A DNA stretch of 64,000 nucleotides, taken from assembly GCA_964016885.1 (NCBI GenBank), contig OZ024746.1:6138001-6202000 (forward strand). The letters are read 5' to 3'. This document shows, in pieces, positions 1-64,000 of this stretch. The notes beneath the pieces are model-generated. The model was not told the DNA's origin and searched no databases. It saw only the letters and a program-made list of their open reading frames with translations. The DNA comes from Eledone cirrhosa (lineage: Eukaryota). The position numbers and the translations under genes are program-made. The stretch's first letter is position 1, and each line of letters starts with the position of its first letter.

Positions 1-14
1 GCCATTTCTATTGT

Positions 15-56
<42 letters not shown>

Positions 57-60
<4 letters not shown>

Positions 61-202
61 ATACTTTGGGAGGGTCATGTTGCCAATAAGAAACACATGC
101 ACCAGATGCTTTCACTTCAATTTATTATAAATTAAATTTATAAATTTAGGAATTTATAAATTTCCGGTTGGTTGGTTGGCTCCACAACCAGACGATTGTT
201 CA
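57..202. mobile_element. Short fragment between (TA)n tracts, related to the hammerhead-bearing element at ~28870-29060
   Basis: aaacacatgcacc...tttcacttcaatttattata and ttccggttggttggttgg match 28920-29000 (aaacatacgcacc...tttcacttcaatttattata, ttctggttgtttgatttgttgg). Confidence 0.5.
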
Positions 203-264
203 TATATATATACACATATACACATATAGCATGCGGACACTAACACGTGAACGTATATATATGT

Positions 265-441
265 AGGCTTTTGGTGATCCAAGAATGAGGCACCATGTCA
301 AATGCCGTTTTGTAGTCTATCCATCCCATGGCAAGACCAGTGTGTCTCCTCTTGCAATTCCCCATTACCATCTTATCAATAAGTAACTGGTCCTTTGTAC
401 CACGAGTCTTCTTTCGGCACCCTTTCTGTTCGTCCGGTAAC
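265..441 (-). pseudogene. Internal RT fragment of the R4/Dong-like family (same family as 6331-8535 and 29963-32112)
   Basis: Translates [60 protein letters not shown], nearly identical to the other two copies. Confidence 0.85.
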
Positions 442-445
442 AAAT

Positions 446-545
446 ATTTACACGCACAAAACCCACATCGTACCGTTCTGTACCGTCCTGTGCCGTCTGT
501 AATGTTTTTCTTGATGTCAGCTCTTGTGGCCAATAAAGAAATAAT
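446..545 (+). mobile_element. 3' UTR remnant of an L1/Tx1-like LINE
   Basis: ttacacgca...taccgt...gtcctgt...cttgtggccaataaagaaa aligns with the Tx1-like 3' end at 6181-6275; followed by (ATT)n. Confidence 0.65.
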
Positions 546-571
546 TAATCATTATTATTATTTTTATTATT

Positions 572-3500
572 ACAGCTGCATTTATCTTGCTTTATGTTCA
601 TACGAGTTATCACCAAGTCACAACCAGTGACCTCAAGAGACAACAAGGTCCGCCATGTTCAAGAAAGAACATACATACTCAGACATGCATCTTTAGTGTT
701 TAGACTTGTGATGTACTTATATTGACAGAATCTTCCTTAGTATATGGGCAGTTCCCATTAGTACTATCTTTTGTATTTCTCCTATACGCGGGTTTCCTGG
801 GATTTGCGATAAGTAATCAATAGACCCCTTAGGTATCATTCCTAGAGCGCCTACAACCACTGGTATCGTTTTAGTTCTCAATTTCCACATTTTTCCAATT
901 TCTATCTCCAGGTCCTTATACTTGCTCAATTTTTCAAATGTTTTTATAGATACATTCTTGTCTATTGGAATGGACATATCAATTAGCCGGCATACTCTCT
1001 TTTTAAAGTCCTTCAGTATTATATCAAGTCTATTTGCATCTACTTTTCGGTCTGCTTGAGATGTGATCTTTTTTAAGTATGGGAGGTGGTTGATGCTCCC
1101 ACCAATTCTTTTGATGGGGCAGGTCAAAATGCTTACACATTATCCAATGTATGTATTGTGCAGCTCTGTCATGCCTGTTTAGGTATTCGGTTGAAGCTAC
1201 AGGACTGTACATTGAAATTATATGATCAATGGTCTCTGGTTGTTTTTTTACATACACAGCATAATGGGTTGCATCCATTTTTTATTATGTTGGCTTGGTA
1301 ATTTTTTGTTGGCAGACACTGATCTTGTGCTGATATAATCAGTCCTTCAGTCTCCGATTTCAGTCCAAAGGATACCAACCACTGATGGGTTAAAGTTTTG
1401 TCAACATCAGGATTGTTAGCTCTTTCTGGGTATTTTCCATACAGAGGCTTTTCTTGCCATTTCTTAGCCAGTTTCTGTAGCAGTTCTTTCTTTGCAGTTA
1501 CTTTTACCTGCTTTGCTTTTTCTGTGTTTTCCATTTCAGCAGTAAATGGGACTTCTGAAATTTGTAGTCCATTACTGTATCTTTGTGCATCTTTTGTAAT
1601 GGAGTATGATCTTTTGATTCTTTCCTGTTTCAAAACGAGTTTGATCATCCAATCATGTGACTCCCTTAGATATGTAGATAATCCAATTGTTGCAGTTTTC
1701 AACACAATATCTAACTGGATTAACCCACGTCCTCCTTCTTTCCTAGGGAGATATATTCTATCTGTATCTGCCTTAGGGTGATGCTTTCTGTGCATGGTTA
1801 AGAATCTTCTAATTTTTGTATCGAGCCTACGGATCTCTGTGCTTGACCAGTTGATGACATTGTAACTGTAGGTTACTACTGGTATGGCAAGCGTGTTTAT
1901 GGCATCGATCCTATTCCTTGCATTCAATTCCGTTCTTAAGATTGCTCTTACTCTGCGGTAACATTCCTTCCTTATCCTTTCCCTCATTGTCTAGTGCTTG
2001 ATTCCGTCTCCTTTACAAATCCCTAGATATTTGTAAGTTTCCCCTAGTTCTCTTATCACATTCTCCCGATCAAGATTAATGTCTGAACTTTTCAGCAGCT
2101 TCCCTCTGGTGAACGTTGCTTTGGCGAATTTATCTAGTTCAAACTCCATTTTAATATCATCACTGAACTGCTCCACAGTGGATAATAGCCCTTGCAATTG
2201 TTCATCATTTTTTTGCAAATAGTTTCAGGTCATCCATGTAGAACAAGTGATTAATGGTTTTGTCATAGACTTTATATCCATGTTTTGTTTCATTGAGCAT
2301 TTTACTTAATGGTATAAGTGCGATGCAGAATAAAAGCGGTGATAAAGCATCACTCTGAAAAATTCCACAATTAATTTTAACTTCTCCAACTTCCAGTGAT
2401 TGTTTTCACTATTCAAAAGGAGTGTCGTTTTCCATGTCTTCATACTGAATGACAGGAACCTCCTGACAACGGGAGATATTTTGAAAATCTCTAAATATTT
2501 TTCAATCCAACTGTGTGGCAAACTATTGAATGCTTTTTTATAATCTATCCAAGCAATTGATAGATTTTTGTGTCTATGATGACAATCTTCCAGTATCATT
2601 TTGTTAACCAAAAGCTGGTCCTTACAGCCATATGAGCCTCGTTTACACCCTTTCTGCTCAATGGGAAATAGATGATTTGTTATCAGGTGGTCATATGTAT
2701 ATTCAGTTAGGACTGATGTTAAAATTTTATACATTGTGGTCAAGCAAGTTATTGGTCTGTAATTTTGGGGATTGTTTGTCTCATCATTCTTCGGAAGCAG
2801 GAATGTAATGCCGTTAACTAGCCATGATGGTATCTTTTCTGGCTCCTTAACTATTTCATTGTAAAGTTGGGCTAACAGCTCATGAGACTCTGTGAAGGCA
2901 TTTATTTAAAAATTTGGTATTTTGTCTTTTCCTGGGGATTTCCATTTGCTGGTTTTTCTAAGAGCCAAACGCATATTTGTTCCTCAAAGTGAGCTGTATC
3001 TTTCATTTGTCTGTCTGTCCATGGGGCATGTATATTATGAACGTTTTCTTCGGCCCAGATCTTTTCCCAGAATTCTTGCACTTCCTCCTTGGGTGGTATT
3101 GATTTAGCAGTTATTGTTGACTTGCCAATTTTTCTGTAGAAGTTTCTTTGGTTGTTTTTGAACATATTATTGTCCTTATAGAATCTAGATCGTTTTTCAA
3201 AGCGTCTTATACGAGCAGCTTTGGCCGACACTTTTTGCTTGATTATTTCTATCAGCATGTCTATGTCACTTGTTGATTTTATATTGTGTTTCCTTTTCAA
3301 TTTTCTAAGTTTAGTTTGTTTAACATGTTCACCTACTTTGTAGTTTGTTAAAATGTCTATGTCAGATCGGAGAAGGTTTATTTGGCGATTGATGTTCTCT
3401 TGCCAAGTAGATATCTTGTGGGAATTCCTTTGTTTTGTCATTTTCACTCCACATAAGTGAGTGGTGACTTTAGCCGATGCATGATAGATATGATTTAAAT

Positions 3501-4478
3501 CAGTAATGCTTAGATTGTTTGCGATGATAATGGTTTTGATAATTATGTTAGTCTTGTGTATTATCTTTTGGTTCTGTTTGGAGTTCTGGATCTTAGGGAT
3601 AGTGTCTCGTTCCCCCATGTCAGATTCTTTCATTTTCATCCATTCGATCATAATTTCATCCTTCAAGTTCATTTCATTCATTTTCATTCATTTCTTTATG
3701 ATTTACGATCTCATTGTTTTCATTTTGAGTTTCATCATGGGCATGCACTCCCTCCACTTTTTCGATCCTTTCTTTAATTTGTTCTGTTGTCAGTGATTCC
3801 GCCCCAACCCTGGGATTCGAAGTGTTACAATTTACCTCGTTTTCACTGACACATGTTTCATTTTTCCTTCGCTGACTTTGTGCTAATAGCTTGATCTGAT
3901 CAATTTCTATATCAGTTAGTAACTTTTTTTTAACAATATTTCTTCGTATATTGGCTAGTTTGTTACTGTCAATATATCCTCTGTTTTCGGGATGTTTCTT
4001 TTTCCAGTTGATATATGTCTGTTCTGTATTCGATCTATTTGATGGGTAGTACATAGCAGTGTAGAAAGCCTCAAGAACTTCTTTATTGTCTTCCCTTGAC
4101 CATTTTTCTCTCTTTTTCTTTGGATTTCTTGGTGGTGAGCATGGAGGGCCAACAGTAGGAATATTCTGGTTATGGGAGGTCTCCAGCTCCGAAGTGATGG
4201 GAAGGTTTGAACCATTAGCTAATTTTTCCACCCCAGTCTGGTTCCTCTCTGAGGGACGCGGCCCTTTTTAACCCGGGTGACGGCCGATCCGGTATGAGAT
4301 TTTATCATTTGACATTTACTATATTTTGTCGCGTTTTATCCTTAACCGCCAAGGGGTAACCATTTCGTGTTACCACTTCTAGGACGAGTGTCAACCAAGA
4401 CTAGAGGGGTCGTCCTCCCCTAGAGACACGCCTATTCCCCGCCGGCCGCCATCCTGGTATTTCTTGGTCACGGGGTTT
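572..4478 (-). mobile_element. Near full-length, frameshifted R4/Dong-clade non-LTR retrotransposon (RT + CCHC + restriction-like endonuclease)
   Basis: Consecutive minus-strand ORF pieces: N-terminal KKREKWSREDN; QKGCKRGSYGCKDQL; AWIDYKKAF; NHLFYMDDLK (~2225-2255); RIYLPRKEGGRGL; CxxC..ETIDHI; RHD; KLSKYKDL and VVGALG endonuclease motifs. The 3' end runs into (TAA)n. Multiple stops and frameshifts. Confidence 0.92.
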
Positions 4479-4789
4479 TATTTTTTGTTGTTTTTTTAAA
4501 TTGTTATTATCATGAGTGGTTCCTTAATGTGAGCATTGCGTGGCTTAAGAATGAAATTATTATTAATAATATAATATACTTTTTGTTGAAGTTGCCTGTT
4601 ATTTTTGTTGGTATGTCGGTGGTGGTGCTGGGGCTTTTTCTATTGTTGGTGGGGAAGGGGGAGCCAGCAGTGCCATAGTTGTTGACGTTTGACCGGGTCA
4701 TTAAGTCAGTCTATTTATATATTTTGCTAGCCTCTCCCCTGTCTAGTGATACCGCCACCTTTCCCTTTCTTAAGTTAACAGAAGGTAGT

Positions 4790-4940
4790 GGGGGAATAGT
4801 GATGGTAGCAATGAAGGAGTGGTGGCGGCGGTGATGGGATAGTGGTAGCAATGATGGAGTGGTGGCGGCGGTGACTATAGTGATGGGATAGTGGTAGCAA
4901 TGATGGAGTGGTGGCGGCGGTGACTACAGTGATGACGTTG
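4790..4940. repeat. Short GGT/GAT-rich tandem repeat (~3 units)
   Basis: Repeated gtggtagcaatgatggagtggtggcggcggtga. Confidence 0.7.
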
Positions 4941-5325
4941 TCGTTACTGAGTTTTGTTTAATATACTGTAGTAGTATGCGTTTGTTTGATCTGTGTATCT
5001 ATGCGGTTTGTCGCGTATGTTTAATATATGCGTTGACATATTTCCTTAATATTTGAATTAAACATTTTGAGAAAACTTGAGATACAATACTAGTAATTAT
5101 TATTATTATGCTGGGATTGGTGGTGGTTGTGGTGAAATTGCCGTTATCTGGCTGCTGTATTTAGTGTACACAGAGGGGTGATAGGATAGGTGGTGTATCT
5201 AGTTTGTGGTGTTGGTAAAATTGCTGCTATTTGGCTGTTCTATATAGTGTAGACAGAGGGGGTTTTCTTCCATTTATAACCATTTTCTTTTTTGAATATA
5301 AAATTTATTTATTATTATTATTAAT

Positions 5326-6274
5326 ATGTCTTCAGGCGCTCACAGCACTCAACCAATCGGGCAATGTGATCAGTGGAAACTCCACCTTGGCGTTCTATAG
5401 AGGATTAGTGGAGGGGAAGAGCGACGACGTACTTGGGGAAACTCTAGGCGTCGACGAAAATCAACTAGCCAGTCTCTTCGGAAGAACTTTCGGGCCGGGA
5501 CCTATGGACAACTTCCAGAAATCCCTGGCCTGGCAGTGCTACCGAGGAGCTTTGCCAGTTCGGGATAAACTCTACCGGCATGGAGGTGCCGTCAGCCGGG
5601 CATGTCCGAGATGCGCGCAGGGCGACGAAACCGTCCTGCACGCACTTGTCCAGTGTCCGAGCATTGCTGACTTGTGGGTTTATGTCGAACACCTACTGTC
5701 GCGTGTAGAACGGATCCGGCTATCAGCTGAGACCATCGTGAGGATTGCTCCGCCCTCCTCCTTTAGCCGGGAAGGGCAGGCAATTTTTATCTGTCTGGTG
5801 GCCATGGTGAAAGAGATAGTATTGTGGACACGTTTGAAAGGCCTGAAGACGAGCACTTACCTCTTCGGTGATGCCCTGATTGACTTTTTCAAATTTCATT
5901 TGAAAAGGAAAATCAGGGTAGAGAGGAAAGTGCTCTCTTCCCAGCATTTTGTTGAAAGATGGGTGAGAGAGGCAAGAATGGCCCGAGTTAATGGGCCTAC
6001 TCTGAGTATGTGTCTGTAAATTAAAGGTGGAAAACTGGGAGAGGGCACTTGCCCTGGTGGTCAGAGTCACTGTGGCGTTTTGATGGGCTTTCTCCACGAA
6101 TATCCCTCGGAAGTCTCACCCCTATTGGGGAATTTTTCATTGTTATTTTTTTATCAAATCCTTTGTTTTTTTTTGTTTTTTTTACACGCAGAAATGCCCA
6201 TTTTACCGTCTTGTATTGTCCTGTACTGTCCTTAATGTCTACTTTATGTAAAGCCTTGTGGTTAATAAAGAAAG

Positions 6275-6275
<1 letters not shown>
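5326..6275 (+). mobile_element. 5'-truncated L1/Tx1-like LINE (ORF2 C-terminus with zinc-binding domain, plus 3' UTR)
   Basis: GC-rich block. ORF has LAWQCYRGALPVRDKL and CPRCAQGDETVLHALVQC (zf-RVT-like), stops at 6019, and is followed by a 3' UTR ending aataaagaaagc(ATT)n. Homologous to 25340-26522. Confidence 0.88.

Positions 6276-6331
<56 letters not shown>
6276..6331. repeat. (TTA)n microsatellite shared as the tail of two tail-to-tail retroelements
   Basis: Direct reading. Confidence 0.95.
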
Positions 6332-6333
<2 letters not shown>

Positions 6334-8535
6334 CTTGAATCTCAGTCATTGATGTTGGTTAACTGGAAAGTCCGTTGGAATGAATATCAAGCCACTACCT
6401 GCAGCCTCAGATATTCAGGACGTATCGGAGGGTTCTTGCTGTTCCCAGCAAGCATGCCTTTTGAAGCGTTCCAAAAAGCGTGAAGGGGCCGATTTTCTTT
6501 AACCATCCCTGGAAACTTTTGGAGATAGTCCCCAGTGCGCCTATGACAATCGGGATCACTTTGACTTCATGGCAGTTCCAAATCCTTTTTACCTCCCACT
6601 TTAAGTCCTGGTATCGGTTAATTTTCTCCCTCCCCTTCTCTTGCACTCTCGTGTCGAATGGGCAGGCCACATCCACAATCAGACACGCTCTTTTTTCTTT
6701 GTCCACAACCACCAGGTCAGGTCTATTGTGTTCCAGTTTCTTGTCCGTCTGTATCCTAAAATCCCACAGCACCTTCACCTGATCGTTCTCCATCACCGCC
6801 TCTGGCCTATGCTCATACCATTTCTCAGAATGTGGTAAATTGTTTACTTTGCACAGGTGCCAGTGGATCACCCTGCCCATCACATCATGTCTCCAGCCCT
6901 TATAGTGGGTCTGGGCTAGGTGTTTACACTCGGATACAATGTGAGCCACAGTCTCCTCTCTCTCTCCACAGATCCTGCACAGTGGACTAGCCTCCTCCTT
7001 GTAAATATGTTGTTTCAACCACTTCGTTTTGAGGGCCTGCTCCTGCGCAGCCATTAACATTCCTTCTGTAGCCTTTTTGAGGTCTCCTCTTCTCAACCAG
7101 TTCCATGTCTGTGGATCTCTAAATTCAGTTTTCTCAAAGAAGGTACTATGAAGGGATTTTCCCTGAAGGCTGCTCTTTCTCCTTGATGTTATTTCCTCCT
7201 TGGATATCCCCTGGTCTACTGTCCCCTCCTTCAGTACAGTTCTGAGCATTGGCTCCTTACTATCAGTCACGTATTTGTATAGGTTGTTTTTCTCCATCTG
7301 AACACAGTCCTCTATGCTGATAAGACCTCTTCCACCCTCAGATCTCCTTAGGTAGAGTCTATCGACATCACTCCTCTTGTGGAACATGTTGTAGATAGTC
7401 AATAGCTTCCTAGTCTTCCTATCCATTTCTTTTTGTTCAGCAACATTCCATCTCAGAATTCCCGCACTGTATCTAATAATAGACACAGCTCGGGAATTTA
7501 CTGCGCTTATGGCATTTCTGCTGTTCAGATGTGACTTCAATACGCTCCTTACTCTCCGAATGTATTCAGTTCTTAGCAATCCCTTCATTTTTTTGTTCTT
7601 TATGCCATCAGCCTCCAGAACTCTCAAATACTTGTATCCTTCCTCAGAGTCAATTTCCTTTATCATCTCACCTGTTGGTATCTGGATTCCGTTACTTCTG
7701 CTCAACCTACCCCTCCTCATCACAATGACTCCACACTTACTAATACCAAACTGCATACATATATCACTGCTGAAAATACGGACAGTGTCAACAAGCACAT
7801 CCAACTCCCTCTCACTCTTCCCGAAGAGCTTAAGATCGTCCATGAAGAGGAGGTGATTGATGGTAAGTTCTCCCTTTCCCAACTTGTATCCTGCTCTCAC
7901 TTTTCACAGCATAATGGTCAAGGGCATCAGGTCAAGGACAAACAACAGAGGGGACAGGCTATCTCCCTGGAAGATACCTCTCTTGATCTTCACGCTTCCC
8001 AAGGATTCTCCAGTTGATGTCAACTCTGTCTCCCAGGACCCCATACTCCTGCCCAGCAACTGTCTGATGTTATCTGCCACCTTGAAGATCTCCAGGCTTT
8101 TGGTGATCCAAGAATGAGGCACCATGTCAAATGCCTTTCTGTAGTCTATCCATCCCATGGCAAGATCAGTGTGTCTCCTCCTGCAATTCCCCATTACCAT
8201 CTTATCAATAAGTAACTGGTCCTTTGTACCACGTGACTTCTTTCGGCATCCTTTCTGTTCGTGCGGTAACAAGTTGTTTGTGTGGAGGTGATGGTAGATT
8301 TCCTCAGACACAATGCTCAACAGTTTCCACATTACGGACAGACATGTGATAGGTCTATAGTTGGTAACATCATTACCCTTGATTCGGTCTTTCTTTATCA
8401 GAACTGTGGTACCTTTTGTCAACCACTCTGGCACCTCACCCGACACCAAGCAGAACATGGCCGTCAGTTTCCGGTGGAGGGATGTTAAATTTTTAATCCA
8501 ATACCTCTGCACACCATCTGGGCCTGGTGATTTCC
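6331..8535 (-). mobile_element. 5'-truncated R4/Dong-like retrotransposon, second subfamily
   Basis: NYRPITCL, QKGC, GIFQGDSLSP, LLFMDDLKLF, CRICGEREETVAHIVSEC, RHD, RPDLVV..VDVACP, EKINRYQDL, IVIGALG. Flanked by (TTA)n on both sides, as expected for TAA-targeting Dong elements. Confidence 0.93.
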
Positions 8536-8555
8536 AGTTGGTTAGTTTTTTGGCC

Positions 8556-8609
<54 letters not shown>

Positions 8610-8622
8610 CATTATTATTATA

Positions 8623-8810
8623 GGACGGTGGATTGGCAGTATCGGTAGAGGGTCGGACGCTATGCTTTCCAACATAGTTACGTCCCTTTACAGTCTGAGT
8701 TCAAATTCCGCCGCGGTTAACTTTGCCTTTCATCCTTACGGGGTCGATAAAATAAAGTACCAGTAATGTACTGGGTATTTGCTGGCCTTGTGCAAAAAGT
8801 AGAAACAATT
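8623..8810 (+). mobile_element. tRNA-derived SINE with Deu/Nin-like core (family A)
   Basis: A-box-like tggcagtatcggt, B-box gagttcaaattc, core gcctttcatccttacggggtcgataaaataaagtaccag, tail ggccttgtgc..agaaacaattatt. attattataggac occurs on both sides (8614-8626, 8808-8820), TSD-like. Confidence 0.85.
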
Positions 8811-9540
8811 ATTATAGGACAGTTTTAACAGATAAGGTGTTGAAAATCCGGATATTGTGTGTCACTAAATGTGTCTCTATCAACTGTCAATAATTTTCCT
8901 AACGATTCAGTGCTCCTTAAAAGCAAGCTTTCTGGAGTAATGCTATAGGGCACTCAATGTCTATTTCCATTATTCTAATGATCATGTTACAGTTCTCTAG
9001 GTCCCTACCCCTGCTGGTATCACTTTAATCTTCTTTAATTTCCACAATCGTGCAATCTTATGTTTTAATGGATTCTAATTGTTTTCCTTTCCTTTACTTT
9101 TTTCTTCACTGTTGAATCAAACACTCTATTTCGTTTGTATTGTTCAAGTCATGCATTATACATTTGCAATTTAACAGCATTTGCCAGAGGCATTGTTTTA
9201 CTTCTTCGTCTTCTATATCTAACCCTTTTTTTGCTTTCTCGGTACATATGTTTCAGTTTATAATATGGTCCTTTCGTTCTTCCTTTTTCATTCTGTTTAT
9301 TTTTCCCAAATCAGCCATCCTTTTTATTTTCAGCCTGGTTTTTGTTCTCTATTGTCGTTCTTTATTTTTCAATGTCTGGTCCCTAACATACTTTCCATGT
9401 CCTTTTAATTCTGCTACTATTTTCCCCTTCATCCCCCAAATTGGTGCCTTGTGCCTAAATCAGAAACCATTAGTATTGTTATTATTGCTCCTGCTGTTAA
9501 AATGTAGCCCAACTCATTCTCAGATTTAATTATAATAAAA

Positions 9541-9670
9541 TAATTGTTTCTACTTTTGGCACAAGGCCAGCAATTAACCAGTGCATTACTGGTACTTTAT
9601 TTTATCGACCCCGTAAGGATGAAAGGCAAAGTTAACCTCGGCGGGATTTGAATGGCAAGGGCCGTAACTA
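9541..9670 (-). mobile_element. SINE family A, truncated
   Basis: Reverse complement of the core and tail. Confidence 0.8.
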
Positions 9671-10914
9671 TTTCAGAATTCTGTTGAAAATAGCAACTCA
9701 CAAAATAATTGCTTGACAAGGATAACGATGAAGAATTGCTTTTTATAAACAACGGAATCTACTTTTCACTAAATATTAAGAATAAAAACCTTGTCTCCGT
9801 GACCACATTTTGAATTTTCCACATGATATTATACACAAAGAAATATTTATGCTAAACGTCAACATTAAGGAAGGGAAAACATACTTGGATTAAAAAATGA
9901 TAACGAATTGACAACTAAAAAAGTCCATGAATTTATATATAGATTTATTGATGGACACATTATAAAAATCTTGTTTTATATATGTCAGAAAACAGTGTAT
10001 ACCATGGAAAGTTTAAACGTTACACCCGACAGAAATTTCTGAGAAGGATTAATCCATAAGGAGGTGAATTTATGAATAATTTTAAATGCAAATCTAGTAG
10101 CTTTTGTGGCATTCCAACAATTCGCGAAAGCAATAGAATAAATGAAGCATTATATTAATGGGTTATCACAAATTATGACAGATAGTAGCTGGGAAACATG
10201 GATATATTGAACGTCTAACATTTTAGATCATCTTCCTGAAATAAACTACAACGAGTGAAATAAAGAGAATTAAATGCAGAAATTTAGTATTAGATATATT
10301 CACAAGAGTTTGAAAACAATATATATGTTTGCTAATTATATCAATCTCCAATCTAATCACATTAATATGAAAGTATTGACATGAAAATTCGGATTATAGT
10401 CCCCTAAATATTGAACAACATTCTCTCTGATTGTAAGCTTCCGTAAAATCAACATCATCGAAATTGGTGATAACAATCTAGCCTGAGGTGCAGATCTCAT
10501 TCAGTAAAGAAACCTTTTATGTATTTGGTATGAATTCTTGGTTTTGTCAGATTGCACATATAGTGTATGCAGTTTGCGCATGTTCTTGACATTTCAATTC
10601 AGTTGTGTCTAGAAGGGGTAATTATTTTCCGTAAAATTTATATTTTTTTTAATGTGAACAGTTCATCATCCGCAAAAGGGTGACAACTCTATTAAATAGC
10701 AAGAAATCGTTAACTATAAAACAGAATGTAAAGATTTTTTGCACGGCTCCAATCTTGTTTGTCAAAATTGTACGCCAACCACAAATTTATAAAGAAGACA
10801 TCATTAACATTGGCTCTTATGTGATGAATAATGATAATCTACATTCGCACTCCTGTTATTTAGCACATATGTTCTCATATAAGTACAGATGCAAGCAAGA
10901 AGTGATTTATTAAC

Positions 10915-11052
10915 GAGCTCGCTTCACAAGCAGATCATCCTGGGTTCAGTTAGACTGTGCGAACCCTAGGACAACTGACTTCTACAACAGACTCTAGTTG
11001 ATCAATACCATGTGAATGGAAATTGGTAGACGGAGAATTTAGAAACACGCCG
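10915..11052 (+). mobile_element. Degenerate SINE fragment ending in (TA)n
   Basis: B-box-like gggttcagt; 3' part ggtagacgga...cgccgtatata resembles a common octopus SINE end (recalled, not searched). Confidence 0.4.
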
Positions 11053-11080
11053 TATATATATAATATATATAATATATTAT

Positions 11081-11115
<35 letters not shown>

Positions 11116-11131
11116 ATATATATAATATATA

Positions 11132-11170
<39 letters not shown>

Positions 11171-11176
<6 letters not shown>

Positions 11177-11537
11177 AAGTTAAATAAAAGTCAAATGATT
11201 AAAATTTAGCTTCGTTTATTACTGCTATATATATTTCAGTGACAGCCATCTTTGGCTGTGACCTCTTCAGGCAGTTTGAATTAGTATGGTATGGACAAGT
11301 ACATATGTTGTTTAGGTGTATGATATTGTCAATACTCTGATATGCCCAGTTCCTTGTTGGGTTGTTAATTCACTGAGGAACTGGAGTCATATATGACTCC
11401 AGTTCCTCAGTGTTTTAATCATTTGACTTTTATTTAACTTTATTTTACACTACTCCGGAGTAACCAAACCAACCTGCGCACTTCGTCGAGTGCTCCAGCC
11501 TGCATACTGAGGTGTTGGTATACAACCAACATAAACT

Positions 11538-11542
<5 letters not shown>
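11171..11542. mobile_element. ORF-less foldback element (Penelope pLTR-like) between (TA)n tracts, family HH-1
   Basis: 34-bp inverted repeat 11171-11204 / 11413-11446; internal palindrome 11371-11412; tail 11447-11540 shared with 24858-24941. Confidence 0.8.
11221..11275 (-). ncRNA. Type I hammerhead ribozyme motif
   Basis: Minus strand: ACUGC-CUGAAGA-[ggucacagcca aaga uggcugucacu]-GAAA-UAUAUA-UA-GCAGU. 5-bp stem I, palindromic stem III. Confidence 0.85.
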
Positions 11543-11628
<86 letters not shown>

Positions 11629-11779
11629 CAAAAATGTATATGTATATGTATATATATATACATATATACATATACATATACATTTTTCTTTATTTTACTT
11701 AACAAAAAATGGAGGAAAATGAAAAGGAGGAAAAAAAAAGAAAGATTTATGGGTAAAAGAAAGAGAGAGGAGGAACAGA

Positions 11780-12086
11780 CACTACATCCCAGTTTCAGTA
11801 GTACCTCAGCCACGACCCGCGGACAAAACGGCAAAAGTGTTACCACGGAGAATGGTCATAGATACCTGCTGCTACAGCCAACCCAACCTATGAGCTCTCC
11901 TCCCGTGGGTCTCTGTCTTCCCGACATTATGGTAGAGAGGATGTCAGCAGTGTGGGGACCAAGGACGCCAGAGGTAACGACAGAGACCGGTGCAAAGAGG
12001 AAGTGCTCGGTCAGCCCCCAAAACATCACTTTGTTGTAATGTCTCGCTTTGATATAATGGTAGCACAGCCCTGAAGCACACGCCAT
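11780..12086 (-). pseudogene. 3' fragment of a CRE-like non-LTR retrotransposon (restriction-like endonuclease C-terminus)
   Basis: [17 protein letters not shown], then in another frame [13 protein letters not shown], matching the F.P.AVET.G.WG...QR.S.A..RGN pattern. Homologous to 33480-33730. Confidence 0.6.
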
Positions 12087-13128
12087 GTACTCCCCCCCCC
12101 CTTTTTTTCGATCTCTAGGGGCTTATATGTCTAACATCCTACATAGAAGTAGATTACTTTAAACTAACATACTTCCAAAATTTAAAATATCTCTGTTTCT
12201 TAAATTGAGTTTTGCTGATATCGAACTTTGGAGCAAAATACCTGTACATTTCTATAGTGTTTCTGGGATTTATGTGCTAACAGTTTTAGATTTGGATTAT
12301 TAGTAATGAATAAAACCTTTCGATTTGATTAACGAAGAAAATATAGGATTTTTGAAATATTTGTCAGTCAGTTAAATGAATAATAAATATTACTTATTTG
12401 TTTTCTTTGCTTTTTTCATTTGATAAAACGATAATTGGGAAAGAAATTAAAATAAATGCGACACTTCAGGTATTTAATCAATCTAAAAGAAAGATGAGAA
12501 TAAAATATCATTGAGTAAAACAAAATTGAATGAGATGCACAAATATTCATTGAACTTAACACTAATAGTATATTGTTTGTCTATTTAATATCAAAACGAA
12601 TCTTCGCTTCGTTTAAACAAAATAGTTCGTGCTGAAATCAAATGGCGATATATTTATACTATATAATTGATATTGCTGTTTACATGCTAAATGACATCAA
12701 TTTAACAAACTTTCCTCTTGATTGGAAATTTCTATCCTATCCCATACGCTAATTGTAAAAGTTTATAATCGTTTTTTTAATTCTTTTCTGCAATAATTTT
12801 CGGTCGTTGCAACATCTCAGACAAGGAGTTTCTCTGAATAATTTACAATATGGAATGTTTCCTCAAACAATTAAAATACTGAAAGGATCTTTCGGAGAAG
12901 TTGATCTTGAATTTGTAAACTACCCAAATACGTTCTAGTGTTTACTATGCTTCTTATCCGAGTTGACCCAATCTAAACATAGGGTTAATGAGTTGAGCAT
13001 CATACCTAAAGAAAGTATCAATTATGCATATAGACTACTATCTTCTCTTTCAATAAACTTAAACAAGCTTCAAAATTATTTTAAATTTGTTACGTCAATA
13101 ACATTATATAAGATAACAGATCCTGCAT

Positions 13129-13252
13129 ATAATTGTTTCTACTTTTAGCACAAGGCCAGCATTACTGGTACTTTATTTTATTGACTCCGTAAAGATGAAA
13201 GGCAAAGTTAACCTCGGCAGGATTTGAATTCAGAATGGCAGGGGCCGTAACT
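13129..13252 (-). mobile_element. SINE family A, truncated
   Basis: Reverse complement of the core and tail. Confidence 0.8.
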
Positions 13253-13589
13253 CACAAAACTCATTATTTGCAAAATAAGTGATAAACTATGTAAAAAATG
13301 GGAGAAATAATTTAATAAAGATACAGCATATTTATGTGGGAATGAGATATTAAAAATGAGGTGTCGTAGAGTGGCGTATTGCTGGGGCTCACCCCGCCCC
13401 CTCAAATAAAAATAAAGAAAATTGTTGATCGAAACATTTGGTGGACAAATTCTTAAATTTTCAAAAAATATTCTATAATTTGTTCGTTTATCTTAATTAT
13501 AGGAAACATAATAAATTATGTACAATACATTAATTAATAAAGATAGTTGGATAACATCCATTAGCTTGACTGGTCATGCTTGGGTATCA

Positions 13590-13700
13590 AGCTGGATCAG
13601 TTAGAGATGTTTGCTTCTCACAGACTCGCTGGAAGGAGTGTTTGACTGGAAGGACGCTGCCCCTACGACCCTCTCAGAAATAGGTGGGTCAAGAAGATAT
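13590..13700 (+). mobile_element. RTE-like LINE 3' end remnant
   Basis: gctggaaggagtgtttga...cctacgaccctctcag matches the reverse complement of 14040-14080. Confidence 0.5.
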
Positions 13701-13911
13701 TGTCAATTTACTTTTCAATTTACATATCATATCTATATGCATATATATTTGCGTATGATCCAATATGCACACTACACAGGTTAGCAGGAAACCACCCGAT
13801 GGCGCTTCTTCTGCTAGTAAAAACAATGACAAATTCCATTTTCTACCTTATTATTTTCATTATGTTGAAATTGCGCTTTTAAAAAAAGGTAGTACCTTTT
13901 TCAAGACAAAT

Positions 13912-14330
13912 CTTCTTCTTCTTCTTCTTCTTCTTCTTCTTCTTCTTCTTCTTCTTCTTCTTCTTCTTCTTCTTCTTCTTCTTCTTCTTCTTCTTCTTTC
14001 TTTCATTCTTTCTTTCTTTCTTTTCTGTACGCTTATTCCTGAGAGGGTCGTAGGGCAGATTCCTCAAACACTCCTTCCAGAAGGTCCTCAAACACTCCTT
14101 CTAGCGGGTCCTGTCAGAAGCAACCGTCTCCAACTGATCCAGCTGGATCCTTAAGTGAGACAGCCAAGCTCATGGATGTTATCGAACCATCTTGCTCGGG
14201 GGTCTACCCTTGGGTCTCCTGTCGATTGGTTATGCTCGTAAAATCTGCCCAACGATTCTTTCCTGAGACATTCTAACCACATGACCATAGTATCGAAGCT
14301 GTGATCTCTCACTTCGGAGAAATAGCTATT
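13912..14330 (-). mobile_element. RTE-like LINE 3' fragment with (GAA)n tail
   Basis: Degenerate [10 protein letters not shown]...[13 protein letters not shown]-terminal motif; long (CTT)n on the plus strand. Confidence 0.7.
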
Positions 14331-14427
14331 ATCTATATTATCATACGTCATATTATCTCTCATTCTCTTGTCAATTCCTTTTTCATTATCCACCACTGTA
14401 AATGTATTTATGTACATGTATATATGC

Positions 14428-14554
<127 letters not shown>

Positions 14555-14826
14555 GAGGTTATATTTAATTTGTTGGGATTCAACAAGCTTAAACATGTTT
14601 ATAACTGATATAAAGCACTCTCTCCCTTACATATCATCTTCTTCCAACAGTTTAATTTTATTTTAATAAACCGTTATCTTTTCAACCTCTCGGACACTCA
14701 TTTGCATACTCACTAATAACTTTGTATCACCCTCAATAAATGTAATATCTCCACTATCCAGGAGCTCCAACCGTTAAGGTTGTCTTTTTTCCGGGTATGT
14801 CAATATTTATTTATAAAACAAATCTG

Positions 14827-14892
14827 TATTTTATCTGATGAAGGCGCACCATAATTTGCCTTGGTTGCCCTTGAAATATGTATAATAAAATA
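14827..14892 (+). ncRNA. Type I hammerhead ribozyme motif in a ~380-bp unit between (TA)n tracts
   Basis: UAUUUUAU-CUGAUGA-[aggcgcacca...ugguugcccuu]-GAAA-UAUGUA-UA-AUAAAAUA. 8-bp stem I. Confidence 0.8.
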
Positions 14893-14956
14893 AATATGGT
14901 TTTATAAATATAGTTTCCATTTATTAATATATTGTATATATATATATATATATATA

Positions 14957-15066
<110 letters not shown>

Positions 15067-15144
15067 TAATACACCAAATAAATTGTTTGTGTTGTTGACT
15101 TCATAGAATGTATCTCGTCGAGTCTGTAAAGCGGTTGTGCTGGT

Positions 15145-15290
15145 GAAGGCGCATAGCTTAGGGGTTGGAGCATTGGGCTTGCAATCGAAAAGTTGTGAGT
15201 TCAATTCTCGGACCGGGTGTGTGTTGTTTCCTTGAGCAAGACACTTTATTTAACGTTGCTCCAGTTTACTCAGCTGTAGAAATGAGATGA
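15145..15290 (+). mobile_element. tRNA-derived SINE family B (CORE-like tccttgagcaagacacttt)
   Basis: gaaggcgcatagctta head, gagttcaattc B box. Second copy at 54016. Confidence 0.65.
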
Positions 15291-15503
15291 TAGGACTGGG
15301 GTCCCTATCATTAAATTACCCAAGACACCTCCAGCGAGATATACCTTGGAGGAGACCAGCTAAACCTGCCTAGGTGTGAGCTGTCACACACACTGGTGTA
15401 GCAAAATTGCACCACCCAATATATTCTCTAAAATTACTCATTTTTGTTGGAAAATGATGAACGTCTGCACCTCCAAAAATGATAGGAGTAATACACGTTT
15501 GGT

Positions 15504-15660
15504 ATCATATTCATATTACTGATGATTTTAGACCCATTGAGGCAGCTACTATACTCTGTTCATTATCTCTATGAGTTAATGAACAGAGTATAGTAGCTGT
15601 CTCAATGGGTCTAAAAACATCAGTAATATGAATATGAAATCATTATCTCTATGAGTTAAA
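15504..15660. repeat. ~60-bp-arm palindrome with a duplicated spacer
   Basis: tcatattcatattactgatg...tctgttcatt / aatgaacaga...catcagtaatatgaatatga; cattatctctatgagttaa is repeated just after the right arm. Confidence 0.85.
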
Positions 15661-15748
15661 GTTCAAGTATATTCACTGTTCCCCTATATTTAAACTGCGA
15701 TTGTTCAGTGAATTAAGATTTATTAACATTTTACCAACGTATACTTCA

Positions 15749-15845
15749 TAATTGTTTCTACTTTTGGCACAAGGCCAGCAAATTAACCAGTGTATTACTG
15801 GTACTTTATTTTATCGACCCCGTGAGGATGAAAGGCAAAGTTTAC
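15749..15845 (-). mobile_element. SINE family A, truncated
   Basis: Reverse complement of the core and tail. Confidence 0.75.
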
Positions 15846-16261
15846 TTCATAATATAAACATATAACGTCTGGCTTCGTTTTGTTTCATAGCTATGATTGT
15901 TTAACGTATTTGCTATATACATTATTAAAACGACACGTTTTCAATAATTTTAATAACACAGTCACAATGGAAAGACGAACAAAGATGGAACAGTAATTTC
16001 TCATAAACAGTTGCATATAACGTTTTCAACAGCACGCACACTTCTTGATAAAAAGATAAAAATAATAGATAACAATACTGAAGCTACAAGAATTGTTACA
16101 TTGTATAACAAAGGATGTGGTTTTCAAACATGTTCTTCAGGGATCCTCTAGGACTTTAAACTATCTTAAGAATTAAGCACCTTCAAAAGAAATGGTGTGT
16201 TCCACGGTCAGTTCTCTATAATGTTTCAGCTATGATATAACTTTCAAAAAAATTGTGGGAA

Positions 16262-16365
16262 TGGTTTTTGATTTAGGCACAAGCTCAACAATTTGGTGGA
16301 AGGGGAAAATCGATTAAATTTTCCCCGATGCATTACTGGTACTTTATTTTATCCACCCCGTAAGG
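16262..16365 (-). mobile_element. SINE family A variant, truncated
   Basis: cattactggtactttattttatccaccccgtaagg. Confidence 0.65.
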
Positions 16366-16367
16366 GG

Positions 16368-16850
16368 TCTTCTTCTTCTTCTTCTTCTTCTTCTTCTTCT
16401 TCTTCTTCTTCTTCTTCTTCTTCTTCTTCTTCTTCTTCTTCTTCTACCTGAGAGGGTCTTTTGGCGCAGATTCCTCAAACACTCCTTCCAGCAGGTCCAT
16501 CTGATCTAACAGATCTAACTGATCTAAGCGAGACCAGTCAAGCCCATGGATGTTATCTAACCATCTTTCTCGGAATCTACCCCTGGGCCTCCTGTCGGTT
16601 GGTTTTGCCCTTAAAAACTGTCCAGCGATTCTTTCCTGAGACATTCTAACCACATGCCCTTAGTATCGGAACTATGATTTCTGAATTCGGAGAAGTAACG
16701 GCTCTATCTTGAGTGACTCTCTGATCTCTGAGCTTCGCACTCTATCGAGTAACATTACTCCAAAGAGCCTTCGGGGGTATCCCATTTCGTGATCGTATTC
16801 TTTCGGTCATTACCTAATATTCATAAGCATGGGTAACGGTTGGCATGAAT
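16368..16850 (-). mobile_element. RTE-like LINE 3' fragment with (GAA)n tail
   Basis: [37 protein letters not shown]. Confidence 0.75.
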
Positions 16851-17360
16851 ACTATATTCAACATCATAATATTTTCTGACCCCACTAATACTATATACAG
16901 GTCATAATGTTTTCTGACGTCATCAATATTATATTCAACGTCATAATATTTTATGACGTCACTAATATTATATTCAACGTCATATTTTCTGACCTCACTA
17001 ATATTATATCAACGTCATAATATTTTCTGACGTCACCAATACTATATTCAACATCATAATATTTTCTGACCCCACTAATACTATATCAACGTCATAATGT
17101 TTTCTTACGTCATTAATATTATATTCAATGTCATAATATTTTATGACGTCACTAATATTATATTCAACATCATATTTTCTGACCTCACTAATATTATATC
17201 AACGTCATAATATTTTCTGACGTCACCAATACTATATTCAACATCATAATATTTTCTGACTCCACTAATACTATATCAACGTCATAATGTTTTCTGACGT
17301 CATTAATATTATATTCAACGTCATAATATTTTATGACGTCACTAATACTATATTCAACGG
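16850..17360. repeat. ~38-39-bp minisatellite
   Basis: Unit approx. tcataatattttctgacgtcactaatattatattcaacg, with a repeating multi-unit variant pattern. Confidence 0.9.
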
Positions 17361-17849
17361 CTTCATACACAGCTACCTCATCTCCTGTAAATGTTATGTT
17401 TGTATCAAGTCGAAACAAATAAATAGTGTAGCTCACTTCAAATGTCGTCTAAGTAGAATCTGTGTGAATATTTACATAAGTTGATTGTAGAAAAATTCAT
17501 CTCGGAGAAAATTAGGATTCATAGCCGAATACTTTGCAGTTGTTGGTATTTTATTACTAAGGGAAAAGCAACACATGTAAACATGTTAGGTTGCAAGTAT
17601 GTAATGAATATTTACTGTTTCTTGTTCAGGCAAGTAGTGTTAGTAAGGAGTGAATATTATTGATATGATACTTCCAGTGATAGAAGTAGTAAGATATATT
17701 GTCATGCTTATATTTATGTTGCTAGTATAAGTGGCTGATAACGAATATGGCGCTATATCATAAATATGTATATATCAGTAATAGTGAAATTGCTGTTGCT
17801 GAAAAGTGAATAATGAGGGTAATAATGATAGTATAGCGGGGTTGCTGGA

Positions 17850-18165
17850 GGGGTGGAGATGATGGTGGTGGTAATAGTAGTGGTGAGGGTGGTAGTGATA
17901 ATAGTGGTGATGGTAGTAATAGCGGTGGTGGTGGTAATAGTGGTGGTGGTGAGGGTGGTAATAGTGGTGATGGTCATGGTGGTGATAGTGGCGGTGGTGG
18001 CGGTGGTGGTAATAGTGGTGATGGTCATGGTGGTGATAGTGGCGGTGGTGGCGGTGGTGGTAATAGTGGTAATAGTGGTGGTGGTGGTGATAGTAGTGGT
18101 GGGGTTATAGAGGTGACGCTGGTGGCAGTAATAGTGGTAGTGGTGGTGATGGTGGTTGTGGTAAT
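17850..18165. repeat. Degenerate (GGT/GAT/AGT)n trinucleotide repeat
   Basis: Direct reading. Confidence 0.85.
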
Positions 18166-18184
18166 AGAGTTGCTAGAGCTAATA

Positions 18185-18400
18185 GGTGATTTGGTAGTAT
18201 CGGTGGAGCGTCAGACACTTTGTGGCATAGAGTTATGGCCCTTTATATCCCGAGTTCAAATCCCGCCGAGGTTACCTTTGCCTTTCAGCCGTACGGGGTC
18301 GATAAAATAAAGTACCAGTAATACACTGGTGTCGATTTGATCGACTTTTCCCCCCTCTACCAAAATTGCTGGCCTTGTGCCTGTAGTAGAAATCATTATT
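18185..18400 (+). mobile_element. SINE family A
   Basis: Head, B box gagttcaaatcc, core and tail all present. Confidence 0.8.
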
Positions 18401-18877
18401 GTTATCAGAAATTATATTGCAATGAACTTGATTGTTGTGATGTTGACAATTACGACAGTTGCTGGTGACCAACAGTAACAACGATAAAGGGTTGGAATAG
18501 TTGAGTAATGGCAAGACTATCATTGGTAGAAAAATAAAGGTAATTTATTGGAATGACTTCTAATGAATCTGTTCATTTGCAGAATTGTAAAGAATGTCAA
18601 AAGACGAACATGAAAGGCAAGTGTAATAATGATTACAATAGATATATTTTATCTACGTGGTAGCAAAGAAATTGGAATTAGACGAAATTGAAAGTAGAAT
18701 TGTGTGAAAATGTGACGTGAATTAGACAATCTAAAGAATAACTGCAAATATCATTAGCAATAGAGCAATAGACACGTGGAGCACAAAGGCATCAATTATC
18801 ATTTTCTTTCAACAACTTACGAATACACTGTCGTAAATTAAACATCTAATATATATACGCATGCACACACAGAAAAT

Positions 18878-18975
<98 letters not shown>

Positions 18976-19234
18976 GTTGTTGGTGTTGTTGGGTTCTGAT
19001 CTAGTGATCTTAGTGCTCCAACAAAGGTGGGAGAACTCAATATTAATAGTAGAGTTAATATATAAGTTGATGTATTCATTATCTTACAACATAGCACCAA
19101 TATTTCAGCAAAGCGAGTGTTCACTAAAGCCTTTTCAGAGAAGTATTGAGATGTTGTTGGTTCGTTCTCCCTCTTCCTAACCACACACTCTCTCTCTTTC
19201 TCTCTCTCTCTCTTTTTCCCTTGCTCTCTCTCTC

Positions 19235-19316
<82 letters not shown>

Positions 19317-19357
19317 GGTGTATGTATATATATATATACATACACCCACAAACATGT

Positions 19358-19484
<127 letters not shown>

Positions 19485-19619
19485 TTCGTTACCTGAAAAC
19501 GTGTGTTGAAATATATTGCTATACTGTATATATATATTCACACAAACAATATATATATATTCACTACCCTACGCTAGCTACGGCTGAAACAGATTTTCAG
19601 CAATTTCTTTACGAAACGG

Positions 19620-20680
19620 TGTAGAGTTAAGGGTAGATTTCGTGAGATATGTAGAATTAAAGGTAGATTTGGTGAGATATGTAGAATTAAAGGTAGATTT
19701 GGTGAGATATGTAGAATTAAAGGTAGATTTAGTGAGATATGTAGAATTAAAGGTAGATTTGGTGAGATATGTAGAGTTAAAGGTAGATTTGGTGAGATAT
19801 GTAGAATTAAAGGTAGATTTGGTGATTAAGTAGAATTAAAGGTAGATTTGGTGAGACATGTAGAATTAAAGGTAGATTTGGTGAGATATGTAGAATTAAA
19901 GGTAGATTTGGTGATATATGTAGAATTAAAGGTAGATTTGGTGAGATATGTAGAATTAAAGGTAGATTTGGTGAGATATGTAGAATTAAAGGTAGATTTG
20001 GTGAGATATGTAGAATTAAAGGTAGATTTGGTGAGATATGTAGAATTAAAGGTAGATTTGGTGAGATATGTAGAATTAAATGTAGATTTGGTGATATATG
20101 TAGAATTAAAGGTAGATTTGGTGAGATATGTAGAATTAAAGGTAGATTTGGTGAGATATGTAGAATTAAAGGTAGATTTGGTGATATATGTAGAATTAAA
20201 GGTAGATTTAGTGATATATGTAGAATTAAAGGTAGATTTGGTGATTAAGTAGAATTAAAGGTAGATTTGGTGAGATATGTAGAATTAAAGGTAGATTTGG
20301 TGAGATATGTAAAATTAAAGGTAGATTTGGTGATATATGTAAAATTAAAGGTAGATTTGGTGATATATGTAGAATTAAAGGTAGATTTGGTGAGATATGT
20401 AAAATTAAAGGTAGATTTGGTGATATATGTAAAATTAAAGGTAGATTTGGTGAGATATGTAGAATTAAAGGTAGATTTGGTGAGATATGTAGAATTAAAG
20501 GTAGATTTGGTGATTATGTAGAATTAAAGGTAGATTTGGTGATTATGTAGAATTAAAGGTAGATTTGGTGATTATGTAGAATTAAGGTAGATTTGGTGAT
20601 TATGTAGAATTAAAGGTTGATTTGGTGATTATGTAGAATTAAAGGTAGATTTGGTGATTATTTAGAATTAAAGGTAGATT
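19620..20680. repeat. 30-bp minisatellite (~35 units)
   Basis: gtagaattaaaggtagatttggtgagatat tandem. Confidence 0.97.
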
Positions 20681-20804
20681 AACAGAACAAGGCGTCTCTC
20701 ATTTTTCAATTCCAGATGTTACAAATTCTTCAACTGTAATTCTTTACTTAGACCCATGTAACATTGGTCTACATTTATGTAGTGAGACTTTCTCTTCTAA
20801 TCCT

Positions 20805-21242
20805 GCCTCACACACATACACACACATACAAACATACACACACATACAAGCACATACACATACCGACATATACACGTACACACACATACACGCGCAGACA
20901 CCCATATAAAAGCATTCACACGTATACACATACATACAAACACATACAGACATATACACGTACAGACACCCATATACAAGCATTCACACATACATCCACA
21001 GACATACAGACGCATGTACGTACAGACATATACACACATACACGTACAGAGCCACATCTACATACATGCACAGATAGAGACAAACACAAACACACCTGCA
21101 CACATACACATACATACATGATTTGCATGCAGACGATCATCTGCTGTTACAGTATTTATTTGAATATAAAAACTAAAGGATTTAACTTCATTTAGCAGAG
21201 ACGTGTGATATATATTTAACAAGCTTGAAAATATCTTATGTA

Positions 21243-21295
<53 letters not shown>

Positions 21296-21296
21296 G

Positions 21297-21381
<85 letters not shown>

Positions 21382-21600
21382 ATGTGTGTATGTATGTATG
21401 CACATATGTATGTATGCATGTATGTATGCATATATATATATACACATATATATGTATGTATATATGTATATATATGTGTATATATATATATATATATGTA
21501 TGCGCATAACCACACATACAATATGTATGTATGCATATATATATATATGTATATATATGTGTATATATGAATGTATGCTCACAACCACACACATACGTCT
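20805..21600. repeat. Compound CA/TA/GT microsatellite region
   Basis: Direct reading. Confidence 0.9.
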
Positions 21601-22359
21601 AAAAATATTTATTCACAAATAATACAAAAAATACAAACAAGACTAAGAATTTGTAATAAAATCAATCAATATCAGCGAACTTCTCGTGCCGTTTAGTTGT
21701 TGTTGAGGTTTTTTTATGTTGGAACTTGTAGAGATTACGACTGTTATACTGGAGGAAAATCTGCAAAAGAGATTTTCCGTGTGTGCTATATATATATATA
21801 TATATCTAAAACGTGACGGATCTGATTACCTAACCACTTAAAACGATGATTTTTAAACATAAAAATGCTCAGATTATTTAGTGCCATATCACATCAGTTG
21901 TGATAAATTGACTTTAGCGTATGAGAAGCAATTATCTCTACTACGAAGAAAATTATGGAAAATAGTAATTGCCAAGCGCTCTGTTATTTTGTTGCAAGCC
22001 AATTTTCCCATGTATAGAGGAGAAAGCGATTTACATTTTTGTACAATATTGATGTAAGATTATTCGAGAATGATCCTATATGGGCTATACGAGAAAAACC
22101 TTTAATTAATCTATGACAGGGGTCATTTTCTGGATTTCCATGCGTGAAATCTGGTAACACAAACCCGTCTATTTTTTTTATTAAAAATTCCACAACTTGA
22201 CAATGTTCTGGAATTTAATGATTACATTCATTTGTTTACTACACACCTAACGGAGTGAAAGCATTCCTTCAGATATTACTATCACCGTAGCATGTGGTAA
22301 TGGAGATATACCCCAAGGCTTGCTTATAAATACTATCATCATTATGTTTTAACCACTGG

Positions 22360-22550
22360 AGGGCGGTGGATTGGCAGTATCGGTAGAGGGTCGGACGCCA
22401 AGCTTTCCAGCATAGTTACGTCCCTTTACGGTCTGAGCTCAAATCCCGCCGAGGTTGACTTTGCCTTTCATCCTTACGGGGTCGATAAAATAAAGTACCA
22501 GTAATGCACTGGAGGAATTTCTGGCCTTGTGCCAAAAGTAGAAACAGTTA
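22360..22550 (+). mobile_element. SINE family A
   Basis: Full head, core and tail. Confidence 0.85.
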
Positions 22551-22654
22551 TGTTTCAACCACTGGTGCTGCCAGTCGTTGGGGTGCCATTCTAGATGTGC
22601 CACTGGTACCGAAAGTCGTTGGGGTGCCATTCTAGATGTACCATTGGTGCAACT

Positions 22655-22860
22655 ATTCGTTGGTGTTGCCCTTAAAATCTGTACAGCGATTCTTTCAAGA
22701 GACATTCTAATCACATAGCCATAGTATCAGAGCTGTGATCTCTCCATTCGGAGAAGTAGTGATTCTCTCATCTCCGAGTTACGCATTCTATCGCGTAAAC
22801 ACATTTCGAAGGAATCTCATTTCGGCCGCTTGTTTTCGCGATCTATATACCCATGACTGG
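22655..22860 (-). mobile_element. RTE-like internal fragment
   Basis: YGYVIRMSLERIAVQILRATP; similar to 16445-16850. Confidence 0.6.
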
Positions 22861-23457
22861 CGGATATATATATAACTTACTTAAGTTATAAAAATATATA
22901 ATTATACTATTTGTATATATCTATTACTCTCTCTCTCTCTGTATATATATATACATATATATTCAAAAGGTAAACAGAAATAACAATACAATCGGTACAG
23001 TATATGGAAGGAATATATTAAGTTAACGTTCTAAATAGCAGGAAGAGGGTCGTACAAATTGAAAGGACTGGCAGTGCGGAATCGGAAAAAAATGCTTTTA
23101 GAGAAAAATAACAGGTCCATTTATGTTGCCATCTCTTGGAAAACTGTTGATACAATATACAAATAGTGTAATTACTTCTCTTGCCTAGCATATTTATAAG
23201 AAACACGACCAATTGTGAATTACATAATTATAGTACAATTTGTTAACTAAAGTCATTTATATTCCTAACATTTAAAATAACGTAAGCTTTTTTGTTGTTT
23301 TATTTGTTTTTCTTGCATTACATATATTATTCTATGAGAAATATTTGAGAAATGATGCTCCTGAGGTTGGATCAATTATGTCCAATATTTGAAATATATG
23401 AATATGATTACAGCGGATCGTTGTAATTCTAAACTCTTCTCAGAGACGTTCTTTATA

Positions 23458-23645
23458 ATAATTGTTTCTACTTTTGGCACAAGGCCAGCAATTACCCAGT
23501 ACATTACTGGTACTTTATTTTATCGACCCCGTAAGGATGAAAAGCAAAGTTAACCTCAGCGGGATTTGGACTCAGAATGACAGGGTCTGTAAATCTATGC
23601 GTCAAAGCATGGCGTCCGACCCTCTATCGATACTGCCAATCCACG
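23458..23645 (-). mobile_element. SINE family A
   Basis: Reverse complement of the full unit. Confidence 0.85.
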
Positions 23646-24367
23646 TGTTTTTTCCCGCTACTTGTTACATGCGATGTTCTTCTTTCAGTAAATAGCAGTA
23701 TTTATTAAAACATGTAGTTAATAAAATACAGTTTGTAATCAGGCAGACTGGTTCATGATTGGTTGTTATTTAAGTCCAAAATTTGTAGATCAATGATGCT
23801 ACAGTATGGTTTTAGGGAAATTTGGCTGCTATTTTTATTATGTCTAGCGAATTAATATAACTGTCTTTATATCTATTATACATAAAATGTTTCTCATATG
23901 TATGTTAGCTCTGTTTTCAAATACTTATATTGGTGTATATTTATAGTGATAGGGAGAAAGATAGACATATATCAGCAGACACAGGGACATACACACACAT
24001 ATATAGACACACACATATATAGACACACACACACACACAATTTATTATCGATATAACACCATATTTGCAGCCTGTCCCTGGATCGAATCTTCTATTTTCT
24101 ATCTTCTATTTTTTCTCTGTCTCCTATCTTCCATTCTATGTTTGGGTTCAACATATCCTGTTACATAATTCTGCACATAAAATCGCTTTGTCTTGCATCA
24201 TAATCGGATCATAGAGCTGGGACATCGAAATAGAATTCTAAAGGAAATTTTCCATTCAGGCTTTGTGTTGTTTTAATGAGTATATATATATGAGTATATA
24301 TATATATATATAAAATAAAGTAATTAAGTCAAATATTTAAGATTTGGCTTCGTTTATTAAAGATGTA

Positions 24368-24420
24368 CTGCTATATATATTTCGGTGACAGCCATCATTG
24401 GCTGTCACCTCTTCAGGCAA
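24368..24420 (-). ncRNA. Type I hammerhead ribozyme motif
   Basis: UUGC-CUGAAGA-[GGUGACAGCCA auga UGGCUGUCACC, perfect 11 bp]-GAAA-UAUAUA-UA-GCAG. Confidence 0.88.
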
Positions 24421-24748
24421 TTCGAATTGGTGTGGTAGAGACAGGTACACATGTTGTTAAAGTATTTTACTCCGTCAATACTCCGATATGTCCAGCTCTT
24501 GGTTGGGTTGTTATTTCTCTGAGGAACTGGAATCATATGAATTCGAACAAATGAATTTCGGCATCATAGGACACTCTCTCCTCCCATTGGTCAGTTGTGA
24601 GAACATTCCTCAGTCAAAAGTTCGAATTTCTTATGATTCCAGTTCCTCAGAGAGATAACAACCCAACCAGGAGCTGGACATATCGGAGTATTGACGGAGT
24701 AAAATACTTTAACAACATGTGTACCTGTCTCTACCACACCAATTCGAT

Positions 24749-24801
24749 CTGCCTGAAGAGGTCACAGCCAATGATGGCTGTCACCGAAATATATATAGCA
24801 G
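24749..24801 (+). ncRNA. Type I hammerhead ribozyme motif
   Basis: CUGC-CUGAAGA-[ggucacagcca auga uggcugucacc]-GAAA-UAUAUA-UA-GCAG. Confidence 0.88.
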
Positions 24802-24939
24802 TACATCTTTAATAAACGAAGCCAAATCTTAAATATTTGACTTAATTACTTTATTTTACATTACTCCGGAGTAACCAAACCAACCTGCGTACTTCGTCGA
24901 GTGCTCCAATCTGCATACTGAGGTGTCGGTAAACAACCA

Positions 24940-25024
<85 letters not shown>

Positions 25025-25029
<5 letters not shown>

Positions 25030-25215
25030 GGATGAATGTTTAGTATATTTGGCAATACACCTTATGTTTAAGTAAAAAAACATTTTCGCGGAAAAGAGGT
25101 TAGTGACATAGTCACTACTTTAAAACTGATACCGTATGGTCTTCTAAATGGTTTTAATTAAATATACGGTGTATATTCATGTATACGTCGCTATTTCAGA
25201 GCACCAATACTAATA
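25025..25215. mobile_element. Degenerate, ribozyme-deleted relative of the foldback element at 51890-52225
   Basis: Shares tagtatatttggcaata, agtgacatagtcactactttaaaa and tcgctatttcagagcaccaat. Confidence 0.65.
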
Positions 25216-25248
25216 TATATATACAGAGAGAGATAGATAGATAGATAA

Positions 25249-25315
<67 letters not shown>

Positions 25316-25339
25316 CGTAGATAGATAGATACATAGATA

Positions 25340-26813
25340 TGTTTCTTTTATTTGCCACCAGGGTATCAAAAGTGGGACAAGTACAATGGGGGGGGGGTTT
25401 ACAAAACAAGGCGTCCTCAATAAGGGGGAGGCAATAACAATATATAAAAATAAAATAAAATATAACAAAAAATAAAATTTATAACAAAGTCCTCAATAGA
25501 GAGGAGGCGCCTTGGGGGGTCGCAGACACCCCCGAAAAAAAGTGTGCAACCCTTTTCCTCGGGAGCACAGAGAAGGGGTGCTCCCTTGGTCTTTCATCTT
25601 CCTCACCTATAGTCTGATGTAGAGTGAAGGCCCATTCACACGGGCCATTCTCGCCACTTTCACCCATCTTTCATAAAAACGGCTGGGGTGCAGCACCTCT
25701 CTCTCCATCCTGATCCTTCTTCCGAAATGATATCGGAAGAAACGGACCAGTTGTTGGCCAGAGAGAAAGGTGTCTGACCTCAGTCCTTTCAGACGCGTCC
25801 ACCATACAACCTCTTTCGCCATGGCTATTACGCACAGAAATACCGCCTCTTCTTCGTTTTTGAAGAGGGGAGGCGGCTTGATCGTTACAATAGACTCGGT
25901 GGTCAACCGGATCGGTCCCACCCTTGACAGCAGTTGTTCGACATAGCCCCACAGATCGGCAATGCCCGAGCAGTGTACCAATGCGTGTGCAACGGTTTCC
26001 TCGTCGCACACGCATCTGGGACAGATCTTTTTCGAGGGGTCGCTACCCGGGCGCCCGTGTCTGTAGAGCCTTTCTCGAACGGGCAGAGCCCTTCTGTAGC
26101 ATTGCCAGGCCAGGGACCTCTGAAAGTTATCCATGGGTCCCGGGCTGAATGTCCTACCGAACAGGTTGGCCAGTTCGTCTTCCTCCATGCCTAGGGCTTC
26201 TCCGAGGGCGTCGTCGCACCTGCTAACCACCAGCCCTCTATAGAATGACGAGGTGGATTCTCCACTGACAGCCGGGTCCGCTTGCCAGAGAGCCGTGAGC
26301 GCCTGGGCACACTCGGTGTGCCAGGCGCCCAGTTTTCTCGGTCTTTGCTTGACCCAGGATTGCAGCTCGGTGAGTGAGACGAGTCTGGGAAAGGCTCGCC
26401 TCACAAACGGGGCCCACACCGGTTGACCGGAGAGGAATACCTGAAGGTGCCGTAGCCTTAATGCGTGTTTACGTATCATTAGCCACGGCATCCCCAGCCC
26501 TCCTTTCGAAGGGTGTTGACGGCACGTGGAGGGGCAGATCGATGCCCTCCGATGGCGTCGTCGGGCGCTGGACGGAGGGCCCGGTGAAGTTGCTCGGGGT
26601 CTGGTTCGGACCAAACCTCCAGGTGGAGAAGAACTGGGGTGAGGTAACGAACAGGGTGTTTGCACTGACCCAGAAGTGGGCCGAGTGCAAACTGTCCCTG
26701 AAAGGTCGGGCGGAGGTGGCGAACACTTATATAGCGCCCGTCATCTACTACCGCCTGACCGTTGTGCCTTGCCCTAGGGAAACGCTCGCCAAAATGGAGC
26801 GCGCACTCTTCCA
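25340..26813 (-). mobile_element. 5'-truncated, 5'-inverted L1/Tx1-like LINE in a (GATA)n tract
   Basis: Minus strand 25340-26522: CRQHPSKGGLGMP...CPRCVCDEETVAHALVHC plus 3' UTR. Plus strand 26521-26813: upstream RT thumb VKLLGVWFG...LSLKGRAEVAN...ERALF. Confidence 0.88.
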
Positions 26814-26866
26814 GATAGATATAGATATAGAAGTTAGAATTAAGAGAGTCGTATTTCAAGAGTTCT

Positions 26867-28505
26867 ACCAATTACCTCTACTCTATAACCAGTCTTACTA
26901 CTATGACGCTATTACCTATACTCTATAACCAGTCTTACTACTATGACACAATTACCTCTATTCTATAACCAGCCTTACTACTACGACACAATTACCTCTA
27001 CTCTATAACCAGCCTTACTACTATGACACAATTACCTCTACTCTATAACCAGTCTTACTACTATGACACAATTACCTCTACTCTATAACCAGTCTTACTA
27101 CTATGACACAATTACCTATACTCTATAACCAGCCTTACTACTATGACACAATTACCTCTATTCTATAACCAGCCTTACTACTATGACACAATTACCTCTA
27201 TTCTATAACCAGCCTTACTACTACGACACAATTACCTCTACTCTATAACCAGTCTTACTACTATGACACAATTACCTCTATTCTATAACCAGCCTTACTA
27301 CTATGACACAATTACCTCTACTCTATAACCAGTCTTACTACTATGACACAATTACCTCTACTCTATAACCAGTCTTACTACTATGACACAATTACCTCTA
27401 TTCTATAACCAGCCTTACTACTATGACACAATTACCTATACTCTATAACCAGCCTTACTACTATGACACAATTACCTCTACTCTATAACCAGTCTTACCA
27501 CTATGACACAATTACCTATACTCTATAACCAGCCTTACTACTACGACACAATTACCTCTACTCTATAACCAGTCTTACTACTATGACACAATTACCTCTA
27601 TTCTATAACCAGTCTTACCACTATGACACAATTACCTCTATTCTATAACCAGTCTTACCACTATGACACAATTACCTCTACTCTATAACCAGTCTTACCA
27701 CTATGACACAATTACCTATACTCTATAACCAGCCTTACTACTACGACACAATTACCTCTACTCTATAACCAGTCTTACTACTATGACACAATTACCTCTA
27801 CTCTATAACCAGCCTTACTACTACGACACAATTACCTCTACTCTATAACCAGTCTTACTACTATGACACAATTACCTATACTCTATAACCAGCCTTACTA
27901 CTATGACACAATTACCTCTACTCTATAACCAGTCTTACTACTATGACACAATTACCTATACTCTATAACCAGTCTTACTACTATGACACAATTACCTCTA
28001 TTCTATAACCAGTCTTACCACTATGACACAATTACCTCTATTCTATAACCAGTCTTACCACTATGACACAATTACCTCTACTCTATAACCAGTCTTACTA
28101 CTATGACACAATTACCTCTATTCTATAACCAGTCTTACCACTATGACACAATTACCTCTACTCTATAACCAGTCTTACCACTATGACACAATTACCTCTA
28201 CTCTATTATCAGTCTTACCACTATGACACAGTTACCTATTCTATAACCAGTCTTACCACTATGACACAATTACCTCTACTCTATAACCAGTCTTACTACT
28301 ATGACACAACCACATCTACTCTATAACCAGTCTTACTACTATGACTAAACCACATCCACTCTATAATCAGTCTTACTACTATGACATAATTACCTCTACT
28401 CTATAACCAGTCTTACTACTATGACACAACCACATCTACTCTATAACCAGTCTTACTACTATGACTAAACCACATCCACTCTATAACCAGTCTTACTACT
28501 ATGAC
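26867..28505. repeat. 40-bp minisatellite (~41 units)
   Basis: attacctctactctataaccagtcttactactatgacaca tandem. Confidence 0.97.
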
Positions 28506-28795
28506 CCAATATCTTGAAGAATGTGAAAATGATATGAGTTAAGAAACGTTGAATAAAATATCAACATCTATTATTGATAGATGATTTCAACTGTTTCTGT
28601 GAGGTCAGGAAACAGCTTCGCTTTTGAGCAAACAACACAAATATTTAGAGAGAACATAATTAGTTTCATAATTTATTGTTTTACTGGTTTCGGTTATTAA
28701 CACTACATTTGATTGTTAGGTACTTATTTTATCGATCTTGTTTTGTCGAACAACTAAGTTGTATAAACACGGATACATACGTAAATATATACATA

Positions 28796-28875
<80 letters not shown>

Positions 28876-29014
28876 TGAACCAACAAACCTAAATAAATAA
28901 ATAAATATATATATATATATAAACATACGCACCTGTTGGTTTTCACTTCAATTTATTATACATTTCTGGTTGTTTGATTTGTTGGTTCAATAACCGGATG
29001 GATCTTTATGTATT

Positions 29015-29057
29015 GTCAAAGCTCTTTCGTCACATATTCTGTGACCTCCTCAGTGAC
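29015..29057 (-). ncRNA. Type I hammerhead-like motif
   Basis: GUCA-CUGAGGA-g-[GUCACA gaaua UGUGAC]-GAAA-GAGC-UU-UGAC; stem III is minimal. Confidence 0.65.
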
Positions 29058-29514
29058 TAGGTTTTTAGTTTGTGTCTCTCCTTAGATCTGTCCAACACCA
29101 CCATCTGTCCTACGCCACCATCCACCGACCTAAAAAAAGAAAAGAGACCAGGCAGAATACTACTACCAGACGACTATATTACACTGCCAGTACCAAAAAA
29201 CCAACACAGATAAATAGTACAATGGACTGACACCTAACGACATCCCACTCCCACAATTAAAAGAACTACTTCGAACTCTGCTTGACCGCACCAATTCCGC
29301 GCGCACGCGCTCTCTGCAGAATATCTCAATTAGGCACGAACAGAGAACAGCAGAGGACACGTTCCATTCCTCTCCGACAGATACCCCCCCCCCCCCCCCA
29401 CACACACACACACACCGGAAAACATCCCAGTTGATGGATGCGAATCCGAAATATAGGGACAATTAAATCTCGTGTTATATTTATTTTTACGCTCTTTCCT
29501 ACGTTCGAACGGCA

Positions 29515-29610
29515 AAGCTTACCTCGGCACGATTTGAACTCAGAACGGAAAAGGCCATAATTCTATGCTGCAAAGCATGTTGTCCGACGCTCTACTGATT
29601 CTGCCAATAA
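29515..29610 (-). mobile_element. SINE family A head fragment
   Basis: ggcaaagcttacctcggcacgatttgaactcaga...ctgccaat. Confidence 0.65.
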
Positions 29611-29804
29611 TAAGATTCCTACTCTCGTCTTTTCATTATTATAAAAATGAAAATGGAGAAACCTTGAGGCCAAATATGAATGGAGTTGAGATATTCTGCA
29701 GATAAATCATAAACAATACCACATCAGTGCCAGGTGTAAAGGGCTATAGAAACAGAAAAAAAAGTTAGAAAACGTCGTCTCCTTCTTCTTTTTATTATTA
29801 TTAT

Positions 29805-29892
29805 TAACTTTGCCTTCATCCTTCCGGGGTGGATAAAATAAAGTACCAGTATGCACTGGGTAATTGCTGGCCTTGTGCCAAAAGTAGAAACA

Positions 29893-29895
<3 letters not shown>
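29805..29895 (+). mobile_element. SINE family A core and tail, followed by (TTA)n
   Basis: Core and tail sequence. Confidence 0.75.
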
Positions 29896-29952
<57 letters not shown>

Positions 29953-29962
29953 GTTATTGTTA

Positions 29963-32112
29963 TTCCTTGAATCTCAGTCATTGATGTTGGTTAACTGGAA
30001 AGTCCGTTGGATTGAATATCAAGCCACTACCTGCAGCCTCAGATATTCAGGACGTATCGGAGGGTTCTTGCTGTTCCAAGCAAGCATGCCTTTTGAAGCG
30101 TTCCAAAAAGCGTGAAGGGGCCGATTTTCTTTAACCATCCCTGGAAACTTTTGGAGATAGTCCCCAGTGCGCCTATGACAATCGGGATCACTTTGACCTC
30201 ATGACAGTTCCAAATCCTTTTTACCTCCCACTTTAAGTCCTGGTATCGGTTAATTTTCTCCCTTTCCTTCTCTTGCACTCTCGTGTCGAATGGGCAGGCC
30301 ACATCCACAATCAGACACGATCTTTTTTCTTTGTACACAACCACCAGGTCAGGTCTATTGTTTTCCAGTTTCTTGTCCGTCTGTATCCTAAAATCACACA
30401 GCACCTTCACCTGATCGTTCTCCATCACCGCCTGTGGCTTATGCTCATACCACTTCTCAGAATGTGGTAAACTGTTTACTTTGCACAGGTGCCAGTGGAT
30501 CACCCTGCCCATCACATCATGTCTCCATCCCTTATAGTGGGTCTGGGCTAGGTGTTTACATTCGGATACAATGTGAGCCACAGTCTCCTCTCTCTCTCCA
30601 CAGATCCTGCACAGTGGGCTAGCCTGCTCCTTGTAAATATGGTGTTTCAACCACTTCGTTTTGAGGGCCTGCTCCTGCGCAACAATTAACATTCCTTCTG
30701 TAGCCTTTTTGAGGTCTCCTCTTCTCAACCAGTTCCATGTCTGTGGATCTCTAAATTCAGTTTTCTCAAAGAAGGTACTATGAAGGGATTTTCCCTGAAG
30801 GTTGCTCTTTCTCCTTGATGTTATTTCCTCCTTGGACATCCCCTGGCCTATTGTCCCCTCCTTCAGTACAGTTCTGAGCATTGGCTCCTTACTATCAGTC
30901 ACGTATTTGTGTAGGTTGTTTTTCTCCATCTGAACACAGTCCTCTATGCTGATAAGACCTCTTGTGGAACATGTTGTAGATAGTCAATAGCTTCCTAGTC
31001 TTCCTATCCATTTCTTTTTGTTCAGCAACATTCCATCTCAGAATTCCCGCACTGTACCTAATAATAGACACAGCTCGGGAAGTTACTGCGCTTATGGCAT
31101 TTCTGCTGTTCAGATGTGACTTCAATACGCTCCTTACTCTCCGAATGTATTCAGTTCTTAACAATTCCTTCATTTTTTTGTTCTTGATGTCATCAGCATC
31201 CAGAACACCTAAATATTTGTATACTTCTTCAGTATCAATTTCTTTTATCATCTCACCTGCTGGGACCTGGATTCCATTGCTTCTGCTCAATTTACCCCCC
31301 TCTTTATCACAAGGACTCCACACTTACTAATACCAAATTGCATACATATATCATTGCTGAAAATACGGACAGTGTCAACAAGCACATCCAACTGCTTCTC
31401 ACTCTTCCCGAAGAGCTTAAGATCGTCCATGAAGAGGAGGTGATTGATGGTAAGCTATCCCTTTCCCAACTTGTATCCTGCTCTCACTTTTCTCACTGTA
31501 ATGGTCAGGGGGATCAGGGCAAGGACAAACAACAGAGGGGACAAACTATCTCCCTAGAAGATACCTCTCTTGATCTTCACGCCTCCCAAGGATTCTCCAT
31601 CCGATGTTAACTCTGTTTTCCAGGACTTCATACTTTTGCTCAACAACTGTCTGATGTTATCTGCCACCCTGAAGATCTCTAGGCTTTTGGTTATCCAAGA
31701 ATGAGGTACCATGTCGAATGCCTTTTTGTAGTCTATCCATCCCATGGCAAGACCAGTATGTCTCCTCCTACAATTCCTCATTACCATCTTATCAATAAGT
31801 AACTGGTCCTTTGTAGCACGGGTCTTCTTTCGGCATCCTTTCTGTTCGTCCGGTAACAAGTTGTTTATGTGGAGGTGATGGTAGATTTCCTCAGACACAA
31901 TGCTTGTTAACAGTTTCCACATTACGGACAGACATCTGATAGGTCTATAGTTGGTAACATCATTAGCCTTGGTTCGGTCTTTCATTACCAGAACTGTGGT
32001 ACCTTTTGTCAACCACTCTGGTACCTCACCTGACATCAAGCAGTCATTGAACATGGTTGTCAGTTTCGGGTGGAGGGATGTTATATTTTTAATCAAATAC
32101 CCCTGCACACCA
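29963..32112 (-). mobile_element. 5'-truncated R4/Dong-like retrotransposon, close relative of 6331-8535
   Basis: Near-identical RT/CCHC/RLE peptides and 3' UTR; small internal deletion near 30960; (TAA)n tail. Confidence 0.92.
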
Positions 32113-33479
32113 CGGGGTAAACGGGGCTGCGATGGACATTCACTCAAGACCTGTTTACGAGAGTAGATAAAGTGAATAAAGTGTCAACGGCCATCCCTCA
32201 AATATATAAGCTGAGCCCTCATTAAAACGTTTGTACTTAGCATTGCTAATTCTTTTGACAACCCTCGAATCCAGGAGAACTGGGTAAGTCATGTCCTATA
32301 AGTGTGAAAACCACTCAAATTACATTAAATCAGTCCTGACTAGGATTATGATCATCACATTTTAACTGTCAATCATTTCCCCGCAAGAGATGAACTTCGT
32401 TTGCATATACAGATAGTGGATGAATGATATTGTTGCTGTAGTTTTAGTAATTTCAGATGTATGCTGCTCAAACTCATTCCATAAATCACCTAGAATGGTT
32501 ATGCGAGTTATTATACTATATAATTGCCACTTCTGTTCATATAATATGCACATTTCATATGCACTTTATTGCCAAAATTATAAAATCTGTTTCTGACAGA
32601 ACGTGACGTGATGCAAAAATTCTAAGAGCAGATTTTAAGTAAATAAATTCGATAAGATTGACGTATTTCATGAAAAATATCTACAAAACAAACAATCTCT
32701 TCTAAAATTCAGCTTAGTATAATTCCTTTAGCATTTTCCATTTTCTGAAAATGTATTTGTGAAACAAAATCACCATTTTATAATACGAAGCAATTGTGTT
32801 TACCTAATGTAGGTATACTGGTAGTTGTTATATATATACGCTTCCTGAAAACAAACAATTGAGAAAATATTCTGTTGGTTTGTGTGGTATTAAACATTTT
32901 GTGAAAAAGCTACACTACAAAGTTCTTTAGGTGATCTGCTACGAGCTTCATCAAAAGTTCGATCCCGTCGCTTGGCTCTTGCTGGTTATGTTTCCCACCA
33001 TGATGAACCTGGAAGTCTGAAATAAGAACTTTTTGCATGTTTGACCTTCGGTGGAAGGATGACTCAAGAAGAAGAATAACTTATATTGTAAGCATCGCAA
33101 TAAAAACAAACAAATGTTAAAACATTCCGCTATTCTCTTCATCTACAGGAAAATAATGGAATTGCCTTTCTATTTCTCATATCCACTTGGCTATTTAACA
33201 GAAAATACGTATCTTTATCCCCCCTACTACAAACAGTACTTACATCACATTGATATTTACGTGGCTGGGCTAAAACTTTTATAGGCTGACTATGAAAGAG
33301 TGATGCAATAGCTGTGAAATCATGCAATGATTTCAAACCTTCTTATTAATAACTATATTGTTTCTTTCCAAGGACTATGTTAAAAAATAAACCTCATTTG
33401 GTCATTCCATGAGAGTATCTTCGTCAGCCTATGAACATAATTAATTTTAGAAAATATATTTATGCACAACACAGGGTAT

Positions 33480-33730
33480 ATTTGAGTGGACAAATTGGCA
33501 AAGTCATTTCCGCGGACAATGGCCAACGGCAAATGCTGGAACAGCCACCACACCACCCGGATCTTTTCCTTGGATGGACTGCTATCGATCCGATTTTTCG
33601 GATTAGGTCAGCTGTCCGAGGTCTGAGGACGGCTGAGTTGTTGACGGTGACTGGTGCAAAGAGGAAGCTGCCGGACAAGCTCCAGCATTTTCTTGTCTTC
33701 CTGGTCTCTCCATTGCGCTCGTGGTACCAG
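33480..33730 (-). pseudogene. CRE-like retrotransposon endonuclease C-terminal fragment
   Basis: SFLFAPVTVNNSAVLRPRTADLIRKIG, then WLFQHLPLAIVRGND. Confidence 0.6.
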
Positions 33731-33827
33731 TAATAACGTGTGATGAAGAATATACCAGCAAGAGAGAACTTAGATACACCCAACACCAGTCAATTCTTTC
33801 TCATTCACTCATCGTACATTTTGAATA

Positions 33828-34022
33828 AGAATTCTTCCAAAGTGAATAAGTGAAATTATGGGAAACAAGCAATACTTTGTTAATAATTAAGTCCTGAAGA
33901 ACATTGATCTTATTATATATCTGAAACATCATACTGGGGAGAAATAACTATGTCCACTTTACATATTAATGCTTTTATAAGAATCATACTTTTTTGGTTT
34001 CTTAGATTAACGTGCATAAAAT
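33828..34022. repeat. Dispersed ~200-bp repeat (second copy 37822-38025)
   Basis: agaattcttccaaagt...cgtgcataaaat is near-identical at both sites. Confidence 0.85.
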
Positions 34023-35781
34023 ATAATAGGAAAAAGGGTAACGAACAAAATAAAATAATTTAATATAATAGATATCAGAGAAAATGATTCATGAACTGAC
34101 ACATCTAAAGGGCAGATTCTAATAATTAATTCTTGCAAATTTTATTCTGGAATTGTCTGTGAACTACTAACTTGTGATATTACCTCAAATCAGTACGAAA
34201 TTCTTTAGAAGCTTCTTAAAGAATTCCATTAAAGAATTTCCATCACGAAGATATGTGGCTATCATGATTTATTATGACAACTAAGTCCGTACACCGTTCT
34301 AAAATAGAGAATTTTTCTGTATAAATGGGGAAAGAAAAAAAAAATATATATATAAATGGTAGGAAATCAATAAACTCAAGATGTCCCAGTGATCTGTGAC
34401 AAAACCAAAAACTAGGATTTAGAAAAAAAAATATTGATGTTTATTTAGTGTATTAGACTGAAAAAAATACAGAAACACGCACACGCACATTGATACATTA
34501 GGATTTGTTTATCTTTTATACATATATATTTAAGCAGTTAATTTATTGAATTCATCTGACACGTACTTTTGGCAAAGAATCGAAGTGAATGTTTAAGCAG
34601 TTACAACTTTGGATTACTTTACTAAACCCATCAGTATGGATTCATAGATTATATTGTATTTATTTCATGTAAGAGAAATGTTTGAGCTAAAAAACTACAA
34701 TAACTGCATCTGGGGTTCATGTTGTACGTATTGTTATCGTTTATACAGATGTGTTGATTATATTTTCGTAATTCCAAAGATTTTGTGTTAATGCCCATTA
34801 GTTCTAAAAGTGGAATATTGTGTATATTTTGTGTGCTTGGGAATTAATATGTACATGCGCACTTATTTGGAGGTTATGGAAAAACAGATTAGTGTTTTAA
34901 ACAGAGAAGTAAGTGAGATGTGAACAGATACTCATTATATTATCAAATCATTTATTCTGCTTCCCGATAACTAGTAACATCCATAACCATTTCAAACAAG
35001 ATCTGCATTCATTTCTGTCAACGTCAGTATCCATTTTCATACAACGTCCATATGATAAGAGTAATGCTCATTATTTTTTTGGCATCATCTTTAGCTAATT
35101 TGGGAGAAGTCCTTAGCCATTTCCGGCAGATTCTATAAACAAATTAGAATCTATAGCAATTTCGAAGCATATCTTTAGCAATTTAAGGCTCTTCTAAACG
35201 GACAAAAGCGACAACCGGCAGATAAGGTTAATCTTCATCTTCCAAATCAGTGAAATAGAAGAAAAATAGACAACGTTGGGATTTGAAAACGTCTTATACT
35301 TTGGGAACAATGGTTTGAGGATACATTTTAGCGTGGAATATATATACTACTAAAACTCTGTAGTGGTGTGCTTGTCTGTAATTTAATACAGCCAAAACGG
35401 CGCATAAGGGGAAAATACTTTGAAAGGAAGTTGTCCCTGGAATGGGAATACAATGGAATAAAACAAGTTTCGCGTAAATTGGAGAACAGGTTCGCTAGAT
35501 ATGGGGATTTTTCGGGTACCTTCATAAATATATAGAAAGAAAGAGAGAGAGAAAGAGATAGTGGTTGTGAGGGAGTAGATTAAAAGAGCGACATAGAGAG
35601 AGAATGAGATAGAGAAGGAAAATGGAAGAGAGAGAGAGTTGGTGGTGTCGTTGAAACCAATGACTTAAAAGAATCGAATGGAGCATTCCTGTATCTAACT
35701 CGAATTTGGTGACTGACTATTAATTCATATAACTTGTTTTAGGACACGGATATGTTTCTAAGTTTGTGTGAATATATATAT

Positions 35782-35832
<51 letters not shown>

Positions 35833-35908
35833 CCTGTGACCAGTTTATATAGGTCACAGACACACACAAATAGATATATACATACACAAACACACATATA
35901 TACATATT

Positions 35909-35953
<45 letters not shown>

Positions 35954-35959
35954 TTATAT

Positions 35960-36169
35960 ATAGGGGCCTTCCAATTTCATTTTACATTATATATGGTGGT
36001 GTGGTGGTGTTGGTAGTAGTTGATGGTTGTGGTGGTGGTTGTGGTATGGGTGGTGTTATTGGTGGTGTTTGTCTCACCTCATACCAGACAACGCATCCAA
36101 TACAGTCGTTTTCTCTTTTATCCATTTTCTCTTAACTGTTCTCCCGAGCGAAGCCGGGTACCTCAGCTA

Positions 36170-36205
<36 letters not shown>

Positions 36206-36342
36206 GTCTTCCAATTTCATTTTTACATCATATACATGTCTGGGTATATTTTAATTATTTAAGAAATATTTTTAAGTGAACATGATTTTTAAAAATATAT
36301 TTTTAAGTGAACTTGACCCAACGGGTCAGGGGTGGTCTAATC
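35960..36342 (+). mobile_element. Helitron-like short elements (3' hairpin + CTAG)
   Basis: cccgagcgaagccggg-tacctcag-CTAG at 36143-36170; repeated start cttccaatttcattt; second hairpin gacccaacgggtc near 36315. Confidence 0.55.
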
Positions 36343-36444
36343 TTTATATATTACTTAAACGGATAATTGTCATGAATGAACATGTATAGATAGATTCATT
36401 AGGATTATAATATTTTATGTTTTAGTACTAATTGTATTTAACAG

Positions 36445-36900
36445 AGGCGGCGAATTGGCAGAATCAATAGAACGTCGGATAGAATGTTTTCTTGTATTCG
36501 TTCTGGCTCTCTCTTATTTGAGTTCAAATCCTGCTGAGGTCAACTTTGCCTTTCATCCTTTCGAGGTAGAAATCATAATACCAGTCTAGTACTGGGGTTG
36601 ATTCTACCTCTATATCTCTTCTACCTTTCTCTCACTTTCTATCCTTTCTGGAACAAATCTGATGCGTTCAGAGTGAAAAAGGGTATCAAAAATGGCTTGA
36701 TGCCTCACAGGTATCTACCATGAGATCAAAAAAGGCTTGATGCCTCACAGGTATTTACGATCTGAGTTCAAATATCGCTGAGTTTAGCTTTGCCTCTCAT
36801 CCGTACGGGCTCGATAAAGTAAAATACCAGTAATGCACTGAAGTCGATTTTCCCCTCCCCAAAAGTTATTGGCCTTGGGCTTAAATCAGAAACCAATATT
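36445..36900 (+). mobile_element. Two degenerate SINE family A copies
   Basis: B box and core at ~36520-36590 and ~36760-36830. Confidence 0.7.
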
Positions 36901-37299
36901 TCCAACAAATTTTATATACTGTATATTTTAATGTAGTATAATATATAAAGGAAACATATTTAAAATATATGTTGAGGAGTTCCAATATTTCTGGTGGGAG
37001 GCGGCGACTTTTTTAAATGTTTAAAAAATAATTTACAAAACTTAACTAAAAGTACTTTTTTGCTGCGGAGCTATACACCGGACATAGAGGTTGTATTTAT
37101 GACTGGGAATGAATGTGTAACACATCGCAGTTTGAGTTAATCCTGTTTATTCCTGTCTGTACGGGTAGTGCTTTCGCTAAAGGCATTTCTACTTTTACAA
37201 ATTATTTTATTTAAACTTTAATATCTATAGAACATAAATTAAAGAAAGTTGATGCTAGATATAGAATAATGCAAAGAAAATAGACAGATTTATATTTTT

Positions 37300-38850
37300 G
37301 TTCGAATTTAAAGATTAATCTACCTGGTTGATTTGCAGTAAACATATTTCTGTTGCGACGACATTATAGGACCCACCATGAAAACAAATTTAATGAATAT
37401 AGTGACAAGATTCGTGAAGAAATAGATTACTGAGCTACGCATTCAGAGAATCTGCGACCGCTTTTTAAAAGCCTACGTAGCTTTTCACTTTTATTGGAGA
37501 TATTGACGAGTATATGTACATCACAGAACAACTTGTTAAACTTGTGGCTCTGAAAGGCATGACACCGGGGACAGATATATTACAATCTCTGATTGACAAC
37601 AAATGAGAAGTTTGACCTCAGATAAAGAGCTGCATATGGTAGGCAGTGATTGATGAATTGCAGGCTACAAATAAAGACTATCATCTCTACGGTGTGCATT
37701 TTATTATACGGCATGGGGTGCTATGTTGCAGAGCTCTCAAAGAATGAACTACGTTATAAAACAATGAATTTTATACGTGCACTTGACTTAAATCTGAGAC
37801 ACTTTGATAATTATTTAAAGGAGAATTCTTCCAAAGTAAATAAGTGAAATTATGGGAAACGAAGCAATACTTCGTTAATAATTAAGCCCTGAAGAACATT
37901 GATCTTATTATATATATGAAACATCATACTGGGGAGAAATAACTATGTCCACTTTACATATTAATGCTTTTATGAGAATCATACTTTTTTGTTTCTTTTT
38001 GTTTCTTGATTAGCGTGCATAAAATGTAACATGGACTACCCCATTACAACTGTTTGCTGACTGTATTCAAATACTTTTTTGAATTGAAATAACTGGATTC
38101 ATGAAAATGAACGTTACTCAATAGTTGACATTGCTGGTCATTTGAATGATCTGAATATCAAAAGACAAGGAAGCAATAAGCTAAGAACTAAACGTTCTTC
38201 ATGCATTAAAACATTTGAGATAAAGCTTGGGCTTTCAGTCAATGACATATTAAAAGGGAATTTATATTACTTTGTGATTTTGAAATCATTTGGATCTTCT
38301 AATTACGAAATGGAATCCTACAAAAAGGAATCCCACGAAACGAAATCCTATGAAACGAAATCCCGCGAAACGAAATCCCACGAAACGAAATCCCACGAAA
38401 CGAAATCCCACGAAATGAAATCCTACGAAACGAAATCCCACGAAATCCCACGAAAAATAGAGCCATGTAGTTTCAAATATAAGAAGAAACTTTCAAAAGA
38501 GGTTCTTAAATTTACATGAAGCAACATTTCTCCATTGTTTTGGCACCATTTTCCATTGATATTGACATTGTGCCCGAAAACCTCCAGCTTGAACTGAGAT
38601 AGACACGAAGTGATATTCAGCTTTCAAGGATATGTTTCTGAAAGTAAACACACACACACACAAAAAACAACATTTTATCAGGATTTGGGAGATAAATATC
38701 CCGAAGTTAAACTGTTTGCTGCAAGAACTGTCTATTTTGGGACGTTATTCTTTCCCATGAATATAAACAAATCAAAATATATTTCAAGTAAACTGATGAC
38801 CATTTAAATGCGATAATGAAAGTCTCAACCACTGTGTCCTTTTCTCCAAA
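37300..38850 (+). pseudogene. Decayed hAT-superfamily transposase (Charlie/Buster, GTF2IRD2-like)
   Basis: Pieces LVALKGMTPGTDI, IVDIAGHLNDLNIKRQG, PFSIDIDIVPENLQLEL, FYQDLGDKYPEVKLFAARTVYFGT..MNINKSK (hAT dimerisation-like). Interrupted by the 37822-38025 repeat and a 15-bp tandem at 38328-38455. Confidence 0.75.
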
Positions 38851-39207
38851 CTACGTCTAGTAGAAAAGAAGGGAAACGAAGTTTCGGGAAATTGCAGTAA
38901 AATCTAACGTAAAACAATAATTTTATTTCTTTTTGTGTATAAACAAATATTCACGGATATCGTTTCTCGATTATCTACCATTGACAAAGATCTGCCTCTA
39001 GCTCCGGAATACTTCATCTACAAATAAAATCAACAGAAACAAGCTAACACAAAAGAATGTGTTCTTTGTATCAAGTTTTCTTGAACATTTGGACAGTTTC
39101 TATCTCCGTTATCAATCTAAGGATTCTTGGGCTGTACATGGATGAGATCTTTTCCTACATATCCCTACACATAAAGCTTATAACACTATATTTCATATTA
39201 TTGCGAG

Positions 39208-39830
39208 GGTGGTGGATTGGCAGTATCAGTAGAGGGTCGGACGCCATGCTTTGCAGTATAGAGTTACGGCCCTTTATGATTTGAGTTCAAATCCCGCCGA
39301 GGTTAACTTTGCCTTTCATCCTTACGGGGTCGATAAAATAAAGTACCAGTCACGCACTGGGGTCGATTTAATCGACTTTCCCCTCCCCCAAAATTGGTGG
39401 CCTTGTGCCTATATAAGAAACCACTATATTTCATATTATTGTTAATACAAGACGGTGGATTGCAGTAATCTGTGGAGCATCAGACACCCTGCTTCGTGGC
39501 ATAGAGGTACAGTCCTTTACGTTCTGAGTTCAATTCCCACCAAGGTTATCTTTGCCTTTCATCCTTACGGGGTCGATAGAATAAAGTACTAGTCACACGC
39601 TGGGGTCTATTTAATCGACTTTCCCCTCCTACAAAAATTGGTGGCCTTTTGCCAAAATCAGAAACCATTATTATTTGCTTTGAAGCATAGAGTTACGTCC
39701 CTTTATGATCTGAGTTCAAATCCCGCCGAGGTTAACTTTGCCTTTCATCCTTACGGGGTCGATAAAATAAAGTACTAGTAATATACTGGGTATTTGCTGG
39801 CCTTGTGCCTAAAATAGAAACAATTATTAT
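39208..39830 (+). mobile_element. Three head-to-tail SINE family A copies
   Basis: Cores at ~39310, ~39553 and ~39740. Confidence 0.85.
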
Positions 39831-40337
39831 TTACTTTGACCTACATTTTTAACAGATTGTCCCCCCCCCCCACACACACACACACACCAAAAAATACAAT
39901 GCAGCGGGAGGAAACAATAGCACCACTGACGTTGTTGCAGATGTGCAACGAAAGAACTTTGATAAACTATATATATGTGATTGTGTCTATATTGTATCTG
40001 TATTATTTTTGACCGTTGGTCAGTCAATGGCAACATTGAGGACAGGATTAATTAGATTACCGATATAAAAGACACAGAAGCGAAAAGCGAAAACCAACTA
40101 AACAGAAAGTGTGTACTGTTATTAATTCTGGCAATATTACACAAATATGACCCTCCGCAAGTATAACAATATTTGTTTCGACACACGATTTCATATCAAA
40201 AACTTCGCAAAACTAATTCATCGCCGTTATATATATATATATATATATGTAGGAGGTGAGTTTTATTGTAGTACAATAAAGCAATGCAGATATCGGATAA
40301 GAAGCACTCTACAATTTGTAGGGCTGGAGTATACATA

Positions 40338-40591
40338 ATATATAAGATCAAAAGATGGTTAAAAGAGTTCCATGTATTTTATTATGCGCATTTCAAAAAC
40401 AAATGCAATGAACATGTTGATTCAAAATGAACATGTTGATTCAAAACTGCACTATTCACAAGTGTTTTTTAACCTTCATATTCATGTCTTCCTATTTTAT
40501 CTGATGAAAACACAAATATTATTGCATGATGATATTTGTTTTTGAAATGCGCATAATAAAATACATGGAACTCTTTTAACCATCTTTTGAT

Positions 40592-40637
<46 letters not shown>

Positions 40638-40662
40638 ATCAAAAGATGGTTAAAAGAGTTCC

Positions 40663-40667
<5 letters not shown>
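40338..40667. mobile_element. ORF-less foldback element with a hammerhead (family HH-2)
   Basis: Inverted arms ~40338-40404 / 40534-40597; a third partial copy at 40632-40667 across (TA)n. Confidence 0.8.
40493..40563 (+). ncRNA. Type I hammerhead ribozyme motif
   Basis: UAUUUUAU-CUGAUGA-[aaacacaaauauuau..augauauuuguuuuu, ~14 bp]-GAAA-UGCGCA-UA-AUAAAAUA; palindromic stem III. Confidence 0.87.
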
Positions 40668-40714
<47 letters not shown>

Positions 40715-40823
40715 TAACATTATAGTTAAAACAGAAAACAAAAACAATAACGAAGAGTGCAGTACAAAGTGTTAATTCACTTGCAGTACAAAGTGTTGGT
40801 TCACGCTTAAGAGTGAGGGGTGG

Positions 40824-40858
40824 GGACGACGTTTCGGGCATAAGCCCTTTATCGGAGA
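40824..40858 (-). ncRNA. Degenerate minimal hammerhead motif
   Basis: CCGAUAA-a-GGGC uuau GCCC-GAAA-CG-UC. Two core changes from CUGAUGA and poor stem I. Confidence 0.45.
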
Positions 40859-41022
40859 AAGGTGGGAAGGAAAAGAGTTCCGAGGGTATGAGGGGGGAGA
40901 GGTGGAAAGACATAAAAAGGGGAGAAAAAGTAGGGAACGAAAAAAAAATTAGAAAGTGGGTAAAAACATTAAAATGAAACAAGTGGTGAAAGGGTTATAT
41001 ATATATATATAAAGGGTTATAT

Positions 41023-41057
<35 letters not shown>

Positions 41058-41211
41058 AATATATTTATTAAATAACAGATTAAAGTTTAAGCAAAGAATC
41101 GCTGCTTTCACCCTTAACGGGATCTTTGCTCTACGGTTCTTATATATTTGATATATATTTATCCTTATCGAGCCCTCTTTGGATTTTAGTCTTCAATTTT
41201 ATTATTATTAC

Positions 41212-41278
<67 letters not shown>

Positions 41279-41387
41279 AGAATATTTTCGAAACAGCGAG
41301 TGAGTTTGAAATTATTAGAAATGTAAGCTATCGCCGTATTTTTACTAAAGAAATTAAAGAAATTATTTAGCCTGATATTGGGGTTAA

Positions 41388-41471
<84 letters not shown>

Positions 41472-41499
41472 GTATGTATCTATCAATCTAATACATAAG

Positions 41500-42279
<780 letters not shown>

Positions 42280-42290
<11 letters not shown>

Positions 42291-42900
42291 CATACATACA
42301 TACATACATACATGCATGCATGCATGCATGCATGCATGCATACATACATACATACATACATACATACATACATACATACATACATACATGCATGTATGCA
42401 TACATACATACATGCATGCATGCATGCATGCATACATACATACATACATACATACATACATACATACATACATACATACATACATGCATGCATGCATACA
42501 TACATGCATGCATGCATACATACATACATACATACATACATACATACATACATACATACATACATACATACATACATACATACATGCATGCATGCATGCA
42601 TACATACATACATACATACATACATACATACATACATACATACATACATACATACATACATACACGAACGTTTGGAATAATCGATTTGACGTTAGACGAA
42701 ATCCGAGCAACTGATGTTAGAGGCCTAACATCGGTCCAGATAGCATTTGAGTCCTGCATCATAATTTTTCCAACAACATTTACGAACCTTGAAGCGTAGG
42801 AGCCCATCTGTTGAGCAAGTCTGTCTGCATGAGACGGATACGATCATGAGAGTTGGGAAGGAGTTCCATGAAAGATACTCTCTTCATGATAAGGAAAAAC
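42280..42900 (-). mobile_element. (CATA/CATG)n tract plus a probable CR1/L2-like 3' end
   Basis: Minus strand SWNSFP (WNSLP-like) upstream of a 3' UTR ending in (TATG)n. Confidence 0.35.
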
Positions 42901-42976
42901 TCACACCCAGGGAAATTACCCAGCAGTACCACAGACAATTCATAAATGAAAACCTACATGCTTATCAGCATAAAAT

Positions 42977-43158
42977 AATTGTTTCTACTTTTGGTACAAG
43001 GCCAGAAATTATCCCAGTGTATTACTAGTACTTTATTTTATCGACCCTGTAGGATGAAAGGGAAAGTTAACCTTGGCGGGATTTGAACTCACTCCGTAAA
43101 GGGACGTAACTGTGCTGCAAAGCATGGCGTCCGACCCTCTACCGATACTGCCAATTTA
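42977..43158 (-). mobile_element. SINE family A
   Basis: Reverse complement of the full unit. Confidence 0.8.
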
Positions 43159-43159
43159 C

Positions 43160-44100
43160 CATGCATGGATATGTTGCCAAGATGCTCCAAAGTGAGCGTA
43201 ATATAGATAAGCAAAGTAACAACAACCACTATATTGGTTCCCACTTTGAAGGATACGCTTTTGTAATCCAGGAACAGGAAATCAACACAAAATACCTGAT
43301 TCACAAATGAGATATGGATGCAGGCAAAAGACCTAGATATGACAAATGCAGACTCTGTAGAATTAACATCGAAGATGTCACCCATGTCATATACAGTTGT
43401 CTAAAGATGTCATCACGGTACTATCTACCCATGAGGCATGATGAAGGGGCCAAAACACTGTATAATGCAATCCGTAGAAAAGATAGCCCCGACAATACAA
43501 GCACATTAAAAGTTACAGAAATGTGGAAGACATACATATACATAATATGAAAGAATACTGGTGGACTGTCCCAGTAAAACCCCAATAAGATTCAGGCATA
43601 ACAGACCAGATATAATAATATGGGACAGGGAAAAGAAGGCATGCACAGTAGCGGAAGTTAGCTGCTCAGCAGATGCCTATATAATATCTAAGATTAGCGA
43701 AAAGGAGAATATGTATGCAGAACTGATGAGAAATCTGCAGATACTCCACCCTGACTATACCTTCAGATTTATACTTGTGATTATTGGGGCACTGGGGTAT
43801 GTTAGTAACTGCCTCAATACAAATCTTGTGAAGCTGGGCTTCACAGAAACAGAAAGAACACGAGTAGTTAGGAAATTACAAGTACAATCCATTAATGGAA
43901 CAGTAAAAATATGTAGAACATTCCAAACATTTTGCATCTAATAACTGCATATACAGCATAACTGCATATGTACAGATACAAAGCTTATGTACATGCACAC
44001 ATACAACTCAAAACATCCACATCCACACATACAATAACATCCATATATACACTTGCATGCATACATATATCTCTACCTAGTTGATGTTGTGTAAATTACA
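43160..44100 (+). mobile_element. 3' fragment of a third RLE-type (R4/NeSL-like) retrotransposon
   Basis: CRLCRINIEDVTHVIYSC, RHD, HNRPDIIIWD..EVSC, EKENMY, VIIGALG; frameshifted. Confidence 0.85.
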
Positions 44101-44175
44101 ATGAGAGTGTTGTGTCTATGTTAGAAACAGACTCTCTCTCTATTGGTAAAAATTTGTGAAATTATAAAACCAGAA

Positions 44176-44313
<138 letters not shown>

Positions 44314-45338
44314 CGCATTAGATGCAGTTAAAAATAAATTCTTTTGCCTGTTTGACAGAGATGAAATAGAAGAGAGCGCCACTATTTACGAACCGTGTAT
44401 ATAGCCTTTGATTTCATATTCAATTGTCACTAACTCAATTCTTTTACTTTTAAATTGTCCACGGATTCTATGATTTTGCCGATGAATAGGAGTGTTCATT
44501 CATTTATTAATTTATTCCTTGATGGATACCGCTTATTATGAATGAACAAGTTTAAAATACAAGTTATAGCTTGAGGTAAAACTATAGCCATCTGTGCAAG
44601 CTGTTATTTCAAACAAACAATACTTTAACATTACGTGTCATTAAAAGACAAAACGGAAACTATTGACGTCAACGCCACAAAAGTAAACATACCTTTCCCC
44701 GTCTTTATAAATTACATTTCTATTCAGTACATACAGCAATAAGCCATGACGATGAATATTAAATGCATTACTTTATTACTTCTCTAACATATTTTCTATA
44801 AAGTAGGAATTGAAATAGTTTAGTAGATTTATGTTTTCAACTTCTAATTTGAATAGTTTAAATATTTTGTAAGGATATAACAACCCCCACTCAAAGCTAT
44901 ACAGAGTGGGGAACTAGAGATATACATTAGGATTACGCTGTATATTTTGAAATTGTAAATCATTAATCTTTTGAACAAATTCTTGTTATTGTGTAGTGTC
45001 TTTGATAAAGATGTACTATCGTTTGGCATGAAATCGTACATTTGTTACATAAAAAAAGTACGATTACATACTAGTAGATATTTTATTGTTTATTTCTTAT
45101 TAGATACTATCAGCTGGCCAACCTATGGTTTTGTTAAATTGCTCTCGCAAGATAAAACCATATCTAAATAAATGAAGTAAATTTAAAACTGACACTTTAT
45201 AAACATACCCTCGTGGCAGCAAGGAGACTACATTTACAAATTACATATGATACTATTTTAGAAGGAAGTTATGTCTCTGATCATACTAGGAGTACTCAAT
45301 AGGTGATATAGAGTATATATGATTTTATTTCGAAACTG

Positions 45339-45545
45339 CTATGGCCAGATGGGGCTATAAGACCGGCCCAACCATCTGCGAATGCGAAGAGGAGGACCAT
45401 ACGATGCAGCACTGCCTTGTTTGCCCTCTACTACCCAACCAGTGCAGCTTAAAAGATCTCACAGAATTTAATAATAATGCAAAGAACTGTGTAAAGAAAT
45501 GGGAAACTGTCATATAACCACATGCTCCGAAGATACGAAAAGAAG
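45339..45545 (+). mobile_element. Short 5'-truncated LINE (Ingi/Vingi-like C-terminal zinc finger) with a 12-bp TSD
   Basis: 45341-45517 encodes MARWGYKTGPTICECEEEDHTMQHCLVCP...; atttcgaaactg at 45327-45338 and 45546-45557. Confidence 0.7.
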
Positions 45546-45829
45546 ATTTCGAAACTGAAACGTCGCCGCTTCCAAAGCATTTCTCATTTTGAGGCTACAG
45601 TATACGAAACTTGCCTAACTTATCGTACAAATGGGTCAAACACTTATTCATTCCAGTCATTCGACTGCGGTCATACTTGGATATCACCCTTGAGGACTTT
45701 ATTTAAGTACTAATTTAAGTCACGTACTTATTCTATTGAACACAACCTCATATATATGCACACCAAATATACGATTATACGAATTACAGGTTTTCCATTT
45801 TAGTAACAAATATCTTATCATTATTACTA

Positions 45830-47041
45830 CTAGCTGACGTACCCAGCTTCGCCCGGGTAAACTGATGATAAGAGAAGACAAGTAAAAGAGAAAATGACTG
45901 TATTGGATGTTTGTCTGGTTACAGTATGAGGCGAGTCCGTGGTGTCTGTGTGATACAAAAAACAGTAAAAGAAATCTTCCAGATATACCAGATTCTTCGT
46001 TGTACCGTGTGTGCATAGTATATGAACAATTCTAGGTGCTCCCACCTAGAATAGTGACCTCTAGGAGATGGTTCATCTTCTGTTTGACTGTAAAACGTGT
46101 ATCATTGCATAGACGTGGTTGTTCCACGTTTCTCAAAAGAATGATGGAAGTTCCAATCTTTTATATTATATGTAGATATAGATATAGATAATTAATATAA
46201 AAGATGATGCTCAGCCAGTTCGTCTTTAACCATCGCAGCACGCTGTCGCTGCTCGGCTCCAGTGTTTCGTTGGCGTTGTTCAGCCAGTTCCTCTTATTAA
46301 TGGCGGCACGTCTTCGCCTCTGAAGTTTAGCATTCCGATGGCGCTGTTCGGCCCGTTTTTCTTCATTCGTAGCTGCACGCCGTCGCCGCTGTAGTTCACT
46401 GTTTGATAAAGTCGAATTGCTTTTATTATCAGTATTAATTTCGAGCAATTGTCAAAAGATGACACAATAATAAATATAAAAGATGTCTGTCAAAGTAAAA
46501 AAAAGGTCCCTATTTACTCCCTTCCCAACTCTGTGTATGTTAGACTGACAGACAAGAACACAGACAGATAAACTGCGTGGCGATTGTGGAACGCCGCACG
46601 TACACACACATACGCGCATGGAAACGCGTACACGCACGCAAACTTACACACGCACCCATGCACTTACATACACGCACACTCTCACACATGTTGATAGTTT
46701 TTACTTTCTGTGGAACTCTACACGCGCACACACACACATAAACAAACGCGCACGTACATACACACGCACACATGTTAATAGTTATTGCTTTCCTTACCCT
46801 CTTATTTCCACACACATCACACATGTCTCTACACTGACACATATACATAGTGTATCCAACATAGCGTTCACTTTGCCTCTCTGTTTCTTACTCTCCCCTC
46901 TCACTCTCTCATTGGCATTATGCATATTGATTAAGTTTGGCGTCGTTGAGGTGGGCGGAGTTGTTTGAAAAAACTATGAACCAATGATAATCAAGAATTA
47001 TGACACACGGAATACTGACATTGTTGAAATTAATATATAGA
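45830..47041 (-). mobile_element. Internally deleted Helitron
   Basis: Minus strand starts TCTATATA and ends with hairpin cccgggcgaagctggg + CTAG. Retains RRRRAATNEEKRAEQR repeats (STPR-like N-terminus) and SRVGAPR...GTTKNLVY (PIF1 helicase C-terminus-like). Confidence 0.75.
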
Positions 47042-47854
47042 ATTTCAGACTACACCGTCTATTCCACTTATATATTGGGAAAAGCCAAACATTTCCGCTT
47101 CCGCTATCGTATATAATTCTTAGCTGGTCGTCATTTCAAAACTCAATGACTCGGTATTCAAATTAAGTTTATAATTATGCAGTTTTTAAGGATTCATCTT
47201 TTATCTGCTCTAATAAAATCACATTTTTCTCCCTTTTTCTTTAAATATGTTCGACTAATTTTGTCATACAAGTTAAAGTCTTTGAAACTATAAAACACAG
47301 TGAGCTTTTTGTTTCGTAGATGACATTTTGGTTAGTGAAAATGACAACTACTTCCTGTAGAAGAGAAAATGTAAAACATGTACAGAAAAGGTTTAAACTT
47401 ATACTTTAGAAGCTAAAACAGTTAAAAAGTAAAATTTCAAATACTATCCGGGATATGGTATTTTATAATCAAGGAAAGACTTTAAGCTCCCCCTTTATTT
47501 ATATCTTTGACGTCTAAAATAGTTTGTATGATTGCAGAATCTTTTCCTTCAGTCATGATTAGGAAGTGTTTACATACCACGCCGAGGTTTGATTTTATAG
47601 ACGTAACATCTGCTTCATAGAGTATACCTACGGCATACACAGCTGCTTCTGAATGAGCATGTGTTGTCACTTTTATACGAGGATAGAGTATATTAAGCAA
47701 ACTTGTGAATCATATATTGCAACATTTATTACTGGTATGGCATGTCGTGGAGAGTCATATGTACTTTAATTCTTTAACATTTATAGGGTATGGCATATCG
47801 TGGGAAGTCATATGAGTATGTAATTCTTTAACATTTATAAATTCAGCTAATAAT

Positions 47855-48042
47855 TGTTTCTACTTTTGGCACCAGGCCAGCAATTATCCCAGTGCATTAC
47901 TGGTACTTTATTTTATCGACCCCGTAAGGATGAAAAGCAAAGTTAACCTCGGCGGGATTTGAACTCAGATCATAAAGGGAGGTAACTCTATGCTTCAAAG
48001 CATAGCGACCGACCCTCTACCGATACTGCCAATCCACCGCCC
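47855..48042 (-). mobile_element. SINE family A with a 13-bp TSD
   Basis: ttcagctaataat at 47842-47854 and 48043-48055. Confidence 0.9.
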
Positions 48043-48145
48043 TTCAGCTAATAATGATTTATACTGTATCATTGCACAGGTCTTGTTCAGCGAGAATAAT
48101 ATTTTCTTTAGTTTGCTTCAAAGTGTTTAATCCATTTATTGTTTA

Positions 48146-49228
48146 CTAGCAGTAAAGCCCGGCGTTGCTCGGGGTCGCTCAGTAGCTGTGTTAAAGTTAC
48201 AATGTTAAGTTTCTTTTTTGGCTTAAAAACTGTAGTGTCTACTGTGCAGACTTGCATGTGGTGTTTTTGATTAATATTCCCTCAACCAACAATATGCCTT
48301 AAGAATTTAAGAAAACATAACGATAACCCCAATGTTATAACAAAAGAGGATGCTGGGGATAAAAACTGCACTGGTTATTTATTAACAAAGATCGAAAATG
48401 TAAACACTGCAACGCAGAGAAAAACATTAGCGTAACCAAATTATCAGTTATGTCTGTCTGCACGCCTATATCACCTCTCTGCACGACTGTCTGTCTGCAC
48501 GCCTATATCACCTCTCTGCACGACTGTCTGTCTGCACGCCTATATCACCTCTCTGCACGACTGTATGTCTGCACGCGTATATCACCTCTCTGCACGACTG
48601 TCTGTCTGCACGACTGTCTGTCTGCACGCCTAACGAAATTTACAGATACATATATTTTAAATAAACTTATATAATTTTTGCTTTTTTTAACGAAATATTT
48701 GCTTGTTTTACGTAGTCTTTAAATAGACTTGTTTTCAAGTAAAAATATTGTTTTAAAATGCTTTTAAATGGAAATGAAGCTTGTTTTACGTAGTCTTTAA
48801 ATAGACTTGTTTTCAAGTAAAAATATTGTTTTAAAATGCTTTTAAATGGAAATGAAGCAAAACGGAAGCTTAGTTTTCGAACTGATGAATTTTGCAGGTC
48901 AATATTTTGCTGGCTCGACAACTGTCTGTTCGTGTATTGTGTTAATGTCATTTTAAACGCTGAGAAAGCCAGCGTAATTTTTTACGTAAGACGCTCAATG
49001 TAAACAGAACAAAGGGAAATAACTGATAACTTACGCTCAAAAATCGATACATTATATTCGATTTCGTCAGATAGGGTGGGTCAATTTGAAATTTATTTTT
49101 CCGATGTCTTCGCTGGGGCTCAATGTACAAGTATAGCAATTTCGGTGCAATTCCGTGAGAGATTCTAAGAGGAGATGTGTGCCAAAAATCGATAGACAGA
49201 CAGACAACCACAGTTTTATATATATAGA
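48146..49228 (-). mobile_element. Non-autonomous Helitron, copy 1, with an internal ~35-bp minisatellite
   Basis: 5' TC, 3' hairpin cccgagcaacgccggg + CTAG; internal tctgcacgcctatatcacctc repeats; internal duplication 48700-48860. Confidence 0.85.
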
Positions 49229-49232
49229 TATA

Positions 49233-50146
49233 CTAGCAGTAAAGCCCGGCGTTGCTCGGGGTCGCTCAGTAGCTGTGTTAAAGTTACAATGTTAAGTTTC
49301 TTTCTTGGCTTAAAAACTGTAGTGTCTACTGTGCAGACTTGCATGTGGTGTTTTTGATTAATATTCCCTCAACCAACAATATGCCTTATGAAGTTAAGAA
49401 AACATAACGATAACCCGAATGTTATAACAAAAGAGGATGCTGGGGATAGAAACTGCACTGGTTATTTATTAACAAAGATCGAAAATGTAAACACTGCAAC
49501 GCAGAGAAAAACATTAGCGTAACCAAATTATCAGTTATGTCTGTCTGCACGCCTATATCACCTCTCTGCACGACTGGCTGTCTGCACGCCTATATCACCT
49601 CTCTGCACGACTGTCTGTCTGCACGCCTATATCACCTCTCTGCACGACTGTCTGTCTGCACGCGTATATCACCTCTCTGCACGACTGTCTGTCTGCACGA
49701 CTGTCTGTCTGCACGCCTAACGACGAAATATTTGCTTGTTTTACGTAGTCTTTAAATAGACTTGTTTTCAAGTAAAAATATTGTTTTAAAATGCTTTTAA
49801 ATGGAAATGAAGCAAAACGGAAGCTTAGTGTTCGAACTGATGAATTTTGCAGGTCAATATTTTGCTGGCTCGACAACTGTTAAAGCCAGCGTAATTTTTT
49901 ACGTAAGACGCTCAATGTAAACAGAACAAAGGGAAATAACTGATAACTTACGCTCAAAAAATCGATACATTATATTCGATTTCGTCACATAGGGTGGGTC
50001 AATTTGAAATTTTTTTTTCCGATGTCTTCGCTAGGGCTCAATGTACAAGTATAGCAATTTCGGTGCAATTCCGTGAGAGATTCTAAGAGGAGATGTGTGC
50101 CAAAAATCGATAGACAGACAGACAACCACAGTTTTATATATATAGA
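49233..50146 (-). mobile_element. Non-autonomous Helitron, copy 2 (tandem)
   Basis: Near-identical to copy 1, separated by 4 nt. Confidence 0.85.
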
Positions 50147-51639
50147 TTACATTTTCTTTGATTGGCAAGTTATTTTGTGTATCAATGACTTGTTTTTCCT
50201 GTCCGTGCCCATAATTTCTATAATCAATCAACAACGTAATATGGTATTCCCCCCCCCCCCCTCTCCTCCACCGTTTGATTTCCTGTCTTATCTGTAATGT
50301 CATTTAAGTGAATAATCCTTCATCGATATTTTAGGATGTCATATTCAGTTCTTAAAACAGGTAATCACATTTTCATAATTACTTATAGATCTCCTTTTTT
50401 GTTTTGCTATCTTTCTTTTCTCTATCATATCCCATGTTTCATATGTAATCTATGATTTTTTTTCTTAGTGTTTCCTTTTCTTCAAAGTTTTATTTCTGTA
50501 GCTTACTAGCGACACTTTTGAATATCAATCCATATCTGATAAACACACCTACGTTTTGTTGTTCCTCCATTACTGCATGTATAACATCAAATCTATCTGT
50601 ATATTCAGAGAGGAACCATTCTTTTCGATTTTCGTCAGTTCTCATTTTCTCTAGATCAAATTCTGGCGACTAGATTAAATTCATTATCTTTCATTCTAAC
50701 CTGAGGTGTATAGAGTTAATTTACTGGAAATGTAACCCAACACATTATGGTAAAAGTTAGATGCATTCCATGGAAAGCTTTTACGATTCTGGTCATTATT
50801 CTGGATTCAAATATTACAGCTGACTTCGACTAACTAGCTTCACCGTGGTCACCTCCTAGTAAATATTTCGAGTGATGGGCTAAACACAATGAAGTTTGCG
50901 TGTTCGTAACTAGATACATCTCCACTTTCACAAGAAGCCATAAAATCAAGGTCTCTGTGATGTAAAGCACAGATGTAATAATTTTAATCTCCATCAACAT
51001 GGAGGAATTGTCAAACCAAAATAACAGCTGTTATTCTCACGCAAAATCTGTGAGGAGACCTAGGTTTGATAACAAATAAGCTTATAGAATGTATATAGAT
51101 AAGAACTTAAACCAGATAACTGGAATATATGTACCTTGGTGTTGTTTTGTACTTTCATCGTTCTTTAACAAATATAATTTAGACATGAATGCCATTAGTT
51201 GGACAAGAGTAATCGGAGTTGATAAATCTAAATTGGGAAACGAAAAAACAATCATTCACAATCATTAATGAGTAAACAAAATAAATGGTAAGTAATTAAT
51301 GGGAAGATTCTCTAAGATACACGTGGAAATGTTAGAATATAACTACGACAATTTTCCACAAAAGACGTGAAGAACGGGAAATTTCAATTTTATAGCTTTA
51401 AAAAGCAGCTTGAAAGGAAACAGCATGTGATTGCTTCTGTGTGTGAAGGACCGGTTTGATTAGTGATTTGTTTTTTTTTTGTTTTTTATGTAAGCAAGAA
51501 ATGAGGAAACTGAAAAGAAATGGATTATAGTTTACTATAGTTTATAGTTTACTAGTGTCTTTTTGAGCGACTTCTCCAGCCGGGAGAATATATGTAAGTA
51601 TATTCACACACGCATTTATTAAGTATTAAAGTATATATG

Positions 51640-52222
51640 TATAGGGAGAGAGTCAAAAAGCCATATATCGTTTGAGAAACACATAGTATTTTGTTAATAT
51701 ATATAATATAATATTTAGGGAAAATACGTACTTCAAGGTGGAAAAGTTCTTATTTACTACTTTACTTTGAATTATTGGTGCTCTGGGCAAATGTCCAGAG
51801 TTTCTACTGGAAAATACAAGCATCATAAATATATATGTGGTGATACCTTAAATTAGAATATATATATATATATATATGCATATATATATACATATATGAG
51901 TGTATGTATAGTATATTTGGCAATATACTGTATGCTTAATTAAAAACATTTTGAAGACCTTGCGCTATTATTTTAAAGTATGTCACTTCTTTTTTCAACA
52001 AACAAAGGGAGATAAGCTGACAGATCTGTTTCACACTGTTGGTGATCATCAGAGCTTAGCACTCGCCGATGTTTGTTGAAAAAAGAAGTAAGTGACATAG
52101 TCACTACTTTAAAATAATAGCGCAAGGTCTTCAAGATGTTTTTAATTAAGCATACAGTGTATTGCCAAATATACTATACATACATTCATATATATATATA
52201 TCGCTATTTCAGAGCACCAATC

Positions 52223-52257
<35 letters not shown>

Positions 52258-52340
52258 TTGAAGTACGTATTTTTCCTAAATATTATGTGCTTTGTATATA
52301 AACAAGATACTATGTGTTTCTCAAACGATATATGGCTCTT

Positions 52341-52350
<10 letters not shown>
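51640..52350. mobile_element. Nested inverted repeats; the inner foldback element carries a hammerhead (family HH-3)
   Basis: Outer arms ~51640-51737 / 52258-52350; inner arms ~51892-52004 / 52070-52192; (TA)n tracts between them. Confidence 0.78.
52013..52058 (-). ncRNA. Type I hammerhead ribozyme motif with a GUC cleavage triplet
   Basis: UAAGCU-CUGAUGA-[uCAC caaca GUGu]-GAAA-CAGAUCUG-UC-AGCUUA. 6-bp stem I, palindromic stem III, weak stem II. Confidence 0.8.
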
Positions 52351-52418
<68 letters not shown>

Positions 52419-52710
52419 AACAAGTTATCGTTATAGGTAATCCAGTTAGAGGTTGTAAGTACTCTGCGTGGTGGATAGTTTTAAAGTACGGCATTGTTTA
52501 ACTCAACAAGATGTTTCCATAGTTATGCAGCGAGTTCGCGATAATTCCTATGTAGGTTAAACTTGGAGTAATAATAGTGAAAGAATGAAGAGTAACATGG
52601 TTGGCTGTACAATAAGGGGCGTTATTTCATGTACTGACAATTGTTTCATTGATCAGGTGAGTCTAGATGTCGCTAATCATTCGAAGTTGAGGCACTCGAT
52701 CTCCATTACA

Positions 52711-53242
52711 ACGTATCTATGTATGTTTCGAATATGACTTTTCATGTTAGCACTAAACCCACCACAGAATCCTTATACGATCACTTACTCATCACCAACA
52801 CTATCATATTCTGTATTTACATGCTCTCACTTATCCTTATATATTTATTTATTTATTCATATTTGTATTATTTTTCCATTTTCTTACTTTTCCCCTATTT
52901 ATCATATATATTTTATTATTGGCCTTGGGCCAAAAAGTAGAAACAATTATTTACCTCTGACCAACTACAAAAACAATTCACTCAGGCAAGATATATATAT
53001 AGAAATAGCGTATAATCAAAACAATAACATCAATAAAAAAAATATATATAATAAATAGTGGAAAAGTAAGAAAATGGAAAAATAATACAAATATGAATAA
53101 ATAAATAAATATATAAGGATAAGTGAAAGCATGTGAGTACAGAATATGATAGTGTTGGTGATGAGTGAGTGATCGTATAAGGATTCTGTGGTGGGTTTAG
53201 TGCTAACATGAAAAGTCATATTCGAAACATACATAGATACGT
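52711..53242. repeat. ~200-bp inverted repeat with a SINE tail in the spacer
   Basis: 52711-52912 is approximately the reverse complement of 53040-53242. Confidence 0.88.
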
Positions 53243-53346
53243 GTAGAGAGTCTGACATAGTGACAGATAAAAGAAAAAGCAATAAATTAGAGACTAATTG
53301 GGAGATACTGGTATCATTCGTTCACTATATATTTGTGGTGTGTGTG

Positions 53347-53451
<105 letters not shown>

Positions 53452-54015
53452 TATATCATCTATAGGTCTACAGCCCTGCAGTAAATTTAATAAGGAACTA
53501 CATACATTTGCAATGGTTAATTCTATGGTCTTTTCAAGCATATGTATCTGTAAGCAGATACTATCTGACCAACTTCCATAATGTTTTGGCAGCAACATTC
53601 TAAGACCCTGAACAAATATATGCTCTCAGTATTTTGAAGGAATTGCACTAATTTTACAAAATAATTAATACAGAATATTTATTAGTATTAAAATCTTTAA
53701 TTAAAGTCATAGAAATGAATACATTATATTTTATCTGATGATTATGCTAAATGAAGAATAATTGTGTTACAAGAAAACTTGATGAAACATTTGATTTAAT
53801 ATTTAGATTCTGTATAAAAGATACACTTGGAAAACGAATCAAAATAGTTGTGATAAAAGTATTGTTACTCAGTCTTATCTACCATTCTTGGATTGTAGGC
53901 GATTGTCAGATGCTTGATCGAAGAGCTATTGTTGAGATTAATGTAATTCCGACATCATTGAATCATTAACATTAAAATAGATATACATTGTTAAATTTTT
54001 GCTTACATTGTGATT

Positions 54016-54362
54016 GAAGGCGCGTGATTTATAGTTAGGGTATTCGGCTCACAAGCGTAAGGTAATGAGTTCAATTTTCGGCGGCGCGCTGTGTCCTTGA
54101 GAAAGAAACTTTATTTAACGTTGCTGAATGAATTTTACCTGTAATTTTACCTGTAACTTTATTTAACGTTGCTGAATGAATTTTACCTGTAATTCGAAGG
54201 GCCAGCCTTGTCACAGTTTGCGTCACAATGAATCTCCCTCGAAAAGTTAATGGTACACGTGTTTGTGAAATTCTCAGCCACTTTCACGGTATTTTCACGA
54301 GTAGGCTGTTCCGTTGATCGTATCAACTGGAACACTCGTCGTCGTAACCGACGGAGTGCCAC
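54016..54362 (+). mobile_element. tRNA-derived SINE family B
   Basis: gaaggcgcgtg head, B box, gtgtccttgag core, tail cgtcgtcgtaaccgacggagtgcc. Confidence 0.7.
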
Positions 54363-54434
54363 TGCTAATACATTGTGATTACTTTGTATTGACGATATAT
54401 ACTTTTAGTAATATAAAGATAAACTTTTATTATT

Positions 54435-54800
54435 GTGGATTGGCAGTATCGGTATAGGGTCGGACGCCATGCTTTGATGCATAGAGTTACGACCCTTTAC
54501 GGTCTGAGTTCAAATCCCGCCGAGGTTAACTTGCCTTTCATTCTTGCGGGATCGATAAAATAAAGTACCAGTAATACACTGGTTAATTGCTGGCCTTGTG
54601 CCAAAAGTAGAAACAATTATTATTATGATAAAAAAAAGGCGGTAACTTCGTAGAGTGTCGGGCAGCATGTTTTGTGGTATATAGTTAAGACTTCCTACTT
54701 TCTCAGTTCAAATAAAGTACCAGTAACGTACTGGGGTTAATTTATTTGGCTTTCCCCTTCACCTCAAAATGTTGGCCTTGCGTCAAATGTAGAAGCAATT
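54435..54800 (+). mobile_element. SINE family A plus an internally deleted copy
   Basis: Head, core and tail at 54435-54625; deleted copy at 54637-54800. Confidence 0.8.
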
Positions 54801-54822
54801 ATTAATATATTATTATTAATAA

Positions 54823-55416
54823 CTAGCAGTGGTACCCGGCGTTGCACGGGATAAGGTATTGTGAAATATATAACCGCCTTAGCTAAGCTTAGTATTGCCA
54901 CAACCACGTTTGGCAAAGAAGTAAGGGTCTGGTGGTACGTAAGTAAGCAACACTGTGGCTTAAAACGTGAGGAAGAAGTTGTGTGCATTTACCAACTGTT
55001 TGGGGAATGGGTGTGAGATTTGTCTTGAGCAAGGGTGGCAAAATAACCGGAGGCAGCAGACAGCCATACATACAGACAGATATTATAAGGGCGCGTTCTG
55101 GACGCAGAGCGAATTGTAGAAAGTGACGTAATGCAGACAGCCAGACATACAGACAGATATTATAAGGGCGCGACGTTATATGTATGTATCTATCTAAAAA
55201 GAGAAAGACTAAGAATTATAGAGAGAGATCGCTAAATCGCCTAATGCGGTCCCTAGGGCATTGAAAATTTGAAATTTCTTTTTATCAGAACACTGCCTGA
55301 AACATAAGTATTACATGTGTAAAGTTTGAAAACAGTCGGTAGGGTGCTTCTCTAGTTTTAGAGATTCAAACTCACACACACACAGACAGACATCCTCAGT
55401 TTTTTATATATATAGA
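54823..55416 (-). mobile_element. Non-autonomous Helitron
   Basis: 5' TCTATATATATAAAAA, 3' hairpin cccgtgcaacgccggg + CTAG; ends resemble the 48146 family. Confidence 0.8.
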
Positions 55417-55542
55417 TAATAATGCAAGAGATACGAAGTATAAACTAGTGTTTTATACTTATTTTAGTAGTTTCAATTGCTGTCGACTGTTGTAATTATG
55501 TACACACACACACACATACGCACACACATACATATATGTATA

Positions 55543-55575
<33 letters not shown>

Positions 55576-55642
55576 GCTTGTCGGCATGTATGTGATGTAT
55601 GTATGTATATGCATATATATATGTATGTTTGTCGGTATGTCA

Positions 55643-55910
55643 GGTCATGCTACTGGTAACATGTATCCCAGTACAACCTGTCTCATGGTCGGATCGTTGG
55701 CGACTAAACTGGCAACCCCACCAAGGTTTCTTAGTGAGGAGGGTGACTTTGGACATCCTGCAGGACTAAAAGCAAAACCTGTCAAAGGGCAAAGGAGCTC
55801 TTAAGAGTCAATGGCCATCCAAAATAACCGGGAGAGATGACCCCTTAGCCTTTGTCAAGGCAGAATTCTAGGAGAAGGAAAACTCTGATATAGCACCTGC
55901 AACCCTGATG
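55643..55910 (+). mobile_element. RTE-like 5' UTR with a candidate HDV-like ribozyme at its start
   Basis: ctaggagaaggaaaactctga (motif I recognise from RTE 5' regions); HDV-like pairing order at 55643-55712. Confidence 0.5.
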
Positions 55911-56244
55911 GTATCCAATGATGTTGACTTGTTCTTCTTTTTGGTAAATATCATCTTGGTTAAGAGAGTGGGACTGGCTTTGTGCAGTGCCTTTGTTCAC
56001 TATAAAAGCTTCATGGCACAGGCATTGCTTTATATCTGGAGATCTCTCTGCACTTGTCGTCACATGGTACCATGGGCCCAGCACTATGTGTCAATAATTG
56101 TCACAAGTGTAGTGTTTGTACCAGAGTTTTCAAGTCGCTGGTTGGACTAAAAAGTCACACTCGTTCAGCGCATCGGTAGGGGTTCTCCTACATGGATATA
56201 AAGTAGTGGCCGTACTCGAAAACGAGTTGGCAGCCACCATGTCG

Positions 56245-57078
56245 GCATGTATATAATGTATGCAATATATGTAATGTATGTGTGCATGTAATGTATGTAT
56301 ATATGTATGTGGGCATGTATATTATATATGTAATATATGTAATGTATGTGTGCATGTAATGTATGTATATATGTATGTGGGCATGTATATAATATATGTA
56401 ATATATGTAATGTATGTGTGCATGTAATGTATGTATATATGTATGTGGGCATGTATATAATATATGTAATATATGTAATGTATGTGTGCATGTAATGTAT
56501 GTATATATGTATGTGGGCATGTATATAATATATGTAATATATGTAATGTATGTGTGCATGTAATGTATGTATATATGTATGTGGGCATGTATATAATATA
56601 TGTAATATATGTAATGTATGTGTGCATGTAATGTATGTATATATGTATGTGGGCATGTATATAATATATGTAATATATGTAATGTATGTGTGCATGTAAT
56701 GTATGTATATATGTATGTGGGCATGTATATAATCTATGTAATATATGTAATGTATGTGTGCATGTAATGTATGTATATATGTATGTGGGCATGTATATAA
56801 TCTATGTAATATATGTAATGTATGTGTGCATGTAATGTATGTATATATGTATGTGGGCATGTATATAATATATGTAATATATGTAATGTATGTGTGCATG
56901 TAATGTATGTATATATGTATGTGGGCATGTATATAATATATGTAATATATGTAATGTATGTGTGCATGTAATGTATGTATATATGTATGTGGGCATGTAT
57001 ATAATATATGTAATATATGTAATGTATGTGTGCATGTAATGTATGTATGTATGTATGTGGGCATGTATATAATATATA
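56245..57078. repeat. 68-bp minisatellite (~12 units)
   Basis: gcatgtatataatatatgtaatatatgtaatgtatgtgtgcatgtaatgtatgtatatatgtatgtgg tandem. Confidence 0.95.
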
Positions 57079-57123
57079 TAATTGTTTCTACTTTTGGCAC
57101 AAGGCCAGCAATTACCTTGATTT

Positions 57124-57259
<136 letters not shown>

Positions 57260-57966
57260 CTTGTGTATAATGGTAGCTATGGTGCTTCCATAGGTGGTAT
57301 GCCAAAATTAGCACTCAATATTCAGTAGAGTAGAATGTAGATAGTATAAAGAAACGAAAAATCAGTGATGTATCTGGACTTAATTTATTGCGTGTTACAT
57401 ATATATATAGGGAGTGTAACGTGCTGTTACTGTATGTATGTTTAATTGTTCACACCAAACAGATCTTATTTTATTTTATTTGTAAAATAGGTGAGCCCCT
57501 GATATATGAACACTAGACCACTAAAGGTCAATTACTGTATTCCTATATTTTGGATTTCTTGGAACAAAATTTTATTTTCTTAAATTTAATTTATGGTTTA
57601 ATTTCAATAATTTTAGTACTAGAAACAAATAAACTGAAGTCAAGATCAATATATAATGTGTGTGTGTGTGTTTTTCCAAATTGATAATTTAGGCGTTATT
57701 TGGTTAATTATATAAAGATGAAGCATTGATCATATTAGTAGACCCGCCCAAATCAATAAAATGTATGTTTAATGTGGACATCTGTATGTTGACGTTTGTC
57801 TGAGATTGCGTGGACAACGAGGACATTCCAGAGGCTTGCATATTTATGGAAAGTATAATGGGCACATCATTCTGGGAAGGGATCCAAAGATGGAACATTG
57901 AGAATAGAAGAAACGGTTTATTTCAAGTGATCCGACATTCAGCAATTAGAAGAAAGAAAGCGACTG

Positions 57967-60900
57967 GGACTGTCAGCTGGTGGTTATAGTGAGATGGTCA
58001 AGGGAGAGAGACTGTCAGCTGGTGGTTATAGTGTGATGGTCAAGAGATGACTGTCAGCTGGTGGTTATAGTGAGATGGTCAAGAGATGACTGTCAGCTGG
58101 TGGTTATAGTGAGATGGTCAAGGGAGAGAGACTGTCAGCTGGTGGTTATAGTGTGATGGTCAAGAGAAGACTGTCAGCTGGTAGTTATAGTATGATGGTC
58201 AACAGAAGACTGTCAGCTGGTGGTTATAGTGAGATGGTCAACAGAAGACTGTCAGCTGGTGGTTATAGTGAGATGGCCAAGAGATGACTGTCAGCTGGTG
58301 GTTATAGTGAGATGGTCAAGGGAGAGAGACTGTCAGCTGGTGGTTATAGTGTGATGGTCAAGAGATGACTGTCAGCTGGTGGTTATAGTGAGATGGTCAA
58401 GAGATGACTGTCAGCTGGTTGTTATAGTGAGATGGTCAAGGGAGAGAGACTGTCAGCTGGTGGTTATAGTGTGATGGTCAAGAGATGACTGTCAGCTGGT
58501 GGTTATAGTGAGATGGTCAAGAGATGACTGTCAGCTGGTGGTTATAGTGAGATGGTCAAGGGAGAGAGACTGTCAGCTGGTGGTTATAGTGTGATGGTCA
58601 AGAGATGACTGTCAGCTGGTGGTTATAGTGAGATGGTCAAGAGATGACTGTCAGCTGGTGGTTATAGTGAGATGGTCAAGGGAGAGAGACTGTCAGCTGG
58701 TGGTTATAGTGTGATGGTCAAGAGAAGACTGTCAGCTGGTAGTTATAGTATGATGGTCAACAGAAGACTGTCAGCTGGTGGTTATAGTGAGATGGTCAAC
58801 AGAAGACTGTCAGCTGGTGGTTATAGTGTGATGGCCAAGAGATGACTATCAGCTGGTGGTTATAGTGAGATGGTCAACAGAAGACTGTCAGCTGGTGGTT
58901 ATAGTGAGATGGTCAACAGAAGACTGTCAGCTGGTGGTTATAGTGAGATGGTCAACAGAAGACTGTCAGCTGGTGGTTATAGTGTGATGGTCAAGAGAAG
59001 ACTGTCAGCTGGTGGTTATAGTGTGATAGTCAAGAGATGACTGTCAGCTGGTGGTTATAGTGAGATGGTCAAGAGATGACTGTCAGCTGGTGGTTATAGT
59101 GAGATGGTCAACAGAAGACTGTCAGCTGGTGGTTATAGTGTGATGGTCAAGAGAAGACTGTCAGCTGGTGGTTATAGTGAGATGGTCAAGAGATGACTGT
59201 CAGCTGGTGGTTATAGTGAGATGGTCAAGAGATGACTGTCAGCTGGTGGTTATAGTGTGATGGTCAACAGAAGACTGTCAGCTGGTGGTTATAGTGAGAT
59301 GGTCAACAGAAGACTGTCAGCTGGTGGTTATAGTGTGATGGTCAAGAGATGACTGTCAGCTGGTGGTTATAGTGTGATGGTCAACAGAAGACTGTCAGCT
59401 GGTGGTTATAGTGAGATGGTCAAGAGATGACTGTCAGCTGGTGGTTATAGTGAGATGGTCAAGAGATGACTGTCAGCTGGTGGTTATAGTGAGATGGTCA
59501 AGAGATGACTGTCAGCTGGTGGTTATAGTGAGATGGTCAACAGAAGACTGTCAGCTGGTGGTTATAGTGTGATGGTCAAGAGATGACTGTCAGCTGGTGG
59601 TTATAGTGTGATGGTCAACAGAAGACTGTCAGCTGGTGGTTATAGTGAGATGGTCAACAGAAGACTGTCAGCTGGTGGTTATAGTGTGATGGTCAAGAGA
59701 TGACTGTCAGCTGGTGGTTATAGTGTGATGGTCAACAGAAGACTGTCAGCTGGTGGTTATAGTGAGATGGTCAACAGAAGACTGTCAGCTGGTGGTTAGA
59801 GTGTGATGGTCAAGAGATGACTGTCAGCTGGTGGTTATAGTGTGATGGTCAACAGAAGACTGGCAGCTGGTGGTTATAGTCTGATGGTCAACAGAAGACT
59901 GTCAGCTGGTGGTTATAGTGAGATGGTCAACAGATGACTGTCAGCTGGTGGTTATAGTGTGATGGTCAAGAGATGACTGTCAGCTGGTGGTTATAGTGAG
60001 ATGGTCAAGAGATGACTGTCAGCTGGTGGTTATAGTGTGATGGTCAAGAGAAGACTGTCAGCTGGTGGTTATAGTGTGATGGTCAAGAGAAGACTGTCAG
60101 CTGGTGGTTATAGTGAGATGGTCAAGAGATGACTGTCAGCTGGTGGTTATAGTGAGATGGTCAAGAGATGACTGTCAGCTGGTGGTTATAGTGAGATGGT
60201 CAAGAGATGACTGTCAGCTGGTGGTTATAGTGTGATGGTCAACAGAAGACTGTCAGATGGTGGTTATAGTGAGATGGTCAACAGAAGACTGTCAGCTGGT
60301 GGTTATGGTGTGATGGTCAACAGAAGACTGTCAGCTGGTGGTTATAGTGAGATGGTCAAGAGATGACTGTCAGCTGGTGGTTATAGTGTGATGGTCAAGA
60401 GATGACTGTCAGCTGGTGGTTATAGTGTGATGGTCAAGGGAGACTGCGACTGTCAGCTGGTAGTTATAGTGTGATGGTCAAGAGAAGACTGTCAGCTGGT
60501 GGTTATAGTGAGATGGTCAAGAGATGACTGTCAGCTGGTGGTTATAGTGAGATGGTCAACAGAAGACTGTCCGCTGGTGGTTATAGTGAGATGGTCAAGA
60601 GAAGACTGTCAGCTGGTGGTTATAGTGAGATGGTCAAGAGATGACTGTCAGCTGGTGGTTATAGTGTGATGGTCAAGAGAAGACTGTCAGCTGGTGGTTA
60701 TAGTGTGATGGTCAAGAGAAGACTGTCAGCTGGTGGTTATAGTGAGATGGTCAAGAGATGACTGTCAGCTGGTGGTTATAGTGAGATGGTCAAGAGATGA
60801 CTGTCAGCTGGTGGTTATAGTGAGATGGTCAAGAGATGACTGTCAGCTGGTGGTTATAGTGAGATGGTCAAGAGAAGACTGTCAGCTGGTGGTTATAGTG

Positions 60901-63900
60901 TGATGGTCAAGAGAAGACTGTCAGCTGGTGGTTATAGTGAGATGGTCAAGAGATGACTGTCAGCTGGTGGTTATAGTGTGATGGTCAAGAGAAGACAGTC
61001 AGCTTGTGGTTATAGTGTGATGGTCAAGAGAAGACTGTCAGCTGGTGGTTATAGTGAGATAGTCAAGAGATGACTGTCAGCTGGTGGTTATAGTGAGATG
61101 GTCAAGAGAAGACTGTCAGCTGGTGGTTATAGTGTGATGGTCAAGAGATGACTGTCAGCTGGTGGTTATAGTGTGATGGTCAAGAGAAGACTGTCAGCTG
61201 GTGGTTATAGTGAGATGGTCAAGAGATGACTGTCAGCTGGTGGTTATAGTGAGATGGTCAAGAGAAGACTGTCAGCTGGTGGTTATAGTGTGATGGTCAA
61301 GAGATGACTGTCAGCTGGTGGTTATAGTGTGATGGTCAAGAGAAGACTGTCAGCTGGTGGTTATAGTGTGATGGTCAAGAGAAGACTGTCAGCTGGTGGT
61401 TATAGTGAGATGGTCAAGAGATGACTGTCAGCTGGTGGTTATAGTGAGATGGTCAAGAGATGACTGTCAGCTGGTGGTTATAGTGAGATGGTCAAGAGAT
61501 GACTGTCAGCTGGTGGTTATAGTGAGATGGTCAAGAGAAGACTGTCAGCTGGTGGTTATAGTGTGATGGTCAAGAGAAGACTGTCAGCTGGTGGTTATAG
61601 TGTGATGGTCAAGAGAAGACTGTCAGCTGGTGGTTATAGTGTGATGGTCAAGAGATGACTGTCAGCTTGTCGTTATAGTGAGATGGTCAAGAGATGACTG
61701 TCAGCTGGTGGTTATAGTGAGATGGTCAACAGAAGACTGTCAGCTGGTGGTTATAGTGAGATGGTCAACAGAAGACTGTCAGCTGGTGGTTATAGTGAGA
61801 TGGTCAACAGAAGACTGTCAGCTGGTGGTTATAGTGTGATGGTCAAGAGAAGACTGTCAGCTGATGGTTATAGTGAGATGGTCAAGAGATGACTGTCAGC
61901 TGGTGGTTATAGTGAGATGGTCAAGAGAAGACTGTCAGCTGGTGGTTATAGTGAGATGGTCAAGAGAAGACTGTCAGCTGGTGGTTATAGTGTGATGGTC
62001 AAGAGATGACTGTCAGCTGGTGGTTATAGTGTGATGGTCAAGAGAAGACTGTCAGTTGGTGGTTATAGTGTGATGGTCAAGAGAAGACTGTCAGCTGGTG
62101 GTTATAGTGAGATGGTCAAGAGATGACTGTCAGCTGGTGGTTATAGTGAGATGGTCAAGAGATGACTGTCAGCTGGTGGTTATAGTGAGATGGTCAAGAG
62201 ATGACTGTCAGCTGGTGGTTATAGTGAGATGGTCAAGAGAAGACTGTCAGCTGGTGGTTATAGTGTGATGGTCAAGAGAAGACTGTCAGCTGGTGGTTAT
62301 AGTGTGATGGTCAAGAGAAGACTGTCAGCTGGTGGTTATAGTGTGATGGTCAAGAGATGACTGTCAGCTGGTGGTTATAGTGAGATGGTCAAGAGATGAC
62401 TGTCAGCTGGTGGTTATAGTGAGATGGTCAAGAGAAGACTGTCAGCTGGTGGTTATAGTGAGATGGTCAACAGAAGACTGTCAGCTGGTGGTTATAGTGT
62501 GATGGTCAAGAGAAGACTGTCAGCTGGTGGTTATAGTGTGATGGTCAAGAGAAGACTGTCAGCTGGTGGTTATAGTGAGATGGTCAACAGAAGACTGTCA
62601 GCTGGTGGTTATAGTGTGATGGTCAAGAGATGACTGTCAGCTGGTGGTTATAGTGAGATGGTCAAGAGAAGACTGTCAGCTGGTGGTTATAGTGTGATGG
62701 TCAAGAGAAGACTGTCAGCTGGTGGTTATAGTGAGATGGTCAAGAGAAGACTGTCAGCTGGTGGTTATAGTGAGATGGTCAACAGAAGAGTGTCAGCTGG
62801 TGGTTATAGTGAGATGGTCAAGAGAAGACTGTCAGCTGGTGGTTATAGTGTGATGGTCAAGAGATGACTGTCAGCTGGTGGTTATAGTGAGATGGTCAAG
62901 AGAAGACTGTCAGCTGGTGGTTATAGTGAAATGGTCAACAGAAGACTGTCAGCTGGTGGTTATAGTGTGATGGTCAAGAGATGACTGTCAGCTGGTGGTT
63001 ATAGTGAGATGGTCAAGAGAAGACTGTCAGCTGGTGGTTATAGTGTGATGGTCAAGAGAAGACTGGCAGCTGGTGGTTATAGTCTGATGGTCAAGAGATG
63101 ACTGTCAGCTGGTGGTTATAGTGAGATGGTCAAGAGATGACTGTCAGCTGGTGGTTATAGTGAGATGGTCAACAGAAGACTGTCAGCTGGTGGTTATAGT
63201 GAGATGGTCAAGAGATGACTGTCAGCTGGTGGTTATAGTGAGATGGTCAAGAGATGACTGTCAGCTGGTGGTTATAGTGAGATGGTCAAGAGATGACTGT
63301 CAGCTGGTGGTTATAGTGAGATGGTCAACAGAAGACTGTCAGCTGGTGGTTATAGTGAGATGGTCAAGAGAAGACTGTCAGCTGGTGGTTATAGTGTGAT
63401 GGTCAACAGAAGACTGTCAGCTGGTGGTTATAGTGTGATGGTCAAGAGATGACTGTCAGCTGGTGGTTATAGTGTGATGGTCAAGAGATGACTGTCAGCT
63501 GGTGGTTATAGTGAGATGGTCAACAGAAGACTGTCAGCTGGTGGTTATAGTGTGATGGTCAAGGGAGAGAGACTGTCAGCTGGAGCTTATAGTGTGATGG
63601 TCAAGAGAGAGAGACTTCAGCTGGTGGTTATACTGTGATGGTCAAGGGAGAGACTGTCAGCTGGTGGTTATAGTGTGATGGTCAAGGGAGACTGCGACTG
63701 TCAGCTGGTAGTTATAGTGTGATGGTCAAGAGATGACTGTCAGCTGGTGGTTATAGTGTGATGGTCAACAGAAGACTGTCAGCTGGTGGTTATAGTGTGA
63801 TGGTCAAGGGAGAGAGACTGTCAGCTGGAGGTTATAGTGTGATGGTCAAGAGAGAGAGACTTCAGCTGGTGGTTATACTGTGATGGTCAAGGGAGAGACT

Positions 63901-64000
63901 GTCAGCTGGTGGTTATAGTGTGATGGTCAAGGGAGACTGCGACTGTCAGCTGGTAGTTATAGTGTGATGGTCAAGAGATGACTGTCAGCTGGTGGTTATA
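57967..64000. repeat. 39-bp satellite array, >6 kb, continuing off the window end
   Basis: gactgtcagctggtggttatagtg(a/t)gatggtcaa(g/c)aga(t/a) tandem. Confidence 0.98.

Follow-up and report, generated by a model that had tools for sequence, protein, structure and literature searches.

A two-armed Penelope-like insertion with opposed hammerheads in Eledone cirrhosa and the pairing of unlike ends in its family

The hairpin locus and its hammerheads

Within the window (i.e., the whole 64,000-nucleotide stretch of Eledone cirrhosa DNA that was analyzed), local alignment placed two inverted arms at 24308-24548 (241 bp) and 24620-24861, which differ by 7 mismatches and 1 indel and are 71 nt apart. 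For the same hairpin, an ungapped inverted-repeat finder returned 234-nt arms at 97%, and the original prediction of arms of ~235 bp with few mismatches agrees with both. Two of the arm differences are edge effects, one (24310/24859) just beyond the element end and the other (24538/24631) at the junction. The stretch between the arms, predicted as a spacer of ~70 nt, has about that length but is not neutral, as it consists of family sequence in antisense that extends the left arm as far as 24621. Among the 40 copies scored in a search of the species' own genome, many have this sequence immediately upstream of the arm and on the other strand; left arm and "spacer" are therefore one continuous antisense family piece, and the true junction is the 2-nt overlap listed in Table 1. 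Past 24621 the family antisense continues differently, and in the ~10 nt that follow the junction we found one substitution and one insertion relative to the family. This junction was placed by alignment overlap, as the exact-extension script applied to the family's junctions gave no score for it.

Table 1. Features of the two-armed insertion, in window positions (site 1 is the tail-less end of the element)
Feature	Position	Strand	Basis
Left flank, (TA)n microsatellite, target side	24281..24310	.	sequence
Left arm: 5'-truncated element end, ends at site 1, tail-less, includes the "spacer"	24311..24621	-	family reference 4038-4351, 97%
Type I hammerhead, dimer-type; core 24416-24410, predicted cut after 24372	24367..24421	-	descriptor scan, folding
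Unpaired hairpin loop: additional element sequence, left arm only	24549..24619	-	
Head-to-head junction, 2-nt overlap	24620..24621	.	alignment overlap
Right arm: pLTR portion as far as site 1	24620..24858	+	family reference 4111-4348
Type I hammerhead, dimer-type; core 24753-24759, GAAA 24786-24789, predicted cut after 24797	24749..24801	+	descriptor scan, folding
Tail: initial 84 nt of the element unit (~96 nt in other copies)	24859..24942	+	
(AC)n run, then right (TA)n flank	24943..25027	.	sequence

The unpaired tail, also foreseen at 84 nt, follows the right arm directly. It ends ~12 nt short of other family copies, which continue beyond 24942 (the tail of the sister subfamily being 96 nt), and in full-length copies its sequence continues into the ORF. 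After the tail come (AC)9 and then (TA)35, and (TA)n is also present on the left side of the hairpin. An (AC)n run at the tail end was seen once among 39 terminal ends of the window's subfamily; it may have arisen by stuttering during priming, or the target may itself have been a compound repeat. Collectively, the locus is a doubly 5'-truncated, non-coding Penelope-like insertion in a TA microsatellite, an ordinary dead stub.

A descriptor scan of both strands revealed five type I hammerhead cores in the window. Two of them (+24753 and -24416) belong to the hairpin, one (-11270) sits in a second copy of the window's family, and the remaining two belong to other families; Rfam gave 0 matches at gathering score. 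In the hairpin, scanning and folding recovered the conserved core and the three stems on each strand. The - strand hammerhead has a 5-bp stem I with one wobble and a stem II of 10 perfect bp owing to a private change at 24406, and the + strand hammerhead has a 4-bp stem I and a stem II with the C-C mismatch of the family. In both, stem III is 2 bp long and its palindromic loop is self-complementary over 8 nt. Parts of PMC4209133 and PMC6765202 describe hammerheads with a 2-bp stem III as needing a second copy and cleaving poorly, so that the prediction of a full hammerhead per arm, one per strand, holds for the cores but for "full" only in a dimer-dependent sense.

In a model that leaves aside tertiary contacts, the probability of the monomer ribozyme fold was ~8e-4 in a 58-nt fragment. 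When both strands were folded, the predicted energies were -441 and -447 kcal/mol for the full hairpin, as against -13 and -19 kcal/mol for the monomer ribozyme folds. Since the two hammerheads lie on opposite strands, they cannot form a dimer within one RNA, and with the arms arranged head to head, transcription entering from either flank would reach the antisense arm first. The hammerheads are thus predicted to need a same-sense second copy and to be trapped in the hairpin of a read-through RNA. Two expectations of the original prediction were borne out here: whichever strand is transcribed, the RNA would carry one ribozyme together with its antisense arm, and in predicted folding the double-stranded hairpin wins over the ribozyme.

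Other repeats were also observed in the window. A second two-armed copy, of the sister subfamily, lies at 11167-11540 with a tail-less arm carrying its hammerhead on the - strand, a tail arm on the + strand, a 20-nt insert at the junction, and (TA)n on both sides. The type I cores at +14835 (in 14827-14890) and +40501 (about 40370-40660) belong to other AT-rich families, the latter lying within a small hairpin that adjoins (TA)n, together with a short duplicated segment. Directly after the window hairpin, a stub at 25030-25225 is 73-87% like a two-armed element of another family at 51643-52353, which contains a hammerhead-like core, and a 212-bp inverted repeat at 52711-53242 (96% identical) showed no hammerhead core by pattern scan. 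Inverted pairs of a short interspersed repeat, which we take to be a SINE and presumably one of octopus type, occur ~1 kb apart and 88% identical at 22366-23644 and 8674-9671. In addition, translations read by eye at 720-8554, 25610-26925, 30042-32183, and 43546-43938 contain ORF remnants resembling LINE-type retrotransposon proteins.

The element family and its coding potential

Our search of the 3.0-Gb genome returned 2982 first-look candidates, and the main match was 95-100% in 38 of the 40 that were scored. The longer copies reach upstream across a ~1.3-kb 3' UTR to a coding region. One of them (L033) shows the order inverted copy, truncated pLTR, tail, ORF, 3' UTR, pLTR, and tail, with a broken ORF. 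Partial pLTR tandems, an inverted 5' copy, and a one-sided tail were found in this copy, in L064 and L065, and in others. A sister subfamily with ~83% DNA identity to that of the window has open frames of about 890 aa, including an 892-aa RT/GIY-YIG ORF, and the unit lengths are 4135 and 4348 bp. The predicted layout of inverted pLTR, pLTR, and tail, as in Penelope insertions, was thereby confirmed and the family tied to an RT/GIY-YIG ORF.

The single ORF encodes a telomerase-related RT, as expected of EN+ Penelope-like elements (PLEs). The YRDD motif is invariant in all 44 aligned RT sequences, and the predicted structure of the L052 protein (mean pLDDT of 79.6) has TERT as its best PDB match, with an E of 1e-9. 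Its C-terminal GIY-YIG endonuclease has the VYG..YIG core with R, H, E, and N. Pfam yielded nothing at curated cut-off for ORF pieces and intact ORFs, and a search of the PDB by sequence profile gave 0 matches. Among Atlas look-alikes, PF01541 occurs on 26-50% of the members in several clusters, which serves as a lead only. The only named eukaryotic homologue is from Argonauta. Two long low-confidence inserts of the L052 model, at residues 480-615 and 696-745 in the thumb-linker region, recall the insert-bearing Penelope ORFs described in part of PMC3846280.

PMC8557442 gives RWK, DKT, CxCX5C, CxxC, CxH, and the lack of CCHH as defining features of the Hydra clade. In L052, RWK is at 37-39 (GxKF/Y being absent from the first 200 aa), DKT is at 120-122 and also occurs in L033, and the CxCX5C linker spans 752-760. 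CxxC (850-856) and CxH (878-880) surround E and N of the endonuclease, in which CCHH is absent, with a single Cys between VYG and YIG. The Cys/His motifs of linker and endonuclease are also present in L033, L034, and L031, and copies closer to the window's subfamily have RWR or TWR in place of RWK. The canonical hammerhead and the (TA)n target of the Hydra clade were found as well; the units are longer than the <3 kb general in that clade, a size that is a tendency there and not a diagnostic trait. Judging by these motifs rather than by a reference tree, the family is an abundant Penelope-like retrotransposon assigned to the Hydra clade. It is a new member family of a known element kind, whose inverted layout with opposed hammerheads has already been published.

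Several young two-armed copies (L053, L058, L066, L082, and L092) have inverted repeats of 1.5-3.7 kb and are 98-99% identical to the reference. In L053, open frames of 893 and 772 aa face outward.

Ends, arms, and junctions of two-armed insertions

Insertion ends fall at one of two positions, site 1 (tail-less) or site 2, which lies ~96 nt further on, and the site 1 boundary was identical in all 16 ends inspected. With regard to how these ends are paired, a census covered 60 of 150 matches, picked by RT similarity alone and thus not selected for their ends. All two-armed insertions with resolved ends in this set (43/43) combine site 1 with site 2; 7 of these were assigned manually (6 with tail-only arms mapping to the reference start and 1 with a split row), and 9 further two-armed insertions were left out since one of their ends had been cut off or disrupted or did not fall on either site. 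An independent 50:50 choice would give 43/43 with a probability of 1e-13. The loci selected by pLTR, mostly chosen with a tail on one arm and including the short-tailed copy of the window, follow the same rule in 16 of 16 resolved two-armed insertions, with 4 others unresolved. Combining both sets, 59 of 59 resolved two-armed insertions pair unlike ends (13 others unresolved) and like-ended pairs number 0.

Two seemingly single tail-less places hide a short tail arm, namely L129/L130 (probably one duplicated locus) and L134. These 3 loci, representing 2 places, came from 30 ends examined in the window's subfamily, and no hidden short arm was found beside 14 seemingly single or disrupted 5' ends of the RT-selected set. 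Single-armed copies exist with either end type; two arms are therefore not obligatory. In four two-armed copies (L059, L006, L008, and L021), the inverted piece ends at neither site. In 54 of 58 two-armed insertions, (TA)n borders the element on both sides. A 14-nt perfect palindrome at 24859-24872 begins 3 nt past site 1, and in both subfamilies small hairpins form when the tail is folded; palindrome and hairpins are candidates for a protein-binding signal.

The longer arm ends at site 1 in 23 insertions and at site 2 in 19, the arms being equal in 1 (p=0.64), and arm lengths range from about 20 nt to kilobases. The inversion point, which the original prediction proposed to compare, differs among the aligned family copies: the gap between the inner ends exceeds 500 nt in 42 of 58 junctions and is no more than 20 nt in 3. 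Microhomology was scored at 38 junctions, 20 of the 58 not being scorable. Half of those scored (19/38) have no insert and show a mean microhomology of 2.7 nt, compared with 0.65 at random (0/20000 draws), and the remaining 19 have inserts. Taken as sequence footprints, the two-armed junctions look like end-joining products.

The inner ends themselves appear to cluster 200-260 nt upstream of site 1 (11/108), and an 8-nt palindrome, with inner ends clustering nearby, forms the junction in L024 and L006. None of the 108 arm ends lies 50-99 nt upstream of site 1, the predicted hammerhead cut zone, which argues that cleaved RNA is not the usual template. In two separate insertions (L062 and L096) the inner end falls on the same reference position, 3841, which may correspond to the 5' end of a single source RNA.

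The two arms of an insertion share one lineage. In 25 of 30 pairs the arms are nearer each other than the subfamily median, which fits one RNA, one source, or later conversion.

Repeat runs at the outer ends were also compared. Directly after the tail, (CT)3+ occurred at 8 of 44 ends with a CT template and at 0 of 39 without one (Fisher p=0.006), and no (CT)n run was seen at 21 internal sites. Since the carriers are spread over several branches of the arm tree, they are unlikely to descend from one inherited event, and we read the run as probable slippage as synthesis begins. The corresponding signal at site 1 is weak: 3 ends have one extra unit and 2 have more, among 75 TA-flanked terminal ends, and similar lengthening was seen at 1 internal site.

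Origin of the two arms and comparison with known systems

We consider it probable that a two-armed insertion arises from two target-primed cDNAs that start at two fixed sites and are joined at their inner ends. More specifically, the element protein would cut both strands of the (TA)n target, two cDNAs would be primed, one at each of the fixed sites ~96 nt apart on the element RNA, and the inner (3') cDNA ends would then be joined head to head by host end-joining. One RNA might be copied twice via strand displacement in a protein dimer, which is the least tested step. The mechanism as a whole rests on genomic footprints. The template-matched repeat run suggests that site 2 is a start of target-primed reverse transcription, and single-armed copies ending at site 1, together with the in vitro behavior of another PLE, suggest that reverse transcription can start there as well. 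Part of PMC11167929 describes a Poseidon PLE for which both strands were cut and extended in vitro, with two starts flanking the tail. Because the start site was alike on both strands in that portion of the work, strict pairing is not in itself predicted by the in vitro data (PMC11167929). The similarity of the arms could instead come from later gene conversion.

A wider claim, that every two-armed Penelope-type insertion is the footprint of a dimeric RT-endonuclease copying one RNA twice from fixed starts with telomerase-like stuttering, seems to us evenly balanced between true and false. If true, such fixed-site twin priming would account at once for the inverted pLTR, for the tail on one side only, and for some of the microsatellite next to the insertion, and these elements would form a permanent supply of long hairpin RNA in the genome. 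We did not find a two-primer PLE model in the literature, though older PLE papers may hold an earlier version.

An unlikely alternative is that a single strand folds back by self-priming, possibly on antisense RNA, and that the endonuclease then trims one tail at resolution; passages of PMC3846280 propose the self-priming, and passages of PMC8557442 the endonuclease resolution for the tail. Palindromes at inverted junctions, reported in the former (PMC3846280, in part), are matched by the palindromic junction of L024 and L006, both arms are of a single lineage, and 3 of 58 junctions are near-symmetric as fold-back predicts. However, only those 3 of 58 are. An arm made by copy-back has to lie inside the strand that templated it, and trimming specific to one strand would place the tail consistently on the longer arm or consistently on the shorter one, whereas the observed ratio is 23:19. 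The template-matched (CT)n run, moreover, would mark site 2 as a start of synthesis, not a cut. At the window locus the tail-less arm is the longer one, so that fold-back gives the tail no template, and "foldback", the name under which the element was originally predicted, is probably the wrong mechanism for this copy.

The two intact cores and the very stable predicted hairpin might also be taken as signs of a retained RNA device, either an antisense-switched ribozyme or a locus supplying small RNAs or edited dsRNA for regulation of the family. We regard this as very improbable. Among 45 other copies, 8 of 540 core letters are changed (1.5%, vs 1.7% for the overall background) and the core is intact in 37, as expected at the family's age (P about 0.82 per copy); two intact cores in the window copy thus reflect youth. 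Compared with the family, the window arms have one rare change in common plus two or three private ones each, and the private changes of each arm include one in its ribozyme stem I. A special RNA device is thus not supported; the window hammerheads are the ordinary pLTR ribozyme copied twice, in an arrangement that is already published. As the cores change at the background rate and follow the antisense arm in a read-through RNA, the hammerheads are likely passengers. Hammerhead mutants of another PLE still insert in vitro, according to part of PMC11167929. Transgenic-fly Penelope siRNAs match inverted regions (part of PMC3681739), an analogy that makes the predicted ADAR or Dicer substrate plausible. 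Among window ORFs of at least 100 aa, a search in which short exons would be missed, no host exon was recognized. dsRNA is a possible by-product of the locus, and selection for it there has no support.

Slightly less probable again is that two independent insertions, or a later host rearrangement, set a tailed and a tail-less stub back to back. These microsatellites do gather several elements, such as the unrelated stub at about 25030-25225, and each end type is found single-armed. Independent insertions, however, should give like-ended pairs about half the time (0/59 observed), and they would tend to leave TA repeat where the arms meet (no insert of any kind is present at 19 of 38 scored junctions) and to mix subfamilies (no clear mix in 30 pairs). 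These counts largely refute this explanation. The least credible reading is that the assembly folded back on itself, or that the element is a DNA transposon of MITE type bounded by terminal inverted repeats: although the window junction is bridged by none of the listed read or contig pieces (short contigs and RAD-seq, mostly from other copies), the arms have private changes along with their shared rare one, the sequences on the two sides of the hairpin do not mirror each other, only one end carries a tail, inner ends differ between copies, and the family is linked to an RT ORF. A MITE or foldback DNA transposon was likewise rejected as the identity of the element by its unlike ends, by arms of ~20 nt to kilobases, and by the encoded RT. 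Unassembled sequence data from a different sample contain a head-to-head tail/pLTR junction belonging to the window's family, in 54 reads, perhaps from one RAD locus.

How PLEs come by their inverted repeats and their one-sided tails is an open question according to part of PMC8557442, and the window family is young and large enough for an insertion mechanism to be inferred from footprints. Sharp predictions for the in vitro system of PMC11167929 follow from the strict presence of one tail, from the fact that either arm may be the longer, and from the template-matched run. Hairpins that resemble "foldback" elements or MITEs and contain paired hammerheads would then, in many cases in such genomes, be retrotransposon ends. 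Long inverted copies could also supply RNA editing or small-RNA pathways, if transcribed.

In LINE-1 twin priming, both target strands prime cDNA and the head-to-head junction shows microhomology; the second primer anneals at a variable internal site and the cDNAs are non-overlapping. In the two-site priming proposed here, by contrast, the start sites would be fixed and the cDNAs would overlap, giving an inverted duplication.

With Hydra-clade PLEs (PMC8557442), the window family shares RWK, DKT, CxCX5C, a GIY-YIG endonuclease that lacks CCHH, CxxC/CxH, the canonical hammerhead, and the (TA)n target. Penelope-13_HM likewise has an inverted 5'-truncated copy with a hammerhead on each strand, as given in part of the PMC8557442 supplement. 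Clade members are generally <3 kb (PMC8557442), whereas the window family has a unit of 4.1-4.3 kb, owing to its ~1.3-kb 3' UTR and long low-confidence protein inserts. It is also distinct from the octopus family Hydra-1_Obim (2507 bp), since both the length and the hammerhead sequence listed in that portion of the supplement differ from its own.

Like the metazoan PLE dimer-type hammerheads in parts of PMC4209133 and PMC6765202, those of the window have an intact core, a stem I of 4-5 bp, a long stem II, and a 2-bp stem III; unlike them, the window pair lies on opposite strands and cannot dimerize within one RNA. Animal non-LTR retrozymes, as far as described in part of bioRxiv 10.64898/2026.07.22.740005, are also short, non-coding, and PLE-derived with a type I hammerhead, but the window copy is the truncated end of a coding element and not a tandem ORF-less unit. 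Classification of the locus as a non-LTR retrozyme (tandem ORF-less units) was accordingly rejected, its sequence being the 3' end of a 4.3-kb coding unit.

Close parallels in layout are D. virilis Penelope (PMC2377424), Pen2a_Av (PMC3846280), and PAc (PMC11167929), for which parts of these sources describe partial tandems, an inverted 5'-truncated copy, AT-rich targets, a tail at one end, and two start sites flanking the tail, as found here. The tail is ~96 nt in the window family, compared with 30-40 in that set. In those portions of the published record, the tail of EN+ PLEs is optional or often one-sided, whereas here it is present strictly once per resolved two-armed insertion, on either arm.
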